Shown here: positions 1 to 64,000 of the stretch, piece by piece
Layout of the letters: each line of letters opens with the position of its first letter
How positions within the stretch are numbered: the first letter of the stretch is position 1
Source: Candidatus Nanoarchaeia archaeon
GTDB taxonomy: Archaea; Nanobdellota; Nanobdellia; Woesearchaeales; ARS49
Length of the DNA: 64,000 nt
NCBI GenBank assembly: GCA_041489925.1
Contig: JBGPSD010000005.1
Coordinates: 1,581 to 65,580 of the forward strand
Direction of reading: 5' to 3'
Made by a program: the position numbers and the translations under genes
The notes under the pieces: generated by a model
The model's database searches: none
Seen by the model: the letters and a program-made list of their open reading frames with translations, nothing else
Told to the model about the DNA's origin: nothing

Positions 1-393
1 TCCGCCCCTTTTTACAGTGATTTCAACTGTGAATTTGGTCCGATAAGGGCAGGTTTCAGCTACGCAAACGCCCCCTTTTGAAGTTTGCTTAAAATAATTC
101 TTTCCGCCATTTGCGCAGTCTTCGCTGGTTGGTTTGGGCTTTTCAGGAACAATCTTGGGCATTACAGAGGATATTTCCCTGACTGGTTTTGCGGCGGGTT
201 TCACAGGCGGCAAATCTGCTTTTGTTTCCTCATGAGGTCCTGCCACAACCATTTTTCGCGGCGCGCTTGGTTTTGTGTAAAGAAGGCACTTTAATTCATC
301 GCCCTTATGTGCGCAGTCATACGCGCCCATACACATGCCTGAAGGCTGGTCAAAATACTGCCGTTCACACCCGCTTTCGGTTGGAATCCCCAT
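1..393 (-). CDS. Cys-rich hypothetical protein (C-terminus runs off the left edge)
   Basis: Manual minus-strand translation from the ATG at 393-391 gives MGIPTESGCERQYFDQPSGMCMGAYDCAHKG... and stays open to position 1. It is absent from the ORF track because there is no stop in the window. It shares a Y(F)-x-P-x3-4-C motif with the next two genes. Confidence 0.4.
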   Translation of the reverse strand, partial: MGIPTESGCERQYFDQPSGMCMGAYDCAHKGDELKCLLYTKPSAPRKMVVAGPHEETKADLPPVKPAAKPVREISSVMPKIVPEKPKPTSEDCANGGKNYFKQTSKGGVCVAETCPYRTKFTVEITVKRGG

Positions 394-436
394 ATAGAAC
401 AATACTTCTCGGGCTTTTATAAATCTGCGTCAGAAA

Positions 437-664
437 TCAGACAGGCTTTGCATTAGTGTTCAGTTCGGGATTGTGCTTTTTGCAGGTGTAATATTTATAC
501 GCGCCATGTGCCGTTTCAACCCTGAATTCGCACGGATAACTGACACCACACGAGCGCTTTTCAGGATTGTAGAATATTCCGGTTTTCTTGCACAGCCCAA
601 CCCTGTCTATCCTTTTTGATTCGCTCAGCGCCCTGTCATCAATGCTGCCTTTTTCATCAGCCAT
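437..664 (-). CDS. small Cys-rich hypothetical protein
   Basis: Track ORF 437..679 trimmed to the ATG at 664 (MADEKGS...). A TTTATAAA box lies 22 nt upstream on the minus strand. Contains motif GIFYNPEKRSC. Confidence 0.45.
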   Translation of the reverse strand: MADEKGSIDDRALSESKRIDRVGLCKKTGIFYNPEKRSCGVSYPCEFRVETAHGAYKYYTCKKHNPELNTNAKPV

Positions 665-716
665 GCGCGAAATTAGCAATTTGTTGTTTATAAAACTTTG
701 TCAGAAACTGAGCATA

Positions 717-1229
717 TCAGACGTTGAATCTCTCGCAGTAAGCGTACTCTTTGCCGTTTTCAACCAGAGGCATCATCAGTTCCAGCTGCTGGTGGGGGCA
801 CGCGGCAGTTCCTGTTGCGAGGCAAACCCCCTTGTGATAAAGAACCCTTGTTTCAGGGCACGCCTCCAAGTTGTATCTGATGCATTTCGCAAACTGTCTG
901 CTCTTGAATTCAGGATTGCTGGACCTGCCAGTGAATCTCGCTTCAGTCTTGTATTTGCAGGACATTGAATCATCTGCAGTGCAGGCGCCTCCCAAAAGGA
1001 AAACCTTGCTTCCCAATGCGCACTGCTCAGGGGTTGGCTTGACTTGTGCAGCCTGCTCTGTTTTTCGTATCATCATTGTTTCGCCGCGTGGCCTTGGGCC
1101 GTGCTTCCTGCACTTGTTTCCTGCGTACTTGTGCGGGCATTTGGCATTAGTGTCGCAGACTTGGTTGTCAGGGTTGTAGAATACCTTGTCTGCCCAGCAA
1201 TTTTTGACTGCCTCTTCAATGCCTGCCAT
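717..1229 (-). CDS. Cys-rich hypothetical protein
   Basis: 170-aa ORF with motif KVFYNPDNQVC and many Cys. A TTTTATAAG box lies about 22 nt upstream of the ATG. Confidence 0.5.
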   Translation of the reverse strand: MAGIEEAVKNCWADKVFYNPDNQVCDTNAKCPHKYAGNKCRKHGPRPRGETMMIRKTEQAAQVKPTPEQCALGSKVFLLGGACTADDSMSCKYKTEARFTGRSSNPEFKSRQFAKCIRYNLEACPETRVLYHKGVCLATGTAACPHQQLELMMPLVENGKEYAYCERFNV

Positions 1230-1284
1230 ATGAACCGATACAAATATTCCGCTTATAAAACTTCGGCAAAATCAGAACTTGATA

Positions 1285-1342
1285 TGTCGGAAACACTTAC
1301 GGGTGTTTCCGAGCACGCTCAAGAACCCTGATGGTTCTTGAC
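1285..1342 (+). repeat. double-hairpin element, copy F1 (core GAGCACGCTCA)
   Basis: TGTCGGAAAC-acttacgggt-GTTTCCGAGCACGCTCAAGAACC-ctgat-GGTTCTTGAC. Two stem-loops flank a palindromic core. Related copies lie at 26269-26324 and 56896-56935. This copy overlaps the 3' end of the oxidoreductase gene. Confidence 0.7.
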
Positions 1343-2698
1343 GTTCCAGAAAGCCCTCTGCACAACTTCTGGCAGTGCAGGATGGACGTGGATTGCGTGC
1401 AAAATCCCATTAACGCCTAATTTCCCCTTCATTGCAACAACAACTTCGTGAATCAAAATTGAAGCATCAGAGCCAAGTATGTGGCAGCCAAGAATCGCTT
1501 TTGTTTTAGGATCAGCAAGAACCTTCACAAACCCGTCCTTGTCCTCAATTGACTTTCCATAGGCAGTGTCATAATGCCTGTATCTGCCCACAACATAAGG
1601 AATCTTTTTCTCCTTTAATTCCTCCTCTGTCATTCCAACACCTGCAATCTGGGGCGAGGAAAACACTGCGTGGGGCATTGCGTCATAAGGAACCCTGTGT
1701 TTTTGTTTTGGATTAAGCGCGTTTTCAACAGCAAAGGAAGCCTCAAGGTTGGCAGAGTGCTTGAACAAATACACCCCTGCAATGTCGCCAATAGCCCAAA
1801 TGCCAGGGACATTTGTCTCCATAAACTCATTTGTCGTTATGAAGCCAGGCTTGTAAGTTAGCACTCCTGTCTTTGCAACGTCAAGGATGTCAGTGTTTGG
1901 AATCCTGCCTGTGGCGACAAGCAATTGCTCGCCTGCAACAATGCGCTTTTGCTTTCCAACAGAGTATTCTACCGCGATGTTTTTGCCTTGCTTGAAGACC
2001 CTTTTTGTTGTTGCGTTAAGTATGACATTGTGCTTTTTCGCAAAAACCCTGGTAAATGCCTGCGCAATCTCAGAATCCTCTGCTGTGACAAGCCAGCCGC
2101 TCCTCTGCAAAACAGTCACTTTTGTGCCCATAGAGCCAAAGAAGTGAGCCAGTTCTGCAGCAATGTAGCCGCCCCCTATTATTACAAGGCTTGCGGGCTG
2201 TTTTGGCAGCCTGAGAGCCTCGTCAGAAGTTATGTAATTTACCTTGTCCAAACCAGGAATCTGCGGTATTGAAGGCCTTGTTCCTGCGCAGATGAATATT
2301 TTGTCAGCTGTAATTACATCCTTTCCAACTTTTAGCTTTTTCTTTCCGACAAATTTTGCAGTTGTTTTGTAGACAGTGACGTTTTTTGCTTCCCTGTTTC
2401 CCTGCTCTATTTCCTTTGCCTCTGTGTCAACAGTTTCTGAAACGCGCTTAATTATCGCTTTCCAGTCAATGCCCTCCACCTTTGCTTTTATTCCGAGCAG
2501 TTGCGCGCGGTTTATCTCGTCCATCACATCTGCACTGCGGATAAGCATCTTTGAAGGCACACAACCGCGGTTCAAACAAGTGCCGCCAAAAGCACCCTGC
2601 TCAACAACTGCCACCTTTAACCCGCGCTCAGCAGCATAAGCGGAAATAATCAGCCCAGAACCCGCGCCTATTACGATTGCATCAAACCTCTTTTCCAT
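1319..2698 (-). CDS. lpd: class I pyridine nucleotide-disulfide oxidoreductase (dihydrolipoyl dehydrogenase-like)
   Basis: N-terminal FAD motif GAGSGL, redox disulfide GGTCLNRGCVPSK, second Rossmann motif IIGGGYIAAE, C-terminal HVHPALPE dimerisation/active-site motif. Confidence 0.88.
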   Translation of the reverse strand: MEKRFDAIVIGAGSGLIISAYAAERGLKVAVVEQGAFGGTCLNRGCVPSKMLIRSADVMDEINRAQLLGIKAKVEGIDWKAIIKRVSETVDTEAKEIEQGNREAKNVTVYKTTAKFVGKKKLKVGKDVITADKIFICAGTRPSIPQIPGLDKVNYITSDEALRLPKQPASLVIIGGGYIAAELAHFFGSMGTKVTVLQRSGWLVTAEDSEIAQAFTRVFAKKHNVILNATTKRVFKQGKNIAVEYSVGKQKRIVAGEQLLVATGRIPNTDILDVAKTGVLTYKPGFITTNEFMETNVPGIWAIGDIAGVYLFKHSANLEASFAVENALNPKQKHRVPYDAMPHAVFSSPQIAGVGMTEEELKEKKIPYVVGRYRHYDTAYGKSIEDKDGFVKVLADPKTKAILGCHILGSDASILIHEVVVAMKGKLGVNGILHAIHVHPALPEVVQRAFWNVKNHQGS

Positions 2699-2963
2699 GC
2701 CCCTGTTGGGGCATATATTGTATATAAATGCTTTTAAACATCAAAACGATACATTTATATACTGGAGTATATAGGTTGTATACAGCAGAGACAAAAGGTA
2801 GCACGGCACAAGAAAACTGGTGCTGTGTTGGAAGACTTGTTCTTCCTGGTCTATCACTTGACAAGCAGGGCTTGTCGAGTTCTTCGCCAATCGAGATTGG
2901 CGAGATTTTGTCAATGGCAAACAAAAGGTAGAAACCGGGTAACTTGGTTTCGGAGCAGAAACA

Positions 2964-4145
2964 ATGAAATTTACAGAGATGAATTTGAAGCCTCACTTTA
3001 TAGAGGCATTAAGCAAACAAAATATTACAGAGCCAACAAATGTCCAGGAAAAGACAATCCCTGTCATGATGACAGGAAAGGACATTATAGTCCGTTCCAA
3101 GACAGGCTCTGGAAAGACAATAGCATTCTTATTGCCAATAATGGAGCATTTGCACCCTCACGGCTTGCAGGCACTGATCCTCGCGCCCACAAGGGAGCTC
3201 GCATTGCAGACAGAGAAGGAAATCAGGAAGCTTGACAAAAACGTCACGTCCGTAACGATTTACGGCGGAGTCAGCATAAACCCGCAGATGGAGAAGCTTG
3301 AGCAGGGCGTCCAGATTGTCGTCGGAACTCCAGGAAGGATTCTTGACCACATGGAGCGCGGCACGATTGACTTTTCAAAGATTCGCTGGGTTGTCCTTGA
3401 CGAGGCAGATAGAATGCTTGACATGGGATTCATAGAAGACGTTCACAGGATCCTGAGCGCGACCCCAAAGGACAGGCAGACAACAATGTTCTCGGCAACA
3501 ATGCCTGCGGAAATCGTGATGCTTACAGAGGACTGCATGAAGCCTGACGCGAAAAGGATTATGCTCGAGCAGGACGAAATCACAGTCAAGAAAATCAGGC
3601 AGGTGTGCTACGGGCTTGACCAGAAGGAAAAGCTTGACACGCTCGTGAAGGTTTTGAGAAAGCCTGACGTGAAGAAATCCATAATTTTCTGCAACACAAA
3701 GAGCTGGGCGGACTCGCTCGGCAGAATCCTCAGAAACAAGGGATTCTGTGTCGGAAGTTTGCACTCAGCACTGAGCCAGCAGCGCAGGAACGTTGTAATC
3801 CAGGATTTCAAGGAAGGCAGGTTCAATATCCTCGTCGCCACAGACGTTGCGGCAAGGGGACTGCACATTGACGACGTCTCGCACGTCATCAACTACGACC
3901 TTCCGAAAAACCCAAAGGACTACATCCACCGTATCGGAAGAACCGGACGCGCTGGAGAGGAAGGCGACGCTATCAGCTTCTGCACCCAAAAAGACGAGCC
4001 AATGCTGAAAAACATTGAGCGCGAAATTCAGATGACTCTGGATTTGCAGACGCTCACAGGCGGAAAGCTGCAGCGCGTTGAAAGGCCGCAGGTAACTATG
4101 GCATCATCTGCGTCTGACGGCGACTGGGGCAATCTGCTCGATTAA
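2964..4145 (+). CDS. DEAD-box ATP-dependent RNA helicase
   Basis: Motifs SKTGSGKT, PTRELA, VLDEADRM, SAT and HRIGRTGRAG. A T-rich tract follows the stop. Confidence 0.93.
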   Translation: MKFTEMNLKPHFIEALSKQNITEPTNVQEKTIPVMMTGKDIIVRSKTGSGKTIAFLLPIMEHLHPHGLQALILAPTRELALQTEKEIRKLDKNVTSVTIYGGVSINPQMEKLEQGVQIVVGTPGRILDHMERGTIDFSKIRWVVLDEADRMLDMGFIEDVHRILSATPKDRQTTMFSATMPAEIVMLTEDCMKPDAKRIMLEQDEITVKKIRQVCYGLDQKEKLDTLVKVLRKPDVKKSIIFCNTKSWADSLGRILRNKGFCVGSLHSALSQQRRNVVIQDFKEGRFNILVATDVAARGLHIDDVSHVINYDLPKNPKDYIHRIGRTGRAGEEGDAISFCTQKDEPMLKNIEREIQMTLDLQTLTGGKLQRVERPQVTMASSASDGDWGNLLD

Positions 4146-4164
4146 TTTTATTTTTTTCAAAATC

Positions 4165-4172
4165 TTTAAATA
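4165..4172 (+). promoter_or_regulatory. TATA-like box for tRNA-Val
   Basis: TTTAAATA lies 27 nt upstream of tRNA position 1. Confidence 0.5.
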
Positions 4173-4199
4173 CAGAGCAGAGGGAACGCTATCCTATTC

Positions 4200-4272
4200 G
4201 AGCCCGTAGTTTAGCGGTCATAACGCCTCGTTGACGTCGAGGAGGTCGCCAGTTCGAATCTGGCCGGGCTCA
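4200..4272 (+). tRNA. tRNA-Val (anticodon GAC)
   Basis: Hand-folded cloverleaf: acceptor GAGCCCG/CGGGCUC, anticodon stem CCUCG/CGAGG with loop UUGACGU, T arm GCCAG-UUCGAAU-CUGGC, discriminator A. 73 nt, no encoded CCA. Confidence 0.9.
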
Positions 4273-4339
4273 TGAGCATCAGCGAATGAGCACGGACAGG
4301 CTCGTCAATCGCAATTGACCGCTGTCTGGCCGGGCTCAT
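4259..4339 (+). repeat. structured insertion E1 with duplicated tRNA-Val 3' end
   Basis: 15-nt TCTGGCCGGGCTCAT occurs at 4259-4273 and 4325-4339. The 51 nt between are GAGCATCAGCGA + ATGAGCACGGACAG (antisense of the target, 12/14) + GCTC + GTCAAT-cgca-ATTGAC + CGCTG. Confidence 0.8.
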
Positions 4340-4408
4340 CAGGACTTTCTGAGGAATAAACGACTACAAATGGGGTGGCTCCGCCACAGAGACCAGCCAT
4401 AGACCAAG

Positions 4409-6763
4409 TTATATGAAATTAGCTGCGCTGCCTGGTTCTTGTGCTTCTTTGGTTTCGTCCAATACGTTTGATGAGCTGGCGATGCGCTCCAGTGCCTGCT
4501 TGTGCTGGGGGTGCTGAAGCCTTTCAAGCGCAACTTTCTCAATCTGCCTGACACGCTCCCTTGTCACCTTCATTATTTCCCCGATTTCCTCGAGAGTCCT
4601 GCGCTGGACAAACCTTTCCCGAATTACTTGCAGCTGTTTTGGCTTGAGAATTTGCTCAAGATATCCCCAGAGCTCCTGGTTGTTCAGCGCCTCGCCAGCG
4701 CTTTCCAGCCTGGGGTCAAGCCGCCCAAGAAAATCGCCGATTACAGAGTCATCGTCCTCTGAAATTGCGTTGTCAATGGATGAAAACCTTTTTGCCCAGC
4801 CTCTGAGCTTGCACATCTGCCAGGGCGTCATGCCCATTCTTTCCGCAATTTCATTTATTGACGGCTCCTGGTAGTTGGTCTGGATAAATTTATCAACTTC
4901 CTGGAGATACTTTCCTAGTAGCGCCCTTATGTGAATAGGCCTTCGCAACCCAAGCCCCTGCACTTCGTCAATATATCTGGTGACGCTTTGCTTTATCCAC
5001 CAGCTTGCGTATGTTGTCAGTTTTCCGAGTTCAGGGTCCCACTTGTCAACTGCAGTCATGGCGCCCAGGTTTGCGTGGCTTATCAGGTCAATCCAGCGGT
5101 CGGTGAAGCTGCCGTGCTTTCCCCTTGTCGCGTATTTCTTTGCCCAGAACGCGCTTAGCTTTGCAATCTGCAGGACAAGGGTGTCGCGCGATTCGCGGTA
5201 AATTGCGTAGCTCTTGATTGCCTCCCTGCGGCGGTCACGCGAACCAATATGCGGTTTGTCAGCGACGTATCTTGAGACAATAGGAATAAGGGTTCGCGGC
5301 CGGAACTTATTCATCCTGTAAATCTGCACAACCTCGTCCTCAAGCCGCTCGTACTCCTTCAGTAAACTCTCCCTGCTTTTGCCTGTTTTCTCTTTCAGCG
5401 CGTTCTCAAGATTCACAGCCCTTTGAGCGCGCAGTTCCAGCCTGGCTGTGACGCTTTTCCAGGCGCCCATCTTCGCGCTTGCCTTATACGCGTCGCACTC
5501 AAAAATGCTTGTTGACTGGCGCAAATCCCCTGACTCAATAAGCGAGAGAATCTCCTTTGCGACCGCAGCTGCGGCGTGGGGGTTCCTGAGCGTGAGATAC
5601 ATGAATTTTTCCCTGTGCTCATTCATCGTGTTGCAGATTTCCTTCTGCTTTTCCGCGCTCATTACCCTGGCATTTGCGACTTTCTTGAAATAATACGGGA
5701 TTGCATCCTCCACCCTGTTCTTTGGGGGGTCGAGGTTGATTCCCTTTTTGATAATATCAAATACGTGGTCCACATCTATTTCAGAAACCTTCACCCCTAC
5801 CTGCTCAAGCTGGTCCCTTACCTTTTCGATTTTCTCAAAGTCAGAATTGCCAACAACGCCGAGAACGGCTGTGTACGAAACAACCCCTGCAGCAACCCAC
5901 TTGCTCAGCAATCCGTGCGGGATTGATTTGGCAAGCTCCCTTTCAACAGCCCTCTTGACAATGTTGCCCTCTTTTGCAAACCTTTGCTCGTCAATGAGTT
6001 TCTTCAGGTCTGCAAATTTGTAAAAGACGCGGTTGTTGCGCGTTATTGTCGCAACCTGGTGATATTCTGCCGCGTGCTTTATCCTGTGATAATCAAGATA
6101 AGGTTTTGTAGCCCTCAATGCCTTCCTTATCGGCAGGTATTCCTCGCCAGGCTCTCTCTGTTCCTCGATAAAAGCGAGGTTTCGGTAGCGCTGGCTTACA
6201 AGCCCTGAGCGCCTGTTCTTTGGAAGCAGGGCTGTTTCCTTGAGGTCTGTTGATATTGCGGTGTAAACATCCTTCAACAGGCTTATTGGAATCCCGCCCT
6301 TGACCCTGAAATATTCAGGCATTGCAATGCAATTAATCCGGAGGAATGGCAGCGATGCAACCTGGCCATTGTTTTCAGGATATGACTTGAAGATTTTTTC
6401 CCTTGCCTGCTCAACATACGCCTGAAAGTCTGCGATAAGGACTGATTTTGATGAGCCAAGGCTGTTTCCATACTTGCTTTTGAAAAACTCCTGGACAGGC
6501 GCCGTATCCGTGATGTCAAACGCGTTAGCCAGCTCCTCAAGGCTCAACCGCTGAAAAAGCCCAACATCATCGACGTGAATCATGTCCCTGAAAGTCTGGC
6601 TTTCCACGCCAAGTGTCCTGTTCAGGTTCCTGTGCCTTGAGAATCCCTCGTAAATGTCAACAGCGTCAACGCAGGGGAAAACCTGCGGCACTTCCATCGC
6701 GCAAAGGTATTCCTTGTCATAATCCGCTGCGGTAACAGCACCGTAGAACTTACCTTTGGGCAT
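4409..6763 (-). CDS. sigma-70 family protein with a long N-terminal extension
   Basis: The C-terminal ~300 aa match bacterial RpoD motif by motif. Region 2: LISHANLGAMTAVDKWDPELGKLTTYASWWIKQSVTRYI. Region 3: SINEIAERMGMTPWQM. Region 4.2: RTLEEIGEIMKVTRERVRQIEKVALERLQHP. Region 1.2-like: EDAIPYYFKKV. Confidence 0.85.
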   Translation of the reverse strand: MPKGKFYGAVTAADYDKEYLCAMEVPQVFPCVDAVDIYEGFSRHRNLNRTLGVESQTFRDMIHVDDVGLFQRLSLEELANAFDITDTAPVQEFFKSKYGNSLGSSKSVLIADFQAYVEQAREKIFKSYPENNGQVASLPFLRINCIAMPEYFRVKGGIPISLLKDVYTAISTDLKETALLPKNRRSGLVSQRYRNLAFIEEQREPGEEYLPIRKALRATKPYLDYHRIKHAAEYHQVATITRNNRVFYKFADLKKLIDEQRFAKEGNIVKRAVERELAKSIPHGLLSKWVAAGVVSYTAVLGVVGNSDFEKIEKVRDQLEQVGVKVSEIDVDHVFDIIKKGINLDPPKNRVEDAIPYYFKKVANARVMSAEKQKEICNTMNEHREKFMYLTLRNPHAAAAVAKEILSLIESGDLRQSTSIFECDAYKASAKMGAWKSVTARLELRAQRAVNLENALKEKTGKSRESLLKEYERLEDEVVQIYRMNKFRPRTLIPIVSRYVADKPHIGSRDRRREAIKSYAIYRESRDTLVLQIAKLSAFWAKKYATRGKHGSFTDRWIDLISHANLGAMTAVDKWDPELGKLTTYASWWIKQSVTRYIDEVQGLGLRRPIHIRALLGKYLQEVDKFIQTNYQEPSINEIAERMGMTPWQMCKLRGWAKRFSSIDNAISEDDDSVIGDFLGRLDPRLESAGEALNNQELWGYLEQILKPKQLQVIRERFVQRRTLEEIGEIMKVTRERVRQIEKVALERLQHPQHKQALERIASSSNVLDETKEAQEPGSAANFI

Positions 6764-7682
6764 TACCAGTCACCATGCCGAGTGCGGCTTCAACATTTTC
6801 CAGAAGATACCCTGCAGTTTTCACGCCGCCCTGACTGCTCGTGACCACATTGCCAAGAGCCTTCTTGAACTTCTCATCCTGCAGGTAGGTGCGCATTTGC
6901 TCATATGACATTTTGCCCATCACCCTCACATCTTCGATAGTGAGGACTTTTCCGCTGACACTTGCGAGCCTTGGATGGATTGTGCTGTCCTTTTCCTGCC
7001 TCAAAAGCTCAACGAGTGCGTATGCCATACTGCCAGGATTTGCGACTTGCTGGCGTCTGCCTGTCTTTATGCTGTGTTTTGCAATGACATCCTTGTATTT
7101 TGCCCTGTATGACTGAACCCTTTCATTGTCAGGGACAAAGTTATAAACCTCAAACACAGCATTGCGGATAATCCTCGCAATGGTCATTTTCTTTTCAGAG
7201 GCGGCAGGAGTGCTCTCAACCCTTTGTTCAAGCCCTGCTGGCTTTTCAGCTCGTTCAATTCTCGGTGCAGGAGGTGAGTAATCTCTTGCAGGTTTTGGCT
7301 TCGCAATAGGCACTGGCGTTACTGCAGGCGCTGCTTCATAATGCATTTTTGGCTTTGCAACCGGCGCTGGTGTTACTGCAAGAACTGGCGTGTGATACTG
7401 CGTTTCAGGCTCTGGCTTTTTTACAGCGGGCTTTGCAGTGTAATGCATTTTTGGCTTGAAAACATAATGCCTTGCAGTTTTGCCTGCATACAGCGCAAGA
7501 GCCTTCCTGATGAAATCATCATCATTCAAAGGCGATGCAAGAATGGCAGCTGCAAGCAACTGCTTTGCAACATTCCTTCTCAGCCTTTTATCCTTGCTGT
7601 TAGCTATGCTGACAAGCCCCATCTCAAGAATACGCTCAAGGGAAATTTCAACCCGCCTTTCAAGTTTCTGCAAACCAGTCAT
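6750..7682 (-). CDS. hypothetical protein, co-operonic with the sigma-like gene
   Basis: Track ORF 6750..7916 trimmed to Met79 (MTGLQKLERR...), because the upstream part runs through the divergent promoter and the start of the 7810 gene. Its stop overlaps the sigma gene start by 14 nt. Internal repeat KPKMHY-x-A-x-PAV occurs twice. Confidence 0.5.
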   Translation of the reverse strand: MTGLQKLERRVEISLERILEMGLVSIANSKDKRLRRNVAKQLLAAAILASPLNDDDFIRKALALYAGKTARHYVFKPKMHYTAKPAVKKPEPETQYHTPVLAVTPAPVAKPKMHYEAAPAVTPVPIAKPKPARDYSPPAPRIERAEKPAGLEQRVESTPAASEKKMTIARIIRNAVFEVYNFVPDNERVQSYRAKYKDVIAKHSIKTGRRQQVANPGSMAYALVELLRQEKDSTIHPRLASVSGKVLTIEDVRVMGKMSYEQMRTYLQDEKFKKALGNVVTSSQGGVKTAGYLLENVEAALGMVTGNAQR

Positions 7683-7809
7683 CCACCCACCGTAAACAAG
7701 GTTAAATTCGCTCTTTATAAAGTTTTTACTTCTAGGGAATATGCTTCGAATATCGCAGCCCGCATTCTTAAAGCAACATTTATAAACCCTGTCGCGAACT
7801 AAGACGACG

Positions 7810-8898
7810 ATGGCAACGCAGAGGTTTCCAAAAGACGGGGTGTTCAAGTACTTCTTCATAGGATTGTTTGTGTTGGTTGCAGCCCTCACATTCTGGGTTG
7901 CAAGGCCGTTCATCAATGCGCTGCTGGCAAGCGCGGTTGTAGCTTATGTCTTTTACCCGCTTTACGGCTGGCTGAACAAACACATCAAGTACAAGAACGT
8001 GTGCGCAGCGCTGGTTTCAGTACTCATACTGTTATTGTTCATCGGACCCTTGTTCCTTGTCGTCGAATCAGCAGCACCTGACGCAACATACACATATGTC
8101 AGGGCAAAGCAGAAAATAATGAGCGGCGAATTCATAGACATTGCGTGCCCTGCACAAAACGAGAACTTCCTCTGCAGCTTCCAAAGCAGAATCAAGGTCT
8201 ATCTCCAGCAGCCTGACGTGAAATATTATGTCAGCGACACAATAAGCAAGGCAACAGGGTTCATAATGCAGAAAATCGCTGACATTGTTTTTGCCCTGCC
8301 ATTAATTTTTATCAACCTCTTTGTCACTTTTTTCGCAGTCTTTTACCTGCTTAGGGATGGTAAAAGCCTTGTTGAGCACGTAAAAGACCTGCTGCCAATA
8401 CATCCAAGGCACAGGGACCACATTTTCAAAAGGCTTCAGGACACTGCAAGGGCGGTCATATACGGCACTCTTGTGATTGCAGTCATACAGGGCATTGTCG
8501 GCGGGCTTGGATTTTGGCTCTTCGGAGTTTCATCGCCGCTGTTATGGGGCATGGCAATGGCATTATGCGCGCTTATCCCATTCATAGGAACAACAATAAT
8601 CTGGATTCCTGCAGGAGTTGCGATGATTCTCGCAGGCTCTGCAGAAGGAAATCCAGCATCTGTCTGGAAAGGAATAGGGCTGCTGGTTTACGGATTCTTC
8701 ATAATTTCAGGCATTGACAATGTGCTCAAGCCGACACTTATCGGCGACAGGGCAGGAGTCCACCCTGTGCTTATCCTGGTTGGAGTCATGGGCGGGCTTG
8801 CGGCATTCGGTGTCGCAGGATTTGTAATCGGACCGATAATCATGGCGGTCTTCAAGGTCTTCCTTGACATTTACAGGCAGGAATACGAAGAAGCATAA
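7810..8898 (+). CDS. AI-2E family transporter (PerM/UPF0118)
   Basis: Multi-TM protein with family-typical LLRDGKSL and IPFIGTTIIWIPA segments. ATTTATAAA lies ~23 nt upstream of the ATG. Confidence 0.82.
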   Translation: MATQRFPKDGVFKYFFIGLFVLVAALTFWVARPFINALLASAVVAYVFYPLYGWLNKHIKYKNVCAALVSVLILLLFIGPLFLVVESAAPDATYTYVRAKQKIMSGEFIDIACPAQNENFLCSFQSRIKVYLQQPDVKYYVSDTISKATGFIMQKIADIVFALPLIFINLFVTFFAVFYLLRDGKSLVEHVKDLLPIHPRHRDHIFKRLQDTARAVIYGTLVIAVIQGIVGGLGFWLFGVSSPLLWGMAMALCALIPFIGTTIIWIPAGVAMILAGSAEGNPASVWKGIGLLVYGFFIISGIDNVLKPTLIGDRAGVHPVLILVGVMGGLAAFGVAGFVIGPIIMAVFKVFLDIYRQEYEEA

Positions 8899-8915
8899 AA
8901 AAAGAGGAGCAGGGG

Positions 8916-9008
8916 ATGAAGCTTAAAGTCAAAGACAATGAAAAAGCTGCGCTTTTTCAAGCCCTTAACTCTCAACCGAGTGATAACAAATGAAACTGAG
9001 AGTTAAGG
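8916..9008 (+). promoter_or_regulatory. 25-codon upstream ORF plus a 12-bp hairpin enclosing the deoA start codon
   Basis: uORF MKLKVKDNEKAALFQALNSQPSDNK (8916-8993) has a GAGGAG-like upstream motif and ends in ATGA overlap with the deoA ATG (8990). CCTTAACTCTCA (8963-8974) is the exact reverse complement of TGAGAGTTAAGG (8997-9008). Confidence 0.5.
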
Positions 9009-10483
9009 ATATGGACATAGCTACAGGCGACGTCCAGGTCGTAATTCTTAATGAGAAAGACGCAGATATGCTTGACCTGCACCACAATGACCGCATCTTC
9101 GTGAGGAAAGACAGGCGCCACACAATCGCAGTCCTTGACATCGGGGAAAGCGAAAAGGCAGTGCCGGCTGGCTCAATAGGGCTTTTTGAGGAAGTTCTTG
9201 ACGCACTGTACGCAAAAGACGGAGACACTGTGTCAATCGAGCTCGCGAGAAAGCCAAAGAGCGTCGGCTACATAAGGAAAAAGCTCGACGGAAAAGAGCT
9301 GACCTACAGCGAAATCTATGAGGTCATAAAGGACATTGGCAAAAACCAGCTCACCGACATAGAGCTGGCGAGCTATGTGACTGCAAATTACATAACAGGA
9401 ATGAGCGACAATGAAATCATAAACCTCACAAAGGCAATGATTTTCACAGGCACCAAGCTGAAAATTGCGAAAAAGCCTGTTGTTGACATCCACTGCATTG
9501 GCGGAGTGCCTGGCAACAGGACAACAATGATTGTCGTCCCAATCCTAATCGCTGCAGGGCTGACAGTGCCAAAGACAAGCTCAAGGGCAATAACATCTCC
9601 GGCAGGCACTGCAGACACAATGGAAGTCCTGTGCCCTGTTTCTTTGCCGATTTCAAAGCTTTACCAGATTCTCAACAGTGTCGGCGGCTTCATAATCTGG
9701 GGCGGCTCTGTCAACCTTGCGCCTGCAGATGACCGCATTATCAAAGTCGAGCACCCGCTAAGCATTGACGCAGAAGGCCAGATGCTTGCATCGATTATGG
9801 CGAAAAAGGCAAGCGTCAGCGCAACGCACCTGCTGATGGACATTCCTGTCGGCAAGGGCGCAAAAGTTGAGGACAGGAAGCAGGCAGTCCACCTTCAGGG
9901 CCACTTTGAGCGCCTTGGAAAGGAGCTCGGGATTCAGGTCTGCACGATTATAACGCAGGGCTCAGAGCCGATAGGAAACGGCATAGGGCCTGTCCTTGAG
10001 GCAAAAGACTGCCTTTGGGTCTTGAAGAATGATTCAAGGGCGCCTCAGGATTTGAGGAGAAAAAGCCTTGAAATGGCAGCAGTCGCGCTTGAATTTGCAG
10101 GAGCAGCAAAAAAAGGGCAGGGAATGCAGATGGCGACAGAAATCCTGAACAGCGGCAAGGCATACAAGGTGTTTGTTGACATGATTCGCGCGCAGGGCGG
10201 CAAAGATGTTGACCCTGAAAGCCTTAAGCCCTGCCCATTGCAGTACACCTATTCCGCGCCAAAGGCAGGACTGGTGAAATCCCTTGACAATATCTCAATC
10301 GCGCGCATAGCAAGGATGGCAGGGGCGCCAAGGGACCCTGACTCAGGAATACTTCTCCACCGCCACTGCGGAGATTCTGTGAAAAAAGGGGAGCCGATAA
10401 TGACAATTTACGCGCACACAAAAGAAAAGCTCGGCTATGCAATAGATATCCTGAAAGACCTTGACGGCATTATTGTTCAGTAA
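8990..10483 (+). CDS. deoA: AMP phosphorylase (archaeal thymidine phosphorylase family)
   Basis: 497 aa. Has the archaeal-type N-terminal domain (MKLRVKDMDIATGDVQVVILNEKDA...) followed by the glycosyl transferase family 3 core (HCIGGVPGNRTT, TSSRAITSPAGTADT). Confidence 0.88.
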   Translation: MKLRVKDMDIATGDVQVVILNEKDADMLDLHHNDRIFVRKDRRHTIAVLDIGESEKAVPAGSIGLFEEVLDALYAKDGDTVSIELARKPKSVGYIRKKLDGKELTYSEIYEVIKDIGKNQLTDIELASYVTANYITGMSDNEIINLTKAMIFTGTKLKIAKKPVVDIHCIGGVPGNRTTMIVVPILIAAGLTVPKTSSRAITSPAGTADTMEVLCPVSLPISKLYQILNSVGGFIIWGGSVNLAPADDRIIKVEHPLSIDAEGQMLASIMAKKASVSATHLLMDIPVGKGAKVEDRKQAVHLQGHFERLGKELGIQVCTIITQGSEPIGNGIGPVLEAKDCLWVLKNDSRAPQDLRRKSLEMAAVALEFAGAAKKGQGMQMATEILNSGKAYKVFVDMIRAQGGKDVDPESLKPCPLQYTYSAPKAGLVKSLDNISIARIARMAGAPRDPDSGILLHRHCGDSVKKGEPIMTIYAHTKEKLGYAIDILKDLDGIIVQ

Positions 10484-11082
10484 CCTTCCTTGTGCTCTTT
10501 GGTGTGCTCGTTGTGTATCGCGACCATTGCCCTGTGCGAGGCATAAAGCCTTCCTTTCATCACCCTGAGAACGTTTTGCCCGCCACGTAATCCCCTTGCA
10601 GTAATCCTTGCCTCCTTTGCAAGCAGTTCAGCCTCTTTTGCAATCCTTGTTTCCATTGCGAGCTTTTCCGCTTCCTGTATAAGCCTTGCCTCCCTGAGCA
10701 GGACTGCCTCGTGCGCGACTTTCTGGCCGCTCTCTGCAACCTGCTCACCGACTGCGAAAATCGCAGCCACCTGCTCATAAGCCCTGAATGCAAGATAGAA
10801 CGGGAACACTGCAATCATGTCAAGCCAGTACAGCTTGAAAAACTTCCTGACATTTTTTGTCTTGAACCACTTGAAAACAAGGTCAACAACAAAGAAGAAA
10901 ACAATTATGTAGTCAAATATGGTCATCCACGGCCCGTGTTCGCTGATTGGATACAGAGTCCAGAACGGGTTTTCAACAATGAGCACGAGGGCAAGGATGA
11001 TAACCAGAAAAGGGATTATGTGGTCAGTAAAGTGCTCAAACTCATGAGTAAACCTCTGCCACAAACTCCTCTTTTTTTCCAT
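10477..11082 (-). CDS. membrane protein with a voltage-sensor-like (ion_trans S1-S3-like) N-terminus and coiled-coil tail
   Basis: FDYIIVFFFVVDLVFKWFKTKNVRKFFKLYWLDMIAVFPFYL resembles the S2-S3 segments of ion-transport proteins. No pore or selectivity filter. The ATG directly abuts the duplicated tRNA-Ser 3' end. Confidence 0.45.
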   Translation of the reverse strand: MEKKRSLWQRFTHEFEHFTDHIIPFLVIILALVLIVENPFWTLYPISEHGPWMTIFDYIIVFFFVVDLVFKWFKTKNVRKFFKLYWLDMIAVFPFYLAFRAYEQVAAIFAVGEQVAESGQKVAHEAVLLREARLIQEAEKLAMETRIAKEAELLAKEARITARGLRGGQNVLRVMKGRLYASHRAMVAIHNEHTKEHKEGY

Positions 11083-11243
11083 ACGCCGACGGCAGGACAG
11101 CGGTCAACTTCGCTGATGCTCGTTGACCAGCCATGTCCGTGCCCTGATGAGCACGGCCAGACAGCGGTCAACTTGCGAGTTGACGAGCCCTGCCTGAACC
11201 TCACATATGTTACCTACTATATATTTATACGCCGACGGCAGGA
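11081..11243 (-). repeat. composite structured insertion E4 with duplicated tRNA-Ser 3' end
   Basis: Minus-strand 17-nt TCCTGCCGTCGGCGTAT occurs at 11243-11227 and 11097-11081. The 129 nt between hold an AT-rich stretch, a near copy of the E1 3' half including a tRNA-Val 3' end (TCTGGCCGTGCTCATCAGG), and the hairpin GTCAAC-GAGCATCAGCGA-aGTTGAC followed by CGCTG. Confidence 0.75.
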
Positions 11244-11312
11244 TTTGAACCTACAATTCCTTTCGGAACCCGCTCTCAAGGCGGGCGCACTACCGGGTTA
11301 TGCGACGTCGGC
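11230..11312 (-). tRNA. tRNA-Ser (anticodon UGA)
   Basis: Hand fold: acceptor GCCGACG/CGUCGGC, anticodon stem CCCGC/GCGGG with loop CUUGAGA, long variable arm UUCCGAAAGGAAUU, T arm GUAGG-UUCAAAU-CCUGC, discriminator G. 83 nt. Confidence 0.85.
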
Positions 11313-11479
11313 ATTATACCTTGCGATTACTTGCCTCCGTCACAAGACCTCTCGTTCTGCGGAACTTCAAGGTTATGCGACGTCGGCATTATACACTGCG
11401 ATTACTGGCCGACCTCGCTGGATCCTTTGCTCTGCGGAGCTGCAGGATATGCGACGTCGGCATTATACCGTGCGATTAT
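11296..11479 (-). repeat. tandem triplication (74-75-bp period) of the tRNA-Ser 5' flank plus its first 14-17 nt
   Basis: 35-nt blocks at 11296-11330, 11371-11405 and 11445-11479 (minus strand GTAATCGCAnnGTATAATGCCGACGTCGCATAnCC). The intervening 39-40 nt are related to each other. The distal unit folds as GCCGACGTCGC...GCGAGGTCGGC. Confidence 0.8.
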
Positions 11480-11534
11480 GTTACTCATAATCAAATACAT
11501 ACTTTAAAAAACATGCGGTTCCAAGCGGTGTTTT

Positions 11535-12020
11535 ATGGCTGCGCACAGCATTGAAGACCTTAAGAGCATTTCTTACTGGGACATTATCCGCAGGAAAAAA
11601 CAAACCCCATTCATAGTATTCATCTCTTTTGTGCTTTCCTTTGCAGTATCACGGCTTACAGTAACATACGGCCCTGAGTGGCTCAGGCTGTACATCAGGA
11701 CTTACCACATACACCACTTTTACTATGGGTTTGCACTGCTCGCGATTGCAAACTGGATTGCGCTTACAACAAACAGGGAGCACATGTTCAAGCTCTCAGC
11801 AGTGCTTTTTGGTGTGGGAATGGGATTGTTTGTTGACGAGTTCGGGCTGTTGTTAACCTGCACAACACCGCCAATGGGCTGCGATTACTGGGCAAGGCAG
11901 AGCTATGACGTATTCATGATAATCGCAGGCATACTCCTTGCTGTGCTTTACTCAAAGCCTGTTCTTTCAAGAGTAGGGAGAATTATCAAATCAACTGTTG
12001 GCTTCTTCAGGACCAAATAA
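11535..12020 (+). CDS. hypothetical membrane protein
   Basis: 161-aa ORF with about 4 hydrophobic segments. CTTTAAAAAA lies ~23 nt upstream of the ATG. Confidence 0.5.
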   Translation: MAAHSIEDLKSISYWDIIRRKKQTPFIVFISFVLSFAVSRLTVTYGPEWLRLYIRTYHIHHFYYGFALLAIANWIALTTNREHMFKLSAVLFGVGMGLFVDEFGLLLTCTTPPMGCDYWARQSYDVFMIIAGILLAVLYSKPVLSRVGRIIKSTVGFFRTK

Positions 12021-12032
12021 AAAAGTATATAA

Positions 12033-12362
12033 ATGAGCTCATTCGCAGCCACGGATATGCTAAACCGGGAAAGAATGCTTTTGATGGCTTCACTTTTCAG
12101 CCTTGTTGTGCTTCTTGCACTCGGTACATTTGTTTTTCAGATTATAGAAGGCTGGCACTTTATTGACTCATTCTATTTCACAGGAATGACAATGCTGACT
12201 GTCGGCTATGGCGACATAGCTCCAAAAACATACGCAGGCAAAATCGTTGCGGTTATTTTCGCGTTCGTCTCGGTCGGAATAGCGCTGTATTCTGTAAACC
12301 TGCTTGCAAGGCACGCATTCAGGCACGGAATTGAAGAAACCAGCTGGCTGAAGAAGAAATAA
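12033..12362 (+). CDS. pore-only two-TM potassium channel
   Basis: Selectivity filter TVGYGD flanked by two hydrophobic helices. 109 aa, no gating domain. Confidence 0.8.
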   Translation: MSSFAATDMLNRERMLLMASLFSLVVLLALGTFVFQIIEGWHFIDSFYFTGMTMLTVGYGDIAPKTYAGKIVAVIFAFVSVGIALYSVNLLARHAFRHGIEETSWLKKK

Positions 12363-12364
12363 TT

Positions 12365-12526
12365 CTAAGGCTGAGGCAGCATAACAGGAATACCGTTCTT
12401 TACAGGATATTCCTTTTTGCATCTTGTGCAGACAAGCGCAGTGCTGTCTTTTTTCATTTTCAGCTCTGCCTTGTCTTCAGGGCATGCAAGAACTTCCAAT
12501 AACTCCTTTGGAACAACATCCACCAT
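12365..12526 (-). CDS. trm112: Trm112 family protein
   Basis: Manual translation of an ORF below the track size cutoff: MVDVVPKELLEVLACPEDKAELKMKKDSTALVCTRCKKEYPVKNGIPVMLPQP. Matches the Trm112/UPF0434 pattern LL-x-LACP...C-x2-C...YP-x3-GIPVML. Confidence 0.7.
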   Translation of the reverse strand: MVDVVPKELLEVLACPEDKAELKMKKDSTALVCTRCKKEYPVKNGIPVMLPQP

Positions 12527-12700
12527 GCTCCTCTAAAAGAACCGCAACGCTTAAAAGTCTTTCTATGCGAAGTATATTCTAGAGAGAATAAATCTTTATA
12601 AACCGCCTGCTTGGAGAAGTATAAATACATTGTGGTGGTAGTTCCTCTACATTACGAATTATAGTTCGGATGTGAGGGGATAAAGCTAAAAGTTGGGGGA

Positions 12701-13636
12701 GTGCACAAAGTGTACTACATAAAAAAGTGCCCTGAATGCGCGGGCATTAATCTTTTCGTAAACCGTGAAAAAGGGGAGATAATCTGCAAGGACTGCGGTC
12801 TTGTCGTCGAAGACAAGATGGTTGAGTTCGGGCAGGAGTGGCGCGAATTTGAGAGCGAGGGCTCTGGAGAACAGAGGCACCGCCGCACAGGCGCGCCAAT
12901 GACCTACACGCAGTACGACCAGGGCTTGGGAACAGAAGTCGGCCAGAAGGCAGACCTTTTCCAGCTCGGCTCAAAAGACAGGAACAAGTTCTTCAGGTTG
13001 AGAAAATGGCAGTACAGGATAAGCACTGCAATTGAAAGAAACCTCAAATTAGCCCTTGCCGAATTAAAGAGGGTTTCAAGCTATTTGAAGCTGCCAAAGT
13101 CAGTCGAGGAAGAGGCAGCAATGATTTACACCCAGGCAGTCCAGCGCGGGCTTGTCAGGGGCAGAAGCATGGAATCAGTTGTCTCAGGCGCGCTTTATGC
13201 AGCCTGCAGGCGCCACGAGGTTCCAAGGACTCTTGACGAGCTCTCAGAGGCGTCAAGCATTGAAAAGAAGGAAATCGGAAGGACATACCGCTTCGTGACA
13301 AGGGAACTCGGCATAACCATCCTGCCAAGCAATCCAGCTGACTACATCGCAAGGTTTGCAAGCTCACTGAAATTATCGCCAGAGACGCAGTCCAAGGCAG
13401 TTGAAATCCTTGAGCAGGCACAGCACGAGGAATTAACCTCTGGAAGAGGACCGACTGGCATTGCAGCAGCGTCATTGTACGTTGCAGCGCTGATGCATGG
13501 CGAGAAAAGGACGCAAAGGGAAGTTGCAGATGTCGCAGGAGTAACAGAAGTCACAATCAGGAACCGCTACAAGGAGCTTCTTGACGAGCTCAACCTTGAG
13601 CGCGAGATAAAGAAGACCAAGAAAAAGAAGCGCTAA
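12701..13636 (+). CDS. tfb: transcription initiation factor IIB
   Basis: N-terminal zinc ribbon CPEC...CKDCG, two cyclin-fold repeats, Lys-rich tail. TATA-like boxes lie upstream. The exact start is uncertain. Confidence 0.94.
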   Translation: MHKVYYIKKCPECAGINLFVNREKGEIICKDCGLVVEDKMVEFGQEWREFESEGSGEQRHRRTGAPMTYTQYDQGLGTEVGQKADLFQLGSKDRNKFFRLRKWQYRISTAIERNLKLALAELKRVSSYLKLPKSVEEEAAMIYTQAVQRGLVRGRSMESVVSGALYAACRRHEVPRTLDELSEASSIEKKEIGRTYRFVTRELGITILPSNPADYIARFASSLKLSPETQSKAVEILEQAQHEELTSGRGPTGIAAASLYVAALMHGEKRTQREVADVAGVTEVTIRNRYKELLDELNLEREIKKTKKKKR

Positions 13637-13697
13637 ACAGCGTGCTTTAAAAAGGGCATTCTGGTTATTATTCTTATTGTGTGGGTGAAGGGAATGC

Positions 13698-14720
13698 ATG
13701 GCTCTAACCGAAGCAGAAGCACTCAAGAGTTTGGAAGCTTTGACAGCAGCGCTCAGGGTCACTCACGGTACTGATTACCGCTATCGCGTTATAGCAATCA
13801 TTTCAGATGTGCATGCAAATCTCGAAGCTTTGATGGCAGTGCTTAAGGACATTGAATCAAGGGCTGATTCTTTTGGCGGAATTGACCAGATTGCCTGCAT
13901 TGGGGACATTGTCGGCTATGGCCCAAACCCAAATGAAGTCCTTTATTTTTTCCGCAAGCACAAAATTATTGCGCTGAAAGGCAACCATGACGAGGTTGTC
14001 ACCAACCCTGACAGCCCGCTTGTCGAAAACACCAACAAATATGCGCTTGAATCATTTGCATGGACAAGAAAACAGCTCAGCAAGAGGAAAATGGACTATC
14101 TAATAAACCTGCCCTGGCAGCTTGACGACGAAAATGAGATGTATGTCCACGGCGCGCCGTGCAGCAAAATAATCCCAGAATTCCACAGCGTTTTCTTTGA
14201 AGGCAATGATGAGGTTAACATTGATTATGCCAAGATGATGCAGTACTGTGACAGGGAATTGAGCATGGAACTGCACGACAAAAAAAAGATGGACATACAG
14301 CTAAACCACAGCTTTGAAACCCTGATTCAGATGAAAAAGCAAATAGGTTTTGTTGGTCATTCCCATTTTCCGAAAGCGTACCAATACTCAAAAGACCCTA
14401 AAACACCGCACCTTGAATTTCCTTTTTGCGGCGACAGCGAGCCGTCAAGGGATGAGCAGATGTTTGAGAGCACTGTGTGGGAATTGAGGTTAATGCCAGA
14501 CCATGTCTACATAATCAATCCAGGGGCAGTGGGGCAGCCAAGGGACGGCGACAGGAGAGCAAGCTATGGCATTCTTGACAGAACGCCAGACCCTGAAAAC
14601 GGCTCAGTTGGAACTTTCTATAATATCCGGGTGCCTTACAATCAGATGAAAACCATTAGAAAGATGCTGAAGGCAGGCATTTCATACAAGCTTGCTTACA
14701 GGCTGATATTTGGCAAGTGA
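13698..14720 (+). CDS. metallophosphoesterase family protein
   Basis: Calcineurin-like motifs ISDVHAN, GDIVGYGP, GNHD and GHSH. Confidence 0.8.
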   Translation: MALTEAEALKSLEALTAALRVTHGTDYRYRVIAIISDVHANLEALMAVLKDIESRADSFGGIDQIACIGDIVGYGPNPNEVLYFFRKHKIIALKGNHDEVVTNPDSPLVENTNKYALESFAWTRKQLSKRKMDYLINLPWQLDDENEMYVHGAPCSKIIPEFHSVFFEGNDEVNIDYAKMMQYCDRELSMELHDKKKMDIQLNHSFETLIQMKKQIGFVGHSHFPKAYQYSKDPKTPHLEFPFCGDSEPSRDEQMFESTVWELRLMPDHVYIINPGAVGQPRDGDRRASYGILDRTPDPENGSVGTFYNIRVPYNQMKTIRKMLKAGISYKLAYRLIFGK

Positions 14721-14722
14721 TG

Positions 14723-15043
14723 TCAGAACCTGAAAAGCTTTTTTTCAAAGCCGGCAACTTTGCCGTCTTTTACAATAACGCCCTCTTTCTTGAGCAATGC
14801 AATCTTCTGTGCAAGCTTTTTCCCTGACTTTGCGCCCTTGTAGCCGCCAATCCTTCCGTCAGAGCAGACAACCCTGTGGCACGGAACGCGGGGAGCATAA
14901 GGATTGTTCTTCAATGCGACTCCAACAGCGCGGTAAACCTGTCCATAGCCGCCCAGCGCATTGCCTATCTCGCGGTAAGTGGAGACTTTGCCTTTTGGAA
15001 TGCGCTTGCAGATAGAATAAACTTTTTCTGAGAATGATTTCAT
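14723..15043 (-). CDS. ogt: MGMT-family protein (methylated-DNA--protein-cysteine methyltransferase DNA-binding domain)
   Basis: Active-site motif VPCHRVV. 106 aa, equivalent to the C-terminal Ogt domain only. Confidence 0.85.
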   Translation of the reverse strand: MKSFSEKVYSICKRIPKGKVSTYREIGNALGGYGQVYRAVGVALKNNPYAPRVPCHRVVCSDGRIGGYKGAKSGKKLAQKIALLKKEGVIVKDGKVAGFEKKLFRF

Positions 15044-15852
15044 ACCGGAACAAGCGCAGGCTGCAGGCGCTTTGGAAGCTCAGTCGGAAGGTAAAGGCAG
15101 TTTGGTGAGATGTTCTGAAGCAGTTTTTTTGATTGATAGTTTACCCAGTGGTATATCTCAGGGTGCCTTGTAGTGATAAAAATCTGGTCGCTGAATGCAG
15201 GGTCAGTGCTGTAATGCCCGAGCATTTTGACAGCTTCATCATCAATTTTACGCATATTATCCAGCGTCACAAGCAGGTTGTTTTTCTTGTCAACCATTGG
15301 CGATATCAGCTTCATCGCAAAGGCCTCATCAAGATGTGACGGTGCGTCCTTTACCAAGACATTGCGCCTGAACATCCTCTGGAGCCAGCTGTAAACCTTT
15401 CCTGTTGCAGAAGCAGGGTCAATCTTTGTAATGCCATTTAGCTCTGTAATCCAGTATTCTGCGCCTCCTGCGACAAACCAGTGCATTTGAGGGCTCATTA
15501 AAAGCACTTTTCTGTCCAGTGTCGGCATTGTGAAGTTGAATTCAACATCTTCAATCCCTGCTTTTGTTGAGAACTTGAGAATTTCATCAAGCCGCTTCTT
15601 GCTCGGTCCTGTGTCAAGCTCCATCCTGTTAAACGTGTCAAGCTGGCGGTAGCTGTACTCCATCTTCGTGAGCGCTTCAGGGTTTGCGTATTCCAGTTTG
15701 TAATCCCTGAAGATTAATGTCGGAATGCTGCTTTGCTCAAGCTGTTTTGCGACTCTGGAGAATAAAGGTGTTTGGAGAAGCTGGGTTCGCCTGTGTTCAT
15801 ACATGCGCTGGCGTCGCTCCTCAATCCTCTCCTTCCTCTCGCTGTGGTTCAT
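15040..15852 (-). CDS. hypothetical protein
   Basis: 270-aa ORF in 4-nt overlap with ogt. No motif recognised. Confidence 0.5.
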   Translation of the reverse strand: MNHSERKERIEERRQRMYEHRRTQLLQTPLFSRVAKQLEQSSIPTLIFRDYKLEYANPEALTKMEYSYRQLDTFNRMELDTGPSKKRLDEILKFSTKAGIEDVEFNFTMPTLDRKVLLMSPQMHWFVAGGAEYWITELNGITKIDPASATGKVYSWLQRMFRRNVLVKDAPSHLDEAFAMKLISPMVDKKNNLLVTLDNMRKIDDEAVKMLGHYSTDPAFSDQIFITTRHPEIYHWVNYQSKKLLQNISPNCLYLPTELPKRLQPALVPV

Positions 15853-15879
15853 CTAAACACTCTATTATGAATTGCCCCT

Positions 15880-17049
15880 TTATAAGTTAATACCTTTTAA
15901 AAGCGCCTTAAAGTTGCCTTTTGTCGGGCTGTGCTTGTAGTGCTTTGCCCAGTGCTTTATGTCCTTAAATGGGGCAATCCTTTGCTTTGCTGCGAATGAG
16001 CAAAGCTGAGTTACATTCCTTTGCTTTTTCACCATGTGAGTCCTTTCAAAGTCAATCAGGACAATTTTTCCTTTCGGTGTCAGTATCGCGTTCTTCAAAG
16101 GTCTTAGCATTTCCTCTTTTGCAAGCCCTGCGCTGTCAAGTGTGAATGCCTGCTCAAACAATTGCCTGAATATTTTCCTTTTCAGGGCTTTGCCTGCTGT
16201 GTCAAGAACATCCTCGACATACCTTCCAGGGATGTATTCGTAAACCACAAAATCCCTTTCAGCAGCAAAGAGTTTTGGACCCAGCCCGAGTTTGTTAACA
16301 ACATTCAGCACTTTTCCCTCTTTTGCAGGCGAGTTCACAGCAGAATCAGGGCGCTTTACCTTGACAACGCAATCTTTTCCGCAGTATTTTCCCTTGTAAA
16401 CCCAGCTGCGCTTGCCCCTTGAAAAGTAGGTTGTGCCCTTTGCCCCTGATTTTTCAATCTTTTTCAGCAATGCAGACTTTGTAATCCTGTAAACAAACAG
16501 GTCCTCAAAGAAAATGTGAAGCCTGCCAAGCTCCCTGAACTCGAAAAGGTTCTGCCTTATTGACTGCTCAATGTGGTCTTTTCCGCTAAGCGAGGAAAAC
16601 AGGAGCAAAATCACTCCATCAGCCGAAAGAAACGCGTTTGCGCTTTTCAAAAACCGCACAATTGTCTCATATCCTTTCTTTCCGCCTTCAAGCGCAACGT
16701 CCCTTTCAGGCAGCGCCGACCTGCTGGTCGGCTGGTCTGAGCTCGCTGATGCTCGCTCAGGCAGTTCCTGCGGAAGATAAGGGGGATTAAAAATTATTGT
16801 GTCAAATTCGCCCTTTACTTTTGAAAACAAATTGCTCTGCAGGCATTTTATCTTTTTGTTCCTGATATTCTTTTTGCAATGTGAGACAACAGCAGGATTG
16901 ATATCGACGGCAAGCACTGACGTTGCCTTTTTTGCAGCAGCCAGCGCCTGTATTCCTGAGCCAGTGCCCATGTCAAGGGCTCTGCCTTTTGCAAGCCTCT
17001 TGACGTGCTTTTCAAGCAATAAGGAGTCCTCTTTTGGCGGGTAAATCAT
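15880..17049 (-). CDS. HemK/Mtq2-like glutamine methyltransferase fused to a small protein-kinase-like (Bud32/RIO-like) domain
   Basis: N-terminal half: SAM motif DMGTGSGI and catalytic IIFNPPY. C-terminal half: glycine-rich GAKGTTYFSRGKRSWVYKG, VVKVKRP, and KNAIL...LIDFE resembling a kinase catalytic/DFG-like region. A 4-nt overlap links it to the downstream lipoprotein gene. Confidence 0.7.
   Translation of the reverse strand: MIYPPKEDSLLLEKHVKRLAKGRALDMGTGSGIQALAAAKKATSVLAVDINPAVVSHCKKNIRNKKIKCLQSNLFSKVKGEFDTIIFNPPYLPQELPERASASSDQPTSRSALPERDVALEGGKKGYETIVRFLKSANAFLSADGVILLLFSSLSGKDHIEQSIRQNLFEFRELGRLHIFFEDLFVYRITKSALLKKIEKSGAKGTTYFSRGKRSWVYKGKYCGKDCVVKVKRPDSAVNSPAKEGKVLNVVNKLGLGPKLFAAERDFVVYEYIPGRYVEDVLDTAGKALKRKIFRQLFEQAFTLDSAGLAKEEMLRPLKNAILTPKGKIVLIDFERTHMVKKQRNVTQLCSFAAKQRIAPFKDIKHWAKHYKHSPTKGNFKALLKGINL
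16706..16764 (-). repeat. structured insertion E2, in frame inside the methyltransferase-kinase gene
   Basis: Sense strand: CTGCCTGA | GCGAGCATCAGCGAGCTCAGACCAGCCGACCAGCAGGTCGGCG | CTGCCTGA. An 8-nt direct repeat flanks 43 nt, adding 17 codons (RASASSDQPTSRSALPE) between duplicated LPE(R) codons just after the NPPY loop. Confidence 0.75.
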
Positions 17050-17960
17050 GGTAAAGCGTCGCAGATAAAGCCTGTCAACAGGTAGTCGTTGATATTGCCC
17101 TTGAAGTATTCGTGATACATTATCCAGCTCTGGCCGTCAAAAATGACAGGCAGTTTCCTGAACCTTGTGCAGAACAGGAAGACATTGAATGCCTTTGATG
17201 TGGTTTCGAAGTCTTTTGGATTTTCGCACTTGAAATCATTCTGCTGGACATTGCTTACCAGCGTGATTGCTGTCGGACCGTAATTGACAGTTTCTTTCAG
17301 CCCGTACATCGGGCCGCTCAGGGATGAAAGCAGGCTGTAGCGCCAGTAGCCAATCACAATGTAATCATCCTGCCGCCTTATCATCCCAAGCCTGCCCTCG
17401 TCATCATAGCGCATGTCTGTCTCAATCCTGTTCTTGTACATTGCCTTTGTGCGGTTAAGCGTGTCATACTCAAACTCTGTTGATGCGCCGCTGTCCCTTG
17501 TGACACTGCTGAGCCTTCCTTTTGAGTCATAAGTGACCCCAACCCTTTCGCCGTCTTCCATTGTAATCAGGTTGCCCTTGGAGTTGTACGTGAACAGCCA
17601 CTTCCTAATCCCCTGTTCAGCGCGTGAAAGCCGCATATTGCCGTCATAATAAAACCTGATTGGCTTCACTCCGTTATCAATTGAAAGCAGCTTGTGGTCC
17701 AGATATTCAAGGACGATTGTTTTTTCAGAGGTGTTGAGCAGAACAAGGTCGCCTATTTCGTTATAGCCCCAGACAATCTGCTCAACCCCGCGCGTCTGCA
17801 GGACTGTTGTTGCAGGAACAGGAATAACGCGCTCTGGTGTCGCGTTAATCACAGGCGCCTGATTTTGCTTTACCTTCTGGACAATTGTCGGTGGTGCCTG
17901 GTATTCTGGCACGCAGGCAACAAGAAGCAACACTGCCAGCAATATGCAGAGCTTTTTCAT
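17046..17960 (-). CDS. YD-repeat lipoprotein
   Basis: Signal peptide with lipobox LLVAC. Has YD/RHS-type repeats (YDSKGRLSSV, FEYDTLNR, YDDEGRLG). Confidence 0.7.
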   Translation of the reverse strand: MKKLCILLAVLLLVACVPEYQAPPTIVQKVKQNQAPVINATPERVIPVPATTVLQTRGVEQIVWGYNEIGDLVLLNTSEKTIVLEYLDHKLLSIDNGVKPIRFYYDGNMRLSRAEQGIRKWLFTYNSKGNLITMEDGERVGVTYDSKGRLSSVTRDSGASTEFEYDTLNRTKAMYKNRIETDMRYDDEGRLGMIRRQDDYIVIGYWRYSLLSSLSGPMYGLKETVNYGPTAITLVSNVQQNDFKCENPKDFETTSKAFNVFLFCTRFRKLPVIFDGQSWIMYHEYFKGNINDYLLTGFICDALP

Positions 17961-17961
17961 A

Positions 17962-18903
17962 TTAGAAAGGCTTGAACAGCCAGAACCATATCCTGCGGAA
18001 GAATCCTGTGGGCTTGTACTTTATTGTGCCGTCCTCAAGCATTGTGACAATTGTTTCTGTGCGCTTGTCAGACGCCTTTATCTTTCCAAGGGTTTCCTCT
18101 GAAATCCACATTTCCATTGAGGTGTCATTAAGCGGATAAGGATGAACTTCCTGCACAACCGTCTCCCTTGTGACAACGCTCGCAACATATTCATTGCTAT
18201 CAGCCATCGTGATGTAAACATTGATGTCCTCTGCGTCAAAGTACTCCAGCTGTTCAGGAATGACCTCGCCAATGTAATCTTCAAGGACAAATCCTGCCAG
18301 TTCTGTCTTTGCGCCATTCCTTGTTATGTCCTCAAGCGTTGGAACAGACAAATTGTCAGTTGTAACATTATACTGCACAGGAGTCAGGTTCAAATCAGTT
18401 TCCAGCCTGATGCAGCTGCAGTTCTGGCAAACCCGCCCCTTGGGGCAGTCATCATCAGCCTCGCAGTCCTCATTTCCCTCAACCTTTTTATCGCCGCACG
18501 TTGAAAGCTTGATTATCGGCCCTGTCGGAATGCAGTCGCAGGTCTTGTTGTCGCATCTCAGGTCAATCCCGATAGCCATTGAAATGTTCGGGCAGAAGTC
18601 AATTGGCGCCTCCTTTTTTCCAGGGTCGCACATCTCAACACCCTCCCTTATTCCATTGCCGCAGTCTTTTGCACTGCGGTCAGGAAGGCAGTTGCAGGTC
18701 TTTTCATTGCAGACCAGCGCTATCTTGAGAATTTTTCCTATTGCAGGGCAGAGGTCATAAGCAGTCTCAGGCTCGCAGACCTCATATCCCTCCCTGATTC
18801 CATTCCCGCACTTCTGCTCTGTCAATGAAGAAGGGATAATGCTTGCTGATGCCGCAAGAGCAAGCACTGTGAATGCCAAAATCATTATTGCCGCGAGTTT
18901 CAT
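17962..18903 (-). CDS. secreted protein with CGNG-type cysteine-rich repeats
   Basis: Trimmed to MKLAAIMILAF... (signal peptide). Three repeats of CG(N/D)-x4-G-x-E-x-C(E/D) (CGNGIREGYEVCEP, CGNGIREGVEMCDP, CGDKKVEGNEDCEA), like the myxococcal cysteine-rich repeat. Confidence 0.65.
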   Translation of the reverse strand: MKLAAIMILAFTVLALAASASIIPSSLTEQKCGNGIREGYEVCEPETAYDLCPAIGKILKIALVCNEKTCNCLPDRSAKDCGNGIREGVEMCDPGKKEAPIDFCPNISMAIGIDLRCDNKTCDCIPTGPIIKLSTCGDKKVEGNEDCEADDDCPKGRVCQNCSCIRLETDLNLTPVQYNVTTDNLSVPTLEDITRNGAKTELAGFVLEDYIGEVIPEQLEYFDAEDINVYITMADSNEYVASVVTRETVVQEVHPYPLNDTSMEMWISEETLGKIKASDKRTETIVTMLEDGTIKYKPTGFFRRIWFWLFKPF

Positions 18904-18904
18904 T

Positions 18905-19687
18905 TTAACCAAACCAGCTTCCAATCCATCTGAAGAACCGCTTTACAGCGTTAGATATTCCCCTTGTTATCCCCACACCATTTGAATTGTCAAGGTCCTC
19001 TGTAGGCAATGGCGCCCTGTCTTCAGGAGCCTGTTCAGCAGGCGGTGTTGTTGGAGCAGGAGGCTGTACTGCAGGAGGAGGTGTTGCGGGCTGTGCTGGC
19101 GGAGGGGTTGCTGGCGGTGTTGTTGTCGTCTGAGTCACGTTCTGCACAGGCGTTGTTTCCTCAACCTTTGCCGTGCTGCCCAATGCCTTGCACTGGCATC
19201 CTCCAAATCCCTGGTCATTTGGCCTTGTGCACTGCCCTATGTTGCTGTTGGCATCATAACAAATCTTGTCAGGGGGGTCGCACTGCTCTCCTGCGTTAAC
19301 TTTATGGTCTCCGCACCTTGGAGGCTCAACTACATTTGCCTTTGTCGCATTTGCCCCTGTGCCTGCCTTTCCAATGCACTCTCCATCCTCGCACTTTGTG
19401 TAGCCATAGCGCGTACAGTCATAATCCTTGTACTTACGCAGGACAATGCTATTTTCAGTTACACAATAATACTCGCGCACCCATGGGCTTGTCGCGATGT
19501 GGTAGCCGTCTTCTCCGCTGACACACTCGTCAAACTTTTCCGTAAGCCCGTAAGTCACAGAGCCTTTTTCGCCTATGTACGGCTCTGCCTCTGAGCCTCC
19601 GCTGTCAGAGTCAGTGCAGTCAACCGCAAAGGCAGGAATAGAACAAACCAGGAGGAATAATACTGTGATTACAGGCAGTTTTCTCAT
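18905..19687 (-). CDS. secreted Cys-rich protein with Pro/Thr-rich linker
   Basis: Trimmed to MRKLPVITVLFLLVCSIPAFA (signal peptide). Has a CTDSD...YYC...C-x-DGEC module, CGDHKVNAGEQCDP, and a tail rich in TPPA/PPPA. Confidence 0.6.
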   Translation of the reverse strand: MRKLPVITVLFLLVCSIPAFAVDCTDSDSGGSEAEPYIGEKGSVTYGLTEKFDECVSGEDGYHIATSPWVREYYCVTENSIVLRKYKDYDCTRYGYTKCEDGECIGKAGTGANATKANVVEPPRCGDHKVNAGEQCDPPDKICYDANSNIGQCTRPNDQGFGGCQCKALGSTAKVEETTPVQNVTQTTTTPPATPPPAQPATPPPAVQPPAPTTPPAEQAPEDRAPLPTEDLDNSNGVGITRGISNAVKRFFRWIGSWFG

Positions 19688-19724
19688 ATCCCCTGCCGAG
19701 AACACAGCAGTATAAATATTTTAC

Positions 19725-19877
19725 TTAAAGCGCAAGAACAAGCCCTGTGATTGCAACGACAACAACAGCGCCGACAACTGCGGCGATAATGTGCCAGTCT
19801 GCCTTTTTCCTCTTCTCAAGAAGCTCCTCTATCTCCTTCATCGTTGACTTCCTGACGCGGACATACTCCATTGTCAT
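19725..19877 (-). CDS. possible small tail-anchored membrane protein
   Basis: Manual translation: MTMEYVRVRKSTMKEIEELLEKRKKADWHIIAAVVGAVVVVAITGLVLAL. Below the track cutoff, no homology evidence. Confidence 0.3.
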   Translation of the reverse strand: MTMEYVRVRKSTMKEIEELLEKRKKADWHIIAAVVGAVVVVAITGLVLAL

Positions 19878-20035
19878 AAGTGTGTTAAGAATAATGTCTT
19901 TCACTCATATCCCTCTTTTTGTCATCAATTGGTTACGCTGTGGTCCTTCATGAGCAAATAACTTGCTTTTAAGTATTGTTGTTCTCTAATATATATTTCA
20001 CAACATTTAAATAGCATGTTTATGTCTCTATTATA

Positions 20036-20419
20036 ATGGTATTCCCGCATAAAATTATGCCTCAGATGAAAAAAGCGATTAGCGCCCTTCAGGCAAAGCC
20101 AGACTTGTGGGGGGGAGACGGGAGCAACAGGAAGCTTAATGTCGAGGTTCTTGAGGAGATTGCGGCAAACCATCTTTTCGATAAATTGCATGATTTGTTG
20201 GGAATAACTGAGCGTAATGGGTTGTGCATCATGGCATATTTTCAGGATGTAAGTGCACGCTCATATCAATTTGTTGTTGACCTGCACAAGGCATTTCCAT
20301 CCCTTGCAAATGAAAGGCAAGAGTATGTGAGCCGCGTTAATTATTACAGGTCGCTTCACCGCCTGCCTCAGGTGAATTTGCCCACTGAAAAAAGGCCTGT
20401 GATGAAGCGCGCCGACTAA
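20036..20419 (+). CDS. hypothetical protein
   Basis: 127-aa ORF in an AT-rich patch. No motif recognised. Confidence 0.35.
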   Translation: MVFPHKIMPQMKKAISALQAKPDLWGGDGSNRKLNVEVLEEIAANHLFDKLHDLLGITERNGLCIMAYFQDVSARSYQFVVDLHKAFPSLANERQEYVSRVNYYRSLHRLPQVNLPTEKRPVMKRAD

Positions 20420-20471
20420 CCGCAACGTTTTGCTGAAGGTTTATAATGACCCTGCTTTTTGTGAAATTTCT

Positions 20472-21446
20472 ATGGGGGAGAATCCAGTATTGCAGTCAAC
20501 AAAAGGGATTGTTGAGAATGCACACTATATACAAATCCATTATAAAAAGCTAGCAGAAACTGCCCAAATGTTTGCCCAGGAAGAATTAAAAATACCGGCC
20601 TGGGAGGAGCCTGTATATCTCGAAGGCAAAGATGAACGGGTTATTGACTTCTTCCTGCTGGGCAACTCAATGAATTTTGCATTTACTGACTTTACCACTT
20701 TTGAAAAATTCAAAACCACTTACAAAGGGCAGGAATGGCGCGGCTCAATGGGAATGTGGGCATGCCTGACGCGGGCCATAGAAAAAGGCTGGCCTGTTTT
20801 AGACGCGCACTATCTCAAACAAGTGTCTTACAATGATGTATCACGCATTATTTTCGAAGGAAACACACCAATTCCGTTATTGGAAGAACGAACACGCATC
20901 TTCCGAGAGGTGGGCAGGGTATTGCTGGAAAAATATGACGGCCATTTTCACAATCTTGTTGCAAAGTCAAAAAACCGGCTGTTTAATCGTGGAGAAGGCA
21001 TTGTTGAGCGATTAACCAATGATTTTCTGTCCTTTGATGATTCTGTCATGTACCAAGGAAAGCAGGTGCATTTTAACAAGAGGGCGCAATTGGCGCCTGC
21101 AATGCTTTATGGCAGGTTCCAAAATCAAAGCCCCTTCAGAGTCGATGACATTGGTGAACTGACAGTTTTTGCTGATTATGTTCTTCCGCAAAGCCTGAGG
21201 CATTTGGGAATTTTTGAATATGCCCCCTCACTTGCGCAAAAAGTTGACCAGCAAAAGCTAATTCCTGCAAACTCGCAGGAAGAACTTGAACTAAGGGCCT
21301 GCACTATCCACGCTGCTGATTTTCTTGTAAAGAGAATTAACCAGATACGGCCTGATAAAAAAGTCAATGCATTGCACATTGATTACCAATTGTGGGCTAA
21401 CAGGGGCAAAGGAAACCATCATTTAACTGTCACAACAGCCTATTAA
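20472..21446 (+). CDS. Qng1/DUF2419-like protein (queuosine salvage family)
   Basis: Track ORF begins at a TTG; trimmed to the first ATG (MGENPVLQST...). Recognised from memory of family features (DFFLLGNSMNFAF, WRGSMGMWACL, FNKRAQL); needs an HMM check. Confidence 0.6.
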   Translation: MGENPVLQSTKGIVENAHYIQIHYKKLAETAQMFAQEELKIPAWEEPVYLEGKDERVIDFFLLGNSMNFAFTDFTTFEKFKTTYKGQEWRGSMGMWACLTRAIEKGWPVLDAHYLKQVSYNDVSRIIFEGNTPIPLLEERTRIFREVGRVLLEKYDGHFHNLVAKSKNRLFNRGEGIVERLTNDFLSFDDSVMYQGKQVHFNKRAQLAPAMLYGRFQNQSPFRVDDIGELTVFADYVLPQSLRHLGIFEYAPSLAQKVDQQKLIPANSQEELELRACTIHAADFLVKRINQIRPDKKVNALHIDYQLWANRGKGNHHLTVTTAY

Positions 21447-24400
21447 GCCTTGTCAAAGTGTATTGAGAACTCTTTGTCCTTGACTGTTTCCTCGCTTGTG
21501 TGCGCGTGCTTCCTTGAAAGCGGAAGGTCTGTGAGCTTCAATGCCTTTGCGCCGACTTTTTCCTTTATCGCAGACTCCCATGGCTGGAGCATCGCGAGGA
21601 AATTCTTGTCTGCATGGATGACCAGCATTATCTGGTCGCGCTTGTCCAGTCCAGCGTCCTTTCTCAAAGACTGCACGCGCCTCATTATCTCCCTTGCAAA
21701 TCCTTCGGCTTCCAGCTGCTCATTCCTTGTTGTGTCCAGGTAAACAATGAAGTCCTTTGCCTCCATTGCAACAATGTGCTTTGGAACCTGCCTTTCAACA
21801 ATTATGTGCTCTGGATTCAGGTCAAACTTTTCAGCGCCTACTTTCAAAGTGAACTTTTTGTCCTTTGACATTGCGTTCAGGATGCTCTGGCTGCTTTCCT
21901 CTGCCAGCTTTGCGATTATGTGCGGCGCTTTCGCGGCAAATGCCTTTCCAAGCGCTCCCTGATTTGCCTTTACTATCTCTTTTATCTCCTCAAATGAAGC
22001 TTCAGCGTGGATTTCCTTTGCATTGACCTGTGTCTTTATGATTGGCTTGAGCGCCTCTGCTGCCTTCAAAATGTCCTCGTTTGAGCTGACAATGTGGATG
22101 CATTTGACAGGCCATCTGAGTGAAATCTTTGCCTTTTCGCGCGCTGCCAAAGCTGCTTCTATGATTTTGCCTGCTGTCTGCATGCTGCTTTCAAGTGGCG
22201 CATTGATTTTCTTCCTGTCTGCAGAAGGCCAGGGGCACAGGTGGACTGATTCCTCTGGCAGCTTGAACGCAGCCCTCATATCCTGATACATCTGCTCTGT
22301 GATGAACGGAACAACAGGAGCCAAAATCTTCAAAGTCTCAAGCATTATGTGGTAAAGAGTGTACAAAACAACTTCCTTGTCATTGTCATTTCCAACAGCC
22401 GCCTTGTCGCGGACCAGCTGCACATAAGTCCTGCTGAGCCCAAGGAACAGCTCTTCAATCAGCCCAGGAATCTCGTTAAGATGATATTTTTCAAACTTGT
22501 CTGTGACAGCGAGTATTGTGCTGTTCAGCTTTGACATTATGTACCTTTCCTCGTCAGCGAACATTGCTTCCATAACTTTCGGGTCTGAATCAGCAGGATT
22601 TTTGCCCTGTGTCTTTGCCAAATCAACCAGGAAATTGTGAAGGTTCCACAAAATTATCAGGTTCTTGTACTTTAGCTTTGCATCCTCATGGTTGTAATTC
22701 AGGTCAAGCCCGGGGTTTGCAGCGCCAATCATGTAGAAGCGGAATGTGTCAGCGCCATACTGGTCAACAATTTCCTTCGGTTCAATGTAATTTCCAAGGG
22801 ACTTTGACATCTTCCTGCCAAGCGCGTCCTGGATGAAGCCGTGCATGTAAACATTCTTGTAGCTCTGCCTGTCTAATGCAATAACGCCTGCGACCATGAG
22901 CATGTTAAACCAGCCGCGAATCTGGTCCTTGCCTTCCAAAATAAACTCTGCAGGGAACAAATTGTCAAACAAGTCCTTTCTTTTTGGATAATAAAGGCAG
23001 TTCCAGCTTACTGTGCCTGCGTCAACCCAGACGTCAAGAATGTCAGGAATGCGCTGCATCTTCTGGCCGCACTTGCACGGTATTTCATGCCTGTCAATCC
23101 AGGGGCGGTGGAGCTCAACTATTTTCTTGTTTGACTTTTTCTCAAGCTCTTCAACAGTTGAAATTACCTCATACTCGCCGCAGGCAGGGCACTTCCAAAT
23201 CGGAACAGGCGTCCCCCAGTAGTTCTGCTTTGTGATGCTGTTGTCTCTTAAGTTTTTCAGCCAGGAATCAAATGCATTGTACGCAGCCTGAGGCACCCAA
23301 TTTGTCTTGTTGTTAATCTCAATCATCTTTGGCTTTAGGTCTTCCACCTTGAAGAACCACTGATTTGTCGTGCGGAAGACAACAGGATTATGGCACCTCT
23401 GGCAGTGCGCGTATTCGTGCTCAACAGGAGCCTGGTCAATCAGTGCTCCGCGCTTTTTCAATGCATCAACAAACTTTTTGTCATCTTTTTTCGCTATGAG
23501 CCCTGCGAATTCGCCCATGCTTTCGGGGAACTTTCCATGCTCGTCAATGTTGTTCCACGCCGGAATCTTGTTCCTGTGGCCGACTTCATAGTCTTCTGGG
23601 CCGCAGCCAGGAGCGCAGTGGACCAATCCTGAGCCTGCGCTTGTGTCAACATACTCAGATGAGAGAAGGATTGTGTGAGTCTTTGGCGATTCTGCCTCGA
23701 TTTTCTTGTATTCCGCGATTATGTCCTCGAACGGATGGATGTATTTCACTCCCTCAAGCCTTGTGCCCTTGAAAGTCTCAAGTATTTTCGGGAAAACATT
23801 GGCTATCCCCTGCACAATCACGTTTGCCAGAGCCTTTGCGAGAATCCAGACATCATTGTTGACCTGCACACGAACGTAATCAAGGTCAGGGTTTACCATC
23901 ACTGCAAGATTGAAAGGGATTGTCCACGGAGTTGTTGTCCAGATTACAAGGTATTCATTCGGCTTGTCTTTGATTCTGAACTTGACAAAGATTGAGTTTT
24001 CCTTTACATTTTCATATTCCAGCTCGTGCTTTGCCAGGTTTGTCTCGCAGCTGGCGCACCAGGGCATTGTCCTCAAGCCCTGGTAGAGCCTTCCCTGCTC
24101 TTCTGCCTTCTTGATAAGCATCCATTCGCCTTCAATAAACTCCCTGCTTATCGGTATGTACGCCTGGTCAAAGTCCATCCAGACTCCAAGGCGCTCAAAT
24201 GTCTTGTTCATCTGCTGCATTTTTTCAACAGCAAACTCTTCGCATTCCTTGTTGTACTTTTCAAGCCCAAACGCTTCAATATCCCTTTTCAGTACAAGAT
24301 TGTGCTTTTTCCTGATGTTGTTCTCTGTCGGCAGGCCGTGCATGTCATAGCCTGCGCGGTCCCAGACATCAAAGCCCTTCATCCTCTTGTAGCGCAGGAC

Positions 24401-24592
24401 AAGGTCTTTCATTGCCTTGTTCCGCGCTGTGCCGATGTGCACAGTCCCTGATGTGTAAGGCGGGCCGTCAAGGAAATAGTATTTTTTCTTGCCTTCACCG
24501 CGCTTTTTTGCCTTTTCGTAAACCTGCTCGCGCTCCCAGAACTTCATTATTTCAGGCTCGCTCTTGACAGGGTTATAAGCATCAGTTGCCAT
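21443..24592 (-). CDS. ileS: isoleucine--tRNA ligase
   Basis: HIGH-type motif PPYTSGTVHIGTARN and KMSKS. Trimmed to MATDAYNPVK... (Met24 of the track ORF). Confidence 0.96.
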   Translation of the reverse strand: MATDAYNPVKSEPEIMKFWEREQVYEKAKKRGEGKKKYYFLDGPPYTSGTVHIGTARNKAMKDLVLRYKRMKGFDVWDRAGYDMHGLPTENNIRKKHNLVLKRDIEAFGLEKYNKECEEFAVEKMQQMNKTFERLGVWMDFDQAYIPISREFIEGEWMLIKKAEEQGRLYQGLRTMPWCASCETNLAKHELEYENVKENSIFVKFRIKDKPNEYLVIWTTTPWTIPFNLAVMVNPDLDYVRVQVNNDVWILAKALANVIVQGIANVFPKILETFKGTRLEGVKYIHPFEDIIAEYKKIEAESPKTHTILLSSEYVDTSAGSGLVHCAPGCGPEDYEVGHRNKIPAWNNIDEHGKFPESMGEFAGLIAKKDDKKFVDALKKRGALIDQAPVEHEYAHCQRCHNPVVFRTTNQWFFKVEDLKPKMIEINNKTNWVPQAAYNAFDSWLKNLRDNSITKQNYWGTPVPIWKCPACGEYEVISTVEELEKKSNKKIVELHRPWIDRHEIPCKCGQKMQRIPDILDVWVDAGTVSWNCLYYPKRKDLFDNLFPAEFILEGKDQIRGWFNMLMVAGVIALDRQSYKNVYMHGFIQDALGRKMSKSLGNYIEPKEIVDQYGADTFRFYMIGAANPGLDLNYNHEDAKLKYKNLIILWNLHNFLVDLAKTQGKNPADSDPKVMEAMFADEERYIMSKLNSTILAVTDKFEKYHLNEIPGLIEELFLGLSRTYVQLVRDKAAVGNDNDKEVVLYTLYHIMLETLKILAPVVPFITEQMYQDMRAAFKLPEESVHLCPWPSADRKKINAPLESSMQTAGKIIEAALAAREKAKISLRWPVKCIHIVSSNEDILKAAEALKPIIKTQVNAKEIHAEASFEEIKEIVKANQGALGKAFAAKAPHIIAKLAEESSQSILNAMSKDKKFTLKVGAEKFDLNPEHIIVERQVPKHIVAMEAKDFIVYLDTTRNEQLEAEGFAREIMRRVQSLRKDAGLDKRDQIMLVIHADKNFLAMLQPWESAIKEKVGAKALKLTDLPLSRKHAHTSEETVKDKEFSIHFDKA

Positions 24593-24642
24593 AATCAGGA
24601 TGCCATCAACAGGGATATAAAAAGGTTGCCTGCTTTTTTCAG

Positions 24643-25494
24643 TTAATGCCTGGAGATGCAAGCAACTTGTCCTTCAGTAATTGTGCCTTTGCACCATTTT
24701 AATGCAGAACAATCACAAGTGTCCCCATACACCGTAATCACCTTTTTGCCTATTCCCGCACTACAACCACTTTCTAACATGGAGCAAGTGGGAATAATCG
24801 GAAGAGCATATTTTTGTTGGAGGATTTTTGCTTGTTCAACTATCTCTTGATTTTCTAATTGTGTGAGTGCTAATTCTTCCCTCACAGTGGGTTCATCACA
24901 AACATACTGATTTCCCCCTTGTTTCACATATCTTAGTAAATATACTCTTGGGGAACAGTATTCTTGTTGTCTCGCTTTTTTGGAAGCATAAGCAACTGCT
25001 CCTTCTAAATCCTGCTTATTTGTTCTCAATGGAACAAATCCAAAAGAAAAAGGAATTCCTGCTTTGATTACTTCATCAATCGTTGTATCGAGATGTTGAA
25101 AAACACCCTCTATCCCAACAACTTCTTCATGCGTCTGTTTAGAACCATACAGTGAGAAATTAATATTATCTACAATTCCTTTACATGCCTGAATTTTTTC
25201 TTCAGGGATTGGCTGATACTCGTTCCCATTCCTGTAAACACCGCAGGTCAGTATTGTGATTTTTCTGTTTTTCAACTTTGCTGCTCTTAGAAATTCAATA
25301 ATCCCTGGATGCATAAATGGTTCTCCCCCAGAAAGTCTTATTTCAGAAAAGTCTCGGTTTTGTTTTAAAATCTGCTTGAATTCTTCTACAGGCATTAAAA
25401 TATCGTCTCTGTCCCAAGCACCATAAGTCGAACAATGCCTGCAAGCCAAGGGGCATTTATCTGTTATCTCAACTGTAAGATTCTTCATAAACAC
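24643..25494 (-). CDS. radical SAM protein
   Basis: CPLACRHC (CX3CX2C) cluster motif near the N-terminus and a GGEP-type motif SGGEPFMH. Visibly more AT-rich than its neighbours. Confidence 0.8.
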   Translation of the reverse strand: MFMKNLTVEITDKCPLACRHCSTYGAWDRDDILMPVEEFKQILKQNRDFSEIRLSGGEPFMHPGIIEFLRAAKLKNRKITILTCGVYRNGNEYQPIPEEKIQACKGIVDNINFSLYGSKQTHEEVVGIEGVFQHLDTTIDEVIKAGIPFSFGFVPLRTNKQDLEGAVAYASKKARQQEYCSPRVYLLRYVKQGGNQYVCDEPTVREELALTQLENQEIVEQAKILQQKYALPIIPTCSMLESGCSAGIGKKVITVYGDTCDCSALKWCKGTITEGQVACISRH

Positions 25495-25521
25495 TAAGAA
25501 GTTGATTATACTTTATATTAA

Positions 25522-26073
25522 TTAACGAACCATTTGCCCTGTCTGCTGCTTTGGGGCAGGCATCGGTGCAGGTTTTACAGGCACAGGCTGTGGCGCAGAA
25601 GGTGCTTTTGGAACTGCAGGCTTCGGAGCAACAGGCTTGACTTCAGCGGGCTTTGCCGCTGCTGGCTTGACTTCAGCTGGTTTTGCAGGCAGCGCCGACT
25701 TCGTCGGCTGGTCTGCACTCGCCCCTGCTCGTGCAGGCGCTTCAGGCTTCTTCTCGCCAGGCTTTGCGCCCTTCTTCGGCTTCTCTTCTTTCTTTTTCTC
25801 AACAGGAGCGCCGACAATTTCAGCCCTTACAATGCCCTTGTCGTCCTTTATAACATTGACCTTGACCCTTGAAGGCGGATTCTTGATGCCGTGGCTCCAG
25901 AGAATCAGGTTGAGGTATTTGCCGAGCTTTATGTTGTCCATTTCCTCAACTTTCATGTGGCGCATCAGGAATTCGCGTATAGCTCGCACTGCCTTTTTCG
26001 CGCGCTTGTACTTGACTGATTTCAGCCATTCCCTGCGCAAGGGTATTGTGTAAGTGCGTTCAATGTTTGCCAT
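25522..26073 (-). CDS. rpl31e: 50S ribosomal protein L31e with a long Ala/Pro/Lys-rich C-terminal extension
   Basis: The N-terminal ~90 aa (ERTYTIPLRREWLKSVKYKRAKKAVRAIREF...) are L31e-like. The remaining ~90 aa are low-complexity. Confidence 0.88.
   Translation of the reverse strand: MANIERTYTIPLRREWLKSVKYKRAKKAVRAIREFLMRHMKVEEMDNIKLGKYLNLILWSHGIKNPPSRVKVNVIKDDKGIVRAEIVGAPVEKKKEEKPKKGAKPGEKKPEAPARAGASADQPTKSALPAKPAEVKPAAAKPAEVKPVAPKPAVPKAPSAPQPVPVKPAPMPAPKQQTGQMVR
25684..25738 (-). repeat. structured insertion E3, in frame in the L31e tail
   Basis: Sense strand: GCCTGCA | CGAGCAGGGGCGAGTGCAGACCAGCCGACGAAGTCGGCGCT | GCCTGCA. Encodes ...RAGASADQPTKSALPA... Hairpins CTGCAC/GTGCAG and GCCGAC/GTCGGC parallel those of E2. 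Confidence 0.7.
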
Positions 26074-26074
26074 T

Positions 26075-26248
26075 TTAGACCTTTAACTTCTGCCTGCGCC
26101 ACGAGCGCTTGACAAATGTGTGCCTTCCAGGGTGCACTCTGCGTCCTTTGCCGTATTTCTTTGGCACTGTCCAGAAAGGAGCCCATCTGGTCTGCCTTCC
26201 CCTCTTTGCCAAACGCTTTTTCCTTGCAGGATGCTTGTGTGGTCCCAT
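26075..26248 (-). CDS. rpl39e: 50S ribosomal protein L39e
   Basis: Manual translation of an ORF below the track cutoff: MGPHKHPARKKRLAKRGRQTRWAPFWTVPKKYGKGRRVHPGRHTFVKRSWRRQKLKV. Sits between rps19e and rpl31e, as is typical in archaea. Confidence 0.85.
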   Translation of the reverse strand: MGPHKHPARKKRLAKRGRQTRWAPFWTVPKKYGKGRRVHPGRHTFVKRSWRRQKLKV

Positions 26249-26250
26249 GT

Positions 26251-27018
26251 TCATTCACTCTTGGGCGTGTCAAGAACCTTTCGAGGTTCTTGAGCATGCT
26301 CGGAAACCTTCCTGGTTTCCGACACTTCAGGGGCTGCTGCCGGAGCAGGTGCTGCTTCTGGTGCAGGCAAAACCGCCTGAGTTTCAACTTTTTTCCTTGG
26401 CGCGCGCTTTCTCTTTGGCGCTGCCTCAACTGGCGCAGCAGGCGCACCTTCAGCCGGAGCGCTTTCAACAGGCGCTTCGCCTTCTTCAGGTGCAACTTTC
26501 TTCCTTACGCGCGCTTTCTTTGCAGGTTTCTCCTTTGGAAGCTCTGTGATATTGAGTTCTCCGCCTGGATTCTTTGGAAGGACAATGTTCTTTTCCTTCA
26601 TGTAAGCGTCTGCAATCTTGCCGAGGAATGAAAGTCCCTGGGGGGTTATCGCGCGGCCCTTGTGCAGGCCTTTGTCAATCTTCTTCGCGAATCCCGCTTT
26701 CTCAAGCTGCTGGAGAACTTTTCTCAAAATGTTTCCTGAGCCCGGGTAGAACCGCTCAGGTGCGTGGCCGCAGTTTTTCTTGCCGCCGTAAATCGTGCGG
26801 AGCTTTTGCACTCCGATAGGACCTTCAACATCGCTGAGCCTTCTCAGGACTGCTGCTGCGCGTACAAACCACCAGTCATCCCGCATCGGCTGTCTTTGCT
26901 TTGACATTCCTGTCTTGACAAAAATCGACCACTGCGGCGGCTGTATGGCTGTGACTTTCTGCAGTTCCTTTGACGCCCTTTCAATGAGCTCTGTCTTTGG
27001 AATTTCGTATATACCCAT
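26251..27018 (-). CDS. rps19e: 30S ribosomal protein S19e with a ~100-aa Ala/Pro/Lys/Glu-rich C-terminal extension
   Basis: The N-terminal ~150 aa are S19e-like (PPQWSIFVKTG, DDWWFVRAAAVLRRL). The tail is low-complexity and ends in the F2 element. Confidence 0.9.
   Translation of the reverse strand: MGIYEIPKTELIERASKELQKVTAIQPPQWSIFVKTGMSKQRQPMRDDWWFVRAAAVLRRLSDVEGPIGVQKLRTIYGGKKNCGHAPERFYPGSGNILRKVLQQLEKAGFAKKIDKGLHKGRAITPQGLSFLGKIADAYMKEKNIVLPKNPGGELNITELPKEKPAKKARVRKKVAPEEGEAPVESAPAEGAPAAPVEAAPKRKRAPRKKVETQAVLPAPEAAPAPAAAPEVSETRKVSEHAQEPRKVLDTPKSE
26269..26324 (-). repeat. double-hairpin element, copy F2, in frame at the end of rps19e
   Basis: Minus strand: TGTCGGAAAC-cagga-aGGTTTCCGAGCATGCTCAAGAACC-tcgaaa-GGTTCTTGAC. 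Encodes ...VSETRKVSEHAQEPRKVLD... Confidence 0.7.
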
Positions 27019-27217
27019 TGTTTCCCTCTACGATGGCCTTGCGGCCTACTTTGGACATCACGTGGATATCCAGAATAATGAATGAGGAAAGGGGGCTGTT
27101 TAAAAAGGTTACTAATTTTGGCAAGTTATCCTGTTCCGGAAATTCCAAAAAGTTTTTGCCTGGTTTATAAGCCTGCCAAAAAATATTCTGGCACAGCTGT
27201 TATTTCTTACAGCCAAT

Positions 27218-27246
27218 CCGGAAAGTTTACGGATTTTCCGACGAAA
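27218..27246 (+). repeat. CCGGAAA...TTTCCGACGA motif, copy G1
   Basis: CCGGAAAGTTTACGGATTTTCCGACGAAA lies upstream of the first small-membrane gene pair. Related copies lie at 30072-30100 and 54802-54840. Confidence 0.4.
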
Positions 27247-27278
27247 AACTTATATTCCACCTTCACTTTCAGTCGGTT

Positions 27279-27380
27279 ATGCGAAAGAAACCGACTGATT
27301 TCCTGGACTGGGTTATGCTGGCAATGATTTTTGTGCTGGCAATCTGGTTTGTAACAATGCTTATCCGGGGTGCTGCGTGA
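27279..27380 (+). CDS. 33-aa membrane peptide (module 1, gene a)
   Basis: Manual translation: MRKKPTDFLDWVMLAMIFVLAIWFVTMLIRGAA. GTGA overlap with the next gene. Paralog at 30143. The start codon sits in an 8-bp hairpin AGTCGGTT/AACCGACT (27271-27296). Confidence 0.4.
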   Translation: MRKKPTDFLDWVMLAMIFVLAIWFVTMLIRGAA

Positions 27381-27589
27381 AATTGTGGGAAAAGGCAGTT
27401 TATTGGATGGTGCTTTTGTTTGCGGTATACTTGATTTTTGAGATTATAAGAAAGCTTCTTGGCGGCAGCCTTGGATTTGAAGAGATAATAATCGGCCTGC
27501 TTATTGCAAATATTGGTTATTCATTCCACATAAACTCAAAACTTTCTGAGCACATTGGGTGGCATAGGGGAATGGGTGCAAAGCAGTGA
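27377..27589 (+). CDS. 70-aa membrane protein (module 1, gene b)
   Basis: Track ORF. The N-terminal TM region aligns with the 30256 gene (YLIFEIIRKLLGGS vs YWLLLKITGHS). Confidence 0.45.
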   Translation: MKLWEKAVYWMVLLFAVYLIFEIIRKLLGGSLGFEEIIIGLLIANIGYSFHINSKLSEHIGWHRGMGAKQ

Positions 27590-27640
27590 TTACCTGCTGC
27601 AAGGATACCTTTTTATACCGCCCTTCTCAACGCAATAATT

Positions 27641-29536
27641 ATGCCGTCTGTTGTAGTGAATGGCAAGAAAAAGCAGTATGACAAGCCTGTAACTGGGCTT
27701 GAGATTGTCAAGGACGCAAAGCGCGAGGGAAAAGCCCTTGCGATGAAAGTAAATGGCGAGCTCAAGGACCTTTCCGCAGTTGTTGACAAGGACTCTGAAA
27801 TACAGCTCCTGATGTTTGACGACAAGGAAGGAAAGGAGATTTTCTGGCACACTGCAGCGCACATTTTTGCTTACGCAATCAAGGAATTGTATCCTGAGGC
27901 ATTGAACACAATCGGGCCTGCTGTTGAGGACGGCTTCTATTATGATTTTGACAATTTGAAAATTGCTGCGAATGACTTTGAGAAGATAGAGAAGAAAATG
28001 CAGGAAATCGCGGCAAAGAAGATTCCAATCGAGCGAAAGGAAATGACTCTTGACGAGATAAAGAAGCTTTTCGCAAAGAATCCTTACAAAATAGAAATGG
28101 CAAATGAGTTTGCGTCAGGCGGAAAAAAGCTCACTGTTTACACCATGGGGCCCGGCTTCCTTGACCTTTGCGAAGGACCGCATGTTCCTGACACTGGCTT
28201 TGTGAAGGCAATGAAGCTGATGAACATTGCGTCAGCATTCTGGCGCGGAGACCAGAAGAACAAGCAGTTGACAAGGGTTTACGGCACTGCGTTTCCGAAT
28301 GATGACTTCCTGAAAAAGCACCTCGCGTTCCTCAAAGAGCTTGAAATGCGCGACCACAGGAAGATTGGAAAGGATTTGGAGCTGTTTATGTTCCATGAAT
28401 GGAGCCCTGGCTCGCCGTTTTTGCTGCCAAAGGGCACTATCATTTACAATGCGCTTCAGGAATTCATCCGCGAGGAATACAAAAAGCGCGGATACCAGGA
28501 AGTCATAACGCCCCAGATGTTCAACAAGGCATTGTGGGAGAAAAGCGGCCACTGGGAGCACTACAAGGATAATATGTTCATTATGAAAGTTGACGGCGAG
28601 GAGTTCTCCTTGAAGCCCATGAACTGCCCGTCACACTGCCTGATTTACCAGTTGAAGAACCACTCTTACCGTGAACTGCCATTGAGGATTGCTGATTTCT
28701 GCTTCCTTCACAGAAATGAAATTCGCGGAGCGCTTGGCGGAATGACAAGAGTCAGGAAAATGAGCCAGGACGACGCGCATATTTACTGCGCGCCTGACCA
28801 GATACAGGCAGAGATGAAGAGCCTGCTTGACTTTGTCAATTACATTTACAAGGATATTTTCAAAATGCCTTTCCACGCAAGGCTGAGCACAAAGCCAACT
28901 GACGCCATGGGAGACCCCCCGCTCTGGGAGCAGGCAGAGGCAGCGCTGAAGAAGGCGCTTGACGACTCGGGAATGAAATATGAAATCAAGCCAGGCGAAG
29001 GAGCGTTTTACGGGCCAAAGATTGACTTTGATGTCAAGGACGCGCTTAACCGCGACTGGCAGTGTGCCACAATCCAGCTTGACTTCCAGATGCCATTGCG
29101 CTTTGAACTGAAATACATGGCTCCTGACAACACTTTGAAGACACCTGTGATGATTCACCGCGCAATTGTCGGCTCAATGGAGCGCTTTATTGGAGTTATC
29201 ACAGAGCATTTCGCAGGAAAATTCCCATTGTGGCTCTCTCCTGTGCAGGTCCGCGTGATTCCTGTCGCAGAGGCATTCATTGACTACGCGCGCTCAATTG
29301 GCGCAAATTACCAAAAGGCAGGAATACGCGTTGAGGTTGATGAAACACAGGAAACCCTGAACAAGAAAATCAGGAACGCAGAGCTTGACAAGATTAATTA
29401 CATACTTGTTGTCGGCGGAAAGGAAAAGGAAAACAACTCAATCAATGTCAGGACGCGGGAAAACAAGGTCGAAGGCGAGAAAAAGATTGACGAGTTCCTC
29501 GCCCGCATGAAACAGGAAATCTCTGAAAAGAAATAA
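27641..29536 (+). CDS. thrS: threonine--tRNA ligase
   Basis: N-terminal TGS-like domain, class II core (FRGDQKNKQLTRVYG, HRNEIRGALGGMTRVR) and a C-terminal anticodon-binding domain. Confidence 0.95.
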   Translation: MPSVVVNGKKKQYDKPVTGLEIVKDAKREGKALAMKVNGELKDLSAVVDKDSEIQLLMFDDKEGKEIFWHTAAHIFAYAIKELYPEALNTIGPAVEDGFYYDFDNLKIAANDFEKIEKKMQEIAAKKIPIERKEMTLDEIKKLFAKNPYKIEMANEFASGGKKLTVYTMGPGFLDLCEGPHVPDTGFVKAMKLMNIASAFWRGDQKNKQLTRVYGTAFPNDDFLKKHLAFLKELEMRDHRKIGKDLELFMFHEWSPGSPFLLPKGTIIYNALQEFIREEYKKRGYQEVITPQMFNKALWEKSGHWEHYKDNMFIMKVDGEEFSLKPMNCPSHCLIYQLKNHSYRELPLRIADFCFLHRNEIRGALGGMTRVRKMSQDDAHIYCAPDQIQAEMKSLLDFVNYIYKDIFKMPFHARLSTKPTDAMGDPPLWEQAEAALKKALDDSGMKYEIKPGEGAFYGPKIDFDVKDALNRDWQCATIQLDFQMPLRFELKYMAPDNTLKTPVMIHRAIVGSMERFIGVITEHFAGKFPLWLSPVQVRVIPVAEAFIDYARSIGANYQKAGIRVEVDETQETLNKKIRNAELDKINYILVVGGKEKENNSINVRTRENKVEGEKKIDEFLARMKQEISEKK

Positions 29537-29566
29537 TTATATACGAGTTCTTTAATTGATGAAATT

Positions 29567-30061
29567 GTGGGAGGAGTTGTGAGAGGGCTGGCATTTATTG
29601 CGCTTTTGATAGCCATAATACTCTTTGGCGCCACTGCTTTCCTGCTTCTTGAGCAATTGCAGCCGCGCGAGGAATATGCGCTTTCTTCTGAGTCTCCAAC
29701 AGGAATGATGCCTTTTGACAGAATCCAAAAAGAGCAGATAGAGGTTTACTCTGACAGGGCAATAATTGATGTCCGCGGACTGCTGTGGGCAAACTTTTCA
29801 ACAACAGGCTCAATGCTTCCTGTGCTTGGGCCAAGCGCGCACGCACTGCAGATAATCCCCAAGTCAGCAGGCGAGATACAGGTTGGTGACATTGTCTCTT
29901 ACCGGATTGACAGCCGTGTGATAATACACCGCGTTATCAAGAAAGGAGCTGATGAAAACGGCGATTATTTCATAACAAAGGGCGACAATAATGCAGAGCA
30001 AGACCCGTTCCCAGTGAGGTTCTCGCAGATTGACCGGGTTGTTGTGGGCATTCTTTACTGA
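29567..30061 (+). CDS. signal peptidase I (archaeal/ER type, S26B)
   Basis: N-terminal TM segment, catalytic Ser motif TGSMLP, IIHRV (His) and the ITKGDNN signature. Non-ATG (GTG) start. Confidence 0.78.
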   Translation: MGGVVRGLAFIALLIAIILFGATAFLLLEQLQPREEYALSSESPTGMMPFDRIQKEQIEVYSDRAIIDVRGLLWANFSTTGSMLPVLGPSAHALQIIPKSAGEIQVGDIVSYRIDSRVIIHRVIKKGADENGDYFITKGDNNAEQDPFPVRFSQIDRVVVGILY

Positions 30062-30071
30062 TTTTTGACAT

Positions 30072-30100
30072 CCGGAAACTTTCCGATATCGTCGGAAATC
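30072..30100 (+). repeat. CCGGAAA...TCGGAAA motif, copy G2
   Basis: CCGGAAACTTTCCGATATCGTCGGAAATC contains the palindrome TTTCCGA-tatcg-TCGGAAA. It lies upstream of the second small-membrane gene pair. Confidence 0.4.
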
Positions 30101-30142
30101 TTTACAAAAAGAATATAAACAAGAGCCACTTTGTGATACTTT

Positions 30143-30259
30143 ATGGAGTTCAAAAAGATTGTTGCGTGGCTGGAAAATCCTGTTGATTATGGCATGATTG
30201 TAATGTTGTGGGTCGTACTTATGCTGATGCTCGTCTGGCTTTTTCGCGGAGGCACATGA
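30143..30259 (+). CDS. 38-aa membrane peptide (module 2, gene a)
   Basis: Manual translation: MEFKKIVAWLENPVDYGMIVMLWVVLMLMLVWLFRGGT. ATGA overlap with the next gene. Paralog of 27279. Confidence 0.4.
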   Translation: MEFKKIVAWLENPVDYGMIVMLWVVLMLMLVWLFRGGT

Positions 30260-30564
30260 TGGATTTCTGGCGTATGAGCGGCATTGTATCAAAGATTTTA
30301 TTTTATGCGCTCGGAATCCTTCTTATTTACTGGCTTCTGCTAAAGATTACAGGTCATAGCCCAACATCTGACCAGATTCTTATCATGGTATTTTCATTTG
30401 GTTTGACCGCGATATGGGGCATTGTCGTTGTTCTTTTCAAAATAGTGGGGGAACTTCGGGAGCTTCGCGGCGAATTTAGGCAGTTCACAAAGAGTACGGA
30501 ATCAGAATTTTCGCATGTCAACAAGGAACTTAATCGCATTAGTGTGCGTCTTGACAGGCAATAA
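30256..30564 (+). CDS. 102-aa membrane protein (module 2, gene b)
   Basis: Track ORF 30208..30564 trimmed to MMDFWRMSG..., which overlaps the stop of the upstream peptide. Confidence 0.45.
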   Translation: MMDFWRMSGIVSKILFYALGILLIYWLLLKITGHSPTSDQILIMVFSFGLTAIWGIVVVLFKIVGELRELRGEFRQFTKSTESEFSHVNKELNRISVRLDRQ

Positions 30565-30595
30565 GCTTTTATACTTCTTTAAGAGAATTTTTCTT

Positions 30596-30946
30596 ATGGC
30601 AGAATACAAGCAGGTCATACTTGTCAGGCACGACCTGAAGCTGACAAAGGGAAAGATGGCAGCGCAGGTGAGCCACGCTTCTGTTGAATCGCTTTTGAAG
30701 TCGCACGCTGATGACCGCGATGCTTGGCGCGCGCAGGGAATGAAAAAAGTTGTCCTGAAAGTTGCTGATTTGAAAGAGCTTCTCGAATACAAAAGAAAAG
30801 CAGAAGACGCGGGCTTGGTTGTAGCATTGATTGTTGACGCAGGCCACACACAGGTTGCCCCTGGCACAGTCACCTGCCTGGGCATAGGTCCTGACAAGGA
30901 AGAAAAGATTGATACGGTGACAGGAAGTTTGCAGTTAATAAGCTGA
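30596..30946 (+). CDS. pth2: peptidyl-tRNA hydrolase, archaeal type
   Basis: Trimmed to MAEYKQVILVRHDLKLTKGKMAAQVSHA... Motif DAGHTQVAPGTVTCLGIGP. CTTTTATAC lies ~21 nt upstream. Confidence 0.9.
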   Translation: MAEYKQVILVRHDLKLTKGKMAAQVSHASVESLLKSHADDRDAWRAQGMKKVVLKVADLKELLEYKRKAEDAGLVVALIVDAGHTQVAPGTVTCLGIGPDKEEKIDTVTGSLQLIS

Positions 30947-30966
30947 TTCATCAAGCAATAATAACA

Positions 30967-30974
30967 TTTATAAA
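30967..30974 (+). promoter_or_regulatory. TATA box for rps6e (leaderless spacing)
   Basis: TTTATAAA lies 23 nt upstream of the ATG at 30998. Confidence 0.55.
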
Positions 30975-30997
30975 CACCTTCTCGATTTTTGGACATC

Positions 30998-31402
30998 ATG
31001 GTAAGTTTCAAGCTTGTAATCGGCACAAAGGAAGGCAAATGCCTGCAAAAGGAAGTTGCAGAGCCAGATGCCAACTCATTCCTTGGAAAAAAGGTCGGCG
31101 ACAAGGTAACTGGCGAGGCAATCGGCTTCACAGGCTACGAATTCGAGATTACAGGCGGCTCTGACTATGCCGGCTTCCCTATGAGAAAGGACATTCAGGG
31201 TGTAGGAAGGAAGAAAATTCTCGCTGTTGAGGGCGTTGGGTTGAAGAAAATCGCAAAGGGAATCCGTGTCAGGAAGACTGTGTGCGGAAACACAATCCAT
31301 CCCAAGATAACCCAGATAAACCTCAAAGTCACAAAGGCAGGTGCAACACCATTGCCAATGCCTGAGCCAAAGCCAAAGGAAGTCAAGGAAGAAAAGAAGT
31401 AA
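30998..31402 (+). CDS. rps6e: 30S ribosomal protein S6e
   Basis: FKLVIGTKEGKCLQKEV...GFPMRKDIQGVGRKKIL. Trimmed to the ATG (the track starts at a TTG). Confidence 0.9.
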   Translation: MVSFKLVIGTKEGKCLQKEVAEPDANSFLGKKVGDKVTGEAIGFTGYEFEITGGSDYAGFPMRKDIQGVGRKKILAVEGVGLKKIAKGIRVRKTVCGNTIHPKITQINLKVTKAGATPLPMPEPKPKEVKEEKK

Positions 31403-31433
31403 TTTTTTAAAGACCTTTTCTAATTAACTGATT

Positions 31434-31832
31434 ATGCCAGTGCTCAGGGTGCTTGTTGCAGAGGATTATGAATCATCCCGTGAATCTACAATTGAGGTTA
31501 TAAGGGGCGCGCTTTCAGCTGCAAGCGTAATCGAGGCGGCAACAGGCGCTGCAGCGCTTGAGGCATTATTGCAGAGCGTGCCGGAAATAGCGGTTCTTGA
31601 TTTTAACATGCCGTTAATCAATGGCGCAGATGTGATAATACATTACCGCAAGCAACGGCCTGAAGCAAGAACCTGCTTTTTGCTTTATTCATGCGTCCAC
31701 ACGAATAGCGAGCACGCAGACAGGATTGGAGTGCCTTTCCTGTCCAAGCCTTTTGACATCAATGACCTGCGCGCGTATATGCGCCAGTTTGTAGAACAAA
31801 TACTGCGGGCAAACCCTGAACAAGCTTTATAA
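31434..31832 (+). CDS. stand-alone response-regulator receiver domain
   Basis: VLVAEDYE acidic pocket, phospho-acceptor context VLDFNMP, and conserved Lys in LSKPF. Confidence 0.8.
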   Translation: MPVLRVLVAEDYESSRESTIEVIRGALSAASVIEAATGAAALEALLQSVPEIAVLDFNMPLINGADVIIHYRKQRPEARTCFLLYSCVHTNSEHADRIGVPFLSKPFDINDLRAYMRQFVEQILRANPEQAL

Positions 31833-31833
31833 A
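31826..31833 (+). promoter_or_regulatory. TATA box for polB (leaderless spacing)
   Basis: TTTATAAA lies 23 nt upstream of the ATG at 31857. It overlaps the end of the receiver gene. Confidence 0.55.
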
Positions 31834-31856
31834 CCAGCTTCTCGTCGTATTGCTTT

Positions 31857-40227: not shown

Positions 40228-42611
40228 GCATATCAACATTTGTCAAGCTGGCTTACAACTATTTTGAACAGCCGTTTGTGCTGCTGCTTGCAATACCGCT
40301 CGTACTGCTTGCTCTCTGGCTCCTCAGGAAGGATTTCATCAAGCTCAAGGAAGACCCTGATATTGTGAAGCAGAAAAAGCGCGCGAGACGGGTGATGGTT
40401 GTCACGCGCACGATAATTATCATCTGCCTCTGCATAGCCCTGGCGTCTCCGTACATACAGCACGAGAAAATAATTGAGGGCGACCCGTTCATCAAGCTCA
40501 TGGTAGACAACTCGACAAGCATGGAACTTTTCGAAACCATTGCCCCTGACCTTGCCGCAAAGCTTGAGAAACGCCTGACTGTTGAAACAAAGACAATTGC
40601 GACAGAAGAACGCTCAGACATTGGCGACGCAATACTAAACAACCTTGAGCCAGGGCAAAGCGTCCTGCTTGTAACAGACGGCAACAGCAACTTTGGCGCA
40701 GACCTTGGGGATGTGGCGCTGTTCGCAGGCAAGCTGAACGCCACAATCAACGCAATCCAGCTCACCCCGAAGGAAAACGATGTTGGAATCGCAATCCTAG
40801 GACCGTCAAAGACAATGGCAGATGTTGACAACACATTCACGATTGTCATCAACCATGTCGGAAAGAAAGACCCTGTGCATGTTGTTGTGACACTGGACGG
40901 CGCGACGCTCCTTGACGAAATCACCGCAGACCCAGTAAAGGAAATCACGCAGAAGCTGTCCGAAGGCTACCACAAGATGACTGCGATGATTGATACAAAG
41001 GACTACTTCCAGCAGAACAATGTATTCTACAAGACAATAAAGGTCGTTCCAAAGCCGCGAATACTGTTTGTCTCAGACAAGGAATCGCCGATGAGGACCC
41101 TGCTCAATGAGCTTTATGTTGTTGACGGGCTTTCATCAGTGCCGGCTGACCTCAAGGACTATTACGCAATCGCAATCAATGACATTCCAGCTGACAACCT
41201 GAAAGACGCGACAGACCGCATAAACGAATTTGTGTCTGACGGCAATGGAATGGTCGTAATGGGCGGCAAGAACTCATTTGACAATGGCGGATACAAGGAC
41301 TCAATGTTCGAGACCATGCTTCCTGCCTTTGTCTCAACGCCGGGCAAGAAGCCAGGCGAGATAAGCGTGGCTGTTGTGGTTGACATCTCCGGAAGCACAG
41401 GGGCGCCTTTCGGAAGGTTCACAAGCACTGCGGAGTTTGAGAAGTCAGCCGCAATAGGAATCTACAAGGATTTGAGGATGGACATCAGGCTCGCGGTAGT
41501 GGCATTCAACACGCAGGCATACCTTATTTCAGAGCCAAGCCAGGTATTTGAAAAAGTCGGGCTTGAGGATCGCATAGGAAGGCTCAAGTTCGGCGGCGGG
41601 ACACTGATGCAGGCAGGAATGCTCAAGGCAGTCGCAATGCTCTCCCAGATGGGCGGAAGCAAGAACATAATCATAATGAGCGACGGAAAGACACAGAGCG
41701 AGAGCGCGGCAATTGAGTCTGCAAAGCTCGCGGCAAACGAGGGAATAAAGATTTACACAGTCGGAGTCGGGCCCACAACAAACGAGAACCTTATGATGCA
41801 GATGGCTGAAATAGGAAACGGAATCTACTTCCGCGCAACAGAGGAAACCAAGCTCAGGATTATTTTCGGGGATGTTGAGGAAAATAAGCAGAAAGAAGGG
41901 ACAATGGGGCTTGTTGTCCTCAATGCAAACCACTTTATCACAGAAGGCTATGATCCAAAGGCAGACCTGCACGGCTTCAACCAGGCAGTGCCAAAGACAA
42001 CAGCAAGGCTCCTGCTGACAACAACAACAGGAGAGCCAATACTCACTGTGTGGCGCGTCGGGCTCGGAAGGGTCGCTGCGTGGACAACAGACGACGGCAC
42101 AGAATGGGCTGGCGATGTCCTGAACAAGATTAACAGCAGGATTTTCGCAAGAATGTTCAACTGGGCAATAGGAGACCCTGACAGGAAGGCAGAGAGCTAT
42201 ATTGACGCAAAAGACACGATTGTGAATGAGCCCGCAGAGATTACGATAAAGTCACCCACGCCGCCAGAGGCAAAGGGAGTTACATTCTACAAGATAGATG
42301 AGGATTTGTATTCAGCGGCAATAACCCCGCCAACAGTCGGCTTCCAGGAAGTCTCAGGTGCATTGTTCGCGGCAAACTACGCCCGCGAGTATGGCGGGCT
42401 TGGCTTTAACGAGGAGCTAAGCAGGATTGTGATGAGCACAGGAGGAAAAGTATTTGACGCAAATGACATCGACGGCATAGTGCAGTACACAAAGGCAAGG
42501 GCGCGGCGCATTATCAACACAAAAGACCGCCTTGGCTGGCCGTTTGTCCTGCTTGCAGTCATAATTTTCCTCATCGAAATATTTATAAGGAGACTTGTCA
42601 GGAGGGAATGA
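40224..42611 (+). CDS. VWA-domain membrane protein
   Basis: Start set at the ATG in ATGA overlap with the upstream stop. MIDAS-like motif VVVDISGSTG. N- and C-terminal TM segments. Confidence 0.7.
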   Translation: MSISTFVKLAYNYFEQPFVLLLAIPLVLLALWLLRKDFIKLKEDPDIVKQKKRARRVMVVTRTIIIICLCIALASPYIQHEKIIEGDPFIKLMVDNSTSMELFETIAPDLAAKLEKRLTVETKTIATEERSDIGDAILNNLEPGQSVLLVTDGNSNFGADLGDVALFAGKLNATINAIQLTPKENDVGIAILGPSKTMADVDNTFTIVINHVGKKDPVHVVVTLDGATLLDEITADPVKEITQKLSEGYHKMTAMIDTKDYFQQNNVFYKTIKVVPKPRILFVSDKESPMRTLLNELYVVDGLSSVPADLKDYYAIAINDIPADNLKDATDRINEFVSDGNGMVVMGGKNSFDNGGYKDSMFETMLPAFVSTPGKKPGEISVAVVVDISGSTGAPFGRFTSTAEFEKSAAIGIYKDLRMDIRLAVVAFNTQAYLISEPSQVFEKVGLEDRIGRLKFGGGTLMQAGMLKAVAMLSQMGGSKNIIIMSDGKTQSESAAIESAKLAANEGIKIYTVGVGPTTNENLMMQMAEIGNGIYFRATEETKLRIIFGDVEENKQKEGTMGLVVLNANHFITEGYDPKADLHGFNQAVPKTTARLLLTTTTGEPILTVWRVGLGRVAAWTTDDGTEWAGDVLNKINSRIFARMFNWAIGDPDRKAESYIDAKDTIVNEPAEITIKSPTPPEAKGVTFYKIDEDLYSAAITPPTVGFQEVSGALFAANYAREYGGLGFNEELSRIVMSTGGKVFDANDIDGIVQYTKARARRIINTKDRLGWPFVLLAVIIFLIEIFIRRLVRRE

Positions 42612-42612
42612 C

Positions 42613-43167
42613 ATGGCATACATAACCAGAAACGCAAACATCGTCCTTTTGTTCCTGATTTTAATAAGCGCAGGAGCCCTTGTGGCGGCAACAGTGTTCT
42701 TTCAGGAGAACTTTGACCGCATAAACACCGCATACAACTCAAAGCTCAGCCAGCTAACGCAGGTAACGGCAGACCTTACGGACAAGCAGGCAGCGCTTGA
42801 CCAGATAAAGAGCGAGCTTACGCTCAAGGCAGCCCGCGAGGAGCAGTTCTCACAGCAGTACTCAACTGTCAAAACAGAAAAAACCCAGCTTGAGGGCGAG
42901 AAAAAGCAGCTCACGCAGGTGAAGGTGAGCCTGGAAAACGAGCTTGAGAGCACTGAAAACCAGCTTGTGACAACCAAGAACTCGCTTGAGGCATTCAAAG
43001 GGGAGAACTTGCTTTTGAAGGTAGACCTTGCAGAAGCGAATGCAGCTGTTGTGGTATTAAACAAGAAGATTGACGATTACAAGGACAGCATAGACGCCCT
43101 GCAGTCAAAGATATCCTGCCTGCAGACACAGCTCGCAAAGCCTGACGCAGAGGAGGGAACCTGCTGA
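42613..43167 (+). CDS. membrane-anchored coiled-coil protein
   Basis: Trimmed to MAYITRN... One TM segment, then a heptad-rich Q/E/L/K sequence. Confidence 0.5.
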   Translation: MAYITRNANIVLLFLILISAGALVAATVFFQENFDRINTAYNSKLSQLTQVTADLTDKQAALDQIKSELTLKAAREEQFSQQYSTVKTEKTQLEGEKKQLTQVKVSLENELESTENQLVTTKNSLEAFKGENLLLKVDLAEANAAVVVLNKKIDDYKDSIDALQSKISCLQTQLAKPDAEEGTC

Positions 43168-43958
43168 TGGTGATGAAGCCGATAATCGCGGCATTGAAGG
43201 AATTGCGCAGCGCGATTTCGCAGATAACAATCTTCACAGCACTGCTTGATACCCTTGTGGTTTTCCTGATTTGCGCACTTGTGCTGATACTGATATCGCT
43301 TCCGTGGTGGTACGGGCTTGTGCCTGCGCTCATTTACGGCGCCGTACACCTGTACAGGAACATAAGGAAATACAAGAACCTCGCGTATGTTGAGGAAAAG
43401 GTGCCTGAGCTTCAGGAGCAGCTGATAACAGTCGCTGACAACACAGACAAGGAAAACGCGATTGTCACAAGCCTCCAGCAGGATGTGCTGAGGGGGATGA
43501 GGGCTATCAAGACATCATATTTCCTCAGCTTCGGAAGGCTTGCGCGAGAGCTTATCACTCTCGCAGTCGTGAGCATACTGATTATAACAGTCTCTGCGCA
43601 CGGCGTGAAATTCCTTGACTTTAATGATGTGCTCAAGGACCTTGGCAAGCTTGGGCAGGGTGCAGGAGCATATGACCTTTCAAACATGAGCCTTGAGTTC
43701 CTTGAGAACATGAGCGAGGACATTTACGGCAACAAGAGCATTGAGGAGCTTGGCAATGACGAAATCCAGATGCAGCTCTCGCCTGTGCTTAGCGACATTG
43801 ACATCAGCAAGGTAAGCCCGCCAGAGAGCAAGGAGTTCAAGAGCTCATTGCCGCAGGAAATCAAGGCGACAACAGACGTCTCGTTCCAGGAAAGCATCCC
43901 GAAGGGATACCAGAGGATTGTCAAATCATATTTCCGTGAAATCGCAAAAACTTCATAA
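43167..43958 (+). CDS. hypothetical membrane protein
   Basis: 263-aa ORF whose start overlaps the upstream stop. Has 2-4 TM segments. Confidence 0.5.
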   Translation: MVMKPIIAALKELRSAISQITIFTALLDTLVVFLICALVLILISLPWWYGLVPALIYGAVHLYRNIRKYKNLAYVEEKVPELQEQLITVADNTDKENAIVTSLQQDVLRGMRAIKTSYFLSFGRLARELITLAVVSILIITVSAHGVKFLDFNDVLKDLGKLGQGAGAYDLSNMSLEFLENMSEDIYGNKSIEELGNDEIQMQLSPVLSDIDISKVSPPESKEFKSSLPQEIKATTDVSFQESIPKGYQRIVKSYFREIAKTS

Positions 43959-43967
43959 TAAAGGAGG

Positions 43968-44912
43968 ATGAAAAATATGAGATTGGAAGACACCAAGAAA
44001 ACATTTGACCACCTGCTCCACGAGATGAACAGGGTGATCGTCGGAATGGACGAGGTGCTTAAGCAGATGGTAGTGTCCCTGCTTACGAACTCGCACGCAA
44101 TACTGGAAGGTTATCCGGGGCTGGCAAAGACGCTCAGCATCAAGACAATGGCGCAGCTTCTGAGCCTCAAGTTCTCGCGTATCCAAAACACGCCTGACCT
44201 TATGCCATCGGACATCACAGGAACGTACATCATTGAGGAGACAACAGGCGGCAAGAGGAGTTTCAAGTTCCAGCCCGGCCCTGTCTTCGCAAACGTCATC
44301 CTGGCAGACGAAATCAACCGTGCAACCCCAAAGACGCAGTCGGCTTTGCTTGAGGCAATGCAGGAAAAGCAGGTCACTGTCGGAAACAGCACTTTCAAGC
44401 TCGAGGAGCCGTTCTTCGTGCTTGCAACGCAGAACCCGATTGAACAGGAAGGAACATATCCCCTGCCTGAAGCACAGAGCGACCGTTTCCTGTTCAAAAT
44501 CAGGACAGAGTACCCGACATTTGACCAGGAGCTGGAGATTGTCAACAGGTATGCGGAAGAGGAAAAGCGCGTTACATTGAAGCCGGTGCTGAGCCGCGAT
44601 GAGCTTATGTTCCTGCAAAGCCTCACAAGGCAGGTGCCAATCGCTGCAGACATCAAGAAGTACGCTGTCTCGCTTGTCACTGCGACAAGGCAGAAAAAAG
44701 ACCTGATTGAATACGGCGCTTCACCGCGTGCATCAATCGGAATTGTGCTTGCTGCAAAGGGAAGGGCGCTGCTTGAGGGAAGGAAGTACGTGTCAAAGCA
44801 GGACATTAACCTGATGGCGCTTCCAGTGCTGAGGCACAGGATTATCCTTAGCTTTGAGGCAGAAAGGCAAAACCTCCACGAAGACGACGTAATCAAGCAG
44901 TTCCTTAAGTGA
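43968..44912 (+). CDS. MoxR-family AAA+ ATPase
   Basis: Walker A-like GYPGLAKT, Walker B ILADEINRA, MoxR signature VLATQNPIEQEGTYPLPEAQSDRF. Confidence 0.93.
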   Translation: MKNMRLEDTKKTFDHLLHEMNRVIVGMDEVLKQMVVSLLTNSHAILEGYPGLAKTLSIKTMAQLLSLKFSRIQNTPDLMPSDITGTYIIEETTGGKRSFKFQPGPVFANVILADEINRATPKTQSALLEAMQEKQVTVGNSTFKLEEPFFVLATQNPIEQEGTYPLPEAQSDRFLFKIRTEYPTFDQELEIVNRYAEEEKRVTLKPVLSRDELMFLQSLTRQVPIAADIKKYAVSLVTATRQKKDLIEYGASPRASIGIVLAAKGRALLEGRKYVSKQDINLMALPVLRHRIILSFEAERQNLHEDDVIKQFLK

Positions 44913-44916
44913 GTCT

Positions 44917-45771
44917 ATGGCAATTGACCTAAGCTTCCTGCACCAGCTGGACAGGATGTCGCTGATTATCAACAAGCGGCTTACATCCAACTATGTGGGA
45001 GAGCGAAGGGCTGTTGCGACAGGCCGCGGGCTCATTTTCAAGGACCACGCGATTTACACGCCAGGGGATGACTTCAGGGCAATTGACTGGAAAGTGCTTG
45101 CCCGGCTTGACAAGCTGTTTATCAAGCGCTTTGAGGAGGAAAGAAACCTCACAGTCCACGTCATCATTGACTATTCCGGCTCCATGGGATTTGGCCAGAA
45201 AGTCAAGAAAGTGGATTATGCAGACATGCTCGGGCTCGGATTCTGCTATATGGCAATGAAGCACAATGAAAGGTTTGTCGTAAGCACTTTTGCTGACCGC
45301 CTTGAGGTTTTCAAGCCAAAAAGAGGCAGGACAAACCTGATGAGGGCGCTTGACTACCTGAATGAAAGGAAGCCAAAAGGGCTGAGCAAGTTTGAGGCGT
45401 CTCTTGCTGCTTACAAAAAAAGAATCAACACAAGGTCTTTTGTTGTTATAATGTCAGACTTCCTGTATGACCCTGCAGAGATAAAGAGCGCGATAAAGCG
45501 CTACAGGGACCACCACGTTGTGCTTATACAGGTGCTTGACAAGACAGAGGCAGAGATGAACATTGAGGGCGACTTCAAGCTTGTTGACGCAGAAACAGAT
45601 GACACGCTCAGGACTTTTATCTCGCCGTACGCAAGGAAGAATTATTTGCAGCAGATGGCAGAGCACCAGGCGAAGATAAGGCAGGCATGCGATGAAATCG
45701 GCGCGAAATTCTTTGTCTTCAGCACAGATTACCCGATATTTGACGCATTCTACACTGTTTTGAATGAGTGA
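44917..45771 (+). CDS. DUF58 (VWA-like) protein
   Basis: YTPGDDFRAIDWKVLARLDKLFIKRFEEE followed by VIIDYSGSMGFG. This is the canonical MoxR partner. Confidence 0.88.
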   Translation: MAIDLSFLHQLDRMSLIINKRLTSNYVGERRAVATGRGLIFKDHAIYTPGDDFRAIDWKVLARLDKLFIKRFEEERNLTVHVIIDYSGSMGFGQKVKKVDYADMLGLGFCYMAMKHNERFVVSTFADRLEVFKPKRGRTNLMRALDYLNERKPKGLSKFEASLAAYKKRINTRSFVVIMSDFLYDPAEIKSAIKRYRDHHVVLIQVLDKTEAEMNIEGDFKLVDAETDDTLRTFISPYARKNYLQQMAEHQAKIRQACDEIGAKFFVFSTDYPIFDAFYTVLNE

Positions 45772-46143
45772 TTACCATTTAAACTTCCTGTGCCACTTTG
45801 CAACTTCCTTGTTCAGGTCCCTTGCTTCCAGGATTGCGTCATCAATAGTGGTTTCCAGTGGGCGCAGTGAAATCACTTCTGTCCTGAACCCCTTTCCGTG
45901 CTTTTTGCGCTCAGCTGTCGCGATAAATATTGCCCTCTGATTCTGCCTGTAAGCGTTTATGGCATACTGAGGAATCCAGATTGAGAGCCCGTTCCTTGAA
46001 TAGCTCCATGCCTCAATCGCATCTGGAAGGAATTCCCTCTTGAATTTGCTTTCCGGAAAAGGAAGCCCCTGCCAGACCTCCCAGTAGTAAGTCTTGAATG
46101 GCTTTTTCTCTGGTGAGTATTTTAGGTAGTCTTTTCCCATCAC
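45772..46143 (-). CDS. hypothetical protein
   Basis: 123-aa ORF, no motif recognised. Confidence 0.45.
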   Translation of the reverse strand: MMGKDYLKYSPEKKPFKTYYWEVWQGLPFPESKFKREFLPDAIEAWSYSRNGLSIWIPQYAINAYRQNQRAIFIATAERKKHGKGFRTEVISLRPLETTIDDAILEARDLNKEVAKWHRKFKW

Positions 46144-46179
46144 GAATCAGAAATGCTGCCTTCGCGCGGCTTATAAAGT

Positions 46180-47829
46180 TTATTGAAGTCCAAAGTCAAG
46201 CGAAGGCTCGCGCTTTATCGGCTTTGAAAAATCAAGCTCAAGGACTGCTGGCTCAAAGCTGTCTTCAAGGTATTTCAGCTCTGTATCTGTCAAAGGAGTG
46301 AGCGTCATCTCCGGCTCAGAAGGCTTGTCCCAGATGAAGTCAAGGACTGGCTCTGCCTTTGGCGCAGGTGCTGTTGGCGCTGGCAGCATTGAAGGCGCCT
46401 CTGCGAATGCCCTTGCTATCTGTGTGGCAGCGTCATTAGCCTGTGTAACTGCGTCATTTACTGCCTCAGGCGCTTTTGTAAAGTAGCTTACGAATTTGTT
46501 TGCAGCTCCAAAAAGTGAAAAGCGCTTTGCTTCCGGCATAGTGACTGGTGCTTCCTGTTTTGGTATAGCAACCTGTGCTTCCTGCTTCAGAGGCTCTTCT
46601 TTCCTTGTGCCAGCCTGCTCTTCCTGCTTCTGAGGCTCTTCTTTGTTAATGCCCACAAGATAGTCAAGCCCAAACATCCCGCCAATTGTCACAGCAGCAG
46701 CTGTTGCAGTTGCGGCAAGGAATTTTCTGAATCCGCTTACTGGTTTCTTTACGTGCCTGCGGATTGTCCTGGTTTCGTAGTCTTTCCTGCCTGAATAAGG
46801 AACTATGTTCTGGAATTTCTTCATCATTGCCCAGTTTTCAGCGCTGTCATTAGCATAAACCTGCTTTTTAAGCGACATCAGGATTCCGGGTTTGCTTCTG
46901 AGCGCTTCCTCAAGCTCGAGGCTGTTCTCGTTTTTGAGCGCATTAAGCGCAGCAACCTTTGCCCTTGCATCCCCTTCCTTTGCAGCTTCAGAGATGTCGC
47001 CGAGCACGCTGTCGTATGTAATCATGTAGTCAATCATTTTCTCCCTTAATTTATCCAGCCTTTGTTTGCGCCTCTCAGATGCAGAGTCTTTTGCTGCCAG
47101 GTATTTTGCACGCAATTGCAGGTCAGCAAATTGCCTGCGTGATTCCGGATTGAATTTGCAGTCAGTTATTTCGCGCTCAAGATTGTAAAGCGTTTTTTCC
47201 AGCTCATCAAATGACATTGGTTTGATTTGAGGGGCATAAGTGATTTCCTCTTGCGTTTCAATTGGTTCAGTTATTTCAACAGGTTCAAGCACAATATCAA
47301 GTACTGGCGCAGACTGGCTTTTCAATGCATAATCAGCAGCATTCTGGATACGTGCATAAAGCCCGATAAAGCGTGCGTCTGGCTTGTCCATCGTAATTGA
47401 GTATTCATCAGCAGCCTTTAATGCCTGCTCAAGCAGGTGGTATGTGTTTTTGTCAAAAGTATTGCCGCGTATGCTCTGCATTATCTCATCAACCTGGCCT
47501 TCAAGGTGTGTGTATGGTGCAGGGCTTTCGCCTTTCTTTGAAGAGTCAGAAACTATGTCTGAGAACTGGAGGACCAGGTGGTAGTCTTTTGCAGCCATGC
47601 CTATTTTCGCGCCTATGCGGACCATTTCCTTGTTTCTCAGGAGTTCGTCAAAAACATCCTTATGGTCGTGCTTAAGCACATACAGCGCAGCAACCTTTGA
47701 CCAGGGGTCTCCTCCATTATCCATTGTGGAAGGGTTCTGGACGAACTGTTCGCATTCCCTGACGTAATCAGAGAGTGCCTTCTGGCTCGTAGAACTAACT
47801 TCTGCAGGATTATCGTGTGCCTCACTCAT
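46180..47829 (-). CDS. hypothetical protein with one TM segment
   Basis: 549-aa ORF with a hydrophobic stretch FLAATATAAAVTIGGMFGL. ATTTATATAC lies 21 nt upstream of the ATG. Confidence 0.5.
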   Translation of the reverse strand: MSEAHDNPAEVSSTSQKALSDYVRECEQFVQNPSTMDNGGDPWSKVAALYVLKHDHKDVFDELLRNKEMVRIGAKIGMAAKDYHLVLQFSDIVSDSSKKGESPAPYTHLEGQVDEIMQSIRGNTFDKNTYHLLEQALKAADEYSITMDKPDARFIGLYARIQNAADYALKSQSAPVLDIVLEPVEITEPIETQEEITYAPQIKPMSFDELEKTLYNLEREITDCKFNPESRRQFADLQLRAKYLAAKDSASERRKQRLDKLREKMIDYMITYDSVLGDISEAAKEGDARAKVAALNALKNENSLELEEALRSKPGILMSLKKQVYANDSAENWAMMKKFQNIVPYSGRKDYETRTIRRHVKKPVSGFRKFLAATATAAAVTIGGMFGLDYLVGINKEEPQKQEEQAGTRKEEPLKQEAQVAIPKQEAPVTMPEAKRFSLFGAANKFVSYFTKAPEAVNDAVTQANDAATQIARAFAEAPSMLPAPTAPAPKAEPVLDFIWDKPSEPEMTLTPLTDTELKYLEDSFEPAVLELDFSKPIKREPSLDFGLQ

Positions 47830-47850
47830 GCACTATCAGCTGTTTTTCAA

Positions 47851-47860
47851 GTATATAAAT
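47851..47860 (-). promoter_or_regulatory. TATA box for the 46180..47829 gene
   Basis: Minus-strand ATTTATATAC lies 21 nt upstream of the ATG at 47829. Confidence 0.5.
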
Positions 47861-47901
47861 CTTCCTGTTTTAACTACTCCTCAGTAGATAAAAACATAAG
47901 G

Positions 47902-47909
47902 TTTAAATA
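47902..47909 (+). promoter_or_regulatory. TATA box for the 47932 gene
   Basis: TTTAAATA lies 22 nt upstream of the ATG at 47932. Confidence 0.5.
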
Positions 47910-47931
47910 TGGCGGGCTTTTTACCAGAGCC

Positions 47932-49152
47932 ATGGCTGAACAAAACAGGGACATTGCAACATTGTTCGGTGACGCGTACTCAAAGAGCGCTCCAAGGGTT
48001 CTATGGGACCAGCACGGCTTCCTTCTTGACACCCTTGAAACTAAGCTCGCAGGCAAAAACGACCCTGTTGTTCTTGTTTTGGGCCCTGGCGGCAAGGTTC
48101 TTCCATACTCCTGCACTTACACTGCTGATGGAAAGCTGGGAGACACAAACAGGGGAAGGATAAAAAAGATTGTTGGCGAGGGCAAGATTGTGCTTCTCGA
48201 TTATGTTGTTGATTATAACAAGGCAGGGCTTATTCAGGGGCTTGACACCCTGACACAAATGGGCTTCTTTGAGCCTCGATATTTCAGGGTTGGAAGTTTT
48301 ATACACGACGGAAGCATTTGCATTCCACACACCAAGCCAGGAACAATATCTTTCCTCAAGAACAACCTGCGCGACCAACTGCGCGTCTCTTCAGAATCAG
48401 CTGACGCAGTTGATGCAACGCTTTCAATCCATCACGCTTCTGTCACAAGGGATGAGCTTAGGCGCGTTTACAGGGAGATTTCAAGGGCTCTGAAGCCAGG
48501 GGGCATTGTGCATCTTGGCGAAGGAAACGTAAACATGAACTATTCTGAAGACAAGCTTGTCAGAATTGGGCAGGATGTTTGCGAATATCTTGGAACACCA
48601 GTCCATCTTGAAGACAACAGGGATTCAGGAAACGGATATGTCCTGAATGCGATGTTTGTGCCTGGCAAAAAATATGACCGCCTGTCTGCCTTTAGCAAAC
48701 TCAAAGATGCAGTCCTTCCTGCAGAAGTTCTTGTTGACAAGGAAGGGATTGTCCATGTTACCGCCCAGGAACCTGTTGAGCTGATGCGCACTCTGCTTGG
48801 CAAGGGCTATGGCAATGTACGCACTACTGATGCAACTCATGTTGAAATGCCTTTGATAGACCCGTCCATGCCTGAGGACGTTGCAGGGCACATTAATCCT
48901 GTTGACGGCTATTATGCTGCAATCAAGTCGCGCATAGTCAGAGGATATCAGGGAATAGATGACGAGCTTGTTGCCAAGATATCAAAAGGGCTTGCAGATG
49001 AAAGCGGAAAGGCAAGAAAAGGAATAGTTGAGTATTACATGGGCGAGCCGCAGATTCTGGCTGCACTTAATGATGTCGGCTTCAAAGATGTGCAGGTCAA
49101 GCACCACGAAATAGAGCCATTCTACAATATTACCGCAGTTAAGCCTGCCTGA
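47932..49152 (+). CDS. hypothetical protein, possibly SAM-methyltransferase-like
   Basis: Trimmed to MAEQNRDIATLF... using promoter spacing. Weak motif resemblance only (VLVLGPGGK, ALKPGGIVHLGEG). Confidence 0.4.
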   Translation: MAEQNRDIATLFGDAYSKSAPRVLWDQHGFLLDTLETKLAGKNDPVVLVLGPGGKVLPYSCTYTADGKLGDTNRGRIKKIVGEGKIVLLDYVVDYNKAGLIQGLDTLTQMGFFEPRYFRVGSFIHDGSICIPHTKPGTISFLKNNLRDQLRVSSESADAVDATLSIHHASVTRDELRRVYREISRALKPGGIVHLGEGNVNMNYSEDKLVRIGQDVCEYLGTPVHLEDNRDSGNGYVLNAMFVPGKKYDRLSAFSKLKDAVLPAEVLVDKEGIVHVTAQEPVELMRTLLGKGYGNVRTTDATHVEMPLIDPSMPEDVAGHINPVDGYYAAIKSRIVRGYQGIDDELVAKISKGLADESGKARKGIVEYYMGEPQILAALNDVGFKDVQVKHHEIEPFYNITAVKPA

Positions 49153-49155
49153 GAA

Positions 49156-49344
49156 TTATTTCTTAATTCCCCAGTACTTTGCCAGCACGCCTGTTAGGAT
49201 TCCTATTGCTATTGAAATGAGCAAGCCGGTTGTGAACGGATACAGGCTTGTGAACAGCCCTGTGAGCAGGACTATTATCCCTATTCCGCCCATCAGCTTA
49301 ATCACTGCCTCTTTCTGTTTTTTGCTTTTTTGTTTCTTGTTCAT
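49156..49344 (-). CDS. 62-aa membrane protein
   Basis: Two TM segments. 4-nt overlap with the upstream gene. Confidence 0.4.
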   Translation of the reverse strand: MNKKQKSKKQKEAVIKLMGGIGIIVLLTGLFTSLYPFTTGLLISIAIGILTGVLAKYWGIKK

Positions 49345-49652
49345 TGCGCAAACACCTCAACGCCATTGTTTCTCATCATCATATACGCAGTCAGCCCTAT
49401 GAATATTATGTTGATAATCATCTGGGTGATGATGCCGATTGCAATATACTTTCTCTTCTCAAAGAAATATGCTATGCTCATCGCATACAAAAACACGAGC
49501 GCGACTCCGATAAAAATGATTTTCATGGACGCCTGCTGCGTATTCATCATCAACAGCATCAGGCCGTTTTTTACTATTCCTGCAGCCACCATCATCGCAA
49601 AAAAGCCAATGCAAAAATCAGTTACTTTTTGGCTTTTCTTCTTGTATTTCAT
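49341..49652 (-). CDS. 103-aa membrane protein
   Basis: Three TM segments. 4-nt overlaps on both sides. Confidence 0.45.
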   Translation of the reverse strand: MKYKKKSQKVTDFCIGFFAMMVAAGIVKNGLMLLMMNTQQASMKIIFIGVALVFLYAMSIAYFFEKRKYIAIGIITQMIINIIFIGLTAYMMMRNNGVEVFAQ

Positions 49653-50338
49653 TTCAACTCCATTCCAACCAGCTCGTTAATCTCATCCTCTGAAATAGCG
49701 CAGCCGTTCAGCTTGACTCCCCAAAGGACAGAGTCAAGGAGCTCTTTCCTTGCATTTGGAACCTTGACTACATAGTTGTCCAGCAATCCTTTTTCGTATG
49801 CAATCGTCACAAGCTCTGCAGAGCGGATTATTTCCACGTGGCGGGTTATGTTCCTGAACTGTTCAAGGCGCCCTGTGTCCACGTGAAGCTTTGTGCGGAG
49901 CCTGTGCGACATCAGCTCCTGAAGCTGCTCAGGGGTCTCAAGCAATGACCTTGTGATACGCTCGTCCATCACAACCTTGTTTATTCCCAGCCCTGAAGCA
50001 GCGGCAAGGGTTTCCATTTCACCGAGCTGGACAATACTTATCGGAGACTTTTGCGCCCAAAACACCGTGTTTGCCATGTCAAGGAACTGCAATGCCCTGC
50101 TTTTCAGCTCAGGCTTGTCAATGACTTTCAAATCGCCCTGTTCTATCAGGCGCTGGACCTGCAAAGCCTCAAACTTGAACTTCTTTGTCGCCAATGGGCG
50201 GTCAACAAGCTCCCTTTTAACGCTTGAAACAACATAGAATTTTGTGCTTGTCTTTTTCTGCAAAGCCTCAACCAGCCAGAGGAGGTTGTTTGTGGTTAGC
50301 GAGATTACCGGCCCTGCATCAAGGAGTATTTCTGTCAT
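49649..50338 (-). CDS. PIN-like (DUF3368/COG2405-like) protein, enlarged
   Basis: The N-terminus ILLDAGPVISLTTNNLLWLVEAL...VVSSVKRELVD fits the pattern D-x-x-P-(L/V)-I-x-L...V-x3-V-x-x-E-(L/V). 229 aa. Confidence 0.5.
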   Translation of the reverse strand: MTEILLDAGPVISLTTNNLLWLVEALQKKTSTKFYVVSSVKRELVDRPLATKKFKFEALQVQRLIEQGDLKVIDKPELKSRALQFLDMANTVFWAQKSPISIVQLGEMETLAAASGLGINKVVMDERITRSLLETPEQLQELMSHRLRTKLHVDTGRLEQFRNITRHVEIIRSAELVTIAYEKGLLDNYVVKVPNARKELLDSVLWGVKLNGCAISEDEINELVGMELK

Positions 50339-50889
50339 TGGAACCAGCTCCTCGCGAGCTTCAGGCGGTGCTTAACAGGCACTCCGAGCTCGTGCTCAGG
50401 GATTTGCGTCTTTCCGAAATAATCCTGCAATTCCCACTGCGATATGCCGAGCAGTTCAGCAGTCCTTGCCAGGGAGATGCCGTGCTCTGACATCTTGCTT
50501 GCCTTCTTGATTCTCGCCTGGTTAATCACCTCTGTAATGTAGAGGCTTATTTTTTCATCAAGCTTTTTCACTTCTTCAAAAATGCGCTTGACAACAGTCC
50601 TGTAAACATCCTCCTTGCCAAGCTCAAGAGCGTCCTTTGCCTCCTGCAAAAGCGAGGCAACCTGAGGGACAGGTATTTTCTCGTCACAGCAGCGCTGCAC
50701 AATCTTGCTCAGCGCGTAAATGACAACTGCAAATGAAACAGAGTCATCATCCTGGAATATGCTCGCGTCGTGGATGACGTGGTTGCTCAGCTCGCTCAAA
50801 GCGTGGTGGTCCTCAGCCTGCAAACTCGCCAAAACCTGCTCAAGCACCTCAAGAATGTCCTTTTTCAGTATGTCACGCATAAGCGTCAA
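50335..50889 (-). CDS. protein with C-terminal UPF0175-like HTH (antitoxin-like)
   Basis: The C-terminus ISLARTAELLGISQWELQDYFGKTQIP fits the UPF0175 pattern iSlgkAAEllGis-x-wEf. 184 aa. Confidence 0.5.
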   Translation of the reverse strand: MTLMRDILKKDILEVLEQVLASLQAEDHHALSELSNHVIHDASIFQDDDSVSFAVVIYALSKIVQRCCDEKIPVPQVASLLQEAKDALELGKEDVYRTVVKRIFEEVKKLDEKISLYITEVINQARIKKASKMSEHGISLARTAELLGISQWELQDYFGKTQIPEHELGVPVKHRLKLARSWFQ

Positions 50890-50911
50890 TTGCTGTTAAG
50901 GGTATATAAAT

Positions 50912-52171
50912 TTATTTCTGCAGCGTGAGAGTCTTCAGAATTGTCGGCGAGACTGTCAGCTGCGGTTTTACTATAATCGGGGTGAATGTGGACGTGGCAG
51001 GCGGATTAGGTGATGCGCCGCACTCTCCGTCATCACAGCCATACGGGCAGGCAATGTTTTCAGAGGCAAGATTGCCGCTCTGGCAGTAATACTCAAGCAC
51101 TTCCCTTGTGTTTGCACAGGAGTCAGTGTAAGTGTTTGAACTCTGCGTGCCGTCTGTGTAAGAGGTTGTTAGCGTCACTGTTCCCTTGTTCTGCGCATCC
51201 CTTCCCTTGTCATTTTCCCTGCAGGTTGTTGTTCCTGTCCTTGTGTCGCCGCCAGTGTAAACAGTCACAGGTGTTGTCGGGGTTGTTGGCTGCTGTTCGC
51301 ACATCTTCCTGACGCAGTAAGCATATGTTGTCGCGCTGCCGTCTGCGCTGTTCCAGCAGTCTCTTTCGCAGTCTGTTGGCTTTCCGCAGTCAACATCAAG
51401 GCAAATCGCAAGAGCCTCCTTGTTATTGCTGTATTTTGTCCTGCAGTTCTCCTCGCAGGTCTGTTCGCGGCATTCCCTTTGCACGCATGCCTGGTAAACT
51501 GTCGGGCTTCCCTGTGATTTCTTCCAGCAGGATGTTTCGCAAGGGTCTCCCTGGTCGCAGTCAAGCCGTAAGCACAGTGCATAAGCATCTTTGTTTGAGC
51601 CGTATTTTGTCTTGCAGTTTTCCTCGCAAGTATTGCATTCCCTTTGCACGCATGCCTGGTAAACTGTCGGGCTTCCTTTTGATGTTTTCCAGCAGGCTGT
51701 TTCGCAGGGGTCTCCTGGGTTGCAGTCAAGCCTTAAGCACAATGCATAAGCGTCCTTGTTTGAGCCGTATCTTGTCCTGCATGTGTCTTCGCAGGTTTCA
51801 GGTGCGCACCGCTCTTTTACGCAAAGGTCGTATTTTGTCTTATCCTTTCCAAATGCCTGCCTGCAGTATTCCTCGCACGTGCAGTTCTGCTGTTTAGGGC
51901 AGTCAGGGCAAGTTTCGCATGAAGGGCATTGCGGGCATCTTTGTATTTCCCCGCAGCCTGCATTTACGCTTATTCCGCCGCCTGAGCCGGTAATAACTCC
52001 GTTGCCTACTGTCACTGTTGATGCCCTCAAGTAGGGGACAAAAAACAATAGAAAGATTATCGCCATCACTTCAAGAAGTATAAGCACAAGCAGGGGCTTT
52101 GGGATGATATAGGCACGCCTACCTGTGAAAAAAGCAATGGAATAATCCTTTGCTGCCATGGTATCAGACAT
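50912..52171 (-). CDS. membrane-anchored Cys-rich repeat protein
   Basis: N-terminal TM segment. Three ~54-aa repeats (CE(D/E)(T/N)C(R/K)T(R/K)Y(G/S)(S/N)NK(D/E)A-x-A-(L/I)-C-L...). C-terminal C-x-(E/D)-x-D...YYC...C-x-YGCDDGEC module. Confidence 0.6.
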   Translation of the reverse strand: MSDTMAAKDYSIAFFTGRRAYIIPKPLLVLILLEVMAIIFLLFFVPYLRASTVTVGNGVITGSGGGISVNAGCGEIQRCPQCPSCETCPDCPKQQNCTCEEYCRQAFGKDKTKYDLCVKERCAPETCEDTCRTRYGSNKDAYALCLRLDCNPGDPCETACWKTSKGSPTVYQACVQRECNTCEENCKTKYGSNKDAYALCLRLDCDQGDPCETSCWKKSQGSPTVYQACVQRECREQTCEENCRTKYSNNKEALAICLDVDCGKPTDCERDCWNSADGSATTYAYCVRKMCEQQPTTPTTPVTVYTGGDTRTGTTTCRENDKGRDAQNKGTVTLTTSYTDGTQSSNTYTDSCANTREVLEYYCQSGNLASENIACPYGCDDGECGASPNPPATSTFTPIIVKPQLTVSPTILKTLTLQK

Positions 52172-52883
52172 ACGCAGTTACGCCAGTTGGTACACACATT
52201 CCGCGCACGCACTTTCCTGGGCAGGTCATTACAACGCGGTCAGGCTTTCCACTCCTGCAGACCCATTCTCCAACGCGCATGTCATCAGCGCAGTCGTCAT
52301 TGTAAGTCTGGCCATTGTATGTCACACTGCCTGCGGTTGTTGTGTCAGAGCCATCAGAGTCAACGCAGTCTCCGGGAGTTCCTGTGGGTGTTGTCGGTGT
52401 CTGCGGCTGCGTGGGAGTGCCTCCTGTTGTGCACTCCTGCCTTACACATGATTCATAAGCAGTCTGGCTTGTCATATAGCGCTTGTAGCAGCGCTCCTCG
52501 CACGGCGTTCTTGTTATTGTTGGTGGAGGTGTTCCTGGGCATGTCGGGCAGGACGGACATCTTCCGCCTGTGTTGTCACAGCACGCGGCATTGATTACCA
52601 CTCCTCCTCCGCCTGTCATTGTCTTGCCATCAGCGCCTATTACCTTTGCGCCTCCGAGCCAGCCATATCTGGGGAACCAGAATAGCATAAGCAATATCAT
52701 CACTGCCAAGCCGATAACAATCAGCAAAAGCAGAATATTTGTCCCGAATGTGGGCTGTCTTGGTGAAAACATAACAGCGCTTGAACGAACGTCCTGTGCC
52801 ATAAAAGCACCTCCTTTTATAGCTGTTTCAGAGAGGAGAGTATAAAAGGTTTGGTTGCCACTCTCGCGTGGGGTATCACTCAA
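52164..52883 (-). CDS. membrane-anchored Cys-rich protein (related to 50912..52171)
   Basis: TM segment, one CEERCYKRY...C repeat, and the module CVDSDGSD...GSVTYNGQTY...WVC...CPGKCVRGMC. Confidence 0.55.
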   Translation of the reverse strand: MSDTPRESGNQTFYTLLSETAIKGGAFMAQDVRSSAVMFSPRQPTFGTNILLLLIVIGLAVMILLMLFWFPRYGWLGGAKVIGADGKTMTGGGGVVINAACCDNTGGRCPSCPTCPGTPPPTITRTPCEERCYKRYMTSQTAYESCVRQECTTGGTPTQPQTPTTPTGTPGDCVDSDGSDTTTAGSVTYNGQTYNDDCADDMRVGEWVCRSGKPDRVVMTCPGKCVRGMCVPTGVTAYV

Positions 52884-53142
52884 ACCTGAAGCCGCAGGTG
52901 TCCTTTGTGATTTGCTCTTCCTCTGTCCTGGGATATATTCTACAGTTCAAAGGCCTAAATGGGTGGATAGAACAGTATGATTCCCCATTTGGCTTGAATT
53001 TCAGGAACGGGCACACATTAGGAAGCTTGCAGCAGGCGCCACAGTTAATGCACTTTCCTTTCCTGTTCTTGGCTACCGGAAGAACACAGGTAGCAGTGCG
53101 CTTTAATTTCGCGCCCCATGTATTTCCTGCTTTGTCAACCAT
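52876..53142 (-). CDS. YkgJ-family cysteine-cluster protein
   Basis: CINCGACCKLP (CxxCxxCC) plus C-x-IHPFRPLNCRIYP. Confidence 0.72.
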   Translation of the reverse strand: MVDKAGNTWGAKLKRTATCVLPVAKNRKGKCINCGACCKLPNVCPFLKFKPNGESYCSIHPFRPLNCRIYPRTEEEQITKDTCGFRFE

Positions 53143-53169
53143 TTTTAACAGCTTCAGAAATCAATTATA

Positions 53170-53808
53170 TTAAGGTTGTGGAGCAGGCAGCAGCACTACT
53201 CTTTGATAAGTGACGTTGATATTGCCGTTCATTGTTGACACCCTTAATCCGCCAAGAGCCGGTTCACCTATTGGCGCATACTTGCCGCCGCCTTTGGGTT
53301 CCATTCCTTGAATGTTGGCATTGCCTTTTATTGCAAATGCGTCAATTGCCAATGGCGCGTGCAATTTTAGCTCAATATCGCCGTTCATTGCCTCAATTGT
53401 CCCCTTGTGCGCAACATCGCCTTTTACAAAGCCGTTCATGGTCTTGACTGCGAGTTCCAAATCAGAGATTCCTTGCGGAAGCCAGAGCTGGCCTTTAAGG
53501 TCGTCGATAAACAAAGTGTTGTTTGAGTATAACGGCGCCCTGCGGGTGTCGCCTTTAACCTTCACCTTGCTGCCTTCCTGCAGGCGCAAGTCAAGTGATT
53601 CGTTCAGGGAATAAAGAACAACCCTGTCTCCTGGCTTGACATCATAATCCTGGTCTATTTCATAATCAAACCTGTTTCCGCCGATAAAGATTCCATTTCC
53701 AGATATTTCAACTGAACTGTCTGAGTGGGAATGCGCCCTGATGTGGAGCCCGCTTGCATTATAATTCACTGTGCTGCCAGGTATCATTATGTTTTTTCTT
53801 TTTATCAT
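53170..53808 (-). CDS. hypothetical beta-rich protein
   Basis: 212-aa ORF with repetitive G-(D/N)-I/V strands (NGDIELKLH, GNANIQG, NGNINVTY). Family not confidently recognised. Confidence 0.45.
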   Translation of the reverse strand: MIKRKNIMIPGSTVNYNASGLHIRAHSHSDSSVEISGNGIFIGGNRFDYEIDQDYDVKPGDRVVLYSLNESLDLRLQEGSKVKVKGDTRRAPLYSNNTLFIDDLKGQLWLPQGISDLELAVKTMNGFVKGDVAHKGTIEAMNGDIELKLHAPLAIDAFAIKGNANIQGMEPKGGGKYAPIGEPALGGLRVSTMNGNINVTYQRVVLLPAPQP

Positions 53809-53886
53809 GCTGTAATCTTAACAATTTGGCTGCTTTTAAAGTTTCGGCTTATCAGCAGATTAATAAGCCGCGTTTGCTTATCAAAT

Positions 53887-54714
53887 ATGATGGCAGATAA
53901 AGATCAGGATTCTTATCTGGAATTAGAAGATGGCTCTAAAATATGGTGCCAAAAAATGGCTGGAAAAGAAGGCTTCCTGCCTTTTGTTTTTATCCACGGA
54001 AACGCGCAAAATCACACAACTGCAGATGCCTGTTTAAAATATCTTAATGAACTGGGCCACCCTGTTCTTGTTTATGATTTACCCGGCCATGGAAAATCTG
54101 ACAGTTATCATGACGGCAAATATTCCATGGAGAGATTCACTGATACGCTTGCTAAAGTTCTGCAGTATTCAAAGATTGACAAGCCTGTGTTGATTGGGCA
54201 TTCCATGGGCGGAATGATAGCTTTGCAGTACGCTGTCCAATATCCTGAAAAAATTGCAGGGCTTATTTTGGTTGACACTTCAGACTTTGACCCAATTAAA
54301 GCAAACAAGGCAATACCCTTGGCCAGCATAATACCTGGCATAATCAAAAATTCGTATGCGCTGTTTAAATCAAAAGGAACATATCAGTTTGATAAAAACC
54401 CGCAATTAAGTGAGGATGAAATATTATCCGCAGGCCTGGATTGCACTGTTCCAGAGGCATTGGAAGGGAATTTTAATGCTACTACCACTTATGATGTGCG
54501 GCAGAAGCTGGACTCTTTAAGCGTTCCAATTCTTATTTTGCGCGGCGAAACTGACGCTTTAATGACCCAGGAAATGAACATTGATATGCAGAAAAGAATG
54601 AAAAACTCCAGGCTTGTTGTGATTCCAAAATACGGGCACAATTTCCTGATTCAAAGGCCTGATTTATTGAAGCAAACTATTGAGCAGAATTATGATTTTA
54701 TTGTACGCAAATAG
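53887..54714 (+). CDS. alpha/beta hydrolase
   Basis: Trimmed to MMADKDQ... Oxyanion HGNAQN, nucleophile elbow GHSMGG, late D and H (YGHNF). Confidence 0.85.
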   Translation: MMADKDQDSYLELEDGSKIWCQKMAGKEGFLPFVFIHGNAQNHTTADACLKYLNELGHPVLVYDLPGHGKSDSYHDGKYSMERFTDTLAKVLQYSKIDKPVLIGHSMGGMIALQYAVQYPEKIAGLILVDTSDFDPIKANKAIPLASIIPGIIKNSYALFKSKGTYQFDKNPQLSEDEILSAGLDCTVPEALEGNFNATTTYDVRQKLDSLSVPILILRGETDALMTQEMNIDMQKRMKNSRLVVIPKYGHNFLIQRPDLLKQTIEQNYDFIVRK

Positions 54715-54801
54715 GTTTCTTTGCCCACTAGTTTTTATCTATAAGACTCAGCCATATTTTTTGTTTGGGGTGTTGAAAGTGACTGTTTTCTTCGCAGCGT
54801 G

Positions 54802-54840
54802 CCGGAAAGTTTGCGGCTGAACCGGAAGATTTCCGACGAT
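54802..54840 (+). repeat. CCGGAAA...TTTCCGACGA motif, copy G3
   Basis: CCGGAAAGTTTGCGGCTGAACCGGAAGATTTCCGACGAT shares both ends with G1. Confidence 0.35.
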
Positions 54841-54960
54841 AAGCACTTCACTGGCCACTGGACAGTGAGGCACAGGGTATTTAAGGATTGTTTTCTCGCA
54901 GAGAAGCATGAAACGCAACTTTTATATACTGAGTAAGATTAATCTTATCCAGGTGATACT

Positions 54961-55227
54961 ATGGAGGTTGCAATGACCAAGATGTCCTCAAAAGGCCAGG
55001 TTGTAATACCTGCCGAGATGAGGGAAGGATTGAAAGAAGGGGACAAGCTGCTCATTATACAGACAAAAGACCAAATCATACTGAAAAAGGCAAGCGAGCT
55101 GGACAAGAATTTTGAGGAAGACCTTGAGTTTGCCAGGAGAACAGAGGAAGCATGGAAGCGGTATGAAAAAGGGGAATTTGTTTCTCTGCCCGCGGACAAG
55201 TTCCTTGAAAAGCTGTCCAAATGCTGA
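54961..55227 (+). CDS. AbrB/SpoVT-family antitoxin
   Basis: SSKGQVVIPAEMREGLKEGDKLLI swapped-hairpin motif. 7-nt overlap with the toxin gene. Confidence 0.75.
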   Translation: MEVAMTKMSSKGQVVIPAEMREGLKEGDKLLIIQTKDQIILKKASELDKNFEEDLEFARRTEEAWKRYEKGEFVSLPADKFLEKLSKC

Positions 55228-55469
55228 CAATAGAACACCGGCCGGAATTCTTGAGGAAAATTGAGAGGATAAAAGACAGGGGCCTGAAGGAGAGGGTTAA
55301 AAAGCAAATCGCAAAGATTGTCGCCTTTCCAGAGACAGGCAAGCCAATGATGTACGCCAGAAAAGGCACAAGGGAATTACACGTTCCGCCATTCAGGCTT
55401 TCTTACGCATACATCCAGCAGGAAAACAAGATAATATTCCTTGACTTATACCACAAAGACGAGCAGTAA
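55221..55469 (+). CDS. relE: RelE/ParE-family toxin
   Basis: 82 aa. F-x-K...L-x-x-I-x-x-I...P-x-x-GKPM...RELHV..FRLSY...IIFLDLYHKDE is typical of RelE-like interferases. Confidence 0.72.
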   Translation: MLTIEHRPEFLRKIERIKDRGLKERVKKQIAKIVAFPETGKPMMYARKGTRELHVPPFRLSYAYIQQENKIIFLDLYHKDEQ

Positions 55470-55513
55470 ATTATCAAACACATTTAAATACATCAAAAAC
55501 ATATATCCTGATT

Positions 55514-55780
55514 ATGGCAAGATATAATATGACCAATTTAAGGCCTGATTCTCCCAGGGATGACTCTGAGCGGGCATATATTATTGGGCGTATTGAAGAA
55601 AAAGAAAAACAAATAGGCGGTCTCGAATGCGTTCTAACCTTTGAATACCACTATGCAGGGGGATGCCGCTTTAATACGCGATCATTAGAAGAAGCAGAGG
55701 AAATGCGTCATACCGAAGGTCCAAGAGTTATTAAGTACTGGAAAAAAGAACAGTTCATTCCAGAACCAGCATACAGGTAA
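55514..55780 (+). CDS. hypothetical protein
   Basis: 88-aa ORF in the AT-rich island. Confidence 0.4.
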   Translation: MARYNMTNLRPDSPRDDSERAYIIGRIEEKEKQIGGLECVLTFEYHYAGGCRFNTRSLEEAEEMRHTEGPRVIKYWKKEQFIPEPAYR

Positions 55781-55885
55781 ATATTTCACTTCTAACAACA
55801 AAATACTCTTTTATTTGCGACTCAATCCACAATGGTTGCTTGGCTATCGAAAACCATATATTCAACACAGCATTATATCCCCCTA

Positions 55886-56152
55886 ATGGCTACCACAATT
55901 GTTTCGCCGATTGAACGGGCTATTGAAAAGGAATTCCAAATATTCCTAGATACACACAGGAACCATATACGTGAAGCGTTCAAGCGTCAGGATTTTGATG
56001 AAGTTCCTGATCTGCCAGAATACTGGAAATTTGTTGATGTGTTATATGCTCGTTGCGATGCGTTGTCGCATCAGTTTAAGGTGCCAACAGATGAAGTCAA
56101 TCGAGCTATTGACTTTTACAATGCTGAATTCTTTAGAAACCCGCAATATTAG
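55886..56152 (+). CDS. hypothetical protein
   Basis: Track ORF 55832..56152 trimmed to MATTIVSP... Confidence 0.4.
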   Translation: MATTIVSPIERAIEKEFQIFLDTHRNHIREAFKRQDFDEVPDLPEYWKFVDVLYARCDALSHQFKVPTDEVNRAIDFYNAEFFRNPQY

Positions 56153-56199
56153 TTGTTTTATTCCTTTGCCAATTTGTTGTTGTTAAGTGTTGCAATTTC

Positions 56200-56228
56200 A
56201 ATCCACAGTAAACAGCGTGTCATCGTGG
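56200..56228. repeat. 29-nt perfect direct repeat, distal copy
   Basis: AATCCACAGTAAACAGCGTGTCATCGTGG is identical to 56687-56715 (the 3' end of the DUF357 gene on the minus strand). Confidence 0.9.
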
Positions 56229-56686
56229 GCGGCATAAAAGCATATTTCCCAACCTTTAAGTTTCGCCAGGTATTTGCTTGCTGTATGAATGAAGCAGTAG
56301 CTGGCAGGTTAAGAGAATTAGGAGTTAAGGAACCGGATTTAGAAGAAACTATGGTAATTTTATCAGCCCCAACGCCTGATGAAGCATCGCAAAAAATGGG
56401 CGAGTTTCATTATGGCGCAGGATATTCCCAAGTAATGCTTCCAATGTTCAGAGTATTATACCAAAGGGGGGATATAAGACAATCAGTTCTCAGGGACCTT
56501 GAATCTACGCACGTTCCCCCTAATACAATAGATGATTATTTTATGAATATGGGAAATACGCCTCTCTTAGTATTCCATTGCAGACATGAAAATGACATTG
56601 CTATGGATGCAAGGAATGCGTTTGTTACCAGGGCGGACGAATTAATGCTAACTTATCTAAAAAAAGCTGCAGGTATCGTTAATTCT
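56229..56686. mobile_element. putative single-gene cassette inserted at the DUF357 gene 3' end
   Basis: Bounded by the perfect 29-nt direct repeat. Contains one ORF (56285..56698), convergent to the host gene. No recombinase gene is present. Confidence 0.45.
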
Positions 56687-56698
56687 AATCCACAGTAA
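56285..56698 (+). CDS. hypothetical protein (cassette ORF)
   Basis: Track ORF 56153..56698 trimmed to MNEAVAGRLRELG... Its last codons read through the repeat copy. Confidence 0.4.
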   Translation: MNEAVAGRLRELGVKEPDLEETMVILSAPTPDEASQKMGEFHYGAGYSQVMLPMFRVLYQRGDIRQSVLRDLESTHVPPNTIDDYFMNMGNTPLLVFHCRHENDIAMDARNAFVTRADELMLTYLKKAAGIVNSNPQ

Positions 56699-57038
56699 AC
56701 AGCGTGTCATCGTGGTCTACGTCAAAGAAGCCAAGCCTTGCACCGGCATCCAGCCACCCGTGGGCATAATTCAAAGCTGCAAAGGCAGTCACAATATCGC
56801 CTTTCTGCTCAAAGTGCTTTGCGTCAGAAAAATACCTTTGAGCCATGTCAAAAACCACATGCGCAAGACAGTACATGCAGGAACAATTAGCGCGTGGTTT
56901 TTGAGCATGCTCAGAAATGCGCGGCATTTCTGACATATCTAAGAAGTCTTTTGCCTTGGCTATTTTGACTTTCTCAAGTGCCCTTGAAGTCACGTCAAAG
57001 TACTTTTTCAGCTTTTCAGGAGTTATTTCCGAGCTCAT
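56685..57038 (-). CDS. DUF357-like protein, first gene downstream of rpoK
   Basis: YFSDAKHFEQKGDIVTAFAALNYAHGWLDAGARLG resembles the archaeal DUF357 family (from memory). 4-nt overlap with rpoK. Confidence 0.55.
   Translation of the reverse strand: MSSEITPEKLKKYFDVTSRALEKVKIAKAKDFLDMSEMPRISEHAQKPRANCSCMYCLAHVVFDMAQRYFSDAKHFEQKGDIVTAFAALNYAHGWLDAGARLGFFDVDHDDTLFTVD
56687..56715. repeat. 29-nt perfect direct repeat, proximal copy
   Basis: Identical to 56200-56228. Encodes the C-terminal HDDTLFTVD of the DUF357-like protein. Confidence 0.9.
56896..56935 (-). repeat. double-hairpin element, copy F3 (degenerate), in frame inside the DUF357-like gene
   Basis: Minus strand: TGTCAGAAAT-gccgcg-CATTTCTGAGCATGCTCAAAAACC. 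Encodes ...DMSEMPRISEHAQKPR..., compare F2 VSETRKVSEHAQEPR. Confidence 0.6.
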
Positions 57039-57298
57039 GCCATCTTTGCCTTTTCAGCCGCCTTTTGGGCGCGCTTGGCAGGCAATGGGCGTTTCACAGT
57101 AATCGGCAAAACGTCCTTCTCAAGCTCGAGCTTGGCAATTTCAATCGGGTTGTAGCCTATCTTTTCCAGGTCCTTCTCAGAAAGAGTGACAAGGAAAGGG
57201 GCGCCCATTGAAATCTGCAAAGCCCGTGAGCCAATCATCCTGGCGATTTCGTACTTTGTGTGCTTTTCGCGTTCTTCTGCTTTTGCCATTGGAATCAC
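57035..57298 (-). CDS. rpoK: DNA-directed RNA polymerase subunit K (Rpb6 homolog)
   Basis: TKYEIARMIGSRALQISMGAP...PIEIAKLELEKDVLPITV. Confidence 0.85.
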   Translation of the reverse strand: MIPMAKAEEREKHTKYEIARMIGSRALQISMGAPFLVTLSEKDLEKIGYNPIEIAKLELEKDVLPITVKRPLPAKRAQKAAEKAKMA

Positions 57299-58068
57299 CT
57301 TTGAAGCTTCTTGCGCAGCTCTTTTGCCTTGGCTTGCGCAATGTCTACCATTGCGATAATCTCGTCTGCAGTCAGGGGCATTTCTCCGCCTTTCTGCATT
57401 GCACAGACCATGTCCTTGTCGTTGAATGCGACAGTCAGCCTTGCGTCAAGCACTTCCTCTTCGGCAGGCAATGGGTCAACAAGGATATTGCCGCCAACCC
57501 TGATGAGAGTGACTTCGACAGGGCACTGCAGCAATGGAAGCTTTTTCTCAGTCTTCTTGGTGTAGTCAACCTCGCCTTCATCGCTAATTTCAGGGAATAC
57601 CGTGTCCCTGAGAGCAGCGACAGCAGCCAAAGCAGCCGCGTCAAGCAGGTTTCCTTCGTCATTGATTGTGCAAACGTCAATCATGACGCTCCAGACCTTC
57701 TCTTTCTCCTTGATGCAGAGCTTTGTAAGGTCAATTGCCTTTGTTTCCCTGATTGCGCGGTCAATGACACGCGCAAGCTCAGTTGCCTGGTCTCCTGGCG
57801 GTCCTGTCTCAAACAGCGGACTGCTCATAGGTGTCAGCTCTGCGTTAATCATCAGGTTGCCTTGGGCAGGAGTGTCAGGGTAAGGCGTGCCAACGCCGAG
57901 CTTTACGCCCGCGATGACTTCTGTCTCGCCTATCTTCACCCTGGCGCTTCCTTCTGCCATGTGGGACACGCCGTATTCTATTGATATCGGCCTGTATTCG
58001 TCCATCTTTCTTCCGTCATACCTGAGCGATTTTGCCAGGTATTTGAGAATGTGTTCTTTCAGTATCAT
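57295..58068 (-). CDS. rrp42: exosome complex component Rrp42
   Basis: RNase PH-like fold (LRYDGRKMDEYRPISIEYG...EGSARVKIGETEVIAGV). Position after rrp41. Confidence 0.9.
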   Translation of the reverse strand: MILKEHILKYLAKSLRYDGRKMDEYRPISIEYGVSHMAEGSARVKIGETEVIAGVKLGVGTPYPDTPAQGNLMINAELTPMSSPLFETGPPGDQATELARVIDRAIRETKAIDLTKLCIKEKEKVWSVMIDVCTINDEGNLLDAAALAAVAALRDTVFPEISDEGEVDYTKKTEKKLPLLQCPVEVTLIRVGGNILVDPLPAEEEVLDARLTVAFNDKDMVCAMQKGGEMPLTADEIIAMVDIAQAKAKELRKKLQR

Positions 58069-58805
58069 GCTCTCACCTTCTTGTGCTCTTCAGGAGCGAA
58101 CTTTGCCTTCAAAGCCTCCTGCTGGACCTTGTAAATCTCCATTGCCTTCTGCTTGGCGATTTCCAAGACTTTTTTCAGGTCTTCTTTTGGAACCTCTCCG
58201 TCAAGCTGAAGCAGTGAGAACTTGTCCATTGAAGGGATATAGGCAATCGGAATGTCCGAGATGCCGACCTCGCAGTCCTCATAGCCGTCAATGTCAGCCA
58301 TTATCTTTCCTTCATAGTGCCCCATTGAGAGCGCGACAACAAGGTCTTTCATTATAAGACCTGCGTCAGCAAGAGCCATTGCAGCTGCGCATATTGCAGC
58401 GCACCTTGTCCCTGCGTCTGTCTCAGGCAGCTCGATAAAGACATCGATAACTGCGTTCGGGTATTCCTTAAGGTCAAGCACAGGAAGCAATGACTTTGCA
58501 ATAAGCATGCTGATTTCCTGGCTTCTCCTTCCGCCTCCGGGTCTAACTCTTTCGCCGTGCCCTGAGAACGGCATCATGTTGTAGCGGCACCTGAGTATTC
58601 CTGTTTCAGGGTCCTGCTTGAACTTCGGGTGAAGCTCTCGCGGGCCGTAAACAGCCGCATACGCGACAGTGTGCCCCATCCTGAACATCGCGCTTCCATC
58701 AGCGCGCGGAATTATGCCGACCTTTCCTGCCATCGGCCTAAGCTCCTCCCAGTCCCTTCCGTCGTGGCGCTTGGGATATGCCTGTTTTACTGCTTTAGCT
58801 GCCAT
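58065..58805 (-). CDS. rrp41: exosome complex exonuclease Rrp41
   Basis: RHDGRDWEELRPM...ADGSAMFRMGHTVAYAAVYGPRE. Start set to the ATG immediately after the rrp4 stop (the track ORF extends to 58835). Confidence 0.9.
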   Translation of the reverse strand: MAAKAVKQAYPKRHDGRDWEELRPMAGKVGIIPRADGSAMFRMGHTVAYAAVYGPRELHPKFKQDPETGILRCRYNMMPFSGHGERVRPGGGRRSQEISMLIAKSLLPVLDLKEYPNAVIDVFIELPETDAGTRCAAICAAAMALADAGLIMKDLVVALSMGHYEGKIMADIDGYEDCEVGISDIPIAYIPSMDKFSLLQLDGEVPKEDLKKVLEIAKQKAMEIYKVQQEALKAKFAPEEHKKVRA

Positions 58806-58806
58806 T

Positions 58807-59670
58807 TTAATCGTGCCCCCTTGGTGCGCCGCCAAAACGCCTTGGCGGACCGTGCCTTGCGTGCGGTCTTGGACCGTCGAAATCCCTGCGCTCGCGGAAT
58901 TCCCTTCTTTCCTCCTGCGGAGGCTCGTGGAATTCCTCTGAAGTGCTGGCTGTCACAACAGGTATTTCAACAGGCTTTCCTGTCGCCTGCTCGAGGTATG
59001 CCTTCATCCGTTCAGTAAGGCCTGGCAAATGCGCCTCTTCCTCGACTTTCTTGATTGCATTGACTGCCTGCATTTCCTGCTCAGGCGAAGGTCCCTGGAC
59101 CCATATCCAGCCGTTCTGCCCGACAGAGATGTCGCAGCCTGTTGCGTTCTTTATCATCATGACCATGCTGCCTTCCTTTCCGATGACGCGCGGAACCTTG
59201 TGGGGGTTTACCTCAACAAGCCTTCCGTCCTTGAGCTTCTTCACCCCTGGCGCCTTCATCGTGACGTCAATGAGCTTCTGGCTCGTGACATTGATGACCT
59301 TGCAGAGGATATACTCCCCAATGCCATAGTACTGCGTCAGGTCAGATGACCTTGGGATGAACTCTGCTGTTGCATCCTTCAATCCCAGAACTGCGCTGTA
59401 AGGGCTTCGCGTCTCAATGCGCCACCCTGTCATCAGCACGTCGATAACCTTTCCGATTATCTTGTCATTCAGCTTTGGGACATACGCGCCTGTGAGCGGT
59501 ATCAGCTTGATGACCTTTCCTTCGATGCTTATCATTCCGAACCTGCCCGCGTGGATTTTTGCGCCCTCGCGATACAGGCCTTTGCTTGGCAGGAATCCCA
59601 TTCCATCTGCCACTATCTCACCAGGAACAACGATATCGCGTTCCTTGACATTCAGTGTTTCATCACTCAT
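58807..59670 (-). CDS. rrp4: exosome RNA-binding subunit Rrp4
   Basis: N-terminal domain plus S1 (GKVIDVLMTGWRIE) plus KH (VIGKEGSMVMMIKNATGC). Arg-rich tail. Confidence 0.9.
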   Translation of the reverse strand: MSDETLNVKERDIVVPGEIVADGMGFLPSKGLYREGAKIHAGRFGMISIEGKVIKLIPLTGAYVPKLNDKIIGKVIDVLMTGWRIETRSPYSAVLGLKDATAEFIPRSSDLTQYYGIGEYILCKVINVTSQKLIDVTMKAPGVKKLKDGRLVEVNPHKVPRVIGKEGSMVMMIKNATGCDISVGQNGWIWVQGPSPEQEMQAVNAIKKVEEEAHLPGLTERMKAYLEQATGKPVEIPVVTASTSEEFHEPPQEERREFRERRDFDGPRPHARHGPPRRFGGAPRGHD

Positions 59671-59693
59671 ATTATTTCACTCCGTGTTTGTTT

Positions 59694-60392
59694 TTATCCG
59701 TTTACCCTGACTACTTTTGAAATAAGCTCTCCGTGCGTTGCCGCATTGAGCTTGTCATACAGCTCCTGCTCCATCCCACCGGCAATCTCAAGGACTCCCT
59801 TCCAGGAGCCGTCGCTCTGCCACGACTCTGACAGGATTTTGCCGAAGTGCTTTATGAGGCTGTATGCCTTTGACGCATACTGCGCCGGAATTATGAGCTC
59901 GATTTCCTTCATCTCGAACTTGATGGGCAGGATGGGCCTCAATGCCTTCAATACGTCCTGCACCTGCTGTTCGACAGGCTTGAACTCGTCAATGCGCACC
60001 TTTGCCTCAACCAGCGCTGCTTCAATCCTCTGCGCAGGGTGCGGCGTGTGCGTCCTTGGGTCAACGCCATTGCACCTTATGAACTCGATAATCTGGAGCC
60101 GTTTCTGGTCCATGAGCTTCTGGCGGTACTCTGAGGTGACTTGTATGTTTCCGTCAACAACTATCTTTTTCGCGACTTCCAATGCGTCAGTTGTGCCGAA
60201 GATTGCCTGCATTCTTTGCTCGGATGCAAGCATTCCTTTCTTTGCGTCGCTGAAAATCTTCTGGACTTTCAGCGCGTCCCTTATGTCAGCCTTGCCGTGC
60301 CTTGCGGCAATCGCCTTTTCCGGGTCGATTACGATTTCAAACACGTCCGAGCCCTTTTTGAGCCGGGCGGTATTCATGTGTTCTTCTGTCAT
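59694..60392 (-). CDS. sdo1: SBDS-family ribosome maturation protein
   Basis: FYSH-domain N-terminus (ARLKKGSDVFEIVIDPEKA...IFSDAKKG). Conserved position between psmA and rrp4. Confidence 0.9.
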   Translation of the reverse strand: MTEEHMNTARLKKGSDVFEIVIDPEKAIAARHGKADIRDALKVQKIFSDAKKGMLASEQRMQAIFGTTDALEVAKKIVVDGNIQVTSEYRQKLMDQKRLQIIEFIRCNGVDPRTHTPHPAQRIEAALVEAKVRIDEFKPVEQQVQDVLKALRPILPIKFEMKEIELIIPAQYASKAYSLIKHFGKILSESWQSDGSWKGVLEIAGGMEQELYDKLNAATHGELISKVVRVNG

Positions 60393-61147
60393 TTCCTCTT
60401 AACTTCCTTCAGCACCCGGTCAATGTTTGCCCGCTGCATTTCCTTCAGGACCTTTTCGTCGGTCTTGATGTATGCCGCGGCAATACGCTCGACGGAGAAA
60501 TTCTTGTCAAGCACCTGGCTCAAAGCGCGGAGCGCAAGCCTGAGGCCATCCTCGATGGTCATGTTATCCTTGTACTCGCGTGCAAGGATTTCCTCAATTT
60601 CCGGCTCTCCTTCGCCTATCACAGTTGCCCTGAACTGGAAGAATATTCCTGTCGGGTCTGTTTCGTAAACCTTTGGCCCATCGGTGTCAATGCCAGCCAC
60701 GATGAGGCTGACTCCAAACGGCCTTAAGCCGCCTGACTGCGTGCACACCTGCTTTAATGCGCAGATGTCCTTGACAACGCTGATTGTGTCAATTGGCGTA
60801 TCATAAGTCACGGCGTGCTGCTGCGCCTTGATTTGCGCCCTTTCAATAAGCACTCTTGCGTCAGAGATTATTCCTGACGCTGTTGCCGCGATGTGGTCAT
60901 CAATCTTGAAGATTTTCTCAACAGATTCAGGGATGACCATCTTGTCAACTATCCTCTTGTCAGCCACAAGAATAACACCGTCAGAACAAACCATTCCTAT
61001 CGCAGTGCTTCCCTGCCTGACTGTCTTCTTTGCGTATTCAACCTGGAGCAGTCTTCCGTCCGGGCTGAACATCGTGATTGCGCGGTCATAGCCCATCAAC
61101 TGGTGGGGCATTGGCTGCGCGCTTGCTTCTTCTTCGCCTTTTTTCAT
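60389..61147 (-). CDS. psmA: proteasome subunit alpha
   Basis: YDRAITMFSPDGRLLQVEYA alpha-subunit signature. Confidence 0.95.
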   Translation of the reverse strand: MKKGEEEASAQPMPHQLMGYDRAITMFSPDGRLLQVEYAKKTVRQGSTAIGMVCSDGVILVADKRIVDKMVIPESVEKIFKIDDHIAATASGIISDARVLIERAQIKAQQHAVTYDTPIDTISVVKDICALKQVCTQSGGLRPFGVSLIVAGIDTDGPKVYETDPTGIFFQFRATVIGEGEPEIEEILAREYKDNMTIEDGLRLALRALSQVLDKNFSVERIAAAYIKTDEKVLKEMQRANIDRVLKEVKRK

Positions 61148-61154
61148 TTCTTCA

Positions 61155-61508
61155 TCACCCTGCCACGTAGTTTGTTGCTTTTTTCAAAGAGCCTGAAACG
61201 CCGACGCTTCGGACTGTTGCCGGCATCGCATCAATCTCTTGGATTAAAGTTAAGCTTGCTTTCAATGAATCAACCTGCCTGTTGTTTACTTTTACTATTC
61301 CCCTCTGCGTTTGAGGGTTATATTTCTCCGGAAGGAGCATTATACCTGCCTGCGCAGTGCCCTTTGTGCCTGTAAATGAGAGCATTCCCTGCCAGATTGC
61401 CTTGGATACGCTTGAATAGTCCTTAATTCTGCTTTTAGATAGCACTTCGAACGCTAAATAGCGCTTTTTCTCCCTCAAACTCGGCAGAATTGCCTTAATC
61501 TTTGCCAT
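61155..61508 (-). CDS. rnp2: RNase P protein component 2 (Pop5)
   Basis: LPSLREKKRYLAFEV... Pop5 pattern. Position upstream of psmA. Confidence 0.8.
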   Translation of the reverse strand: MAKIKAILPSLREKKRYLAFEVLSKSRIKDYSSVSKAIWQGMLSFTGTKGTAQAGIMLLPEKYNPQTQRGIVKVNNRQVDSLKASLTLIQEIDAMPATVRSVGVSGSLKKATNYVAG

Positions 61509-61697
61509 TTGGCCTTTTCACCTTTATAACACCGTTCATTGGTGAGAAAAACACAAATACAGTCTTCGCGTCCCTTTTCTCACTTACAATTTTGAGAGGT
61601 GGTGGGTATTTATTAAGATTGCGGTCTTATTAGTTACTGATGATTAACCCCTCTAAAGTAGTAACATTAATATAGGAGTAGTGCTTTTACCACTGTT

Positions 61698-62126
61698 ATG
61701 AGCGCAGACACAATTTACAGGATTGTTCTTGTAGACAATGACGCACTGCCAAGGAGAATTGCGCGTGGAATTTGCGAGTTAATCGCGCAAGAGATTTCAC
61801 AAAGGGTGGAGATTCAAGAGTTTGACGATGGTGTTCCAGCGTGGAATTATTTGAGCCAGCTTCAGGAGCCCCCTCACCTGCTTCTCACTGATATGAATAT
61901 GAATGTGATGTATGGCGATGAGCTGATTGAGAAAGTGCAGGCAAAGTTTCCGCGCGACAGGTTTCCTTCCTTGAACATAATCCTTGCTTCTGACACGTCT
62001 GCTGAAATGGCTGAATCAATGGCAGGGATGGCTGAATCGAACGGCTATGCGTTCCTTAGAAAGCCGTATGAAATTTCCGCGCTCAAGGAACACGTGAAGA
62101 AGTGCGCGCCAAAGCCTGCGGCTTAA
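61698..62126 (+). CDS. stand-alone response-regulator receiver domain
   Basis: VLVDND, phospho-acceptor context LLLTDMNM, ILASDTS, FLRKPY. Confidence 0.75.
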   Translation: MSADTIYRIVLVDNDALPRRIARGICELIAQEISQRVEIQEFDDGVPAWNYLSQLQEPPHLLLTDMNMNVMYGDELIEKVQAKFPRDRFPSLNIILASDTSAEMAESMAGMAESNGYAFLRKPYEISALKEHVKKCAPKPAA

Positions 62127-62128
62127 GT

Positions 62129-62136
62129 TTTATAAA
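62129..62136 (+). promoter_or_regulatory. TATA box for the 62159 gene
   Basis: TTTATAAA lies 22 nt upstream of the ATG at 62159. Confidence 0.55.
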
Positions 62137-62158
62137 CAGCCCGCTGTTTTTTGTTCTT

Positions 62159-62569
62159 ATGACTGGAGAACCTGATATTCTGGTATGGGTGGCAGACCCA
62201 GGCACACTTGTTGACAAGGTCGTGCAGACTGCTTTGGAAAGCCAAAAGATGCGCGGAGTAAACGTCGTTCAGTATCCCCATCATGCAGAATTGATTGACA
62301 AGCTAAACACGCTGCCACCTAATGAAAAACCTGATGCTGTCCTCGTAAGCAGTTTTGCATCGCCTGTTGTTGATGCAATCATGAGCAATTGGAAACACAC
62401 AGGAATTGCAGTTTCTTATTATTCCTGGGAAAACATGAAACCGCAGGCAGAAAAGGAGCTTGTGCATTATATTCACAAGGACGACCATGCAGGCCTTGCA
62501 GCATTCCTTACAGGCGTGCGCAAAATGAAGGAGTACAGCCAAAGGGCAGACAAGGCACTTCTGCAATGA
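62159..62569 (+). CDS. receiver-like protein lacking an obvious phospho-acceptor Asp
   Basis: Trimmed to MTGEPDILVWVADPG... using promoter spacing. Receiver-like alternation, but LVSSFASP sits at the acceptor position. Confidence 0.45.
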   Translation: MTGEPDILVWVADPGTLVDKVVQTALESQKMRGVNVVQYPHHAELIDKLNTLPPNEKPDAVLVSSFASPVVDAIMSNWKHTGIAVSYYSWENMKPQAEKELVHYIHKDDHAGLAAFLTGVRKMKEYSQRADKALLQ

Positions 62570-62571
62570 GT

Positions 62572-62579
62572 TTTATAAA
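62572..62579 (+). promoter_or_regulatory. TATA box for the 62602 gene
   Basis: TTTATAAA lies 22 nt upstream of the ATG at 62602. Confidence 0.55.
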
Positions 62580-62601
62580 TGGGCAATAATTTCCTGCTTC
62601 T

Positions 62602-62961
62602 ATGAGTGGAGAAAAATCAGTCTGGATTGTTGACTCTGGGCCTATTGAGGATAAAATGCGCCTGGAGCTCGAGCAGAAAGTGCCTGGTGTTGCTGTTACT
62701 GCGTTCCAAAGTGTCTGCGACGCTGTTGATGCATTGCGAAGCGGACAGAAGCCGCAGGTTATCCTCGGAAATGACCGCTCTTGGGAACTGATGCTTGAAC
62801 TCCTTTACCAGCCAAGCAAGTATCACGGAATAATTCCTGCTTATGTTTCAGAACAGGACCTTTCACAGCTTGCGGCCACGCATCATGTCGGGTATGTGAA
62901 AATAGGCAAGGAAGGCAGCTTTGACGGCCTTGCTGAATTTGTGCAGAAGTGGGCGCAGTGA
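62602..62961 (+). CDS. receiver-like protein (degenerate)
   Basis: VWIVDSGP...VILGNDRSW... has similar length and pattern to the two upstream genes. Confidence 0.45.
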   Translation: MSGEKSVWIVDSGPIEDKMRLELEQKVPGVAVTAFQSVCDAVDALRSGQKPQVILGNDRSWELMLELLYQPSKYHGIIPAYVSEQDLSQLAATHHVGYVKIGKEGSFDGLAEFVQKWAQ

Positions 62962-63010
62962 GTTGTTTTCCAAAACCTTTTTAACCACATTATTGATTTT
63001 CAAGGGTATT

Positions 63011-63100
63011 GGGCTCTTAGCTCAGTCTGGTAGAGCATTCGGCTCTTACGCTTATTGCGCAGAAACCGAATGGCCAAGGGTTCAAATCCCTTAGAGCCCG
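63011..63100 (+). tRNA. tRNA-Lys (anticodon CUU) with a 16-nt intron
   Basis: Hand fold: acceptor GGGCUCU/AGAGCCC, D arm GCUC-AGUCUGGUA-GAGC, anticodon stem UUCGG/CCGAA with loop CUCUUA[intron]A, T arm AAGGG-UUCAAAU-CCCUU, discriminator G. Confidence 0.85.
63049..63064 (+). other. putative tRNA intron at canonical position 37/38
   Basis: CGCUUAUUGCGCAGAA interrupts the anticodon loop and contains an internal CGC/GCG helix. Exact boundaries not verified by a BHB fold. Confidence 0.6.
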
Positions 63101-63178
63101 TAATGAGTAACAACGAATGGAGGAATCTAAGGCTGGACGACCGCTGTCGGCCGCTGCCTTAGAGCCCGTAATGAGTAA
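63089..63178 (+). repeat. structured insertion E5 with duplicated tRNA-Lys 3' end plus downstream gene start
   Basis: 22-nt CCTTAGAGCCCGTAATGAGTAA occurs at 63089-63110 and 63157-63178. The 46-nt insert CAACGAATGGAGGAATCTAAGGCTGGACGACCGCTGTCGGCCGCTG contains an antisense TCTAAGG and ends in GTCGGCCGCTG like E2/E3. Confidence 0.8.
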
Positions 63179-63905
63179 AACATTATTGTGTCCATTATTT
63201 GTATTCTTGCTCCTGCTTACAGCCTGCGTTCCAAAGCCAGAGCCATATGTCCTTGAAGACCGCGAGCCTTCATCGTCGAATATCACGCAGGAAATTGCCC
63301 AGCTCGAGGAGCAGGCAAAGGCGCAGGTACGGGCGCAGTTTGAAGCAGCAGAGCAGAAAAAACAGGAACAGCAACAGGAAGCGCAAAAGCCTGCAGAGGA
63401 GCCAAAGCCCCAGGTTACAGTCCAGCAGGGGGTGCAAACAGCGTCTGTCCCTCTGGGGGTTTATCCCGATTACTTCATGGACGGCGATGCTTTCAAGTCA
63501 AACTTCATAACAGTTGTCGGCGAGGAAGCGCCGTCAAGCTATGTTGTCGCTGTCTCCAACCTGATGGCCCGCAGTCCTGGAACCAAGCCGACAGGATTCA
63601 GCATGCTCGCGAGCGAAATTAATGATTTGTCAAAGTATAACATTGTTGTTGCGGGAACAGCCTGCAATAATGAGGTTGTTGAGAAATTGCTGGGCACTCC
63701 AATACCCTGCGACACTGCTCCTTTGCCGTCGGGAAAAGGGCTTATCAGGCTGTATGAGTCTGCAAACGGAAATGTCGTGCTTCTTGCAGCAGGAAAGACA
63801 GACGCGCTTGTAATCGCAGCTGTGAACGCAATCGGCACAGACCAGTTTATCAGCGTGACAGGCAATGAGATTTGCGTGCAGGGAACAACACTCGTTGCGT
63901 GCTGA
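63171..63905 (+). CDS. lipoprotein, hypothetical
   Basis: Trimmed to MSKTLLCPLFVFLLLLTAC (lipobox LLTAC). The ATG lies inside the second repeat copy. Has a Gln/Glu/Lys-rich linker and then a globular part. Confidence 0.6.
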   Translation: MSKTLLCPLFVFLLLLTACVPKPEPYVLEDREPSSSNITQEIAQLEEQAKAQVRAQFEAAEQKKQEQQQEAQKPAEEPKPQVTVQQGVQTASVPLGVYPDYFMDGDAFKSNFITVVGEEAPSSYVVAVSNLMARSPGTKPTGFSMLASEINDLSKYNIVVAGTACNNEVVEKLLGTPIPCDTAPLPSGKGLIRLYESANGNVVLLAAGKTDALVIAAVNAIGTDQFISVTGNEICVQGTTLVAC

Positions 63906-64000
63906 TTCTGACCACTGAGACAAAAAAATCATAAGGTTAATATACTAGTTGTTACTACCTAGTAGCTATGAACTCCGAACTTGAGACTGCAGTCGACCAG

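What the first reader, a model, noticed from the sequence alone, without database searches (positions are those of the whole stretch)
16706..16764. In-frame 51-nt structured insertion right after the NPPY catalytic loop
Removing one repeat plus the 43-nt insert restores ...NPPYLPQELPERDVALEGG..., a normal HemK-family spacing. The insert adds RASASSDQPTSRSALPE with no stop. It folds into two hairpins (CTGAGC/GCTCAG with the family loop; GCCGAC-cagcag-GTCGGC) separated by ACCA. Its length is a multiple of three. It is either a tolerated selfish insertion or an RNA-level element (a splicing-endonuclease substrate, as in crenarchaeal cbf5 pre-mRNA) removed before translation.
Basis: partly seen in the sequence, partly recalled or inferred. 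Interest (0 to 1): 0.65.

Follow-up and report, generated by a model that had tools for sequence, protein, structure and literature searches.

The report
Tiny mobile hairpin element inserted in-frame
A 51-base, two-hairpin piece of repeated DNA sits in frame inside an archaeal release-factor methyltransferase gene; it is most likely translated as a floppy 17-residue loop rather than spliced out, and it belongs to an apparently undescribed family of 40-150-base elements that mostly sit behind tRNA genes and carry an inverted copy of their own insertion site.

Summary
On the minus strand at 16706-16764, an 8-nt direct repeat (CTGCCTGA) flanks 43 nt that form two hairpins separated by ACCA. This adds RASASSDQPTSRSALPE eight residues after NPPY of an MTQ2/HemK2 methyltransferase. 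All 27 Woesearchaeota orthologs lack it, including ~93% identical sister DNA. The same insert is on independently assembled contigs. AlphaFold2 models it as the only disordered stretch.

It is not a one-off. The window holds a second copy in the L31e tail and related elements behind all three tRNA genes. About 20 more copies occur in Woesearchaeota/Nanoarchaeia contigs.

The shared design is T – cap – T' – core hairpin ending GCTG – T. T is a locus-specific direct repeat of 5-22 nt, and T' is its reverse complement.

The splicing-endonuclease reading is not supported. There is no bulge-helix-bulge motif, whereas a real tRNA intron in the window scores in the top 1%. Copies in five different proteins all keep the same open frame, while only about a third of non-coding copies have lengths divisible by three.

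Best reading: a non-autonomous mobile hairpin element, inserted at DNA level and translated. The insertion mechanism is inferred (copy-choice or snap-back). No transposase was found.

The parts
15880..17049 (-). Host gene: 389-aa MTQ2/HemK2-type protein (release-factor glutamine) methyltransferase fused to a Bud32/APH-like C-terminal domain. NPPY is at residues 88-91.
   Evidence: ORF. TIGR00537 E=1.7e-38 and PF05175. 27 orthologs of 370-375 aa without the insert.
16757..16764 (-). Left (5' in gene sense) copy of the 8-nt direct repeat CTGCCTGA. Its last 4 nt are also the start of the hairpin-1 5' arm.
   Evidence: Ortholog empty sites read GAACTGCCGGAGAGG, GAACTGCCAGAAAGG and GAACTTGCTGAAAGG.
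16714..16756 (-). 43-nt unique part of the insert: GC + cap loop + T' + ACCA + core hairpin + G.
   Evidence: it is the only large indel between this gene and the sister locus L093.
16737..16760 (-). Hairpin 1: CTGAGC / GCTCAG around the 12-nt cap GAGCATCAGCGA (16743-16754). The cap folds as tandem G.A plus a 2-bp mini-stem.
16709..16736 (-). Conserved family-A core ACCA-GCCGAC-loop-GTCGGC-GCTGCC (hairpin 2 plus flanks). It is invariant in 22 copies from many contigs.
16706..16713 (-). Right copy of the direct repeat CTGCCTGA.
25684..25737 (-). Second family-A copy, in frame in the Lys/Pro/Ala-rich C-terminal tail of ribosomal protein L31e (gene 25522-26073, minus strand): CCTGCA|CGAGCAGGGGCGAGTGCAG|ACCAGCCGACgaaGTCGGCGCTG|CCTGCA. 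It encodes ARAGASADQPTKSALP.
   Evidence: (D18). It is present in five L31e lineages.
4259..4339 (+). Related element directly behind tRNA-Val (4200-4272): 15-nt repeat TCTGGCCGGGCTCAT (the tRNA 3' end), cap GAGCATCAGCGA, a 14-nt inverted copy of the repeat, then family-B core GCTCGTCAATcgcaATTGACCGCTGT.
11081..11244 (-). Composite 146-nt insert behind tRNA-Ser (11313-11229, minus strand), flanked by a 16-17-nt repeat of the tRNA 3' end. It holds two family-B cores, one cap and a captured tRNA-Val-like repeat. It is absent from sister locus L093 and from L125, and present in diverged form in L124.
63089..63178 (+). Related element behind tRNA-Lys(CTT) (63010-63101): 22-nt repeat CCTTAGAGCCCGTAATGAGTAA, inverted copy TCTAAGG, core CTGGACGACcgctGTCGGCCGCTG.

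Best explanation
The 51 nt are a recent DNA-level insertion of one member of a dispersed family of very small (about 40-150 nt), non-autonomous hairpin elements found in Woesearchaeota and Nanoarchaeia. The insertion duplicated, or landed by microhomology on, the target CTGCCTGA. It is transcribed and translated with the gene and adds a disordered 17-residue surface loop that the methyltransferase tolerates.

The family design is T - (optional cap GAGCAnnnGCGA) - T' - core hairpin flanked by ACCA/GCTC on the left and (C)GCTG on the right - T. T is a locus-specific direct repeat that starts with CC (CT at tRNA-Val). T' is its reverse complement.

Shown here: the insertion is real, is specific to this lineage, and is a member of the family. 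The family architecture is also shown, as are frame preservation in coding copies, the disordered model, and the absence of splice signals.

Inferred: the elements spread by a copy-choice process. In this model a 3' end at a break or stalled fork is extended on another copy of the core, entering and leaving through CC/GG and short target microhomology. Snap-back synthesis on the single-stranded target then creates the inverted copy T', and the repeat length reflects a variable stagger. tRNA 3' flanks are the preferred landing sites. Coding copies survive only where they are in frame and fall in disordered segments.
For: Lineage-specific insertion:
- 27 of 27 orthologs lack it, including two at 94% identity.
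- Sister DNA at about 93% identity has it as the only large indel in the gene.
- Ortholog empty sites read CTG CCN GAR AGG.
- The same insert is on independent contigs.

Family membership:
- A second copy lies in L31e with compensatory stem changes, CTGAGC/GCTCAG versus CTGCAC/GTGCAG.
- 22 distinct copies share an invariant core.
- The T':T helix covaries: score 0.320 versus 0.106 in shuffles, 0 of 500 shuffles as high, and 0.06-0.12 when slid.
- A strict search for the full architecture gives 8 hits in 293 kb and 0 in shuffled sequence.
- 8 of 16 tRNA genes in the held archaeal loci have the element behind them, with a repeat of the tRNA 3' end.

Translated rather than removed:
- Copies in L31e, uS13 (two copies), aIF2-gamma, a HIT protein and this methyltransferase all keep the host ORF open in the same phase, giving A.(A/S)ADQPT(K/SR)SALP.
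- Repeat-to-repeat periods of non-coding copies are 48, 48, 43, 46, 68, 51, 99, 56, 66, 68, 146, 125 and 50, so only 5 of 13 are divisible by 3.
- The AlphaFold2 model has mean pLDDT 87.4, and only residues 95-113 fall below 50.

Copy-choice mechanism:
- Repeat length varies from 5 to 22 nt.
- T' matches unrelated functional targets (different tRNA 3' ends), so it must be made from the target.
- The tRNA-Ser composite carries a foreign tRNA-Val-type repeat next to a core. This shows that donor flanks are copied along.
- In L018, T + loop + T' is a perfect 24-nt palindrome.
Against: - No transposase, reverse transcriptase, integrase or HUH gene is present in about 56 of the 64 kb checked by Pfam. 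No long element with the same ends was found. The machinery is therefore unknown.
- Only one fresh filled/empty pair exists for a coding copy.
- The flanking repeats allow precise loss by slippage. The tRNA-Ser site is filled in two lineages and empty in two others, so absence does not always mean a recent gain.
- The L31e copy is far better conserved at synonymous sites than its host gene: 85-94% identical codons versus 44-69%. That argues for a constraint on the nucleic acid, or for gene conversion, rather than pure junk.
- In the methyltransferase copy, T' pairs with only 4 target nucleotides plus 2 nucleotides of the insert. Here T' looks donor-derived rather than target-made.
- No expression or peptide data are available.
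Confidence: 0.75

Rival explanations
1. RNA-level intervening sequence: the 51 nt (or 43 nt plus one repeat) form a bulge-helix-bulge substrate. The archaeal splicing endonuclease and ligase cut it out of the pre-mRNA, as in crenarchaeal cbf5, so the protein has normal spacing.
For: It is a short structured insert in an archaeal ORF. The flanking repeat would let splicing restore the ancestral sequence exactly. The organism does splice: tRNA-Lys in the window has an intron.
Against: The best in-register BHB score is 6 (H 3/4, h 2, h' 1), equalled or beaten by 34% of random 51-nt windows. The window's real tRNA intron scores 10, in the top 1%. No common BHB register was found in six family copies. 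Because exon end and intron end are the same repeat, the central helix would have to be self-complementary, and it is not. All coding copies are stop-free and in one phase in five proteins, whereas non-coding copies have arbitrary lengths. Rfam finds nothing.
Confidence: 0.04
2. Translational bypass: ribosomes take off at the left repeat and land at the identical right repeat, skipping the hairpin. T4 gene 60 and the 'byp' elements of Magnusiomyces mitochondria work this way (own knowledge).
For: There are matching take-off and landing codons (CUG CCU GA on both sides). A stable hairpin starts right at the take-off site. The length of about 50 nt fits.
Against: There is no stop codon or frameshift after the take-off site. 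The insert is an open 17-codon frame. Every coding family member is in frame and stop-free, which bypassing would make unnecessary. Most family copies are non-coding.
Confidence: 0.03
3. Functional module rather than selfish DNA. Either the hairpins are a cis-acting RNA or DNA signal (a binding site for a protein of the translation or tRNA-processing apparatus), or the peptide A.ADQPTKSALP is a short linear motif. In either case it has been recruited into translation-related genes and tRNA trailers and is kept by selection.
For: Nucleotide-level conservation of the L31e copy exceeds that of synonymous sites in the host gene. There is compensatory change, with a G.T intermediate, in hairpin 1. 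The hosts are all linked to translation: L31e, uS13, aIF2-gamma, MTQ2 and tRNA genes. Transcription sense is the same in all coding copies and all 8 tRNA-flank copies.
Against: The methyltransferase copy is confined to one lineage and missing in 27 orthologs. The tRNA-Ser copy is present or absent among close relatives. Copies also lie antisense upstream of genes (L018, L066, L072). Small DPANN genomes are dominated by translation genes anyway. Conservation can also come from recent spread or from gene conversion.
Confidence: 0.13
4. Purely local event: replication slippage or a quasi-palindrome template switch created a one-off duplication with hairpins, unrelated to any mobile family.
For: It is flanked by a short direct repeat and contains inverted copies of local sequence.
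Against: 28 nt of the insert are identical to the core of 21 other copies at unrelated loci and in other genomes. The 12-nt cap is identical to two other loci in the window.
Confidence: 0.02

Closest known systems
Rickettsia palindromic elements (RPEs)
   Same: Short palindromic repeats that insert in frame into unrelated protein-coding genes. They are translated as extra peptide segments compatible with the fold, and they also occur in non-coding regions (PMC10969869; Ogata et al. 2000, own knowledge).
   Different: RPEs are about 100-150 bp and bacterial, and they have no reported inverted copy of the target. The present elements are 40-70 nt in simple form and archaeal. They prefer tRNA 3' flanks and have the T - T' - T arrangement with variable repeat length.
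MITEs and REP/REPIN elements
   Same: Small, multicopy, non-autonomous and hairpin-forming, with flanking direct repeats in the case of MITEs. Archaeal MITEs are known in Sulfolobus and haloarchaea (PMC10969869).
   Different: There are no terminal inverted repeats bounded by a fixed-length target duplication. The sequence left of the core is the inverse of the target, not a second direct copy. The repeat length is 5-22 nt. No parent IS or RAYT gene was seen.
Archaeal BHB introns in protein genes (cbf5) and transposed tRNA introns
   Same: A short intervening sequence in an archaeal ORF, with intron-like complementarity to flanking 'exon' sequence.
   Different: No bulge-helix-bulge geometry. 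Coding copies always have lengths divisible by three and are open. Most copies lie outside genes.
Templated insertions with snap-back synthesis in alternative end joining (polymerase theta type; PMC2943611, PMC9962433, listed but not read in detail)
   Same: Junctions that contain direct and inverted copies of the flank, joined through microhomology.
   Different: Those insertions are unique scars without a conserved, repeatedly used core. They are described in eukaryotes.
IS200/IS605 (and derived PATE) transposon-directed target selection
   Same: A subterminal hairpin with an adjacent short sequence that pairs with the target or cleavage site (own knowledge: Barabas et al. 2008).
   Different: IS200/IS605 elements make no target duplication and use a fixed 4-5-nt target. 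They need a TnpA. Here the target differs at each locus and is duplicated.
tRNA-gene-targeting integrative elements (tyrosine-integrase att sites)
   Same: A direct repeat running from the T-stem 3' strand past the tRNA 3' end on both sides of the insert.
   Different: The inserts are only 44-130 nt, carry no integrase, and also occur at non-tRNA sites with 5-11-nt repeats.
Translational bypass elements (T4 gene 60, mitochondrial byps)
   Same: About 50 nt, a hairpin, and matching codons at both ends.
   Different: No stop or frameshift, so the insert is readable in frame.

Membership tests
Archaeal BHB (splicing-endonuclease) intron | Two 3-nt bulges on opposite strands separated by a 4-bp helix, with the splice sites inside the bulges (hBHBh' or a relaxed form) | tested here: not met
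   The best in-register candidate is H 3/4, h 2, h' 1 (score 6). 34% of random windows do as well. The control tRNA-Lys intron scores 10, top 1%. No shared register was found in six copies.
Archaeal BHB (splicing-endonuclease) intron | Removal from the RNA (spliced junction, circular intron) | not testable with these tools
Archaeal BHB (splicing-endonuclease) intron | No constraint on intron length or reading frame | tested here: not met
   Coding copies in five proteins are all open and in one phase. Only 5 of 13 non-coding copies have periods divisible by three.
In-frame palindromic repeat of the RPE kind | Multicopy repeat with hairpin potential | tested here: met
   22 distinct family-A copies plus family-B and variant copies. 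Folds shown.
In-frame palindromic repeat of the RPE kind | Inserted in frame in unrelated protein genes and absent from orthologs | tested here: met
   Hosts are MTQ2, L31e, uS13, aIF2-gamma and a HIT protein. It is absent from 27 MTQ2 orthologs.
In-frame palindromic repeat of the RPE kind | Insert lies at the protein surface and is compatible with the fold | tested here: met
   In the AlphaFold2 model only residues 95-113 have pLDDT below 50, and the rest of the model has mean pLDDT 87.4. Other copies are in terminal Lys/Pro/Ala tails.
In-frame palindromic repeat of the RPE kind | Sequence homology to the Rickettsia RPE families | not tested
   No comparison was run. The host domain, size (51 versus about 150 bp) and architecture differ, so only the kind is claimed, not membership.
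MITE (transposase-mobilised miniature element) | Terminal inverted repeats matching a parent IS, and a target duplication of fixed length | tested here: not met
   Repeat length is 5-22 nt. The left neighbour of the core is an inverted, not direct, copy of the target. No parent element or transposase was found in the window or loci.
IS200/IS605-type (PATE) element | No target duplication, a fixed 4-5-nt target 5' of the left end, and TnpA (Y1 HUH) in the genome | tested here: not met
   Direct repeats are present and the targets differ at each locus. Presence of TnpA elsewhere in the genome could not be tested.
Translational bypass element | Stop codon or frameshift inside the gap, making bypass obligatory | tested here: not met
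   The insert is an open 17-codon frame.
Known RNA family (Rfam 15) | Covariance-model match at or near the gathering score | tested here: not met
   The only hit is a chance-level snoU13 match (10.8 bits against a gathering score of 46, E 6.5). The whole window gives only the three tRNAs.

The most novel reading that the evidence does not exclude
These are a previously unrecognised class of ultra-small archaeal mobile elements. Their insertion chemistry writes an inverted copy of the target next to a conserved hairpin, giving T - T' - core - T. This would happen either by snap-back or template-switch synthesis on a dedicated hairpin template, or the inverted copy would then act as a guide for target choice. 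The elements home to tRNA 3' ends and seed in-frame peptide insertions in ribosomal proteins and translation factors of DPANN archaea. The nucleotide-level conservation would then reflect a recognition site for an unknown host or element enzyme.
Probability: 0.3. Interest if true: 0.8.

Novelty: new variant of a known kind. Interest (0 to 1): 0.58.

Why it matters
This is a clean archaeal case of selfish DNA becoming part of an essential-pathway protein: MTQ2 methylates the release factor. It gives a parallel to the Rickettsia palindromic elements in a different domain of life and at a third of the size.

The family has properties that no described prokaryotic repeat combines:
- preference for tRNA 3' flanks
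- target repeats of variable length
- an inverted copy of the target that covaries with it across unrelated loci

If the mechanism is a dedicated copy-choice or guide-based insertion, it would be a new way of moving DNA in archaea with tiny genomes and few recognisable transposases.

There are practical consequences too. Such inserts inflate apparent protein divergence in DPANN genomes, create false 'novel loops' in structure prediction, and can confuse tRNA and gene annotation.

Tried and rejected
1. BHB intron. An in-register test on six copies, an unconstrained scan and a scored test with a positive control and random background were run. The first strict filter missed the real tRNA-Lys intron because its central helix has a C.C mismatch, so the test was redone with a relaxed score. 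The insert still scores at background level.

2. Rfam at permissive and gathering thresholds gave nothing.

3. Box C/D sRNA reading of the antisense strand, checked by eye. There is an internal CUGA...UGAUGC pair but no terminal C and D boxes, so it was rejected.

4. Viral origin. Two IMG/VR scans with family-A and family-B cores gave only chance matches without the architecture.

5. Autonomous parent. A search for the right-hand repeat up to 3 kb away and anywhere in each locus found none. Pfam maps of about 56 of the 64 kb of the window and of related loci show no transposase, RT or integrase.

6. Peptide-level census. One protein search failed because the query was too short. A second, with a 52-aa uS13 tail, returned a single weak hit and was uninformative.

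7. The genome-contig scan pattern was too loose. 58 of 64 hits were high-GC actinobacterial chance matches and were discarded on composition and missing architecture.

8. Literature searches for a prior description found none in the held library, which is not exhaustive. The searches covered archaeal in-frame palindromic elements, BHB introns in DPANN protein genes, Woesearchaeota repeats, and snap-back templated insertions in prokaryotes.

9. The idea that the family-A stem derives from the tRNA-Ser acceptor stem preceded by ACCA (a tRNA minihelix or retro-copy) was left unresolved. The match is only 6-7 bp.
Full report
**1. Observation**

The gene is on the minus strand (15880-17049, 389 aa). 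In gene sense the region reads GAA CTGCCTGA [GCGAGCATCAGCGAGCTCAGACCAGCCGACCAGCAGGTCGGCG] CTGCCTGA AAGG.
- The two 8-nt repeats lie at 16764-16757 and 16713-16706, and 43 nt lie between them.
- The added 51 nt encode RASASSDQPTSRSALPE with no stop.
- Hairpin 1 is CTGAGC/GCTCAG around GAGCATCAGCGA. Hairpin 2 is GCCGAC/GTCGGC around CAGCAG. ACCA separates them.
- This is the minimum-energy fold as RNA (z -2.2) and as DNA on either strand (z -2.4 and -1.9).
- Neither pattern is expected by chance in the window.

**2. Host gene and age of the insert**

- The N-terminal half is an archaeal HemK2/MTQ2 methyltransferase (TIGR00537 E=1.7e-38, PF05175). The C-terminal half is weakly Bud32/APH-like.
- A database search returned more than 1,200 relatives, and the named ones are Woesearchaeota or Nanoarchaeota.
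- In an alignment of the query with 27 of them, none has the 17 residues. This includes two at 94% identity over aligned columns. All read NPPYLPQE-L(P/A)ERDVALEGG or an equivalent.
- A syntenic sister locus (L093, about 93% nucleotide identity over 21 kb) differs in this gene by one large indel, which is the insert.
- Empty sites in three relatives read GAA CTT GCT GAA AGG, GAA CTG CCG GAG AGG and GAA CTG CCA GAA AGG. A single CTGCC(T)GA in the ancestor is therefore plausible.
- The insert-bearing protein is found on three contigs, from a JGI metagenome, an NCBI MAG and a third record. This excludes an assembly artefact.
- An AlphaFold2 model built on the ortholog alignment is confident (mean pLDDT 87.4, pTM 0.82). 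The exception is residues 95-113, the insert, which is an unstructured loop between the NPPY strand and the next helix.

**3. It is one of a family**

- A repeat search found a second copy 9 kb away (D18), in frame in the Lys/Pro/Ala-rich tail of ribosomal protein L31e. Its core CAGACCAGCCGAC...GTCGGCGCTGCCTG is identical. The loop of hairpin 2 is 3 nt instead of 6. The stem of hairpin 1 has changed on both sides, from CTGAGC/GCTCAG to CTGCAC/GTGCAG.
- Pattern scans were run on one genome per species and on JGI metagenomes. After high-GC chance hits were discarded, they gave about 20 further copies on contigs of 43-58% G+C, labelled Nanoarchaeia or mislabelled Methanosarcinales.
- The 12-nt loop GAGCATCAGCGA occurs exactly three times in the window. 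The other two are in elements immediately behind tRNA-Val and tRNA-Ser. These have a different but similarly shaped core, GTCAAY-loop-RTTGAC-CGCTGT.
- The third tRNA gene of the window, tRNA-Lys, also has an element behind it.
- Among 16 tRNA genes in the held archaeal loci, 8 have a repeat of their 3' end (6-22 nt) with such an element between the copies. In every case the element is downstream and in the tRNA's orientation.

**4. Architecture**

All copies share the plan T - spacer or cap - T' - core - T.
- T is a direct repeat specific to each locus. Examples are CCTGA here, CCTGCA in L31e, CCTCGGTTTTG, CCCGCGCAACT, CCTGCAAATTGGAGCGT, and the last 13-22 nt of five different tRNAs plus trailer.
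- T starts with CC (CT at tRNA-Val) and begins one base after the GCTG (GCTGC or GCTGT) that ends every core.
- T' lies directly before ACCA (family A) or GCTC (family B). It is the reverse complement of the first 4-14 nt of T.
- On an alignment of 22 family-A copies, the six core pairs never vary. The ten T':T pairs covary strongly: 55 cells changed on both sides versus 20.6 in shuffles, covariation 0.320 versus 0.106, 0 of 500 shuffles as high, and 0.06-0.12 when slid.
- A strict search for the whole arrangement finds 8 cases in 293 kb and none in shuffled sequence.
- In L018, T, a 4-nt centre and T' form a perfect 24-nt palindrome.
- Behind tRNA-Val, T' is a 14-nt inverted copy of the tRNA 3' end with 12 pairs.
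- In the methyltransferase copy, the hairpin-1 5' arm is 4 nt of the target repeat plus GC of the insert.

**5. Removed or translated?**

A script scored every splice register allowed by the repeats for bulge-helix-bulge geometry.
- The window's own tRNA-Lys intron served as positive control. It scores 10, a value reached by 1% of random windows.
- The methyltransferase insert scores 6, reached by 34% of random windows.
- The L31e and tRNA-flank copies score 4-8, in different registers.

Because the exon end and the would-be intron end are the same repeat, the central helix would have to be self-complementary, and it is not.

Family-A copies inside genes occur in five unrelated proteins: the L31e C-tail, the uS13 N-tail (two copies), the aIF2-gamma N-tail, the C-tail of a HIT protein, and this enzyme.
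- All are on the sense strand and in the same phase.
- All are stop-free and encode A.(A/S)ADQPT(K/SR)SALP.

Non-coding copies have repeat-to-repeat periods of 48, 48, 43, 46, 68, 51, 99, 56, 66, 68, 146, 125 and 50 nt, so 5 of 13 are divisible by three. Length is therefore not intrinsically a multiple of three, and only frame-preserving copies survive in genes. That is expected if the insert is translated. It is not expected if the insert is spliced out or bypassed by the ribosome. Four of the six frames of the 51 nt, and all six frames of the core, are open (for the 51 nt; the core frames by reading the sequence).

**6. A complication**

The L31e copy is present in five lineages whose L31e domains share only 44-69% identical codons at conserved residues. 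Within the element, 85-94% of codons are identical, and the ten core codons are 9-10 of 10 identical. One lineage has a G.T intermediate in hairpin 1. The nucleic acid is therefore constrained, homogenised by conversion from other copies, or repeatedly re-inserted. This keeps open a functional reading, such as a binding or recognition site, at modest probability.

The tRNA-Ser site is filled in the window and in a distant relative. In that relative (L124) the first core stem has changed compensatorily, from GTCAAC/GTTGAC to GCCAGC/GCTGGC. The site is empty in the sister and in a fourth lineage. Either the element was lost precisely twice between its repeats, or it was gained twice.

**7. Mechanism (inferred)**

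- A classical transposase with a fixed stagger does not fit repeats of 5-22 nt.
- An element that simply carries its own hairpin does not fit T' matching unrelated, functional targets.
- The tRNA-Ser composite contains a core followed by a foreign repeat nearly identical to the tRNA-Val 3' end. Copying therefore runs from a donor copy into its flank.

The simplest scheme that yields T - cap - T' - core - T on one strand, and its complement on the other, has three steps:
- Two 3' ends carrying T arise at a staggered break or stalled fork.
- One end is extended on a donor core, entered through the CC/GG microhomology. Snap-back synthesis copies the single-stranded target into its inverse.
- The two extended ends anneal through the new complementary segments and are filled in.

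For the coding subfamily, including this insert, a conserved unit of about 50 nt bounded by CCTG appears to have been copied into sites that share 4-8 nt with its ends. Here that is CTGCCTGA, which matches the element's own GCTGCCTGA.

None of these steps is demonstrated. No candidate enzyme gene lies in the window, no long parent element was found, and viral contigs hold no true copies.

**8. Comparison with what is known**

- In kind, this is closest to the Rickettsia palindromic elements. Those are short palindromic repeats inserted in frame in many genes and compatible with protein folds (PMC10969869). They are three times longer, bacterial, and without the inverted target copy.
- It fails the defining tests for a MITE (terminal inverted repeats, fixed target duplication, parent IS).
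- It also fails the tests for an IS200/IS605-type element, a BHB intron, a bypass element, and any Rfam family.
- The direct-plus-inverted flank copies resemble templated insertions of alternative end joining (papers listed). Those are unique scars without a reused core.
- Four literature searches found no description of such elements in DPANN archaea. The library is incomplete, so prior description cannot be excluded.

**9. Verdict**

The single insert is of moderate interest. The family it reveals is more interesting: its tRNA-flank preference, in-frame copies in ribosomal proteins and translation factors, and a covarying inverted copy of the target appear to be undescribed. I rate it a new variant of a known kind, with about a 30% chance that the insertion mechanism is of a new type.

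Noticed in passing
window 11289-11512 (minus-strand sense), compared with L093 15100-15220: A 75-nt unit made of a TATAAT-type promoter box plus the first ~17 nt of tRNA-Ser (GCCGACGTCGCATAACC) is tandemly repeated three times upstream of and into the tRNA-Ser gene. The sister genome has two copies. These are extra promoter and 5'-fragment copies of unknown significance.
   Followed up: partly
window 15880-17049 (-), residues ~195-389: The MTQ2/HemK2 methyltransferase is fused to a Bud32/APH-like kinase-fold domain in all 27 aligned Woesearchaeota orthologs. AlphaFold2 models the domain confidently. A Trm112 gene lies about 4 kb away. The fusion itself may deserve a look.
   Followed up: partly
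window 63010-63101 (+): tRNA-Lys(CTT) carries a 16-nt intron at the canonical 37/38 position. Its bulge-helix-bulge has a C.C mismatch in the central 4-bp helix (H 3/4, h 7, h' 2). It was used as the positive control.
   Followed up: yes
window 16743-16754, 4274-4285, 11110-11121; core ends at 16711-16715 and elsewhere: The cap GAGCATCAGCGA contains CAGCG, the reverse complement of the CGCTG that ends every core. The motif therefore borders the target-derived segments on both strands and is a possible nicking or recognition site. The family-A stem GCCGAC/GTCGGCG also equals the tRNA-Ser acceptor stem. Both points are unexplained.
   Followed up: no
window 2791-2931 (+): An 11-nt direct repeat, ACAAAAGGTAG, flanks about 120 nt containing two good hairpins (CTTGACAAGCagGGCTTGTCGAG and TTCGCCAATCgagATTGGCGAG), just upstream of the ATG at 2964. 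It may be another small element of a different type, or chance.
   Followed up: no
L090 176-340 (+), behind tRNA-Leu: A 145-nt insert is flanked by a 19-nt repeat of the tRNA-Leu 3' end. It holds three hairpins and an internal third partial copy of the repeat plus 9 nt of the right flank. This looks like a multi-step template-switch product. The same short contig also has a family-A copy antisense, just upstream of the tRNA 5' end.
   Followed up: partly
L083 2685-2790 (+): The N-terminal extension of ribosomal protein uS13 carries two family-A copies 81 nt apart, giving a tandem ...GASADQPTKSALP...GASADQPTKSALP... peptide.
   Followed up: partly
window 51299-51796: Three tandem copies of a ~165-nt unit (63-88% identical) lie inside or near the ORFs at 50912-52171. 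They were not examined.
   Followed up: no
L018, L055, L056, L050, L051 (genome contigs records CAYYLN01, CAYGVI01, CAYSMN01): The records are titled 'uncultured Methanosarcinales archaeon'. All of these records hold family-A elements. The taxonomic labels look wrong.
   Followed up: no

What the first reader, a model, noticed from the sequence alone, without database searches (positions are those of the whole stretch)
63089..63178. E5: 22-nt duplication spanning the tRNA-Lys 3' end and the lipoprotein start creates a uORF
The repeat CCTTAGAGCCCGTAATGAGTAA covers the T-stem 3' strand, acceptor 3' strand, discriminator and the first 2.7 codons (ATGAGTAA) of the downstream lipoprotein gene. Originally the ORF therefore began 2 nt after the tRNA. 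The first copy's ATG (63103) now opens a 19-codon uORF (MSNNEWRNLRLDDRCRPLP) that stops at 63160-63162, 8 nt before the real ATG (63171). The insert contains TCTAAGG (antisense to CCTTAGA) and ends in GTCGGCCGCTG like E2/E3. The parallel with deoA (a duplicated start giving a uORF) suggests a recurrent way of generating translational leaders.
Basis: partly seen in the sequence, partly recalled or inferred. Interest (0 to 1): 0.65.

Follow-up and report, generated by a model that had tools for sequence, protein, structure and literature searches.

The report
Hairpin mini-insertion behind a tRNA gene
The 22-base duplication is real, but it is the pair of flanking repeats left by a small hairpin-forming DNA cassette that repeatedly lands at the ends of tRNA genes in this group of tiny archaea; the short upstream reading frame it creates looks like an accident, not a regulatory device.

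Summary
CCTTAGAGCCCGTAATGAGTAA occurs exactly twice (63089-63110, 63157-63178), with none expected by chance. It spans the 3' end of an intron-containing tRNA-Lys(CUU) and the start of a lipoprotein gene. Three relatives have an empty site, with the ATG 3 nt after the tRNA.

The 46-nt insert is not a local curiosity. It is a somewhat decayed member of a cassette family found behind all three tRNAs of the window (Val, Ser, Lys) and behind tRNAs in seven other contigs, one from a named Woesearchaeota MAG. Reading outward from the gene, the layout is: tRNA end, loop, inverted copy of the tRNA end, conserved hairpin (GGCTCGTCAAY-loop-RTTGACCGCTGT or a GxCGAC/GTCGGC variant), second copy of the tRNA end. 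A covariance model built without the Lys copy finds it at E about 8e-6.

Flanking duplications range from 10 to 26 nt at tRNA 3' ends, and reach about 37 nt at a tRNA 5' end. Empty sites exist in close relatives. One copy carries flank DNA from another locus of the same genome.

The uORF is absent from the two relatives with an element at the same site, so it is most likely incidental. I found no transposase and no published description. The mechanism is unresolved: template switching or an unknown recombinase.

The parts
63011..63100 (+). tRNA-Lys(CUU) gene with an ~18-nt insert (intron) in the anticodon loop
   Evidence: Rfam tRNA, 62.3 bits; ARAGORN. Conserved in relatives L142-L146 and L132.
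63089..63110 (+). Gene-proximal direct repeat (copy 1): 4 nt of the T-stem 3' strand, the acceptor 3' strand, the discriminator, and 10 nt of trailer (TAATGAGTAA)
   Evidence: Exact 22-nt match to 63157-63178; 0 expected by chance.
63111..63121 (+). Left part ('loop A') of the insert, CAACGAATGGA. Poorly conserved. The corresponding stretch is TGAGCGTAGCGAA in L132 and TAGCGAAGCGAA in L142.
   Evidence: Alignment of the Lys loci.
63122..63132 (+). Inverted copy of the tRNA end ('mimic'), GGAATCTAAGG, against the perfect complement GGGCTCTAAGG. TCTAAGG pairs with CCTTAGA of either repeat.
   Evidence: Folds; local alignment. The equivalent segment covaries with the distal copy across 10 family members.
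63133..63156 (+). Core hairpin, subfamily 2: CTG-GACGAC-CGCT-GTCGGC-CGCTG. It corresponds to GGCTC-GTCAAY-loop-RTTGAC-CGCTGT of subfamily 1.
   Evidence: Covariance model R1 aligns 63119-63167 at 30.7 bits, E 8.2e-6. This copy was not in the training set. The same GxCGAC/GTCGGC stem occurs in L128 insert 1.
63157..63178 (+). Distal direct repeat (copy 2). It abuts the core and carries the real start of the lipoprotein gene.
63103..63162 (+). 19-codon uORF opened by the duplicated ATG. Judged incidental.
   Evidence: Translation. No upstream ATG in L142 or in the held part of L132.
63171..63905 (+). Lipoprotein gene (MSKTLLCPLFVFLLLLTAC...). True start at 63171 by homology; the gene caller's 63117 start lies inside the insert.
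   Evidence: 34 homologues, several named Woesearchaeota. In relatives the N-terminus starts 3 nt after the tRNA. The in-frame extension is shown.
4260..4339 (+). Family member at tRNA-Val(GAC). Copy 1 CTGGCCGGGCTCAT at 4260-4273; 52-nt insert (loop GAGCATCAGCGAA, mimic TGAGCACGGACAG, core) at 4274-4325; copy 2 at 4326-4339.
   Evidence: R1 68.1 bits. The orthologous occupied locus L138 has a different loop A.
11081..11242 (-). Compound family member at tRNA-Ser(UGA). A perfect 16-nt duplication, CCTGCCGTCGGCGTAT, flanks a 130-nt insert with two cores. The inner part is Val-type and includes 5 nt (TCAGG) of the window's own Val-locus flank. The downstream ion-transporter ORF starts inside copy 2.
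   Evidence: R1 62.1 and 52.4 bits. Empty site in close relatives L151 and L147.
11289..11512 (-). Three tandem units carrying the tRNA-Ser 5' end. Each unit has a small CGCA-loop hairpin and an inverted copy of the tRNA 5' end, a mirror image of the 3' elements.
   Evidence: Repeat family D2; sequence. L147 has 1 unit, L151 has 2, the window has 3. An analogous 5' insertion at tRNA-Leu in L123 scores 21.9 bits, E 0.002.

Best explanation
The 22-nt repeat is the duplication that flanks an inserted copy of a small (about 40-60 nt, sometimes compound) hairpin cassette. The cassette spreads among the ends of tRNA genes in Woesearchaeota.

Shown:
- Reading outward from the gene, the layout is: gene-end copy, loop, inverted copy of the gene end, conserved hairpin core, second copy of the gene end.
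- The insertion pushed the lipoprotein ORF from 2-3 nt to 70 nt behind tRNA-Lys and duplicated its first 8 nt. That created an accidental uORF and an in-frame upstream ATG.

Inferred:
- The lipoprotein is still expressed by read-through from the tRNA promoter. No TATA-like sequence lies between tRNA and ATG here, and relatives leave only 3 nt.
- The cassette spreads by copy-and-paste from another occupied tRNA locus. A nascent DNA strand (or an unidentified recombinase) leaves the recipient just past the tRNA end, copies loop, inverted copy and hairpin from a donor locus, and re-enters the recipient at the T-stem 3' strand, so the tRNA end is written twice.
- The strong hairpin then drives short templated corrections that make the adjacent arm complementary to the local tRNA end.

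The uORF is a by-product.
For: Family membership:
- R1 was built from 10 intact copies without the Lys copy. In 64 kb it hits only behind the three tRNAs: 68, 62, 52 and 30.7 bits, the last being Lys at E 8e-6.
- Intact copies occur behind tRNA-Arg, Leu, Ser, Lys, Ala, Val and Pro in seven other contigs.

Structure:
- The inverted copy pairs with the distal copy, with both-sided changes at 10 of 15 pairs; 0 of 500 shuffles reach the observed values.
- The inner stem is 98% paired, with T:A to C:G covariation.

Insertion polymorphism:
- Lys site: empty in L143/L144, L145 and L146; occupied in the window and L142 (subfamily 2) and in L132 (subfamily 1).
- Ser 3' site: empty in L151 (92% identical neighbouring protein) and in L147, against a perfect 16-nt duplication in the window.

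Copy-and-paste from a donor:
- The Ser insert carries a Val-type copy plus TCAGG, the window's own Val flank. The orthologous locus L138 reads TGACG there.
- The inverted copy is Val-type beside a Ser target (window), and looks Ser-type beside tRNA-Leu in L123.

Against a conventional transposase:
- Flanking duplications are 10, 13, 14, 15, 16, 22 and 26 nt, and about 37 nt at the Ser 5' end.
- There are no terminal inverted repeats.
- 40 window ORFs gave no transposase, integrase, Cas1 or reverse-transcriptase domain in Pfam.

uORF not conserved.
Against: - No enzyme and no autonomous element were identified.
- The right junction (core ...CGCTG(T) followed by the T-stem 3' strand) is very uniform, which fits a defined cleavage or joining site better than free template switching.
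- The core is nearly identical in contigs from several different samples. This could reflect selection for a function rather than recent spread.
- There are only about a dozen copies, and most were found with a pattern derived from the family itself. The fraction of tRNAs occupied genome-wide is therefore unknown.
- The Lys copy is decayed, and its left part differs so much from L142 that its history (one event plus rearrangement, or two events) is unresolved.
- No transcript data are available.
Confidence: 0.7

Rival explanations
1. Functional cis-RNA module. The cassette is kept because, in the tRNA-mRNA co-transcript, the inverted copy plus the distal copy fold into an acceptor/T-arm-like minihelix directly in front of the ORF. 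RNase Z (or RNase P) could then still cut at the same distance from the ATG and produce the near-leaderless mRNA that existed before the insertion. This could coexist with a mobile origin.
For: - ORFs abut tRNAs in this lineage: 3 nt at Lys in four loci, and 1-4 nt at Ser.
- The hairpin with the distal copy is predicted for every member, at -14 to -31 kcal/mol.
- The pairing covaries.
- The two 22-nt copies would give identical processed 5' ends.
- In the Val comparison of the window with L138, the core differs at 1 position while the nearby intergenic flank differs more.
Against: - Many copies have no downstream ORF on the same strand: Val in the window; L123, L103 and L128 are followed by T-rich terminator-like sequence.
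- In L128 insert 1 the inverted copy mirrors the T-stem 5' strand and T-loop, not an acceptor minihelix.
- Mimics carry mismatches in the acceptor part (Lys: AA opposite GC).
- Mirror-image copies sit at 5' ends in antisense orientation.
- No Rfam family matches.
Confidence: 0.15
2. First reader's reading. The duplication matters because it creates a 19-codon uORF that acts as a translational leader for the lipoprotein, and this is a recurrent evolutionary route.
For: The uORF exists and stops 8 nt before the real ATG. If RNase Z cuts after 63100, its AUG would sit 2 nt from the new 5' end.
Against: - L142 (same core variant) has no upstream ATG, and L132 has none in the held part.
- The peptide is encoded by element sequence that is not conserved.
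- The Ser insertion gives no uORF.
- The deoA duplication is unrelated.
Confidence: 0.06
3. Scar of a conventional integrated element. A virus or plasmid integrated into the tRNA gene through a tyrosine recombinase or a casposase (Cas1), duplicating the tRNA 3' end, and later lost nearly all of its interior.
For: - Direct repeats of tRNA 3' ends are the classic att signature.
- Most of the duplications are 13-16 nt and start at the T-arm. This resembles the 14-15-bp duplication made by casposases next to the T-loop of tRNA-Pro or in tRNA-Leu (PMC5137440, PMC4779613).
- Solo ends of casposons are known (PMC4779613).
Against: - All ten or more copies are tiny and share the same interior, which independent deletions would not give.
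- There are no terminal inverted repeats.
- The duplication length varies from 10 to 37 nt.
- Insertions also occur at 5' ends.
- The core pattern is absent from 2.9 million viral contigs.
- No integrase or Cas1 was found in the window.
Confidence: 0.07
4. Simple local tandem duplication by replication slippage, with the spacer diverging afterwards.
For: Two identical 22-mers lie 68 nt apart.
Against: Beyond the 22 nt, the two 68-nt units share nothing. The spacer belongs to a multi-locus family.
Confidence: 0.02

Closest known systems
Casposon integration sites (Cas1-solo casposases; A. boonei tRNA-Pro, M. mazei tRNA-Leu)
   Same: The target is the 3' part of a tRNA gene. The duplication starts next to the T-arm and is usually about 14-15 bp. 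Repeated use of one site gives tandem arrays separated by the duplicated segment (PMC5137440, PMC4779613). L128 has three copies of the tRNA end.
   Different: - Casposons are kilobases long, with terminal inverted repeats and cas1/polB genes.
- Here the inserts are 40-130 nt with no inverted termini.
- The duplication varies from 10 to 37 nt.
- An inverted copy of the target is present.
- Insertions also occur at 5' ends.
- No Cas1 was found.
tRNA-targeting integrative elements (tyrosine-recombinase att sites, e.g. SSV-type and pTN3-type in archaea)
   Same: A direct repeat of the tRNA 3' end leaves the tRNA intact. tRNA fragments remain as footprints.
   Different: The DNA between the repeats is tens of nucleotides, is shared among different tRNAs, and carries a conserved hairpin. 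A single integrase would not serve seven or more different tRNA sequences.
Small non-autonomous palindromic repeats (MITEs, REP/BIME, IS200/IS605-derived PATEs)
   Same: Short, hairpin-forming, multi-copy, intergenic, with no coding capacity. The stems covary.
   Different: - Strict association with tRNA gene termini.
- Long and variable flanking duplication.
- An inverted copy of the target next to the hairpin.
- No terminal inverted repeats and no conserved tetranucleotide target.
Template-switch rearrangements (quasipalindrome correction; MMBIR/FoSTeS direct-inverted-direct structures)
   Same: - Direct-inverted-direct arrangement of a short segment.
- Templated insertion from another locus, including its flank.
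- Variable junctions.
- Hairpin at the switch point.
   Different: Those are usually one-off events. Here the same hairpin is propagated to many loci and genomes, that is, it behaves as a heritable, spreading cassette.
Mitochondrial 'tRNA punctuation' (mRNAs released by tRNA processing)
   Same: ORFs start 1-4 nt after a tRNA and have no room for a promoter of their own.
   Different: This is an archaeal chromosome. Processing is inferred, not shown.

Membership tests
tRNA-end hairpin cassette family defined here (model R1) | Conserved core: GGCTS, 6-bp stem, loop, 6-bp stem, CGCTG(T) | tested here: met
   63119-63167 scores 30.7 bits, E 8.2e-6, with a model built without it. The stem is GACGAC/GTCGGC (5 of 6 pairs) and the loop is CGCT.
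tRNA-end hairpin cassette family defined here (model R1) | Core immediately followed by a second copy of the tRNA end that begins in the T-stem 3' strand | tested here: met
   Copy 2 starts at 63157 with CCTT of the T-stem CCCTT. The other members show the same geometry.
tRNA-end hairpin cassette family defined here (model R1) | Inverted copy of the tRNA end directly upstream of the core | tested here: met
   GGAATCTAAGG against the complement GGGCTCTAAGG: 9 of 11 positions, with 7 contiguous.
tRNA-end hairpin cassette family defined here (model R1) | Presence/absence polymorphism at the orthologous site | tested here: met
   Empty in L143/L144, L145 and L146. Occupied in the window, L142 and L132.
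Casposon / Cas1-mediated insertion | Terminal inverted repeats at both ends of the insert | tested here: not met
   Left ends are heterogeneous and are not the reverse complement of ...TTGACCGCTGT.
Casposon / Cas1-mediated insertion | Fixed-length target duplication (about 14-15 bp within one family) | tested here: not met
   10, 13, 14, 15, 16, 22 and 26 nt, and about 37 nt at the Ser 5' end. Most 3'-end copies fall at 13-16 nt.
Casposon / Cas1-mediated insertion | cas1-solo and polB inside or near the element | tested here: inconclusive
   None inside the inserts. No Cas1 among 40 window ORFs. The only PolB (31857-34304) lies in a housekeeping context. The rest of the genome was not available.
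Tyrosine-recombinase integrated element (att remnant) | Integrase gene and element body between attL and attR | tested here: not met
   46-130 nt between the repeats, with no ORF. The same interior occurs at different tRNAs.
MITE | Terminal inverted repeats plus a short fixed target duplication matching a known IS family | tested here: not met
   No terminal inverted repeats; variable long duplication.
Archaeal BHB tRNA intron / split-tRNA arrangement | Bulge-helix-bulge (3-4-3) motif at both boundaries | tested here: not met
   Inspected by eye on the sequence and on the folds. The boundary is a 2x4 internal loop, and copy 1 already completes a normal tRNA.
Known RNA families (C/D box sRNA, small ribozymes, any Rfam family) | Match to an Rfam covariance model | tested here: not met
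   Only tRNA hits, at the gathering threshold in the window and at E<=1 in four element-bearing loci. C/D-like boxes on the minus strand of the Val copy are not conserved in L138.
Regulatory uORF | Conservation of the uORF (start, frame or peptide) in relatives with the same leader | tested here: not met
   No ATG between the tRNA and the lipoprotein start in L142. None in the held part of L132.
Regulatory uORF | Translation of the uORF and an effect on the downstream ORF | not testable with these tools
   Needs Ribo-seq or reporter assays.

The most novel reading that the evidence does not exclude
The cassettes are a previously undescribed kind of mobile DNA. In this reading, a roughly 30-nt hairpin propagates specifically to both ends of tRNA genes, writing a direct and an inverted copy of the target each time. 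It would do so either without a dedicated transposase, as a self-propagating template-switch hotspot, or through a Cas1-like 'ruler' integrase. In the second case, the arrays of tRNA end, insert, tRNA end (three copies in L128) would be a natural analogue of the repeat-spacer step proposed between casposons and CRISPR.
Probability: 0.25. Interest if true: 0.8.

Novelty: new variant of a known kind. Interest (0 to 1): 0.55.

Why it matters
- For annotation: these cassettes mislead gene callers. The lipoprotein was called from an ATG inside the insert. They also create pseudo-tRNA ends.
- For biology: they show that in these very compact DPANN genomes the tRNA gene termini are hot spots where short hairpin DNA is repeatedly written in. 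This happens even where an ORF starts 1-4 nt behind the tRNA and depends on the tRNA promoter.
- For mechanism: if spread proves to be enzyme-free template switching, it would be an example of a sequence that spreads through replication errors alone. If it is integrase-driven, the tRNA-end specificity and the ~14-nt duplication would tie it to the casposon/CRISPR-adaptation lineage.

Tried and rejected
- Genome-collection scan with GTCAAN{4,20}TTGACCGCTGTC. Post-filtering still gave one true locus, L103 in a Woesearchaeota MAG.
- Viral-contig scan: no hit.
- C/D box sRNA on the minus strand of the Val copy (CUGAUGA ... CUGA). The boxes are absent in the orthologue L138, there is no terminal stem, and there is no Rfam hit.
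- Hammerhead or other small ribozyme: a CUGAUGA-like string only, with no GAAA or stem II, and it is not conserved.
- BHB intron or split-tRNA reading: no 3-4-3 motif, and copy 1 already completes the tRNA.
- Integron attC-like site (GGTCAAC/GTTGACC resembles R''/R'): the spacing is far too short and there are no L''/L' boxes.
- K-turn: no bulge next to the tandem GA pairs.
- tRNA 'minihelix gene' as the general rule: contradicted by L128 insert 1, whose inverted arm mirrors the T-stem 5' strand and T-loop.
- RNA intermediate with CCA: no copy or inverted copy contains CCA or TGG at the expected place.
- Sigma-70-type promoter scan of 62900-63300: nothing found, and the scan is not informative for archaea.
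- Literature searches found no description of such elements.

Full report
**1. The observation**

The 22-mer CCTTAGAGCCCGTAATGAGTAA occurs exactly twice in the window, at 63089-63110 and 63157-63178. No such pair appeared in 100 shuffles, even with 3 mismatches allowed.

Copy 1 overlaps the last 12 nt of a tRNA at 63011-63100. That tRNA scores 62.3 bits against Rfam tRNA. It has the anticodon loop CUCUUA and an ~18-nt insert, that is, an archaeal intron-containing tRNA-Lys(CUU).

The ATG at 63103 opens MSNNEWRNLRLDDRCRPLP*, ending at 63162. A second ATG at 63117 is in frame with the downstream lipoprotein, and the gene caller used it (262 aa). The identical sequence is present in an independent Logan assembly (L001).

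**2. Organism and context**

The window is a housekeeping chromosomal stretch of an archaeon. It encodes Rpp14/Pop5, proteasome alpha, SBDS, exosome subunits, TFB, IleRS, ThrRS, PolB, Cbf5 and S19e. Several homologues of the lipoprotein and of the ion transporter next to tRNA-Ser are named Candidatus Woesearchaeota. None of the 40 ORFs tested has a transposase, integrase, Cas1 or reverse-transcriptase domain.

**3. The insert is one of a family**

All three tRNAs of the window show the same arrangement. The tRNA end, starting in the T-stem 3' strand and running to 1-10 nt past the discriminator, is written twice. The DNA between the copies ends in ...GACCGCTG(T).

A pattern taken from the Val and Ser copies found the same thing in other contigs:
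- behind tRNA-Arg in a Woesearchaeota MAG (L103);
- behind tRNA-Leu, Ser, Lys, Ala, Val and Pro in six metagenome contigs (L123, L128, L132, L134, L138 and L141).

Reading outward from the gene, the order is: copy 1 (part of the tRNA), loop A, an inverted copy of the tRNA end, the core GGCTS-GTCAAY-loop-RTTGAC-CGCTGT, then copy 2.

In an alignment of ten intact copies, 21 core positions are invariant. The inner stem is 98% paired and its sixth pair switches T:A to C:G. The outer helix (inverted copy against copy 2) has changes on both sides at 10 of 15 pairs, and 0 of 500 shuffles reach the observed values.

A covariance model built from these ten (R1) hits the window only behind the three tRNAs. 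The Lys insert was not used for training, yet it scores 30.7 bits, E 8e-6. Its alignment shows that the Lys core is a stem variant, GGCTG-GACGAC-CGCT-GTCGGC-CGCTG. A similar stem, GCCGAC...GTCGGC-GCTG, occurs in L128. L142 has the same variant with a deletion between the two CGCTG repeats.

The loops are GNA/GNRA-type mini-hairpins (C-GAA-G, C-GCAA-G, GCGAAGC) or GA-GC-NNNN-GC-GA. Rfam has no matching family.

**4. Before-and-after comparisons**

*Lys locus.* In L143/L144, L145 and L146 the lipoprotein ATG lies 3 nt behind the discriminator and there is no insert. L142 (95% identical lipoprotein) and the window carry the subfamily-2 cassette. L132 carries a subfamily-1 cassette at the same site.

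*Ser locus.* L151 has a neighbouring protein 92% identical to the window's, and reads ...CCTGCCGTCGGCG-T-ATG with no insert. L147 is also empty. The window has 130 nt flanked by a perfect 16-nt duplication.

That insert contains two cores. Between them lie a Val-type copy of a tRNA end plus TCAGG, which is the flank of the window's own Val locus. The orthologous Val locus in L138 reads TGACG at that position. The donor of this insertion was therefore most likely the Val locus of the same genome. The inserted piece is about one and a half units.

Inverted copies can be of donor type: Val-type beside the Ser target in the window, and apparently Ser-type beside tRNA-Leu in L123.

*5' ends.* Mirror-image insertions occur at tRNA 5' ends. 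Three units lie at tRNA-Ser in the window, against two in L151 and one in L147. One lies at tRNA-Leu in L123 (R1 21.9 bits, E 0.002).

Flanking duplications measure 10, 13, 14, 15, 16, 22 and 26 nt, and about 37 nt at the Ser 5' end.

**5. What it does and how**

*Shown.* The cassette is a polymorphic, multi-locus, tRNA-end-specific insertion with a target duplication and an inverted target copy. It moved the lipoprotein start from 2-3 nt to 70 nt behind tRNA-Lys and duplicated ATGAGTAA.

*Inferred: expression.* Expression of the lipoprotein still depends on the conserved tRNA promoter (CCTTTTTAA, about 30 nt upstream of the tRNA). Relatives leave no room for another promoter, and the GC-rich insert has no TATA-like box.

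*Inferred: mechanism of spread.* The variable duplication length, heterogeneous left junctions, donor-type inverted copies, captured donor flank, 1.5-mer insert and lack of inverted termini or an enzyme gene fit copy-and-paste by replication template switching between tRNA loci. Hairpin-driven templated correction would follow. These features fit a classical transposase less well. Against this, the very uniform right junction and the near-identity of the core in contigs from several different samples leave room for a dedicated recombinase or for a function.

**6. The uORF**

The uORF is encoded by cassette sequence. L142 has no upstream ATG, and L132 has none in the stretch held before the contig ends. 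It has no counterpart at the Ser insertion. I rate a regulatory role at about 0.06.

One related idea is more interesting. The inverted copy plus copy 2 mimic an acceptor/T-arm helix in front of the ORF and could preserve RNase Z processing. Copies without a downstream ORF, and L128 insert 1, weaken this idea. I give it 0.15.

**7. Comparison with known systems**

The nearest in target geometry are casposon integration sites: tRNA 3' part, duplication starting beside the T-arm, 14-15 bp, tandem reuse of the site (PMC5137440, PMC4779613). The defining features are not met, however: no inverted termini, no fixed duplication length, and no cas1 found.

Integrase att scars, MITE/REP-type repeats, BHB introns and Rfam families also fail their defining tests (see the membership table). 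Five literature searches found no description of such elements.

**8. Verdict**

What is really there is a decayed member of an apparently undescribed family of hairpin cassettes that colonise tRNA gene ends in Woesearchaeota. I class it as a new variant of a known kind (small non-autonomous palindromic insertions). Interest is 0.55. I give a 0.25 chance that the mechanism is new in kind.

Noticed in passing
window 4409-6763 (- strand): A 784-aa ORF with Sigma-70 region 2, 3 and 4 domains (E 1e-8 to 1e-16) sits in an otherwise archaeal housekeeping region, next to the tRNA-Val cassette. A bacterial-type sigma factor domain set is unexpected in an archaeon.
   Followed up: no
window 8917-9010: The AMP phosphorylase (deoA-like) gene start is duplicated and diverged: ATGAAGCTTAAAGTCAAAGAC at 8917 against ATGAAACTGAGAGTTAAGGAT at 8990. 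There is no hairpin cassette, so this is a different kind of event from the tRNA-linked ones.
   Followed up: partly
window 11289-11512 (- strand); L123 2214-2283: tRNA 5' ends are also duplicated, together with their immediate upstream sequence. Each extra unit holds a small CGCA/TGCG-loop hairpin and an inverted copy of the tRNA 5' end, mirroring the 3' cassettes. Unit number differs among close relatives: L147 has 1, L151 has 2, the window has 3.
   Followed up: partly
window 11080-11100 and 63168-63173; L143-L147, L151: Protein genes start 1-4 nt after the tRNA discriminator: the lipoprotein after tRNA-Lys and the ion transporter after tRNA-Ser. In L149/L150 the tRNA-Ser is absent, and a very similar TATA-like element (GCTTTTATAC; GCTTTTTATAC in L147) lies about 25-30 nt upstream of the ORF. 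In the window's lineage the tRNA therefore sits in the 5' leader, which suggests tRNA-punctuated, near-leaderless mRNAs.
   Followed up: partly
L142 1059-1905; L132, L143, L145, L146: The tRNA-Lys(CUU) intron content varies among close relatives: none in L145; one of 16-18 nt in the window and L146; two of about 29 and 23 nt, one at a non-canonical position just 5' of the anticodon loop, in L142, L143 and L132. In L142 a 242-aa ORF with weak LAGLIDADG hits runs up to, and slightly overlaps, the tRNA 5' end.
   Followed up: no
L128 347-610: The tRNA-Ser 3' end is present three times, separated by two different cassettes. This forms a small array of tRNA end, insert, tRNA end, insert, tRNA end. 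The first insert has a 26-nt duplication that includes the whole T-arm.
   Followed up: partly
window 16727-16767 and 25703-25743: A 41-nt repeat (78% identity) lies inside two ORFs. The first copy folds as CTGAGC-GAGCATCAGCGA-GCTCAG, the same loop motif as the cassette loops. R1 does not score it significantly (8.1 bits).
   Followed up: no
window 63117-63170: The automatic gene call for the lipoprotein (262 aa) starts at an ATG inside the cassette and adds 18 residues, MEESKAGRPLSAAALEPV, encoded by element DNA. Homologues show the signal peptide starts at 63171.
   Followed up: yes
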